Source of the DNA: the human T2T-CHM13v2.0 reference genome, Homo sapiens
DNA length: 64,000 nt
NCBI RefSeq assembly: GCF_009914755.1
Contig: NC_060943.1
Reading direction: 5' to 3' (one strand)
In this document: in pieces, positions 1 through 64,000 of the stretch
Layout of the letters: every line of letters begins with the position of its first letter
Numbering within the stretch: the stretch's first letter is position 1
The notes under the pieces: model-generated
What the model saw: only the letters and a program-made list of their open reading frames with translations
What the model was told of the DNA's origin: nothing
Databases searched by the model: none
Made by a program: the position numbers and the translations under genes

Positions 1-1
1 C

Positions 2-217
<216 letters not shown>

Positions 218-329
218 TCATTGGGACAGTCTATGGCAATGATTTTGAATTCATTGAGGGCACTGACTATAATGTATTCATCCATATATGCCTGATGGAT
301 AACACAGGAGCTGATCCACATCAACCCCT

Positions 330-1250
330 CTGACTTCATTTCCCATCACTCCCACCTCACTCACCTTGTCCCAACCAACACCAGCTGTCTTGCTGATACT
401 CAAAACACACCAGGCACATTCCTGCCTCAGGGCCTTTGCACTTGCTGTTCTCTCTGCTTGGAACTTCCTTTCCCAAGAACTTTGCATGGCTGGCTCATCC
501 TCTTCATTAAGCACTCAATTCAAATATCAGTTCACCAGATGAACCACCCCTAACCACCTTTTCTTAGGTTCTCCTGTTTCAGTCACGTTTTACCCCATCG
601 CAGTGTTATTGTCAATCTCACTGCCTCAAATTATTGTATTATCTATTTACTAGTATATTATCTGTTTTCCCTTATAAAATTTAAACTCCATGAGTGTAAA
701 GTCCTTGTCTGATTTGTTCTCTGCCTCCAAAGTGTTCAGTGATAAGTTGGTGAGGTGATGGGTATGTTAATTAGCTTGATTGAATCTTTCCATAATGTAC
801 ACATAGGTTGAAATATCACATTGTAGCCCATGAATATATACAATTGTTGTTTGTCAATTAAAGTCATTTTTAAAACTGCTTGATGAATCTCTGTTGAATG
901 ATTAATGAATGAACCTCATCCACTTCCATCCCTTCTATAACTATGTCTATGTAGCACTTACTGTGTGCCAAGCACTGTTCTAAGTAATTTGCATGTATTA
1001 ATTAATTTGATGCTAACAATCTCTCTGAGAGGTAGGTGATGCAATTATCATCCCCATTTCATAGTTGAAAAAAACTGAGGCACAAGATGTTGGTCCAGTA
1101 ACTGGTATACAAGCCAATGAAATCTGGATTTGGTATCAGAAGTGGGGTGCCGTTAAATGCACTAAGATTACAAAGCTGGTAAGACGTTGGGCCAGGATTT
1201 GAAGCCAGGCACTGTGGCTCCTGAGCCTACAGGCTTAGTCACTCTGTTCA
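330..1250. mobile_element. L2 and MIR fragments (similar L2/MIR pieces at ~9500-9720, 10020-10450, 13090-13300, 15130-15490, 27810-28000, 32760-33220, 40610-41270, 42320-42650)
   Basis: L2: cctcagggcctttgcacttgctgttc, gaatgaatgaa 3' ends. MIR: cccatttt...gaaactgaggcaca. Confidence 0.7.
737..872 (+). mobile_element. L1MA-like 3' terminal fragment
   Basis: gaggtgatgggtatgttaattagcttgatt...tgtcaattaaa. Similar fragments at ~26200-26850 (-) and ~53325-53460 (+). Confidence 0.75.
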
Positions 1251-1429
1251 ATTTCTCACAGTTCCCCAAACACTATTTCTACCCACTTTTAGTCTCTTCT
1301 GCTCTATTCCCCAATTTCTTATAGCCTCCTAGGCAACTCCACTTTGACTCTCCCCAAACTAGAAATCTCAGATTTCCCTTTGAACTCACCTGTTCTTTCA
1401 CTTCCTAGATGAAGTGGTACTTAACTTGT

Positions 1430-2240
<811 letters not shown>

Positions 2241-3758
2241 CCAGCCAATTAGCAAGTGAATCCTATTGATTCTCCTTCTAAAGTGTTTCTTAGATCCTCT
2301 CCCCACCTTTATTCCCAACACTGCTGTCCTAGTTCAGCTATCTCCTGACTCACTGGCATTGCCCCCCTCCACACCTCCCTCTTGCTCATCTTCCCCTCCC
2401 AGTTTTAAAAATCTATGACAAAATTAATAACTAGTATTTACACTGAGTTTTAGGGTTTACAGCAGATGTTACAAACTCAGAGCTCACAAATTACTTCCTT
2501 GATCTATCCACATCTTAAGATAAAAATATGTTCAGAACAAGTCAGGAGATTACATATAAAAGTGAAATTTTTGCTTTTTCTCAAAAACTCAGACGATTTA
2601 CCCGAGCTGAGCCTACATTCCTGCATGACAGCAATCAGCTTCTATTGAATAATGGTTATATCCTTCAGATGAGCCTGGAGCTATCTAGTTTGCCAAAGAC
2701 CTCACCACTCTCTAATGTCTCCCTGACATGGAAGCTGCCCCAGTCACCATTACCCACTTGGCCCCTGTAGACAATTGAGTTTAGCAACCCTGGATTTCAA
2801 AGTACCTTATTTGATCCTTATAAAAGCCCTGCAGAGTGTGTATGGTACAGATTCTTATCCTGTTTTACAGATGATGCAACTGAAAACTCATGAAAGTTAA
2901 ATAAAACACAGGGTCACGTAAGAGTAGAAAGAGCTGGCATTTTTCTCTCCAGACTCTGTACTTCCCACTGACCTGGACTCTTTTCAGAAATTACTTTGTA
3001 AAACACCATTATGATGTGTTGAAGTGCATGGTCTCCCATCAAAAGACCTCCGATGCTACTCAGGAGGCTGAGGTGGGAGGATCTCTTGAGTCTAGGAGTT
3101 CAAGACCAGCCTGGGCAACATAGTGAGACCCCGTCGCTCAAAAAATAAAATAAAATAATTAGCCAGGCATAGTGGTGTGCACCTGTAGTCCCAGCTACTT
3201 GGGAGGCTGAGGTGGGAGGATTACTTGAGCCCAGGAGTTCCAAGCTGCAATGAGCCATACACGATTGCACCACTGCACTCCAGCCAATGGTGGACAGACC
3301 TCCAATAGCCTGGTCAATGAAAATGGGATAAATCCCAAGCTTCCCAAGGTGATATCTGAGCTCCTTCAAACCTGGCAGCCTCCCTTGCAGCTTCTGCTTT
3401 CAAGTTTGACACGCCCCTTCTTTAAAGTCAGACTTTTGAATGTTCAATTATGCAAAGCCACCATGCTATAAGGAAGCTCAAGCTAGCCACATGGAGAGAA
3501 AGAATATACTGAAAAAGCTCATGTTTGGTGCAAACATGTGAGTGAAACCTCATGGACTGTCCAGCCCTGCCAGCCATCAACATAACGCAGCTAAATGAGA
3601 GACTGCATTATGTTGAGATTACAGCAGAACCACACTCCTGAGTTTGCAAACCCACCTTCTTATCTATTTGAGATACTCACGTGCTCAGACACAAAAACTA
3701 AAGATAAAGACGTGAGTAAGTAGATCAAACACACTGCAGGGAAGGTTAAAATATGTAG

Positions 3759-3777
3759 CTACCAGTAGGAGGCACTA
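3759..3777 (+). promoter_or_regulatory. CTCF-like motif
   Basis: CTACCAGTAGGAGGCACTA; core CCAGTAGGAGGCAC. Confidence 0.5.
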
Positions 3778-4489
3778 TCCCCAGAGCACTGATTGTCAGG
3801 AGGCATGGGAGGACCCAGGAAGGGACTTGGGTGGGTGGGGGAGCTCACTAGGGGCCTCCAGGCAACAGCTATTTACTAACTGGTGTGGAAATATTTTAAT
3901 ATTTTAACAATCAGCTGTGCCAATGTGTCTCAGCTGAATATCTGCCCTGAATACACAGAAAGGAGATTATTGAAGCCAAAAGAATAAGAATCCAAGCCGT
4001 GAATCATACTGCAATCATTCCGCCTTGGCTTAGAAATGGATTAGACACCATCATGTTTTTTCATTCCCCAGTGGATTTTAAATTTCCAAGTTGGTATAAA
4101 CCTGGGGGCCTCTGCTGAGTGTATCATAAGTAAAGTGGAACGTGATGACTCGCACACTGGCTAGAATCGCCTGGGAACTTTATTTTTATTTTATTTGTAT
4201 AGCAGCAGAGTCTTGCTCTGTTGCCCAGGCTGAAGGGCAGTGGCATGATCATAATTCACTGCAGTCTTGACCTCCTGGGCTCAAGCAATCCTCTTGCCTC
4301 AACCTCCCGAGTAGCTGGGACTACAGGTGCATGCCACCATGCCTGGCTAAATTTTAAACAAAATTTTTCGTAGAGATGGGATCTTGCTATATTGCCCAGG
4401 CTGGTCTCAAACTCCTGGCCTAAAGCCAGGAGCCAGGCCTCCCAAAAGCACTGGGATTGCAGGCATGAGCTACCATGCCCAGCCTACCA

Positions 4490-4800
4490 GGTAACTTGAA
4501 AAGTGCTAATGCCAGGACCCTACATCCAGAGTTGGATTTAATGGAGTAGGGCCTGGACATCATGATTTTTAAAACAGCCCAGATGATTGTGCAGCCAAGG
4601 TTGGGAACCACTGATGTAAAGCCATGCTTCTTAAAATGCGGTCCACAAACCAGCAGCAGCAGCATCACCTAGGAGCTTGGAGAAATGCAGAGTCTCAGGC
4701 TCTGCTGGGACCTACTGAATCAGCAACCCCAAGGTGAACCCAGAAATATCTGTGTTTTCACAAGCCCGAAGGGGGGTGCTGATGTGTGCTCAAGGACCAG
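4490..4800. mobile_element. MER5-type DNA transposon fragments
   Basis: gcagcagcatcacctaggagcttggagaaatgcagagtctcagg...cctactgaatcag. Confidence 0.7.
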
Positions 4801-5257
4801 AGAGCTGGCAGAATGAAAGATCCACTACCTGTTTCTCTTGCAAGACCGCCATGCCACATGGACGCAAGGTCAATGAAAACCCTCCAAAACTCCACTGTGC
4901 CATGAACATGCTGGGGTCTCCAAGTCCAGCACACAGGCTAATCTGGGGCTGGAGACTTTGTTTTTTGTTTTTGTTTTGAGATGGGGATCTCACTCTGTCA
5001 CGCAGGCTGGAGTGCAGTGCTATGATCACAGCTCACTGCAGCCTTGAACTCACAGGCTCAAGCGATCCTCCCACCTTCCCACCTTAGCCTCCCGAGTAGC
5101 TAGGACCACAGGCACGCACCACCACACCTGGCTAATTTTTTTTTTTTTTTTCTGTACAGATGGGGGTCTCACTATGTTGCCCAGGCTGGTCTCAAACTCC
5201 TGGCCTCAAGCAGTCCTCCCACCTCGGCCTCCCAAAGTGCTGAGATTACAGGCATGA

Positions 5258-5683
<426 letters not shown>

Positions 5684-6663
5684 TAGCCAGGATGGTCTCA
5701 ATCTCCTGACCATGTGATCCTGCCACCTTGGCCTCCCAAAGTGTTGGGATTACAGGCGTGAGCCACCGTGCCCCGCCAAGCGAACCTTTTTAAATGGGGA
5801 CACCCTCATTCTAAGGCAAGCACTGAAGAGTTCCAGAATGTTCCCGCAGGCCCACCCGCAGGACCAATGCACGGACTCCGTGCCACTTTGTGATGGATTG
5901 TAGTCATGCGTGTCTACTGAAAAGCCTTACATATTGTGCCTTGGGTGCTGCCCTGTGTTCCGAAGCTTGCTTCTAGGGCCTGTGCACTCAGCCGTGAACA
6001 TTTAAATGGCAGCTTTGAGACAAGGCCTCAGCTGTTCTCTGGTCCAGACATAAGAAGCCAGAGCTTTGAAAATGGACCCAGTTCGGCCAGGTGCAGTGGC
6101 TCACACCTGTAATCTCAGCACTTTGGGATGCCGAGGCAGGCAGATCACCTGAAGTCAGGAGTTTGAGACCAGCCTGGCCAACATGGTGAAACCGCACCTC
6201 TACTAAAAAATAAAAATTAAAAAATTAGCCAGGTGTGGTGGGCAGGTGCCTGTAATCCCAGCTACTCAGGAGGCTGAGGCATGGGAATCACTTGAACCCA
6301 GAGGTTGCAGTGAGCCGAGAAGTGCACCACTACACTTCAGCCTGGGGGATACAGTGAGAATCTGTCTCAAAAAAAAAAGAAACAAAGAAACAAAGAAAAT
6401 GGACCCAGTTAAACTTGTATGAATTTGAGAAAGTTTTTTTTAACCATTCTGGGCCCTAGTTTCCTAATTTAAAAAAGGGAAGAGGTGAGCCAGACACTGT
6501 GGCTCATTCCTATAATCCCAGCTACTTAGGAGGCTGAGGCAGGAGGATTGCTAAAGGCCAGGAGTTTGAGGCCAGCCTGGACAACATAGAAAGACCCCTG
6601 TCTCCACAAAAAAAAATTTAATTAGCTAGTGTGGTGGTGTCCACCTGTAGTCTCAGCTACTCA

Positions 6664-7190
<527 letters not shown>

Positions 7191-8613
7191 TAAAGATATG
7201 ATTTTCCAAGATTGTCCTAAAAATAAAAAAGAGAGTATGAGTGCCTATGGCACTGATTGGCATGTGGACAGGATAACGTGCTTCATAAATGTTAATAAGA
7301 AAAATAAATAGGCCTTCCTATTTGAGACTTAAGGGCGTTTGATATCACCATCTCTCCAGAAAGGACCATCTGAAACATCCTCTCTTAGTTCCCATTAACC
7401 TCTCACTGTGATTTATAGCAGAAGTTAGCAGTCAACGTCCTGCAGGCCAGATACAGCCCACTATCTGGTTCTTTACAGAAGTCTGCAAATCCTAGATTTA
7501 GAGGTCAGATTTTCATCTCTCAGCCACAAACACATTCCAACCTCATATCTTGCTTTCACCCAGCCTTTACTAACCACCTGCTATATGCTAGGCTCTGGTG
7601 AAACATAACCAATAAGATAAAGTCCATGCCCTTTTGGAGGTCACACCTCGGAGTATGGGTGGGAATTTGTTCATTTCACTTAATTTAACAGGCCTAACCA
7701 GGTGCAGTGGCTCATGCCTGTAATCTCAGCACTTTGGGGGGCCAAAGGTAGGCAGATTGCTTGAGGTCAGGAGTTTGAGACCAACCTGGCCAATATGGTG
7801 AAACCCTGTCTCTACTAAAAATACAAAAATTAGCCAGACATAGTGGTGGATGCCTGTAATCCTAGCTACTCTGGAGGCTGAGGCAGGAGAATGGCTTGAA
7901 CCCAGGAGTGGAGGCTGCAGTGAGCCAGGATCGCATCGCTGCACTCCAGCCTGGGCAATAGAGTGAGACTCCTTTCAAAATAATAATAATAATTATTATT
8001 ATTATTATTATTTAACTGGCCATTCCTGCTTATAATGTGAGATGCACTGTCCTAAGCATTTTTCAAATGCTTAATTCTTGTAATGACCCTATGAAGTGAC
8101 TGCTATTTTTTTCCTGCATTTTGCAGGCAAGGAAACAGAGGCTCAGAGAGGTGAAGTCACTTGTCCAAGGTCACACAGCAAATAGTTAGAACCAGGGTGT
8201 GAATCCAGCCAGACTAGCTCCAGAGCCAATAAGCTCCACAGTCTCCTTATTCAGAAGCCCTTGACCTAGCATACAGATGGAGGCACTACACATAAATATT
8301 GACCAGGCGGTGCCCAGACCACAGAAGGAAAAAAAAAGAAAGTGACTTATCCTTCAAGACACTGTTATTTGAACCTGGCCTTGTCAGTGCTCTCTCCCAG
8401 ACTTTCTGCACTAGGAACTGTTGTTATCTTCCTTCAGTGCTCAGAGAGGCTGTGGCAGTTGCCCAGGGTCGCCCAGCTCTAACAGGATGAGCTGGGATTT
8501 TCAAGGTGGCTCCTTTTGTCCCCAGATCTGTCTTTTGCAACATATGTGGGGCCCTCCAGAGGAATTTCACCAGGCAAGAATGGCCTTCTTGGATGGCAAA
8601 GGAATACATTTGA

Positions 8614-8979
<366 letters not shown>

Positions 8980-10476
8980 TGATCTGCCCTCCTCGGCCTC
9001 CCAAAATGCTGGGGATAATGGGATTGTTTTTTAAGTTCATTGTCACCATTAGATTTTGACCCAGCACTCATCTCTATGTGGACTTGGTCTTCATTTCTTC
9101 AATTGTGATCTGAGCATTACAAGACCTGCCCTCCCAAATGTCGTTTTCATGGTTGCAAGAGACAGAGGAGGTGAAAGGACCGTGAGAATTTGGAAATATC
9201 AGAAGGTGAGGTCTTATTTTATTTTAATCCCAGTTCGGTCTCTTTCAAGCTGGTTCTAGTGGCCAGGACTTAGAGAATGGGTTGTATGTGCCATGCTGGC
9301 CTTCAGGATTGTATAGATTTCATCCTAAGTTTGTTTGAGACTTCACACAACCAAGTTTGACAGACATCACGTGCTTTCTACCTGCAAAGCTCTGTGCAGA
9401 GCACTCCCATAGCTTCAAGGGTCAAATAAGCAAAGGGACTTGTCTTTGTAGAGTTTAGGACTTGAAGGGCAGGGAAAAGGTTAATGATCACAATTTCATT
9501 CATTCTCCCTTTCATTCATTCAGTCGTCCTTTCATTCATTCGTTCATTCGACTCTATGCCAGGCATTTCCAAGTTCAAGACCTTGAAAAGGCAGGAGTTA
9601 AGAACATGGGCTCTGGATTCTGACAGACCTGGGTTCCAAAGCTGGTTCTAACTTATTGGCTTCATTATTTAACCCCTCTGTGCCTCGGTTGCCTCCTCTG
9701 TAAAATGGGTACTGGGGTTAGTAACCCATGAGCTCATACCCAAAGCCCCTTGGCCTAGGGCTGGGCCCATGGCGGGTGTGGAATAAATGGGAACTGGTCT
9801 CTGTGTAGCTCATAGACATTGTACAGCTTCTGTTTGCATGTCTGCCTCCTCCTCCAGGCAGGCCCCCTTGAGTACAGTGCATAAATGTGGAACCAGAAGA
9901 TCCCCTGGGCAGAGAATGGAAAAGAAAATAGGGTTCACTTGCTCTAAGAGGCTTTCAGGTCTCAAAGCCAGAGCCACGAAGAGGTGATCCACATAGATGT
10001 TCAAGTTCACAGGGGTCCATCAGTTATTCACTCAACAAACATTGGTATCTATTATACTCTAGGCACTTTTCTAAGCACTAGAGACACGGTAGCAGAAAAG
10101 ACAGACCAGAAACAAACAGACAAACCTGCCCTTATGGAACTGACAATCCAATTTAGAAAGAAACACGTAATTTTATATAATGAGCAGAATGGCTCTGCAA
10201 AATGAACAGTCGCCCCAGGAGAGGGGCTCTACAGGAGAAGGTGACATTTGTGCTGAGACCACAGTGTGTGAAGGAGCCAGCCATGGGAAGAACATTCCAG
10301 GCAGGAGGAACAGCAAGTGCAAAGGCCTTGAAAATGCAGGGGACAGAAGGAAAGCCACCGGGACTCAACCAAAGTGAGGGCAATAATGATGGAATCATGG
10401 GCAGAGAGTCATGGGCAGAGCCCTGCACCAAGGCTCAAGCAGTTAAGGGAGCCTGGAGTGTGGACAGACGCCATCA

Positions 10477-10764
<288 letters not shown>

Positions 10765-11539
10765 CTATCTCAACAACAACAACAACAAAAATAACCCTGA
10801 GGTGTTGAAAAGATAGAATTTTGGAGTGACGGTGACAGAATAAAAGACAAGGATCAGTTTGGGCACAGTGGCTCGTGCCTGTAATTCCAGGGACTCTAAA
10901 AGCTGAAGGAGAGGCATCACTTGAGCTTAGGAGTTTGAGACCAGCCTGGGCAACATAGCAAGATTCAATCTCTACAAAAAATAAAGTAAAATAAAATAGC
11001 CAGGTGTGGTGCCACATGTCTGTAATCTTAGTTACTTGGGAGACTGAGTTGGGAGGACTGCTTGAACCTGAGAGTTTAAGAGTACAGTGAGCTATGATTG
11101 TACCACTGCACTCCTGCGTGGGTGACAGAGTGAGACCCTGTCAAAGAAGAAGAGGAAGAGAAAGAGGTAGAAGAAGAGGAGGAAGTGGAAGAGGAGGAAA
11201 GACAGGGATCAGCGGTAGGCAAGCAGAAGTATGCAGACCCCACAAGAAGAAAAGAGGGCCAGGCGTGGTGGCTCAGGTCTGTAATCCCAGCACTTTGGGA
11301 GGCTGAGGCAGGCGGATCACCTGAGGTCGGGAGTTCAAGACCAGCCTGACCAACATGGAGAAACCCCGTCTCTACTAAAAATACAAAATTAGCCAGGCGT
11401 GGTGGTGCATGCCTGTAATCCCATCTACTCAGGAGCTTGAGGCAGGAGAATTGCTTGAACCTGGGAGACAGAGGTTGCGGTGAGCCAAGATCACAACATT
11501 GCCCTATAGCCTGGGCAACAAGAGCAAAACTCTGTCTCA

Positions 11540-12079
<540 letters not shown>

Positions 12080-12639
12080 CTACCCAGACCTTCCATGGCT
12101 GCCAAAGCTGCTAATTCAAAGAACAAAAGAAGGGTCTCTCTGCACCAAAAGTCAGCCAGCTGCACTGAAAAAGAAGCTCCCTGGGACCAGACCTATTTTT
12201 TTTAAATATCAACTAGGCTAGAATTGGCCAGCCTGCCTCCCTTAAGAAAAGAAAGAAAGAGGCCGGGCGCAGTGGCTCACGCCTATAATCCCAGCACTTC
12301 GGGAGGCCGAGGCAGGTGGATGATTTGAGGTCATGAGTTTGAGACAAGCCTGGCCAACATGCTAAAGCCTCATCTCTACTAAAAATACAAAAATTAGCCA
12401 GGCATGGCAGCTAATCACAGTGGGTCCCTGTAATCCTAGCTACTTGGGAGGCTGAGGTGAGAATCACTTGAACCTGGGAGGCGGAGGTTGCAGTGAGCTG
12501 AGATCATGCCACTGCACTCCAGCCTGGACAACAGAGCAAGACTCCTGCTCAAAAAAATAAGTAAATAAAAAGAAGAAGAAGAGAAAAAAAAAAAAAGAAG
12601 AGAAAGAGAGCTCTGATTTCTAAGTAGGTTCTTTTTTAA

Positions 12640-12885
<246 letters not shown>

Positions 12886-12888
12886 TGA

Positions 12889-13044
<156 letters not shown>

Positions 13045-13627
13045 TGAGGCCTCAAAATGCTTAATGGCATACCCGCTACAGAAACAGAAAACTATTACCA
13101 AGTACTTACTATGTGGCTGCACTGTTCTAAATGCTTTCTATGTAATAATGCAGTGAACTTAATCTTTGTAAGAGCCCCAGAGATGGGTGCTATTGTTTTC
13201 CCCATTTGACAGAGAGGGAAACTGAGGCACCGAAAGGGAAAGGAACCCTCCTCCCCAGAATCAGTCAGCAAGTGGCAGAGTTGGGATTTGAACCCTGGAC
13301 GGGGCACTCAACCACACCCCAGATTGAAGCCAGGTAAGTCCCACACTTGACCTCAGGACCTGCTTGTAACCCATCAGACCTCAGGGAGCCCTGCAAAGCC
13401 CCGAGTCCGCCCCTGCCGCCCCAGTTGGTCTTTACCAAGCCCTTTGTGCATGAAAAAGCAATAGCCATATATGTAATGATTAGTTATCACATGATGGGAA
13501 TTCAATTATTGATTTGGGGCTGACTTCCATTTCTCAGAACAGGCAGAGAGGAAGCGGCAGGGAGGTGGGTACTCCGGAGAGCGAGCTGAGCGCTCTGCTG
13601 CCCGGCGCCTGCCAGGCTGGGGAGCCA

Positions 13628-13646
13628 TGGCGCCACCTGGTGGCCA
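13628..13646 (-). promoter_or_regulatory. CTCF binding motif (near-consensus)
   Basis: Minus strand reads TGGCCACCAGGTGGCGCCA versus consensus TGGCCACCAGGGGGCGCTA. Embedded in a small CpG-rich patch (13550-13740). Confidence 0.85.
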
Positions 13647-13739
13647 GTCTTAGCAGCGGCGGGCGACAGTGGGTGAACGCAGGGGAGACCCGCGCAGGCT
13701 GCTTTTTGAGCACAGTGTGTGTCAGGCGCTGTTCCAGCT

Positions 13740-13970
13740 CAGGGGTCCAAAAACCTCTTCGATAAAGGACCTCAGATGAAATGCTTCCGGCTCTGAGGGC
13801 TAGACAGTCTCTGTCCCAGAGACAGCTCTGCCGTTGTAACACAAAAGGAGCCACAGACAACATCAGCACAAATAGAAAAGGCTGTGTTCCAATAAAACTT
13901 TATGGACACCAAATTTTGAACGGCATACAACTTTCACCTATCAAGAATTATCCTTCTTTTTATTATACGA
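13740..13970 (+). mobile_element. MER58-type hAT DNA transposon
   Basis: ctctgccgttgt...ggctgtgttccaataaaactttatggacac. Confidence 0.75.
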
Positions 13971-13982
13971 CAACAAAAATTA

Positions 13983-14362
<380 letters not shown>

Positions 14363-14388
14363 TTAAGCGGGGCAGGGAACCAACATAA

Positions 14389-14673
<285 letters not shown>

Positions 14674-14780
14674 TAGGACTACAGGTCCCAGTACAGTCAA
14701 CGAGGGAGGAAGCCCCATATGTAACACATAGGATCTGGTTATGAGTGCTAGTGGGGAAAATTAAGCGGGGCAGGGAATAA

Positions 14781-15136
<356 letters not shown>

Positions 15137-16103
15137 TAGGGTGATGATGAAAAGTTTGATGAGGAGGAAACCTTTAATCAAAGGCTGGAAGGAGGCAAGG
15201 AAGAAGCCGTGTGGGTGCCGAGGAGAAGAGCATTCCTAGCAGAAGGAACAGCCAGTGCAAAGGCCCTGAGGCTGGACCACCCTGGTGCATTGGAGGAACA
15301 GTGATAAGGTTAGTATGGCTGCAGCACAGTGCACGAGGGAGAGAGAGGAGGGAGGTGAGGGCAGGGAGGTGACAGGGGCAGGGCCTTATGGGTCTTGGTG
15401 AGGACTTTGGCTTTTGCTATGAGTCAGGTGGGAGCCATGGAGGGTTCTGAGCAGAGGAGGGATATAATCTGACTTGTGTTAAAATATGATCTCTCTGGGG
15501 GGCTGAGCATGGTTGCTAACACCTATGATCTCAATGCTTTGGGAGGCCGAGGCAGGAGGATCACTTGAGGCCAGGAGTTTGAGACCAGCCTGGGCAACAT
15601 AGCAAGACCCTGCCTCTACAAAAAAATTTAAAAATTTTCCAGGAGTGGTGGCACGCACCTACGGTCCTGGCTGCTCAGGTGACCGAGGTGGGAGGATCAC
15701 TTGAGCCCAGGAGGTCAAGGCTGCAATCAGCCATCATTGCACCACTGCACTCCAGCCTGGGTGACAGAGTGAGACCCTGTCTCTAAAAATAAAATAAAAG
15801 TCTCACTTTGTGTGTCTCATTCTCTCAGCTCAGGCCTCGGGGACCAGGACAATTCAGGCCACCCATCCGATCCCTAGCTGGGAAAGTCACCCAGTCCTAG
15901 CTGGTGACCTGCAGTTTGGCTGAGCCTGGGTCCCCATATCCTATAAGTGGCCAGTTCTGGCCTGGAATTCAAGGTCACACCATCTCTCTCTTGGCTTGGC
16001 TCTCAAATGCCTCAGTAACCTGGAATTCACCTCTCCGGGTCTGTTCACCCATCTGCATAAGGGACAAAATAATAAGGGTACTACCGGTCATAACAAGTAA
16101 TCA

Positions 16104-16193
<90 letters not shown>

Positions 16194-16225
16194 CTAGCCA
16201 ACAGGGTGAAACCCCGTCTCTACTA

Positions 16226-16432
<207 letters not shown>

Positions 16433-17180
16433 CTAAGTAACCACAATAACAATAGCAACAAGAGCTGCCCTAGCTGTTTCAGGAGATCGTTGCGTGCATT
16501 TGATAAGATGTGCTGCAACGAAACACTTTGGAAAACAATAACCTGCACCACAATCTATTTATAACAATGGTGATGAGGACTAATCGAGTCAATGCATGTA
16601 AAGGTCTTGGAGCCGTGCCCCACAGATAGTAAGTGCTCCATCAACACTGGGTTTTTGTTTGGTTTTTGAGACAGAGTCTCACTTTGTCGCCCACGCTGGA
16701 GTACAGTGGTGCGATCTCGGCCCACGGCAACCTCCCCTCCTGGGTTCAGGCGATTCTCCTGCCTCACCCTCCGGAGTAGCTGGGACTACAGGCACGCACC
16801 ACCACACCCGGCTGATTTTTTTGTATTTTTAGTAGAGACGGGGTTTCACCATGTTGGCCAGGCTAGTCTCTAACTCTTGACCTCAAGCGATCCACCTGCC
16901 TTGGCCTCCCAAAGTGCTTGGATTACAGGCGTGAACCGCCATGCCCAGTCAATACTGGTTATTGCCAGGCACAGTGGCTCATGCCTATAATCCCAGATAG
17001 TCCAGAGGCTGAAGTGGAAGGATCGCTTGAGCCCGGGAGTTTGAGATCAGCCTGGGCAACATAGTGAGACCCCCATCTCAAAAAAAAAAAAAAAAAAAAA
17101 AAACACCTGGTTGGGCTGGGCGCCTGTGGAATTACGCGCCTGTAATCCCAGCACTTTGGGAGGCCAAGGCGGGTGGATCA

Positions 17181-17432
<252 letters not shown>

Positions 17433-17637
17433 TTATTATTATTATTATGGCCTAAGAAGTATTATTAATGATACTCATGGTAGTTCCCTTAACTCTCCTC
17501 TCTCTGCTCCCCATTCACACTAATGTTCTCTCTATTCTCTGATGAAGATGACGGTTCAGCAGCTCGCTGCTTACACCCAGGCAGCGTCAGCCTCACCTGG
17601 CAGCCTGTTAGAAAGAAATGCAAAATCCCAAGTCTTA

Positions 17638-17868
<231 letters not shown>

Positions 17869-18325
17869 TTAACTGATGGTTGACCCAAATCCACTTGACT
17901 GGCTGGCACTGGCTCTCATTCATTGTCAGTCAATGCTTTTACTCAAGAGATATTTTATGAGCACCTACTGGGTGCTGGCCTCAGTCTCTGGGGATACAGC
18001 TGTGAACAGGACAGACAAGCAACCTGATTGGGGATACTCCAGTGGGCAAGACAGACCACTAGAAATGAGATAAATAACAATTCCAGTGAATGGCAATGTA
18101 TTGCAGTCTGCTTAGACCTGCATGAGTGATTGATGGACTGGGATGTTGGCTGATAAAGTGGACACGTGGCTTTAAAAGATTCCTGCCTAGAAAGCAAATA
18201 TTGAGACCGGACGCAGTGGCTCACACCTGTAATCCCAACACATTGGGAGGCCAAGGTGGGCGGATCACTTGAGGCCAGGAGTTCAAGACCAGCCTAGCCA
18301 ACATGGTGAAACCCCGTCTCTGCTA

Positions 18326-18577
<252 letters not shown>

Positions 18578-18793
18578 TCATGAGAAGTAATCACGGTGGT
18601 GATCTAATTCAATCGCTATCAGAAGGTGGCCAGAAAACATTCAGAATTCTCATGAAGACAATCGGTGAGGTGAAATCACGTAAGCCTCACTGTGGCATGT
18701 ACCATGCCTGGGTGGGGTTCCTACTGGTGGACAAAACCACCACAGTTATAAAAATAAAGCTTCCAAACAGCAATGAAGAATGGAAGATGCTTA

Positions 18794-18922
<129 letters not shown>

Positions 18923-19219
18923 TTAGCCAGGTGTGGTGGTACACTCCTGTAGTCCTAGCTACTGGGGAGGCTAAGAAGGGAGGATCACATGAGCCCAGGG
19001 GTTCAAGGCTTCGCTGAGCTATGATTGCCCCCACTGGACTCCAGCCTGGGTAACAGAGGAAGATCCTGTCTCTAAATAATAATAACAATAACAATAATAA
19101 TAATAGGAGACATTCTACTGGATGATTTATCTGGTTTATTCTCAGAGTCAATAGGGTAGAAAATAGGGGATCAGAAAGAGACTGCTGTAGACTAAGTAAG
19201 ACATAGAAGACATGACTAC

Positions 19220-20530
<1,311 letters not shown>

Positions 20531-21192
20531 GAGAGAGAAACGATGAAATGCAACACACAAGCCTTCTTGATTCAAAAAACTCAACTGTAAAAAGATGAGC
20601 AAGGAAATCTGAATGTGGACCAGAAATTAGATATAAAAATCATGATTAATATTGTCAGTGTGATGTGATTAAGATGTGTCTGTGTGCTTTAGAGATGTAG
20701 TCTGAAGTTTGCAAAAATCACATAAGGTCAGGGATTTACTTTTAAACATCTCAGAAAGAGGATATGGATTTATGATGTGAGTCTGGCACAATCCTGATAA
20801 TTATTAAATTTTAATGGATACGAAAGTCTCACTGACCTCTTTTTCCTACTTTTAGTGTATTGGAACATCTTCAGAATAAAAAGCTCTCACAGAGCACGGT
20901 ATTCAAAAAGCGAAGGCAAACTTCTAAAACATAAGGGTAGAAGCGTGTTGTACTATTAAATCAAACTATTAAGCCATTTGGAAATATATATATCTTGTTG
21001 ATGTCTCATCCTTTTCACGTTTTTATTTTTATGTGTATTTTACAGTGCATATAACACATTTAGCAAAATATTTTTATAAATTATATATAACTAAAAATGC
21101 ATGGGCCGTGGCTACGCATTTCAGCTATGAGTGTGCTCAAAAATTGTTTTGCTGGCTGGGGTAGGAGTTCAGAAGTTTGGAGATCATGGCTA

Positions 21193-21339
<147 letters not shown>

Positions 21340-21342
21340 TTA

Positions 21343-21501
<159 letters not shown>

Positions 21502-21609
21502 TTAATTAATTAAAATTTGTAAAAATGAAAATAAATTAAAGAAACTTTTATGGGTTCTAGAAACCAAGGCAGACGTTAAAGGGAATAGGTGCTTTTCCTG
21601 GTTATTTAT

Positions 21610-21965
21610 GGAATGATGGATGGGTGGATGGACAGATTGGTATATAAGATGATAGGTGGGTGGATGGACGGAAGAATGAATGGAAGAATGGATGGAAGAA
21701 TGGATGGATGAATGGGTGAATGGAAGAATGGGTGAGTGGGTGGGTGGGTTGGGTGGATGGATAGATGTGTGGACAGGTGGGTGAATGGGAAGTTGGTTGG
21801 ATGGCTGGAAAATGGATGGATGGGAGAAAGAACAGGGAGGTGGATGAATGGATTGATGGGTAGAAAGATGGATGGGTGATGGACGGATGGATGGATGGAT
21901 GCATGCACAATTAGAAGTTTAAATGGGTGGGTGGTGGGTGGGTGAGTGGACAGATGAGTGGATGG
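21610..21965 (+). repeat. Degenerate (TGGA)n/(TGGG)n repeat
   Basis: GGAT/GGGT/GAAT mosaic. Confidence 0.9.
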
Positions 21966-22043
21966 AGGGGAGGTTAAGAGGAACCCAGTTTTGTGGCAGG
22001 TGGTGGGGAAGTCACAACATGCCTTCCTAAATGATGCTCAAAC

Positions 22044-22062
22044 ACGCCAGTAGATGTCAGAC
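22044..22062 (+). promoter_or_regulatory. Weaker CTCF-like motif
   Basis: ACGCCAGTAGATGTCAGAC resembles the CCAGCAGATGGCAG variant. Confidence 0.3.
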
Positions 22063-22479
22063 TAACCTCAGGAAACCACCTCGGGGCCAAGCTTGCACCA
22101 CCCTGGCCCCATCCTGAAGTTCTTTGATTCAAAATGAGCAAAGGCTCATTTTAATAAAACAGTTTGCATTGCACCCTGTATTTACACACTCCCTCACCAG
22201 CACCCTCCCAACTCAAATGGCATTTATAACCCCACTTCCTCTCCTGCAAATGGAAAAATGGGGCCAGGGTGGGTGTCTGGTGAAGGGTGCTTCCCACAGG
22301 GTCAGGTCGGGAGCATCAAGAGGGTAAGAGAGTAAATTTTGGGGTCCCCTAAATTGATTAGTATCCATATCAGCCTCAGCTCCAATCAAAATAATATTTA
22401 TATTCTCATCCCACACTCCTGATGTCTGCTCAGGAATCCACCCTAGGCCTGTGCCTTTGCCAAAAAAAAAAAAAAACTT

Positions 22480-22922
22480 TTGAGGAAAAGGAAAGTAAAG
22501 GGGAAGGGGAAAGGGAAAGAGAAAAGAAGAGAGGGAAGGGAAGGGAAGGGACCCTGTCTCAAAAGGAAAGAAAGAAAAGAGAAAGAAATAAAAAGAAAGA
22601 AAGAGAGAGAGAGGGGAAGGAAGGAAGGAAAAAAGAAAAGAAGGAAGGAAGGAAAAAAGAAAAGGAAGGAAGGAGAGACCCTGTCAAAAAGAAAGGAAGG
22701 AAGGAAGGAAAGGAAGGAAGGAAGAAAGGAAAGAAGGAAAAAAGGAAGGAAGGAGGAGAGAGAGAGAAGAGAGACGCTGTCTTAAAAGGAAATAAAAGAA
22801 AGAAAAGAGGGAAAGGAGAGAGGGAGGGAAAGAAAGAGGAAGGAAGGAAGGGAGGGAGGGAGGGAAGGAAGGAAGGGAGGGAGGGAGGGAGGGAGGGAAG
22901 GAGGGAGGAAGGAAAGAAAAAA
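22480..22922 (+). repeat. GA-rich polypurine tract with embedded Alu 3'-end fragments
   Basis: GGAA/GAAA repeats; (GAG)ACCCTGTC(TC)AAAA-like motifs at ~22551, 22676 and 22771. Confidence 0.92.
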
Positions 22923-23249
22923 CCCAGTAGCTCCCCCACTGTGTGGAAAAGGATGCGTAGGGGCCGGCCTGAGACTGAACCTTCACACAAACCACCTTCA
23001 ACCCTCGAACAGCCAAGACCCCAGCTCAGGAAAGCCATTCATCCAACATTGCCCAGCAGCAACTACATGACAGAGCCAGTTCCACCCCCAGTGTCTCCCA
23101 CCAGAAGACCCACTTTTGGGGTCACTGACAAAGAGAAAGGGGGACCCAGAACCAGACTCAACTGAAGCCACCACGTACTCCCAGCCCTATCTAGGTCCCT
23201 CTCTGCCTTCACACACTTCTGTCTTCAGCCCTGAAACCCGCAGATTTCA

Positions 23250-23769
<520 letters not shown>

Positions 23770-23990
23770 TCACAGAGCCGGATGGGGGTGTCCGGGGGGC
23801 ATACGGCAACCAGTATTGATCAGTTAGCAGGGAAGGATTTTGAGATTTCAGAAGCCAGCACAGCCTTATCAATATGTTCCAGCTGCATGAATTTGCTCCC
23901 CGAAAAAGCTCGCCAAAAACATCCTAACCCCCAAGGGATCCCCGGTACAGCCGCACCGCCCCCCGATCACCACCACCCAGGCATACTCAC

Positions 23991-24184
23991 TCCCATTCTT
24001 TCCTCCTGGCCTGGGGGGTGCTGTGGATTTTGTGGGCCTGGTGGGCCAAGATGACATCTCGGTGATCCACCACGCCGCCCCGCCGCCTCAGAGGGGGGCC
24101 CTCGAAGCAGATGCTGAGCCGGGGAGGCCGAGTGTCCTGCAGGGCGCTGGGCGTGCCCCGAGCTGCGGTTGTGCAGGGCGTCAT
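23991..24184 (-). CDS. CACNA1A: Coding part of an alternative upstream exon: 65-aa N-terminal extension (MTPCTTAARG...VDHRDVILAHQAHKIHSTPQARRKEWE) of a CaV2 voltage-gated calcium channel alpha1 subunit, most likely CaV2.1; the rest of the gene lies beyond the left end of the window
   Basis: Seen: ATG at 24184 and 64 codons plus 2 nt before a consensus donor TGGGA|GTGAGT at 23991, in unique, CpG-rich, non-repeat sequence. Recalled, not searched: the HQAHKIHSTPQARRKEWE motif directly precedes MARF in extended CaV2 isoform models, and CACNA1A has ...cag|A ATG GCC CGC just before its start, so GA+A gives Glu in frame. The Alu density fits 19p13. Confidence 0.7.
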
Positions 24185-24294
24185 AGTAACTGGGGCGCGA
24201 GAGCATGGAGTCGGGGACCCAGGAAGACTTCAACATCCACGGGCCTCGCTCAGAAATCCCAGGGTCTTCTCCCTCCAGCACAGTGAGGGGGAAA
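23991..24294 (-). other. CACNA1A: Internal exon (304 nt) of a minus-strand transcript
   Basis: Acceptor TCTCTGTCTCCTCTTTCTTCTTCTAG|TTTCCC (AG at 24296-24295) and donor GGA|GTGAGT. CpG-retaining unique sequence between Alus. Confidence 0.8.
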
Positions 24295-24864
24295 CTAGAA
24301 GAAGAAAGAGGAGACAGAGAGGGCCAGTGTGAGGGAGAGGCAGACAGAGCTCACAGAGGGCAAGGAGAAGGGAACTCAGAAGACAAGGAGAGGCCGCCCC
24401 ACCCTCCTTCGCAGAAAGTCAAAATACACCCCAGCCCAGGCTGGCCGGGATTTAGTAGTTCCTTGGCAACTCAGGGCCCAGAAAGCCAGTTCTTAGGAGC
24501 TGCCCGGCAACATATGTGCCCCATGGAGCAAAACACTATGAGGCTGTGCCGCGGGCACTCGCTCCACCTCCCAGGTGCCGGCCACAGAGGGCGGGATGCT
24601 GGATTTCTCAGCATCTCTATGTCTCCTTCTGCAAAATGAGCCACCATGGGCCTGGGGGTTGGCTCTCCCTCAGTCCCTTGGTCCTGTGAGCTCTGGAAAG
24701 CTGAAAGGGTGAGTTCAAGAGGCAGTTTTAAACGCACGTGGAAGGCCGGGTGCAGTGGCTCCCGCAGGTAATCCTAGCACTTTGGGAGGCAGAGGTGGCC
24801 AGATCACCTGAGGTGAGGGGTTCGAGACCAGCCTGGCCAACATGGTGAAGCCCTGTCTCTACTA

Positions 24865-25113
<249 letters not shown>

Positions 25114-25454
25114 TCACCAGGTTCTCTGTTTTTTTAACTTCATTTTTATTTTTTTTTAGAGATGGGGTCTTGCTATATTGCCCAGGCTGGTCTGGAACTG
25201 CTGGGCTCTAGCAATCCTCCTGCCTCAGCCTCCCTCTTGAGGAGCTGGAATGACAGGTGCACGCCACCACACCAGGTTACGGCTCTTTGGTTTGTTTGTT
25301 TGTTTGTTTGTTTGAGATGGAGTCTTACTCTGTTGCCCAGGCTGGAGTTGTGGTGTGATCTTGGCTCACTGCAACCTCCACCTCCCGGGTTCAAGCAATG
25401 CTCCTGAGTAGCTGGGACTACAGGCGTGCGCCACCATGCCCAGCTAACTTTTAA

Positions 25455-25715
<261 letters not shown>

Positions 25716-25935
25716 TAATCATTCAACAAACTCTGAGCGACCACCCAATTTGTGCCTGGCCCTGTGCTAGGTCCTGGGGACGCAGCCATGAATAAGACTG
25801 GCAAATGTCCCCACCCTCATGGAGAAGGCATTCTAGGAGGGAGACAGACAAGGAACAAAATAAGTGGGTACATTATATAGAGATTAGGAGTTGAAAAGTG
25901 CTGGGAAGGGCCAAAGGACCAGGTGTGGTGGCTCA

Positions 25936-26307
<372 letters not shown>

Positions 26308-26332
26308 TCAGGAGATCGAGACTATCTGGCTA

Positions 26333-26859
<527 letters not shown>

Positions 26860-27185
26860 TAATCTCTTCTTATAAGAACACGAGTAATATTGAATTAGGG
26901 CTACTCATCTGACCTCCTTTTACCTTAATTACCTTTGTAAAGGTCCTGTCTCCATATACAGCCCCATTCTGAGATACTGGAGTTTAGACTTCAACATATG
27001 AATTTGGGAAGACACCATTCAGTCCTTAACAAAGAAGGGTAAGGTGTGTAGGCTGGCTGCCTACACCAGCTCATGCCTGTAATCCCAGCACTTGGGAGGC
27101 CAAGGCAGGAGGATCACTTGAGGCCAGGAATTCAAGACCAGCCTGGGCAACATAACAAGACCCTGCCTCTACAAATAATGTTTTA

Positions 27186-27700
<515 letters not shown>

Positions 27701-28459
27701 TGAGTTAGCCAGGATGGTCTCGATCTCCTGACCTCGTGATCCGCCCGCCTCGGCCTCCCAAAGTGCTGGGATTACAGGCGTGAGCCACCGCACCCGGCCC
27801 GACTGGTGACTTCATTAAATAGGGGTGCAGAGACAGCCTCACTGAGGAGGTGACATCTGAGAGAGGCCTGAGGGAGGTGAGGAGCCACATGGGTATCTGA
27901 GAGAAGAGCTTTCCAGGCAGAAGGAACAGCACATGCAAGGGTCTTGAGGCAGGACTGTGTGTCTCAAGGAACAAAGAAGAGGCCCGTGTGGCTGTGGGTG
28001 ACGTGGTCCGTGGCTTTTGGAATCTACACCTCACCCAAAAGCATATTTCCAGTCCCAGACTGATTTTTCCCACCTGAGTCAGCCCCTACAACTAGCCTCT
28101 CAGTGTCTGTCCAAGAAAAGCGTATCTGCTGGGAGGCTGGCATGAATGAAATAGAATTAGGCCATGCACAGTGGCTCATGTCTGTAATCACAACAGTTTG
28201 GGAGGCCGAGGGAGGAGGATTGCTTCAGCCCGGAAGTTTGAGACCAGCCTGAGCAACATAGCAAGACCCTGTCTCTAAAAACAAAAACAACAAAAATAAA
28301 CTTTGTTTAAAGAAATTAGCCAGGTGGCATGTACCTGTAGTCCTAGACACTCGAAAGGCATAGATGGGAGGAAACCTTGAGCCCAGGAGTTCGAGGCTGC
28401 GGTGAATTATTATTGCACCACTGCATTCCAGCCTGGGCTACAGATAGCCTACCTTGTTA

Positions 28460-29535
<1,076 letters not shown>

Positions 29536-30225
29536 AAATTAAGAAGCTCAACCCTATACAGAAACATTTCACAAGTCACTTCAACACCCACAGGTATAAG
29601 TAGGTGGTGCACAGAATGAGGCTGCCCCCAGATTGCAAAGAACCAATTGAAGGAAGGAAGGAGGGAAGAATTATCTCCATTCCATTTCCTCTCACCCTGC
29701 TTTAAGCATGCAAAGAAATGAGAACTCTCCCAGCCTCTCCTAAGCAGATCAACTCACTATCAGCTTAGCAAATGCAGTTACCTTCCGGTTTCTTTCGAAA
29801 TCCTATAACTAATGGAGTTTAATAGATCTATCCTTCATGACGCTTTTAAGCTTCAATTTACTCCAGTGAAACCTCACTCTTAATTGCCCACGATTGTGCA
29901 TTTATAGTCTTTTGTGTTTTGCCAAATACTTTCCCATTGTGCTGAAAAAGAAATCTGCTTTCCTTTTATAACCACTTCTGCACGGATGCCATTCTTCTTC
30001 CCATTTCACAGAAATAAAACTGAAAACAAGAGGTAGATTCAAGTGTGTTCCAGCTACAAGGTTTTATTTCACCCCTCCCCAAAAATATTCTTCCTGCACA
30101 TATATTTTTTTTTCTTTTTCTTTTTCTTTTTTTTTTAAGAGGCAGGGTCTTGCTCTGTCGCCCAGATTGGAGCACAGTGGCACCATCATAACTCACAGCA
30201 CCCTTGAAGTCCTGGGCTCAAGTGA

Positions 30226-30426
<201 letters not shown>

Positions 30427-31521
30427 TAAAGAAAGAAAAAATCGGCTGGGTGCAGTGGCTCACGCCTGTTATCCAGCACTTTGGGAGGCCGAGGCAGGTG
30501 GGTCACTTGAGGTCAGCGGTTTGAGACCAATCTGACCAACCTGGTGAAACCCCATCTCTACTAAAAATACAAAAATTAGCCGGGTGTGGTGGTACACATC
30601 CGTAGTCCCAGCTACGTGGGAGGCTGAGTCAGGAGAATCGCTTGAACCTGGGAGGCGAGGTTGCAGTGGGTGGAGATTGTGCCACTGCACTTCAGCCTGG
30701 GTGACAAAAAAAAAGAGAAAGAATCCAGTTTACAGGTTGGGTGAGCTGTGTAGTACCTACACATTAACTAAAATCCCAGAAACCAGACACAGTGCAAGAA
30801 CTTTGACGGCAAAAATTCTGAACAAGCCAGGCTCTGTGGCTCTCACTTGTGGTCCCAGCTACTAAGGAGGCTGAGACGGGAGGATCAGCCCAGGAGGTCG
30901 AGGTTGTAGTGAGCAATGATCACGCTACTGTACTCCAGCCTGGGTGACAGAGTAAGGCTCTATCTCTGAAGATTAATTAATTAATTAAGTTCTGAAAGCA
31001 GAAGGAGTGTTTCTACCTGGGAAAGTAGGAAGCAGATCAGGAAGTCAAAACCTAAAGCTAATATCCCAGGTGACATCTTTGGAGACGTGCACCTGCTTAT
31101 CCCACAGCCTGACATGGGATGCTCAATTTCCCTCTCTGGTGCTATAGCACATAGCTCCCATCCTCCCCCATCCCATTACAGGCTTCCAAATTCACCCTGA
31201 TACCCAAGCCAGAAATTGAGTTGTCAATCCTGGCTTCTCGCTTCCCTTAACTCCAGGCATCAAATCCATCCGCAGGTACCATCTACTCACCTCCAAAATA
31301 TATCCTGAGGGCTGGACGTGGGGGCTCATGCCTATAATCTCAACACTTTGGGAGGCTAAGGCAGGAGCACCTTTTAAGCCCAGGAGCTCAACTGAACAAC
31401 ATAGCGAACAACACAGTGAGACCCTGTCTGCAAAAAAGAATTTTTTTAAATCAGCCAAACGTGGTGGCATGCAATGGCAACAGTAATCCCAGCTACTCAG
31501 AAGGCTGAGGCAGGAGGATCA

Positions 31522-31782
<261 letters not shown>

Positions 31783-31793
31783 TCAGCTACTCA

Positions 31794-32312
<519 letters not shown>

Positions 32313-33608
32313 TCAATCATTTGGACTGGGGCTGCCTTCTTCCCTACTCCCACTCCCAATCCATTCCCTCCTCTGCAGTCAGTGCAGTCTTTCTAAAATG
32401 TCAATCAGGCCAGGTACAGTGGCTCACATCTGTAATCCTAGCACTTTGGTAGGCCCAGGTGGGCAGATCACCTGAGGTCAGGGGTTCAAGACCAGCCTGG
32501 CCAACATGGCAGAACCCTGTCTCTACTAAAAACACAAAAATTAGCCGGGCTTGGTGGCACTTGCCTGTAATCCCAGCGAGAGGCTGAGGCAGAATTGCTT
32601 GAACCCAGGAGGCAGAGGTTGCAGTGAGCTGAGATCACGCCACTACACTCCAGCCTGAGCAACAGAGTGAGACTCCATCTCAAAAAATAATAATAATAAA
32701 AAATAAAAATAAAAAATGTCAATCAGCACATTTGCTTTTGCTGGAATAAAAGCCGCATCCTCCCAGGCTGCCTCATCCCTGTGACTTTGTCCCCTCCCCT
32801 TCTCCCTGTTGCACTTTTAGCCCCAGAATCACTGGCCTTGTCCCTGTTTCTGGGCTGTGTCAAGCTCATTCCACCTTCGCACCTGCTGTTCCCTCTTCCT
32901 GGAATGCTTTTCCCCTAGTCTCGGACAAGCCAGCTTCCTGTCGTCATGCAAGGCTGTGATCAGATGCCAACTTGCAGAACCATCCACCCAAAGCACCACC
33001 CCCAGCAGGCGTTCTCATCACGCTCGCCTGTGAGGTCTTCCTTAAGGTGTTTGTTGCTCCCTGAGACCAGTACGTACATGCGGGCTTCTATAACATCCAC
33101 CTCCCTGATAGGATCTCAGCTGAATTTGAACAAGGATCTTGGCCTGTCTCATTTGCCATTGAGTCTCCAATACCTTCACTATTTCTTGCCTGAATGAATG
33201 AATAAATGAATGAATGAATATTCTTAGGAATGAGTCTACCCAGGAAAATGTCATTAAGCCCCTTCCAAACCACCACCAGGGGTCTGTGACTTTTCAATTT
33301 TATGTATTTATTTTTTAATATTATTATTATTATTATGATTTTGAGACAGAGTCTCACTCTGTCGTCCAGGCTGCAGTGCAGTGGTGTGATCTCGGCTCAC
33401 TGCAACCTCTGCCTCCTGGATTCAAGTGATTCTCCTACCTCTGCCTCCTGAGTAGCTGGGATTACAGGTGCCCACCACCATGCCCAGCTAATTTTTGTAC
33501 TTTTAGTACAGACGGGGTTTCGCCATGTTGGCCAGACTGGTCTCGATCTCCTGACCTCAGGTGATCCTCCCACCTCAGCTTCCCAAAGTGCTGGGATTAC
33601 AGGCATGA

Positions 33609-33908
<300 letters not shown>

Positions 33909-34736
33909 TGAGCCACTGTGCCCAGCCTGGGATGTTTTTCTAAGCAGGGAAGGGATAAAGTATGCGGGAAATAAGGCATATTCTGGAGGAAGGTCTAACC
34001 TCTTCACACAACAATGAACCGTGGGGTCCCAGGAAAATTGCCTAAGCCTCTGAGTCTCTGCTTTCTCCTCCACAACGTGGGGATCATGGCAAGTACTTCA
34101 GAAAGCCGTTGTCATGAAGGGTTATCAGGCTCCTCCATGAGAAGTCAATGCAACGAACACAGCGCTGGGCCACAGAAAGTGCTAGGTCCACACCTAGTCT
34201 AGTGTTAACCTGGGGCAGGTGGGCAGAGTGGGGCATCTGCAGGAAAGGGGGACAGCCACTCCAGCTACATCACCAAGGACGCTTTGCAGAGCACTCGTGA
34301 GCAGTTCCAACGGAGCCCCAGCTGTCCTGTGTGTACACACGAGAAACAAACACATTTCCAGCCAGGGGTCGCTCCCTCCCCAGCCAGGTGCCTGCGCCTG
34401 GCACCTGCGGGGGCCCCATGACCAAATGTGCTGTCCTCTCTCTCTCTCTCTCTCTGTTTGCCCAACCTCAGCACGGAGGAAGTGGCAAAGTACGTGGGCT
34501 TGGCTTCACTGAGAATCAGCAGGGTTCCACCAACAGACAGCACCAAAGAGAAGACAATAGAAAAAGTAAACAGAAGAAAATAAACAACACGAAGCCTGAG
34601 GCCACAGAAAGCCTCATTGTTAATGGAATAACAATCACAGCACCTGCCTGATACGCCAGGTATCGGTGGTCCCCACCACTTTCCCACACCTGAAACAGGA
34701 GCTGAGCCCTCCGCTGCCAAGCCTGGACTGGCCTGA

Positions 34737-34750
34737 ATTGCCATGGCAAC
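34737..34750. promoter_or_regulatory. RFX X-box (palindromic)
   Basis: ATTGCCATGGCAAC, 13/14 match to GTTGCCATGGCAAC, in a ~1-kb Alu-free stretch with several CACCTG E-boxes. Confidence 0.6.
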
Positions 34751-34971
34751 CGGATGGCACCTGGAGATGCTCCTGATTCACACAGCCTGGTCCAGGAGCT
34801 CTAGGGGAAGAGACAGAGAGGGAGGGACCACAGGGAAGTCTGGGGGTGCTTTCTGTGACCCTCCTACATGGACAGAAACATTTACATGTTTCTGTGACAG
34901 ACACCAGGCTTCGCCACCCACAAATGAAAGAAGTGGTCACAACTGGTAAAAATGAGTAAAAGATACACCAC

Positions 34972-35004
<33 letters not shown>

Positions 35005-35839
35005 TTTTTTGAGACAGAGTCTCACTCTGTTGCCCAGGCTGGAGTGCAGTGACTCACTGCAACCTCCGCCCATCCAGGTTTAAGCAATTCTCTGCCTCAG
35101 CCTCCGGAGTAGCTGGGATTACAGGCACATGCCACCATGCCCGGCTAATTTTTTTGTATTTTTAGTGGAGACGGGGTTTCACCATCTTGGCCAGGCTGGT
35201 CTTGAACTCCTGACCTCATGATCCACCCACCTCGGCCTCCCAAAGTGCCGGGATTACAGGCGTGAGCCACCGTGCCCGGCCCCTTAATTTTTAAAAGTAG
35301 AGGAAAAACATTCTCTGAAACTTTGCGGGTTCATCATACACATTGGAAAAGCATGTGATGCTGGAGCCAGGCATCATGGTGTGTGCCTGTAGTCCTAGCT
35401 ACTCGGGAGGCTGAGGCCAGAGGACCACTTGAGCCCAGGAGGTCAAGGCTGCAGTGAGCTATGATTGCACCACTGCGCTTTTGCTGGGGTGACAGAGTGA
35501 GACCCTGACTCTTAAAAAAAAGAAAAAAAAGGAAGAGGAAAGATGCTCCTTGGAAGGAGATGGGAGCTCAGGAAGCCCCAATATGTCCTTTGTCTAAAGA
35601 ATTCAATATAGAGCCAGGGAGGGGCTGGACTGTAATCTTACAAGCTCTTCTTTTATTCTCTGGTGTGGGAAAATGTCTTTTTCCACCCATCTTGGAGGAA
35701 AATTTAAAAACTAAAAATGAGAGGCCAAGGTGGGAGAATCACTTGAGCCGGGGAAGTTGAGGCTGCAGTGAGCTGTGATCTCACCTCTGCACTCCAGCCT
35801 GGGTGACAGAGCAAGGCCCTGTCTCTTAAAATAAAGTAC

Positions 35840-36530
<691 letters not shown>

Positions 36531-37240
36531 CAGTTACATACATGTAGAATAATTTTTTACAAACATGGAATTTGTGAGATTATATATGTGTATATACATA
36601 CATACATATATATTAAAAGTCTACAACTTTTTTATACTTAGTAATATGTCTTAGATAACATTCCACATCAGTTCCTATAGGAATGTTTCTTACAAATATT
36701 CCACATCAGTTCCTGTAGTTTATTTTTATGTTGTTTTGAGATGGGGTCTTGCTACGTCACCCAGGCTGGGGTACAGTGGCACGATCATAGCTCACTGCAG
36801 CCTCAACCTCCTAGGGCTCAAGCAATCCTCCTGCCTCAGCCTCCCAAGTAGCTGAGATTACAGGCACACACCACCATACCCAGCTTCCGATAGTATTTTT
36901 CAATGACTCCATCAAATTTATCTGGTCTGGACCTCTGGGTCTTTCTGATTTCTTGCTATTCCCCAGAATGTTGCAGCCAACGTCCTGCATTGTAGATCTT
37001 CAGGTTCTGCTACAAATATCTCTGCAGAATAAATCCCCAGAGGTGGAATTGCTCTGTCAAAGAGTGTAAGACTGGGCGAGGTGGCTCACACCTGTAATCC
37101 CAGCACTTCGTGGGGTTTGCCTTCGAGTGGAATATACGCAGGTGTGGAGTCCTGGTTGAGAGCACAGAAGTGTTCCTTTAAAAGCAGCTTAAACACTTTG
37201 GGAGGCCGAGGCAGGCAGATCACTTGGGACCAGGATTTCA

Positions 37241-37444
<204 letters not shown>

Positions 37445-38090
37445 TTAAAAAAATTTTTTTAATAAATATATTTTTAAAAAGCAGCTTAAAAACAACATCT
37501 ATGTTTGAAATCACATCTCCTCCCCTCCTCTCTCTTGTTCTCTCTCTCTCTCGCTCTCTCTCTGGCCTTGATCCTCTTTCTTTCACTTGTCATTTGATCC
37601 TGTCTTTCTCTGTGTGCTAAGAGCTCCATCAATAAAACACCTTAATCCAGCCCTGGACAAAACTAGGGTTGCTAAGACCCAGGGGCATGATCTTCCCTCC
37701 CAAGTTCTAGGCTAGAGAGTGTGAAATTCAGCAGACCGTGGATTCTAACAGCTACTAAGGAGGCGCTGGGATGAAGATCATCTAAATGTCATTTGTAATC
37801 GACCTTCAGATGCATTTGTCACCTTCCGGATGATGTTTTATTTGGCTGATAGTAAAAGCGGTTTCCAGGCCCTGAACAAACACTCTCCATGGTAGGCAGC
37901 CAGGTGTGGAGCAACTGCTAAGGATCTTCCTAGAATTGAAAACTCAGAACCAGGGAACAACCCAAATGTGCGTCGATGGCAGGATGGATAAACAAAGAGA
38001 TGTGGCACGGTGGCTCACGTCTGCAATCCCAGCACGTTGGGAGACCGAGGTGGGTGGATCACCTGAGGTCAGGCGTTCGAGACCAGCCTA

Positions 38091-38279
<189 letters not shown>

Positions 38280-38535
38280 TCAAAAAAAAAAAAAAAAAAA
38301 AAAAAGATGTGGGTGGTGCACACGCACAATGAGAAGTTATTCAGGCTTAGAGAGGGAGGAAATTCTGGCCGGGCGTGGTGGTTCATGCCTGTGATCCCAG
38401 CATGTTGGGAGACCAAGGCGGACAGATCACTTGAGGTCAGGAGTTCGAGACCAGCCTGGCCAACGTGGTGAAACCCCGTCTCTACTAAAAATACAAAAAT
38501 TAGTCAGGCGTGGTGGCGCGTAGCCTGTAATCTCA

Positions 38536-40035
<1,500 letters not shown>

Positions 40036-41427
40036 TATACAAGGGTGTTTATGCTCCTTCTGGCCACAACCAGAAGCTTCCCCATCTCGGGCAGGGTGGA
40101 CCCCCTCCCCCCTATCTTTGCATAGACAAGCAACCAGCAAGATGAAAGAAAAAGTAAAGCTGGGGCCAAGAAGAGCTCTCATCACTTGGGGCAAAACTCC
40201 AGAACTGCCCCACATACGTGAGAACAAAGCTAAATAAAACGCCAGGCCAGATGGCCAAGGTTGAACGCAAGCTGAGACCAGCAAGCCAGCATAGCCCCAA
40301 GTGTGGCTGCAAGTGTTCATCCCCTGGTGAGAATAAACCATGTCACAGCTGGTCTCGTGTTCCACCCACTTTTTTCTTCACCAGCTGGACGGTGTGATCA
40401 TGGTGCGGTGAGATAAACACGCACCCTCCCACAGAGATGAACAGATCACCCGGGATTGCTGGATGGTTGGGCAGCCCCAGGACACTGAGTGAGGCTGCAG
40501 GACGGGGGAAGGAGGGGAGGAGACCCCCAGGGGTACAGGCTGTTGGGCTGAATCTCAGGCTAAATTCTTCCTCCCAACTTCACTTCGTGGCTCTGTTATC
40601 CTCCCCATCACTCATGCATCCATTCATCATTCATTCATTCATCCAGCAATATTTATTGAGCACCTACTGTATTCCAGGCACTGTTCTCAACACTGAGGAC
40701 TAAGACATGAATAACACAGACAAAAGTCCCTCCTGGAGCTGGCGTTCTAATAAAGGAGATGAACAAGAAACAGGAAAAGCTCCTGAAATAGACAGAATGT
40801 CAGATAGAGAAAAGAAAACGGTAGAGGAGGAGGGGGAAGGGGAAGCTGACTGTCATTTAGGTAAAGTGGCCAGAATGGCCTCACTGAGAAAGAAATATTT
40901 GAGTAAAGACCTGAAGGGAGATGAGGATGAGGGAGGATGCATGAGGGTGTCTGTGGGAAGAGCATTCCAAGGCAGAGGAAAAGGCCCTTGCAAAGGCGCT
41001 ATGGCTGGCCGTGTGGCTGATGTGTTCAAGGAACGGCACAGAGGCCAGTGTGGCTGGAGCAGAGTGAGTGAGGGGGCCAGAAGGTGAGGGCAGGGAGGTA
41101 ACGGGGCCAGGAGGTAAGGGCAGGGAGATAAGGGGAACAGATGGTACAGGGTCTTGTGGGCCATAGGGAGAACTTTGGCTTTTGCTCTGCATGAGGTGGG
41201 AGCTATGAAAGGATCTAAGGAGATGAGGGATGTGGCCTGACTCAGGTATTCATGGGAGCCCTCTGGAGGTCACATTTGCAAGAAACCCCAAATGCAGTGG
41301 AATCAATCACCCCAGACATTGTGGGGTTCCTTCCTTCTCTCTTTCCTTCACTTCCACATTCTACTCATCATCAGAGCTGATGACTCCGCCTTGTCCTTCC
41401 CCTCCCACTTGCCGTAGGCCACATTCA

Positions 41428-41875
<448 letters not shown>

Positions 41876-42934
41876 TCATCCATTAGCCAATCCCGTAGAG
41901 ACTCTTTCCACAACCAGCTGAATAAAGTGTGAGTCCTTTCGCCAGCCCCATATATGTGCCACGATGTAGCCCCAGAATTCCTTCCATCCTCACTTCTCAC
42001 TACATGAAGCTGATGCTCTGAGACAATCCTGACCACACCTCTGACTTTCACCACCCTGAATACCTTTCCCTCTCCTCATCCCCAAGGTCCAGCTCAAAAT
42101 ACATTTCTGCTTCACAAGCCTCTTCTAGAAAATCCTACCAGTGCCCACACCTCCTGTCTGCCCATGGCTCCCTGCCCCTAGCACCTGCCGCTCCCGACCT
42201 GGGGCTCCTCTGGCCGCAGGAGTGAAGCCCATCTGCAGGGGACAGGTCACAGGTGCTACCCCTGGAATATTCCTCAACCAATGGCTGCTGCCAGGAGTTG
42301 GTAGAGAAATATCCCCATCTTTGCAACCAGACTGCTTGGGCTTGGATTCAGGATCAGCTGCCTCCTGCTATGTGACCTTGGGTAAATCGCTCCACCTCTC
42401 TGGGCCAGTTTCCTCATCTGTAAAATGGGGATAATAAAAACACATCCTTCACAGTGTCATTGTGAGGATGAAATAACTTAATTCTATGCAGCATGCCCAG
42501 GACAGTGTCCCACACATGGTAAGCCCCAATATGAGTGTTTGCTACTGTTATTACTGTGTTTACAATGATAGTTTCATTCTCTGTTGAATCCTCAAAGCCT
42601 AGCACAGTGCCTGGCCAACAGGAAGAACTCAATAAATAATTGCTGAAAGGCAGATTGCCAGGTGCGGTGGCTCACCTCTGTAATCCCAGCAATTTGGGAG
42701 GCTGAAGCCAGAGGATTGCTTGAGGCCAGGAGTTTAAGACCAGCCTGGGCGACATAGGGAGACCCCCTATCTCAACAACAACAACAAAATAATAAATTAG
42801 CCAGGTGCAGTGGTACACACCTGTAGTCCCAGCTACGAGGGAGACCGAAGTAGAAGGTTCACTTGAGCCCTGGAGGTTGAGGCTGCAGTGAGCTATGATC
42901 AAGCCATTGCATTCCAGCCTGGGTGACAGAGCCA

Positions 42935-42947
42935 GACAAAGAAAGAC

Positions 42948-42980
<33 letters not shown>

Positions 42981-43383
42981 AGGAAGGAGGGAAGAAGAAA
43001 GAAAGATGGAAGAAAGAGAGAGAAGGAGGAGGGAAGGATGAAAGAAAGAAATAAAAAGAAAGGAAAGAAGGAAGGAAGGAAGGAAAGGAGGGAGGGAGGA
43101 AGGAGAAGGGAGGGAGGGAAGGAAGGGAGGGAGGGAGGGAGGGACGGAAGGAAGGAAGGAAGGAAGGAAGGAAGGAAAGAAGGAAGGAAGGAAGGTAGGA
43201 AGGTAGGAAGGAAAGGAGGGAGGGAGGAAGGAGAAGGGAGGGAGGAAGGAGAAGGGAGGGAGGGAGGGAAGGGAGGGAGGGAAGGAAGGGAGGGAGGGAG
43301 GGACGGAAGAAAGGAAGGAAGGAAGGAAGGAAGGAAGGAAGGAAGGGAAGGAAGGGAAGGAAGGGAAGGAAGGAAGGAAGAAG
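42935..43383 (+). repeat. (GA)n/(GGAA)n/(GGGA)n polypurine tract at an AluJ tail
   Basis: Direct observation. Confidence 0.93.
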
Positions 43384-43493
43384 GTGGATCAATTATTCCT
43401 CTTGTCCAAGCAAGGCAAAACCAGTGGCATCAGGTCAATACTGAAACTGAACCAAATACCTGGACACTTAGCACCATGTGTCATCCCCTGTCC

Positions 43494-43535
<42 letters not shown>

Positions 43536-44320
43536 ACAAACTTGCTTGACTTCATCAGCATTGGAGAACTAAAAGGAAACAGTACAGAGTACCAGGAAAA
43601 AAATAAAACTCCTCCCACAGGGACTGTATTTCTCTAATGTTTCTCCCACAAACTAAACCATGCATCTGTTCTCTTAAGTCATTCTTGGGCAGGAGTGGGT
43701 GGGTAATGTTGCTTTTATTCTATCTCCTTGAATTTTTTTCCTGATTAGGTATTCTTGACTCCTCAATATTGAGCAACTGGTAGGTGTTTCACCATGTCCC
43801 TCATTTATCCTGCCTCTTTGGCCAGACAGTGTCTGTGTGTGTCATCAACATATTAACATGTTAAAGCAATAATTCATTATGGAGGTCATTTTCTGGCTTT
43901 TTTTTTTTTTAGATACAGGGTCTTGCTCTGTTGCCCAGGCTGGGGTGCAGTGACACAATCAGAACTCCCTGCAACCTCTAACTCCTGGGCTCAAGCGATC
44001 CTCCCACCTCAGCCTCCCGAGAGCTGGGACCACAGACATTGGCCACCATGCCTGGCTAATTTTAAAATTTTTTATAGAAACGAGATCTTGCTCTGTTGCC
44101 CAGGCTAGTTTTAAACTCCCAAACTCAAGCAATCCTCCCACCTTGGCCTCCCAAAGCTCTGGGATTACAGGCGTGAGCCACCGTGCCCAGCCCTCAGTGG
44201 TCATTTTGAATTCTGATATGCTTTGTTTGTTCAACAAATATTTATTAACTACCAACTGTGTACCACTGTGATCCAATTATCATTCATCTTGGGATCTTAA
44301 GACTCTAGAGAAATCACCTA

Positions 44321-44497
<177 letters not shown>

Positions 44498-45072
44498 TCA
44501 GCTACTCAGGAGGCTGAGGCAGGAGAATCACTTGAATTCAGGAGGTGGAGGTTGCAGTGAGCCGAGTTCACGCCACTGTACTCCAGCCTGGGCAACAGAG
44601 CGAGACTCCGTCTCAAAAACAAAACAAAACCTGCCTCCCCTTGGGGGGTCAAAAGAAAATGTAGTGTTGGTTTTGCTGGAGAGAAAAATAACTGTACACC
44701 AAAAGTTGTAGTCCCTTTGGGGAAAAAAAGTGAGTAGCCCTTGAGTTGAGTCCTGAAAAAAGATGTTTGAAGATGGTGTCTGCCTACCATCTTCAAGATT
44801 TTGGTGTTGGTAGCTAAGAATTAATGTATGAGTTAGTAGGGTCCATACTAACTAGTAGGGTTCTGTTACTCATGTCTGACCAGGACGATTTCATGGAGGG
44901 TAAGACAAGTGGTACAGGAAGAAGAAAGAAATGTGAACTAAAAAAGAAATCAGAGACCGGGCATGGTGGCTCACGCCTGTAATCCCAGTACTTTGGGAGG
45001 CTGAGGCGGGTGGATTGCTTGAGCCCAGGAGTTCAAGACCAGCCTGGGCAACACGGCAAAACCTCATCTCTA

Positions 45073-45243
<171 letters not shown>

Positions 45244-45759
45244 TCAGTCAATCAATCAAATAGTTAAAATGGTATGCTCTATGTGTTTTTTTACCATAAT
45301 TTAAAAAGAAATTGGCTGGGTGTGTTAGCTCACACCTGTAATCCAAGCACTTTGGGAGGCCGAGGTGGGTGGATCACCCGAGGTCAGGAGTTCAAGACCA
45401 GCCTGGCCAAGATGGTGAAACCCCGTCTCTGCTAAAAATACAAAAATTAGCCAGGCATGGTGGCGGGTGCCTGTAATCCCAGCTACTTGGAAAGTTGAGG
45501 CAGAAGAATGGCTTGAACCTAGGAGACGGAGGTTGCAGTAAGTCAAGATTGCACCACTGCACTCCGGCCTAGGTGACAGAATAAGACTCTGTCTCAAAAA
45601 TAAATAAATAAAAAATAAAAATAAATCAAACACATGCTCTGGAGAGTAATTTGAAAGTAGCCAACATTTAGTGAGCACGTACTAGGTGCCTGCCACTGGG
45701 TATCACCTGTGGCTGGGCTTCTCAGCAATGCTAAGACACAGACGCCATCGTCATCCTTG

Positions 45760-45778
45760 CAGTCAGCAGGGGGCACTG
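45760..45778 (+). promoter_or_regulatory. CTCF binding motif
   Basis: CAGTCAGCAGGGGGCACTG matches the CTCF core (C/T)CAGCAGGGGGC(G/A)C. Confidence 0.6.
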
Positions 45779-46358
45779 AGGCACAGAGGGCTGAGTGGCT
45801 CCCCTGGGTCACACGCCAATGAGTATGTGGCCTCCAGGGCTTCTCAGATGCTGACTGGCTCATGACTCACCCAGCCTCAAGTTCAAATGCAGATTCTAAC
45901 TCAGCAGGGCTGAGTGGAGCCTGGGACTGGCCAAGACCTGCACTTTGAGGGGAGGATTTCTTCCCCGGAGGCTAAGTCAGTCCTCCCTCGTCCACTGGAC
46001 AAACTTGGCCTATAAGGGGGTGGAAAATGCTTACCCAGAGCGTTCGTCTGTCTGTCACTGTGGAGACAGCTAGGGTTGAAGGATCCTGGAATAGAAGCTC
46101 CCTCATTTGCCCTGGGCCCAGAGGGCCCTCTGGTCCTATGCCCTAACATTTTAAATAATAATAATAATAAATGAAACCCTCTGCCAGAGCTTTTGATGTC
46201 CACGAGTTTTACAGGTCATTTGCTCAGTAATTTCACTCAGTGTCAAATCCACCCTCTCCCTCCTGACCCCTGTAATGATCTTCTGTTTTCTTTTTGGGGA
46301 GGCTGCATTGAATTGAACCCATCTTATGTGGAGGGAAAGTGGCATTTGCACCGAGTGA

Positions 46359-46481
<123 letters not shown>

Positions 46482-46659
46482 TGAGTAACTGGGACTACAT
46501 GCGCCTGCCACCACGCCCGGCAAATGTTTTGCATTTTTAGTAGAGATGGGGTTTCACCATGTTAGCCAGGATGGTCTCGGTCTCCTGACCTCAAGTGATC
46601 CGTCCACCTCGGCCTCCCAAACTGCTGGGATTACAGGCATGAGTCACTGCGCCCGGCCA

Positions 46660-49297
<2,638 letters not shown>

Positions 49298-49300
49298 TCA

Positions 49301-49405
<105 letters not shown>

Positions 49406-49744
49406 TCATTTAAAAAAAAAAAAAAAAAAGAAGAAGCAGCAGCAGCATCAAGGGCACAGAGAATCTCCGTATTTTTCCCAAGGCTGAGCCAAAATGGGGA
49501 GAATCTACCTCATTAAGAACAAAGCAGCATTTAGACAGGTGGGGAAAATCGAACCTGACTGGGTGTCAGGGGATTTTAAAGAATTCATGTGAGTTTTGTA
49601 AGGACTGTTGGTGGTATTTGGTTATGGTGTTCTTTAAAAGTGTTTGTCTGTTAGAGATGCATATGGAAGTATTTATGGATAAGGTGATATGATACCTGGA
49701 TTTGCTTTTTTAAAAACTCCAGGAAACAGCACCACATAAATAAA

Positions 49745-50460
<716 letters not shown>

Positions 50461-51164
50461 AAAAAAAATCCCACCAGAAAAGAAGGGAAAAGATACACCC
50501 GAAGAGCAGAAAACTGCTAATTGGCCACGCACGAGGGTGGCTCATGCCTGTAATCCCAGCACTTTGGGAGGCTGAGGCAAGAGAATCGCTTGAGCCCAGG
50601 AGTTAGAGACTAGCCTTGGCAACATGGCAAAAACCTGTCTCTACAAAAAAATACAAAAATGCGTGCCTGAGTTCCCAGCTACCTGAGAGGTTGAGGTGGG
50701 AGAATCACCTGAGCCTGGGAAGTTGAGGCTGCGGTGAGCTATGATCATGCCATTGCACTCCAGCCTGGGCGACAGAGCAAGACCTTGTGGAAGGGAAGGG
50801 AAAGGAAGGGGAAAGGGAAGGGGGAAGGGAAAGGGGAAGGGGAAGGGAAGGGGGAAAGAATGGGAAGGGAAGGGAGGGGAGAGGAGGGGAGGGAAGGGGG
50901 GAGGGGAGGGGAGGGAAGGGAAGGGAACAAGAAAATAATATTTGCTTCTAAAACTGTTATGGTTTGGCTGTTTGTCCCCGGTAAAATTCATGTTGAAATT
51001 GAATCCCCAATATGGCAGTACTGGGAGGTGGGAAGCGGGGAGGGAGGGGAGGGGAGGGGAAGGGAGGGAATTGCTAATTGGAGAAGCTGGGTGATAGGGC
51101 CTTGGGGATTTGCTGTATTTTTTTCATTGTATTCTCTCTACTTCTCTACTTTGTGTATATTTGA

Positions 51165-51347
<183 letters not shown>

Positions 51348-51463
51348 TAGAGATGGGGTCTCGCTATATTGCCCAGGCTAGTAATTTTCTATATTTGTTT
51401 TGTTTCCTTTTCTTTTCTTTTTTGTTTTTATTTTATTTTATTTTATTGAAATTTTCTATTTTA

Positions 51464-51816
<353 letters not shown>

Positions 51817-52189
51817 TCAAAAAAAAAAAAAAAAAAAAAAAAACCAGATTGGGGGATTTCTATGTGGGTGAGTCCAGCCCGTAGTTCAGCAGCTGGGGAG
51901 CCACTAGGATGGGAAGCAACTCAAAGCAAAGCTGGTGGGATTTTCCCCAGGCCAGGAGGCCTCCAGGTCCGTCACCTACACTGGAGTGTAGAGAAGAAGC
52001 CAGCCCTGGGGTCCCTCGGCCTGGAGAACAAAAGGACTCAATCCACCCTGCCAGCCTGGGACCCTGCCCAAGCTTCATCTCCACATCAGTAAAACCAGGC
52101 TAATCCTTCATACCTGGTGGGGATTTTGTGAGCATTAAATGAGATCGTGTTAAAAAGGAACAACAAGAAAATAATATTTGCTTCTAAAA

Positions 52190-53308
<1,119 letters not shown>

Positions 53309-53457
53309 TAAACCATGTGAGTACGATATGGATTATATGAGTTAATGCATATGTTAAATAGCTTGATTTAGCCATTGTATAATGTATGTATATATATCAA
53401 AACATCCATAAGTATATATACAATTTTTACTTGTTGATTTAAAAATTTATTTAATTA

Positions 53458-53922
<465 letters not shown>

Positions 53923-54009
53923 TCACATAAGCTGTCATTATTATGCAGGGAGTCATAAGTCTATGCAATTAGCATTGAATTTTCCTGTTTTTAAATCACA
54001 TGACTTGTA

Positions 54010-54197
54010 TGAGTCACTTCGTGATCAACATAAATAGTCATCCTGGTTTCCTTAGAAGTCCTTTGAAAATGTCAAAAAGTTCTACTTTTCCTCTTACGCA
54101 AATGAGACCATCCTGAGTCAACCATCTTTTAAACTCTTGTGTTTTTTGCCAGAGTTGGTGACCATGAATAGATTGAATGATTGGCCCTGATGAGTCA
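54010..54197. promoter_or_regulatory. AP-1 / C/EBP motif cluster, candidate enhancer
   Basis: TGAGTCA at 54010, 54114 and 54191; TTACGCAA at 54094. Confidence 0.55.
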
Positions 54198-54199
54198 CT

Positions 54200-54775
54200 C
54201 TCTCCTGTGTGCCTATCTTTGCGATGGTCTCATCATGGGTGGTGGGTACTTCTCCATGGCTTGGCCTTAGGCTTGGCCACGTGACTTGCTTCAGTCAATG
54301 GTAGGTGGGCAGAAATGGCAAGGAGTGAGTTCCAAACCAGGATTCAGAAGCCACATGTGTTTCTGCCTGCCCTCTTGCACCTCTGCTCCCACCACGGAAA
54401 CAACTGTCCCAGGAGGAAGAGGAGGGACACGTGGAGCAGAGGAGTCACCCAGCTGAGCCCCAGCCAGATCAGCCAAACCCAGCTGGTACACATGTGCATG
54501 GGGAATAAATGACTATTGCTTTAAGCCACTAAGTTTTGGGGTCATGTATGATGCAGCTGTGATGGTTAATTTGGGGTCAGCTTGACTGGGTTAAGAGATA
54601 CCCAGATAGCTAGTTACACCTTATTTCTGGATGTGTCTGTGTTTTTAGAAGAGATTCGTGTTTGAATCTGTAGACTGAGTAAAGAAGATTCAGCCTCCTC
54701 GATGCAGTGAGTATCTTCCAATCCACTGAGGGCAAGGATAGAACAAAAAAGCAGAAGAAGGGGAGATATCTCCAT
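54200..54775 (+). mobile_element. MLT1-type LTR fragment (~54200-54556) followed by the start of an MLT2 LTR (54557-54775)
   Basis: ggccacgtgacttgct...ttaagccactaagttttggg, then tgtgatggttaat...cttgactgggttaagagatacccagatagct. Confidence 0.75.
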
Positions 54776-54976
54776 TTCGTGCCTCAGCCTCCTGAGTAGC
54801 TGGAATTACAGGCTAGGGCCACCATGCCCGGCTCGTTATTTTTTGTATTTTTAGTAGAGGCGGGGTTTTACCATGTTCGTTCATGCCTATAATCCCAGCA
54901 CTTGGGAGGTCAGGAGCTAGAGACCAGCCTGGCCAACACGGTGAAACCCCATCTCTAATAAAAGCACAAAAAATTA

Positions 54977-55189
<213 letters not shown>

Positions 55190-55222
55190 CTATGATTCCA
55201 ATTGGTTTTTCAACTCTGCCTT

Positions 55223-55260
<38 letters not shown>

Positions 55261-55680
55261 CAGGCACAGTGGCTCATGCCTGTAATCCCAGCACTTTGGG
55301 AGGCCAAGGTGGGTGGATCACGAGGTCAGGAGATGGAGACCATCCTGGGTAACATGGTGAAACCCCGTCTCTACTAAAAATACAAAAAATTAGCCGGGTG
55401 TGGTGGCACACACCTGTAATCCAGCTACTCGGAAGGCCGAGGTAGGAGAATCACTTGAACCCAGGAGGCAGAGGTTTTAGTGAGCCGAGTTTGCGCCACT
55501 GCACTCCAGGTGGGCTACAGAGCGAGACTCTGTCTCAAAAAAAAAAAAAAAAAAAAAAAAAAGCCAGGCGCGGTGGCTTACGCCTGTAATCCCAGCACTT
55601 TGGGAGGCTGAGGCGGGCGGATCACGAGATCGGGAGATTGAGACCATCCTGGCTAACACAGTGAAACCCCGTCTCTACTA

Positions 55681-55923
<243 letters not shown>

Positions 55924-55989
55924 TTAGAAAACTGGGAGGGCCTTGGTCAGCCAGTCCAGGAACGAGGCAGAGAATACTACCTCACTTAC

Positions 55990-56128
55990 CTCCAAGGGCC
56001 CATGCAAAAAACAGAGGGCACATTCAAACTGGGTAATCTGAGAAGCATTTAATAAAATATATTTACAGCAAAGGCTGGATCGGTTGGATAATGCAACAGC
56101 AACTACAGGAAGCTGTTACCACCCACAC
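55990..56128 (-). other. Candidate non-coding 5' exon (139 nt) within an old LTR-like element
   Basis: Acceptor CTTCTCTTCTTCACCCCTTCAG|GTG and perfect donor GAG|GTAAGT. Same strand as, and upstream of, the 48-kb exon. No useful ORF. Confidence 0.4.
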
Positions 56129-57824
56129 CTGAAGGGGTGAAGAAGAGAAGGTTCTAGGCTCCACAGACACAGGGAGAATTGTGCAGAAAAGGCAGCCTGA
56201 AAGAGGGACGCACACAACCCATAGCAACCTGAAACAGAGGAAGCCAAGGAAATAAATTTAAATTCCCTTAACTGGCCGGGCGCGGTGGCTCATGCCTATA
56301 ATCCCAACACTTTGGGAGATCGAGGTGTGTGGATCTCTTTAGGTCAGGAGCTTGAGACCAGCCTGGCCACCATGGTGAAACTCTGTCTCTACAAAAAATA
56401 CAAAAATTATCCGGGTGTGGTGTCAGGTGCCTGTAATCCCAGCTACTCGGGAAGCTGAGGCAGGGAGAATCACTTGAACCCAGGAGGTGGAGGTTGCGGT
56501 GAGCTGAGATCACGCCACTGCACTCCAGTCTGGTTGACAAAGTGAGACGACTACGTCTCAAATAAATAAATAAATAAATAAATAATAAATAAATAAGATA
56601 AATTCCCTCAACCTCACCCTTCTCCCACTTTTTTTTTTTTTTCTGCTCTGTCACCCAGGCTGGAGTGCAGTGACAGGATCATAGCTCACTGCAGCCTCGA
56701 CCTCCTGGGCTCAAGTAATCCTCCTGCCTCAGCCTCCCAAGTAACTGGCACTACAAGTATGTGCCACCATACTCAGCTAATTCTTCCTTCCTTCCTCCCT
56801 CCCTCCCTTCCCTCTCTCTCTCCTTCCTTCCTTTTTTTTTTTTTCTCTTTCTTTTCTTTTTCTTTCTTTGGAGAGATGGAGTCTCCCTATGCTGCCCAGG
56901 CTGGTCACAAATTCCCGGCCTCAAGCAATGCTCCCCGCTCAGCCTCCCAAAGTGCTGGGATTACAGGCATGAGCCATCGCACCTTCTCTCACTTTTCATC
57001 TGTGAGTAACTCCCATTGGCTGAGCCAACCAAAAGCCAGTGGGCAACAGAGCCCAATGATGTTGTCTTTTGGGGTCAGCCTCAGGAACAGAAGAGGGTAG
57101 AAGGTGAGGAAGAGTAGAGCTGGAAGGAAAAATGGACTTTACCCACTTTCTCTTAACCAGTTCTCAGCTGACAAAGCATCTTCAGCACTTTCTGCATCCC
57201 TGCAATTCAGGTCATCTTTCTCAGCAGCCTGCTTGGCTGATCTGATTCCTTTTTCCTTCTCTGGCTACCAAAGGAAACAGATACAAAAGGGAAAATTGAT
57301 TTTCCAGGGAAGCCTCCAGTAAGCCTCAAGGACAATCCCATTTATGCATTTATGTTCCTCGTGACATCTGGTTTTGAGCCAGTCCCGCTGTGGGTGGAGT
57401 GCTGTTACTATACTGTTTATGTTCTGATCGTATTTCTCTTGGCCCAGAGAGCAGGCAGCTGGCCAAACATATAATGCCCTCCATGGGGGCAGAGGTCTCT
57501 CTCTGAGCCCAACAGCTGAGCCCCGCACACAGAGCGCTACTGGGAAATTTGACACCATCTACCATCAGCAGAATGAATGCCTTTGCCATTGGCCCAGGCA
57601 AGAAAATCGTTGCTTGCATATCCTGGGCAAAGTCTAGTTATGCATTAACAGTGACAGAAGGACAATTAGGATGCAGGAAACCAAGAAATAATATGTGAGA
57701 TAAAGTGTACACTCTCCTTGCCTGTGTGAGCCAATTGTTTAAACTGCAAGAAGACACACAGGCTCTGAAATCGAATCCTTCTGTGCTCAGACCCCAACTT
57801 TATCACTTCCTGGTGCCATGGTCT

Positions 57825-58248
57825 CTCTTCCTTTCCTTCCTTCCTTCCTTCTTTCCTTCCTTCCTTCCTCTCTGTCTCTCTCTCTCTTTTCCTTCCTTCC
57901 TTCCTCTGTCTCTCTCTTTTCCTTCCTTCTTTTCTTCCTTCCTCTGTCTCTCTTTTCCTTCTTTCTTTCCTTCTTTCCTTCCTTCCTTCCTCTCTTTCTC
58001 TCTTTTCCTTCCTTCCTTCCTCTGTCTCTCTCTCTTTTCCTTCCTCCATTCCTTCTTTCCTTCCTTCCTTCCTCTCTCTTTTTCCTTCCTTCTTCTGTCT
58101 CTTTTCCTTCCTTCTTTCCTTCCTTCCTCTCTCTCTTTTCCTTCCTTCCTTCCTCTGTCTCTCTCTCTTCTCCTTCCTTCCTTCTTCTGTCTCTCTCTTT
58201 TCCTTCCTTCCTTCCTTCGCGCGCGCGCGTGTGTGTGTGTGTGTGTGT
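57825..58248 (+). repeat. (TTCC)n/(TC)n polypyrimidine tract followed by (CG)6(TG)n
   Basis: Direct observation; the alternating purine-pyrimidine run is 58218-58248. Confidence 0.93.
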
Positions 58249-58311
58249 CCACTGCCTATGTTCAAAATTCTCCTCCTTCTATGAGGATACCAGTCATATT
58301 GGATTAGGGAT

Positions 58312-59180
<869 letters not shown>

Positions 59181-59297
59181 AGGCCCACCCCAGTGACCTC
59201 ATCTTAATGAATTATGTCTCTAATGACCCAAGTTCCAAATAAAGTCACATTCTAGGGTACTAGAAGTTAGGACTTCAACTTATGAACTTTTTTTTAA

Positions 59298-59495
<198 letters not shown>

Positions 59496-59940
59496 TGAGT
59501 CTCAGTCTCCCTGTAAAACAGGCTAAGAACCTTGAATGGACAAATAATCTTGATGAAATGATTATGAAAAAGGGAGGCATTTAAAACAGTTTCTGGCACA
59601 GAGTGGGTCCTGAAAAAACCGTCCGGCTAGGAAAAGATGTGCTAAAGACTTCCAGGGGGAGTCCAGGGGTGTAGGAAACACGGAGAAAAGCCTGCAGATA
59701 AATCAGTGAGTGACACTAGGTATCATGTAACACTGTCGTCAATTTTGCTAAGATATAAATTACAAGCCAGGCACAGTAACTCATGCCAGTAATCCCAGCA
59801 CTTTGGGAGGCCAAGGCAGGCGAATCACCTGAGGTCAGGAGTTCAAGACCAGCCTGGCCAACACGGCAAAACCCCATTTCTACCAAAAATACAAAAATTA
59901 GCCAGGAGTAGTGGTGCTATCCTGTAATCCCAGCTACTCA

Positions 59941-62165
<2,225 letters not shown>

Positions 62166-62867
62166 TATGCATGCTCATGCATGAGTAAGCTTTAAAGACA
62201 CGAAGGGAAAGCCCGGGGGTCAGAGAAGACATTGCTGAGAGTCAGGAGGTGGGAATGCAAGATGGCACTGCAGAGGTTTTTAGGGTGTGGGAGTGAGGGG
62301 GTGGATGGAAGGGCATACTGGGCATACCACAGGGTGGGAGATGAGGCCTTAGGTCTTTGCAAGATGGTGAGTAGGAATTGAGGCTCCCTGTATAAAGTAG
62401 GGATCCTGGTAGGACCACACCTAGGGACAGGGTACCAGGAAGACTCTCCACCAGCCCAAGGTGAGCACAGGGGAGCTCATCTTTTTTGCTTTTTTTTTTT
62501 TTTTTTTTTTGAGACAGGGTCTTGCTCTGTCACCAGGCTGGAGTGCAGTGGTGCAATCTGGGCTCACTGCAACCTCTGACTCCCGGGTTCAAGTGATTCT
62601 CCTGCCTCAGCCTCCCGAGTAACTGGGACTACAGGCATGTGCCACCACGCCTGGCTCATTTTTTTGTATTTTAGTAGAGATGGGGTTTCACCATGTTGGC
62701 CAGGATGGTCTCAAACTCCAGACTTCGTAATCCACCTGCCTCAGTCTCCCAAAGTGCTGGGATTACAGGCGTGCACCACTGCGCCCGGCCATCTCTTTTC
62801 TGAACGTTGAAAACACATACATATAGGTAATAACCAGTGTGCTCTAGGATGTGGGAAACAGACATTA

Positions 62868-63056
<189 letters not shown>

Positions 63057-64000
63057 TCACTTGAGGTCAGGAGTCCGAGACCAGCCTGAGCAACATGGTG
63101 AAACCCTGCCTCTGCTAAAAATACAAAAATTAGCCGGGAAGCTAAGGCAGGAGAATCGCTTGAACCTGAGAGGCAGATGTTGCAGTGAGCCAAGATCGTG
63201 CCACTGCACTCCAGCCTGAGCGACAGAGTGAGACTCTGTCTCAAAAAAAAAAAAAAAAAAAAAAATCTCTGCCAAAAATACAAAAATTAGCCAAGTGTGG
63301 TGGGACGTGCCTGTAGTCACAGCTACTTGAGAGGCTGAGTTAGGTGGGAGGATCATTTGAGCCTGGAAGGTTGAGGCTGCAGTGACCTATGATTGCACCA
63401 CTGCACTCCAGCCTGGGTGATGGAGCAAGACCCTGCCTAAAAAAAACCCCAAAATTTACTCTGTTTACTCTCAGCTCACTGCAGCTCAGACCTCTCCAGG
63501 CTTAGGTGATCCTCTCACCTCAGCTTCCTGAGTAGCTGAGACCACAGGCGCGCACCACCACACCCGACTAATTTTTGTATTTTTTTGTAGAGACATGGAT
63601 CCTGCTATGTTGCCCAGGCTGTTCTCAAATTCCTGGGCTAAAGTGATCTACCCGACTCAGTCTCCCAAAGTGCTGGCATTACAGGCATGAGCCACCATGC
63701 CTGGCCTCTTGCTTACATCTACTTTGGACTTGCTCTCAGATTCTTTTGTGTGGCGAAGTGTAAAACCTGGACTGGCTCAGCAGCAACAATTGGATTTTAG
63801 ACGAGTAGACACTCCAAAAGATGTTCACTACAATAACCATTATCTCAGCACTTCATTTCTAACCTTAACTCTAACCTAGAGAGACAATTGCACAAATGTT
63901 CAGAACAGCCTGTATCAGTTACCTAATGCCATGGTAATGCTGCGTAACAAATGGATGTGAAAACGTCAGTGACATGCAACATTAAGTTTATTGCTCATAT

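What the first reader, a model, noticed from the sequence alone, without database searches (positions are those of the whole stretch)
23991..24184. Residual 65-aa in-frame extension with a conserved-looking HQAHKIHSTPQARRKEWE motif
Seen: an intact ORF ending in phase 2 at a consensus donor, with a protein-like basic His/Arg-rich C-terminal segment. Recalled: this motif sits immediately before MARF in extended CaV2 models, and such a transcript may already appear in gene annotation; I know of no functional characterisation. Established: CaV2 N-termini take part in G-beta-gamma modulation and in dominant-negative suppression by truncated channels, so an extra N-terminal module could change channel regulation or trafficking. 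Variants here may fall outside canonical-transcript clinical analysis.
Basis: partly seen in the sequence, partly recalled or inferred. Interest (0 to 1): 0.8.

Follow-up and report, generated by a model that had tools for sequence, protein, structure and literature searches.

The report
Ancient upstream coding exon of CACNA1A
About 94 kb upstream of the human P/Q-type calcium channel gene CACNA1A lies a leftover of a very old extra first coding exon, also found upstream of CACNA1E and in vertebrates from sharks to mammals, which could add an uncharacterised, highly conserved segment to the front of the channel.

Summary
Window 24184-23991 (minus strand) is a 64-codon + 2-nt ORF ending at GGA|GTGAGT. 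It lies 94.4 kb upstream of the CACNA1A start codon on the same strand. CACNA1A's 5'UTR holds a strong acceptor (ctttgctctttgcag|A) exactly 1 nt before the ATG, so a join would read ...KEWE-MARF in frame.

The human genome has one paralogue, 70 kb upstream of the CACNA1E start codon. It has the same motif, the same phase-2 donor and the same acceptor 1 nt before the ATG. CACNA1B has none.

All 85 database proteins retrieved, from sharks to mammals, carry the 33-residue core RRGG..D...AH..HK...TP.A.RKEW. Of these, 31 continue directly into M(A/S)RFG, and 2 of the 31 are CaV2.1-type fish models.

So this is an ancient alternative 5' coding exon of CaV2.1/CaV2.3. It has no Pfam family, no PDB relative and no paper that my searches found.

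The human CACNA1A copy is degraded. A frameshift separates the ancestral start (MLS..YYDAL) from the conserved core. The two human proteins named CACNA1A that begin with this ORF splice its donor elsewhere and stop after 81 and 89 aa. The human EWE|MARF junction is unproven.

The parts
23991..24184 (-). Coding part of the upstream exon as read in human: ATG at 24184-24182, 64 codons plus 2 nt (phase 2).
   Evidence: Identical to the first 64-65 residues of P0001 and P0002, which sources name CACNA1A [Homo sapiens].
23991..24088 (-). Conserved core RRRGGVVDHRDVILAHQAHKIHSTPQARRKEW(E). It is predicted to hold one short helix flanked by basic clusters.
   Evidence: tblastn of shark, newt, fox and fish proteins all hit 23990-24088/24103 at E 1e-12 to 1e-22. 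16 invariant and 5 nearly invariant columns lie in this stretch and none elsewhere in A2. 85 of 85 stored proteins fit one pattern. AF2 predicts a helix only here.
23985..23990 (-). 5' splice site GTGAGT directly after ...TGG GA.
   Evidence: The CACNA1E paralogue has the identical ...GAATGGGA|gtgagtatg. The donor is used in the two human annotated products.
24156..24236 (-). Ancestral N-terminal part of the exon (MLKSSWVPDSMLSRPSYYDAL...), now in a different frame from the core. It has ATGs at 24236 and 24206.
   Evidence: Bat P0003 residues 1-27 match 24156-24236 in frame -3, and residues 35-90 match 23990-24157 in frame -1. Alignment A1 shows the same. Bat, camel, sheep and vole ORFs are continuous.
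24295..24296 (-). Candidate 3' splice site AG (ctcctctttcttcttctag|TTTCC) that would open the exon at 24294.
   Evidence: Sequence only; not tested.
24190..24191 (-). Second candidate 3' splice site AG (ctctcgcgccccag|TTACT ATG), 5 nt before ATG 24184. It would leave the two out-of-frame ATGs out of the exon.
   Evidence: Sequence only; not tested.

Best explanation
The ORF is the human remnant of an ancient alternative 5' coding exon of the CaV2.1 gene. A sister copy lies upstream of CACNA1E (CaV2.3), so the exon predates the split of the two genes.

How it works where intact (fish CaV2.1; CaV2.3 from sharks to mammals): transcripts that start upstream carry this exon. Its GT donor, after the second base of a Glu codon, joins an acceptor 1 nt before the 'canonical' ATG. 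Met-1 of the textbook channel then becomes an internal residue. The channel gains a mostly disordered cytoplasmic extension of about 65-170 aa. That extension ends in an almost invariant 33-residue element: a basic RRRGG cluster, one 14-residue His-bearing helix, then STPQARRKEWE. This element sits directly in front of the N-terminal segment already known to matter for CaV2 regulation and folding.

I infer that the element is a protein-docking or regulatory motif that defines a separate class of CaV2.1/CaV2.3 channels driven from an upstream promoter.

In human CACNA1A the core, the donor and the acceptor are intact, but a frameshift has cut off the ancestral start codon. Only the 65-aa ORF from ATG 24184 is in frame with the channel. 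The annotated human uses of the donor are non-productive. Human output of an extended CaV2.1 is therefore probably low or absent. In human the exon may act mainly through unproductive upstream transcripts.

Shown: sequence anatomy, paralogy, conservation, and the junction in other species' gene models. Inferred: use of the junction in human, and any function of the motif.
For: - Position and frame.
- The paralogue upstream of CACNA1E has the same motif, the same donor sequence and phase, and an acceptor (aacctcag|G ATG) also 1 nt before the ATG. CACNA1B lacks both the acceptor and any copy. Whole-genome searches found none. A local profile search of the 50 kb upstream gave a best E of 0.87, against 2.2e-25 for the chr19 positive control.
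- Coding signature between the two human copies over the last 34 codons: 23 of 34 residues identical, and nucleotide differences of 10/3/16 at codon positions 1/2/3.
- Breadth: 6 of 6, 37 of 44 and 69 of 69 scored candidates were significant in three searches, spanning mammals, bird, turtle, lizards, amphibians, lungfish, gar, teleosts and sharks.
- 85 of 85 stored proteins fit one core pattern; 18 are A-type, 66 E-type and 1 intermediate.
- Junction: 31 of 85 read KEWE-M(A/S)RFG. By their exon-1 part, 2 of the 31 are closest to human CACNA1A, 28 to CACNA1E, and 1 is ambiguous. P0066 continues into the ion-transport domain (PF00520).
- The exon lies in unique DNA between repeats and is the most CpG-rich 300 bp of the window.
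- AF2 predicts one helix in the core, with block pLDDT 88 and about 75, and disorder elsewhere.
- The CaV2 N-terminus is functionally important (abstract of PMC4940211).
Against: - No human sequence with the EWE|MARF junction was seen. The only two human products found use the donor differently and end after 81 and 89 aa.
- The human frame is broken relative to bat, camel, sheep and vole, and two out-of-frame ATGs (24236, 24206) precede ATG 24184 if the exon opens at 24294.
- RefSeq annotates no gene in the window.
- There is no CpG island or evident promoter in the window.
- All cross-species support is from predicted proteins. I could not see which rest on RNA.
- No mammalian model with the junction was retrieved, though the length limits of the searches may explain that.
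- Both structure models have low overall confidence (mean pLDDT 59.7 and 51.1).
- No function is known for the motif.
Confidence: 0.7

Rival explanations
1. In human the exon no longer codes for channel protein. It survives as part of upstream non-coding or unproductive transcripts. These either end before CACNA1A or shift the frame, and they may regulate the locus by transcriptional interference or by acting as a decoy or upstream ORF.
For: - Both human products found are short and end in a stop. One ends in the last exon of lncRNA LOC107985287; its acceptor at chr19:13644899 is shared with XR_007088908.1. The other ends after a cryptic AG 23 nt inside exon 2.
- A frameshift separates the ancestral start from the core, and two out-of-frame ATGs lie upstream of ATG 24184.
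Against: - The human core is identical to the sheep core and differs from camel, bat and vole at 1-2 residues.
- The donor and the acceptor before the ATG are intact.
- A second candidate acceptor 5 nt before ATG 24184 could remove the out-of-frame ATGs from the exon.
- A recent loss would leave no visible decay, so intactness is weak evidence either way.
Confidence: 0.4
2. The exon, alone or with exon 1, encodes a separate small soluble protein rather than a channel isoform. Either the unspliced ORF ends ...KEWE-stop, or the upstream exon plus exon 1 terminates in the retained U12 intron. The second form would be a free CaV2 N-terminal fragment of about 160-250 aa.
For: - 41 of 85 database proteins stop at KEW or KEWE.
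- Many of the 31 junction models end in ..WPYPF, which means they read into the AT-AC intron 1, and sources list them as separate 'uncharacterized LOC' genes.
- A free CaV2.1 N-terminal peptide can interfere with channel-channel interaction (abstract of PMC4940211).
Against: - The stop after KEWE comes from the donor consensus itself (GA|GTGA), so ORF callers end there by construction.
- Reading into an AT-AC intron is a common failure of gene predictors.
- P0066 continues into domain I.
- Conservation of the splice phase and of the acceptor 1 nt before the ATG in two paralogues argues for a join to the channel.
Confidence: 0.1
3. The similarity is conserved non-coding DNA (an enhancer or other regulatory element) and the ORF is incidental.
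For: RefSeq lists regulatory elements nearby, for example an enhancer tile at window 21921-22215. The window holds 209 ORFs of at least 65 aa.
Against: - The match is at protein level, is frame-specific, and has most differences at third codon positions.
- The open frame and the core are kept from sharks to mammals.
- The match ends exactly at a splice donor in both paralogues.
Confidence: 0.03

Closest known systems
Upstream N-terminal exon of CACNA1E (CaV2.3), seen here in the human genome and in predicted proteins of many vertebrates
   Same: Same core motif, same donor sequence and phase, same acceptor 1 nt before the ATG, and the same position tens of kb upstream on the gene's strand.
   Different: The human CACNA1E copy is a continuous 145-aa ORF, 84-86% identical to sheep and fox. 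The human CACNA1A copy keeps only 65 aa in frame after a frameshift. The core flavour differs: VVDH in A-type against LIEQ in E-type.
Fish CaV2.1-type extended models (P0050 Oncorhynchus mykiss, P0053 Alosa alosa)
   Same: A-type core (GGLVDHRD...) followed directly by M(A/S)RFGDE and a CaV2.1-like exon 1.
   Different: Their extension is about 135 aa with its own start (MLSPLYADGSV...). These are predictions, and I could not see RNA support.
Drosophila cacophony isoform cac-RN
   Same: One of 15 annotated isoforms starts earlier and adds 107 residues in front of the start codon used by the other 14 (passages of PMC6435823). The architecture is the same.
   Different: Homology of the added residues to the vertebrate core was not testable here, because I could not obtain the fly sequence.
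Alternative first coding exons of L-type channels
   Same: Promoter choice changes the cytoplasmic N-terminus of a high-voltage-activated calcium channel.
   Different: Those exons replace one another. Here the upstream exon is added in front of the whole canonical N-terminus through an acceptor inside the 5'UTR.
Pseudosubstrate sites of protein kinase A regulators (pattern R-R-x-A/G-hydrophobic; recalled)
   Same: The invariant RRGG followed by L, I or V fits that short pattern.
   Different: This is a short-motif resemblance only. No binding, structural or homology evidence exists. Pfam and PDB searches were blank.

Membership tests
CaV2 upstream N-terminal exon (A/E type) | Core motif RRG[GA]-x4-[RK]D-x3-AH-x2-HK-x3-TP-x-A-x-RK-x-W at the 3' end of the exon | tested here: met
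   The human chr19 ORF fits, and 85 of 85 stored proteins fit one pattern. Profile hit to chr19 at E 5.4e-23.
CaV2 upstream N-terminal exon (A/E type) | GT donor in phase 2 directly after ...TGG GA | tested here: met
   GGA|gtgagtatg in both the chr19 and chr1 copies.
CaV2 upstream N-terminal exon (A/E type) | Lies upstream of, and on the same strand as, a CaV2 alpha-1 gene whose ATG is preceded at -1 by a 3' splice site | tested here: met
   The exon is 94.4 kb upstream of the CACNA1A ATG, which is preceded by ctttgctctttgcag|A ATG. CACNA1E has the same layout at 70 kb. CACNA1B serves as a negative control.
CaV2 upstream N-terminal exon (A/E type) | Continuous reading frame from the ancestral start (M-L/F-S ... 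YYDAL/YYHAVYD) to the core | tested here: not met
   The human start region is in another frame. Bat, camel, sheep, vole and fish are continuous.
CaV2 upstream N-terminal exon (A/E type) | Transcripts in this species that join the donor to the acceptor 1 nt before the ATG | not testable with these tools
   No reads or transcript tables were available for this region. The two human products found join other acceptors. Full-length proteins were outside the search length ranges.
Unproductive / poison-exon transcript | Splicing that brings a premature stop well upstream of the main coding sequence | tested here: met
   P0002 stops in an exon at chr19:13644827-13644898. P0001 stops after a cryptic acceptor 23 nt inside exon 2.
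Kinase pseudosubstrate motif (PKA regulator type) | R-R-x-(A/G)-hydrophobic, with binding to the catalytic subunit | tested here: inconclusive
   The pattern is present and invariant. Binding is not testable here, and there is no sequence or fold relative.
Described protein domain (Pfam) or solved structure | Significant match to a curated family or a PDB chain | tested here: not met
   0 families for 5 proteins at E<=1. 0 PDB sequences at E<=10 with profile A2.

The most novel reading that the evidence does not exclude
CaV2.1 and CaV2.3 channels have, since before the vertebrate genome duplications, a second promoter-defined form. Its N-terminus carries an almost invariant 33-residue regulatory element: a basic RRRGG-hydrophobic site resembling a kinase pseudosubstrate, a His-bearing helix, and an S-T-P site. 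The element would change kinase or G-protein regulation, or trafficking, of the channel. It may be homologous to the long N-terminus of Drosophila cac-RN. In human it would still be made for CaV2.3, and from ATG 24184 for CaV2.1, so variants in it are missed by RefSeq-based diagnostics.
Probability: 0.2. Interest if true: 0.85.

Novelty: new member of a known kind. Interest (0 to 1): 0.62.

Why it matters
CACNA1A and CACNA1E are major disease genes (ataxia, migraine, epileptic encephalopathy). The CaV2 N-terminus is known to take part in channel regulation and in dominant-negative suppression by truncated channels (abstract of PMC4940211).

A deeply conserved N-terminal element is kept almost unchanged from sharks to mammals in two paralogues, yet it has no Pfam family, no structure and no paper in my searches. 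That points to an unstudied regulatory input to these channels and can be tested directly by expressing long and short forms.

For human genetics, RefSeq shows no gene in this window, so variants here are read as intergenic. The CACNA1E copy, which is intact in human, may matter more clinically than the CACNA1A remnant.

The case also shows that the 'canonical' exon 1 of both genes contains a functional-looking intron end in its 5'UTR.

Tried and rejected
- Chance ORF: rejected. ORFs of this length are common (209 in the window), but the homology is highly significant.
- Repeat-derived sequence: rejected. The exon lies in unmasked DNA at 23672-24738.
- CpG-island promoter at or upstream of the exon within the window: none found. 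No 500-bp bin reaches GC>=0.55 with o/e>=0.6.
- Other remnants of the exon between it and CACNA1A, or elsewhere in the window: none. In tblastn of 13 proteins against 135 kb, only the exon and CACNA1A exon 1 were significant.
- A copy near CACNA1B: none. Caveat: matches in closed regions of the reference are not shown.
- Known domain or structure: Pfam 0 of 5 proteins and PDB profile search 0. The ESM Atlas gave no usable hit. It only noted that it holds the human CACNA1E-upstream ORF letter for letter.
- Fold search: not run, because both models are mostly low-confidence disorder.
- Literature: nine searches found no description of this exon or motif.
  - Searches used gene and exon terms.
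  - searched three motif strings and found 0 papers.
  - One search was background on the CaV2 N-terminus.
- Papers read, as passages only:
  - PMC12465193 is a rat Cacna1e long-read study that used gene-specific PCR primers and has no occurrence of 'N-termin'. Its supplementary transcript files were not visible to me and could bear on 5' exons.
  - PMC6986797 gave nothing relevant.
  - PMC6435823 describes the fly cac-RN isoform.
  - I read the abstract of PMC4940211.
- Limits of the protein searches:
  - The length windows were about 35-112, 80-254 and 119-380 aa, so full-length CaV2 proteins could not appear.
  - The tool left out 18, 182 and 134 unnamed candidates.
- Dating the human frameshift and testing the fly homology were therefore not possible.

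Full report
**What is in the sequence.**
- On the minus strand, window 24184-23991 reads ATG plus 63 further codons plus GA, followed by gtgagtatg. The ORF listing reports it as a 65-aa ORF, because reading through the donor gives GAG TGA.
- An ORF of this size is not remarkable in itself: the window has 209 ORFs of at least 65 aa.
- The exon sits in unmasked DNA (23672-24738) between repeats. Its GC is 0.60-0.66, and it has the highest CpG count of any 300-bp bin in the window. No CpG island was found in the window.

**Where it is.**
- The window is chr19:13702001-13766000. RefSeq places CACNA1A at chr19:13331719-13631840 on the minus strand, with all five mRNAs starting translation at 13631585.
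- The donor is at chr19:13725991, so the exon lies upstream on the gene's own strand.
- The 5'UTR part of CACNA1A exon 1 reads ...cgtaacccggagccctttgctctttgcag|A ATG GCC CGC. This is a pyrimidine tract and CAG ending exactly 1 nt before the start codon. Joining GA to A gives GAA, so the product would read ...R-K-E-W-E-M-A-R-F in frame, across an intron of 94,404 nt.

**A paralogue in the same genome.**
- A six-frame search of the whole reference with the 64 aa found, besides itself, chr1:180768864-180768992 on the plus strand (E 3.6e-9, 60% identity, no stop). A third hit on chr18 (E 5.2, two stops) I take as noise.
- The chr1 hit is inside CACNA1E (chr1:180673125-181163498, plus strand). It belongs to a 145/146-aa ORF ending ...KRRRGGLIEQRDIIKAHEAHKMQSTPQARRKEWE, followed by the same gtgagtatg.
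- The CACNA1E start-codon exon lies 70 kb downstream. It is preceded by ...tgtctgtttaaacctcag|G ATG GCT CGC, again an acceptor 1 nt before the ATG and again in frame.
- CACNA1B has a GC-rich promoter running up to ...gggagcc ATG with no such acceptor.
- CACNA1B also has no copy of the exon:
  - A profile of 32 sequences found only the chr1 (4.7e-36) and chr19 (5.4e-23) copies in the genome, plus a chr9:117.47 Mb hit at E 3.3 with three stops, among 83 scored candidates.
  - A local profile search of the 50 kb between EHMT1 and CACNA1B gave nothing better than E 0.87, against 2.2e-25 for the chr19 positive control.
- Matches in closed regions would not have been shown.

**Coding signature.** Over the last 34 codons the two human copies share 23 of 34 residues. 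Their nucleotide differences fall 10, 3 and 16 at codon positions 1, 2 and 3. That pattern is expected of a translated sequence, not of a conserved non-coding element.

**Other species.**
- Three protein searches (named sources only) returned the following:
  - 6 significant proteins of 6 scored with the human peptide;
  - 37 of 44 with the human CACNA1E-upstream ORF;
  - 69 of 69 with the C-terminal part of an Arapaima 'P/Q-type alpha-1A-like' protein.
- The tool left out 18, 182 and 134 unnamed candidates.
- In all, 85 proteins are stored. All 85 fit one core pattern: 18 have the CACNA1A flavour (..GG[LV]VDH..), 66 the CACNA1E flavour (..GG[LI][IV]EQ..), and 1 is intermediate.
- They come from mammals, a bird, a turtle, lizards, frogs, a newt, lungfish, gar, many teleosts and sharks.
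- In alignment A2, 16 columns are invariant and 5 nearly so. All lie in the last 34 columns.
- What follows the core:
  - 31 of 85 proteins run straight on as KEWE-M(A/S)RFG...;
  - 41 end at KEW or KEWE;
  - 13 continue differently.
- Judged by their exon-1 part, 28 of the 31 are closest to human CACNA1E. Two (rainbow trout P0050 and allis shad P0053) are closest to CACNA1A. One is ambiguous.
- One model (P0066) continues into the first ion-transport domain.
- Many junction models end ..WPYPF. That means they read into intron 1, which in all three human genes is an AT-AC (U12-type) intron...TGGCC|atatcct, with ...ttccttaa...ac| before exon 2.
- These are predicted proteins. I could not see which rest on RNA.

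**The human CACNA1A copy is a remnant.**
- Bat, camel, sheep and vole proteins have one continuous ORF from M(L/F)S..YYDAL.. to the core. Fish A-type proteins start MLSPLYADGSV...YYHAVYD.
- In human, the bat protein's residues 35-90 match 23990-24157 in one frame (84% identity), while residues 1-27 match 24156-24236 in another frame (59%) (alignment A1). A net indel that is not a multiple of three, near 24156-24166, has therefore cut the ancestral start off from the core.
- If the exon opens at the candidate acceptor ending at 24295, two out-of-frame ATGs (24236, 24206) precede ATG 24184. If it opens at a second candidate acceptor (cgcgccccag|TTACT, AG at 24191-24190), they are excluded. I could not decide between the two.
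- The core itself is intact. It is identical to sheep and differs at one or two residues from camel, bat and vole.

**What human annotation shows.**
- Two proteins that sources name 'calcium voltage-gated channel subunit alpha1 A [Homo sapiens]' begin with this ORF (P0001, 81 aa; P0002, 89 aa). The exon and its donor are therefore already in public annotation, although RefSeq lists no gene in the window.
- Neither protein joins MARF.
  - P0002 continues in an exon at chr19:13644827-13644898. Its acceptor (13644899) is also the start of the last exon of RefSeq lncRNA XR_007088908.1.
  - P0001 continues from a cryptic AG (gattttag|CCACC) 23 nt inside CACNA1A exon 2, out of frame, and stops after 17 residues.
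- Full-length human proteins were beyond the length ranges of my searches, so an annotated extended channel is neither shown nor excluded.

**What the extension looks like.**
- There is no Pfam family (0 of 5 proteins), no PDB relative and no Atlas lead.
- AlphaFold2 on alignment A2 (human CACNA1E exon) gives disorder, except for one helix at residues 121-134 (QRDIIKAHEAHKMQ) with block pLDDT 88; mean pLDDT is 59.7.
- On alignment A3 (trout CaV2.1-type model), the same helix appears at 111-124 with pLDDT about 75; mean pLDDT is 51.1.
- The conserved element is thus a basic RRRGG-hydrophobic cluster, a short helix bearing two invariant histidines, an invariant T-P, and a basic RRKEW tail, directly in front of Met-1 of the textbook channel.
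- The RRGG-hydrophobic part fits the short pseudosubstrate pattern of protein kinase A regulators. That resemblance is recalled and untested.

**Interpretation.**
- The shared motif, donor phase and acceptor position in two paralogues, and their presence from sharks to mammals, show that this exon and its junction existed before CACNA1A and CACNA1E diverged. On this view the 'canonical' ATG exon is the second coding exon of a longer form.
- I infer that an upstream promoter yields N-terminally extended CaV2.1/CaV2.3 channels, and that the conserved core is a docking or regulatory site.
- The CaV2 N-terminus is known to matter for channel interactions (abstract of PMC4940211).
- Drosophila cacophony has the same layout: 14 of 15 annotated isoforms share one start, and cac-RN adds 107 residues in front of it (passages of PMC6435823). 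Whether the two are homologous I could not test.
- For human CACNA1A the balance of evidence is a residual exon. It is still spliced and its core is intact, but it lost its own start, and the only visible products are unproductive.
- The human CACNA1E copy, outside this window, looks fully intact and may be the more relevant one.

**Literature.** Nine searches gave no paper describing this exon or motif. The motif strings occur in no held paper. A rat Cacna1e long-read study used gene-specific primers and does not discuss the N-terminus (passages only). I could not see its supplementary files.

**Verdict.** The feature is a real, ancient, uncharacterised N-terminal coding exon of the CaV2.1/CaV2.3 genes. 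It is known to annotation pipelines but, as far as my searches show, not to the literature. The human CACNA1A copy is partly decayed.

Noticed in passing
L007 = chr1:144569599-144572880 (outside the window): A block in the NBPF/PDE4DIP duplication zone of chr1q21 has 441 bp that are 99.5% identical to the CACNA1B 5'UTR plus exon 1. It abuts 108 bp that are 100% identical to a piece 836 bp further into CACNA1B intron 1. This looks like an intron-less, processed copy. No gene is annotated there.
   Followed up: partly
L001, L006, L008, L017 (exon 1/intron 1 of CACNA1A, CACNA1B, CACNA1E): Intron 1 of all three CaV2 genes is AT-AC (U12-type)...TGGCC|atatcct, and for CACNA1A ...ttccttaattccccaatac| before exon 2. 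Many database gene models fail at this intron and read ..WPYPF into it.
   Followed up: partly
chr19:13644371-13644899 (outside the window; L018): The last exon of RefSeq lncRNA LOC107985287 (XR_007088908.1) shares its acceptor with the final exon of the 89-aa human CACNA1A product P0002. That lncRNA exon therefore also serves as a terminal exon for transcripts starting at the upstream coding exon.
   Followed up: yes
L003 = chr1:180767364-180770492, ORF 1195-1635 (+): The human CACNA1E-upstream exon is a continuous 145/146-aa ORF, 84-86% identical to sheep and fox proteins. The ESM Atlas holds it letter for letter. No human named protein of 80-254 aa containing it was returned.
   Followed up: partly
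window 21921-22215: RefSeq lists an enhancer tile (K562, CTCF-type state) about 1.8 kb downstream of the exon, on the CACNA1A side. It was not examined further.
   Followed up: no
P0046, P0048, P0049 (cyprinid and salmonid proteins): Some fish models fuse the A-type exon to a PAT complex subunit Asterix domain (PF03669). This is probably a neighbouring gene merged by the predictor.
   Followed up: no
P0055-P0083 (teleosts): A third teleost flavour of the core (..GGLVEQKDIIMAHQAHKIQ..) precedes an exon 1 that scores almost equally against human CACNA1A, CACNA1B and CACNA1E. It may be a divergent teleost CaV2 paralogue.
   Followed up: partly
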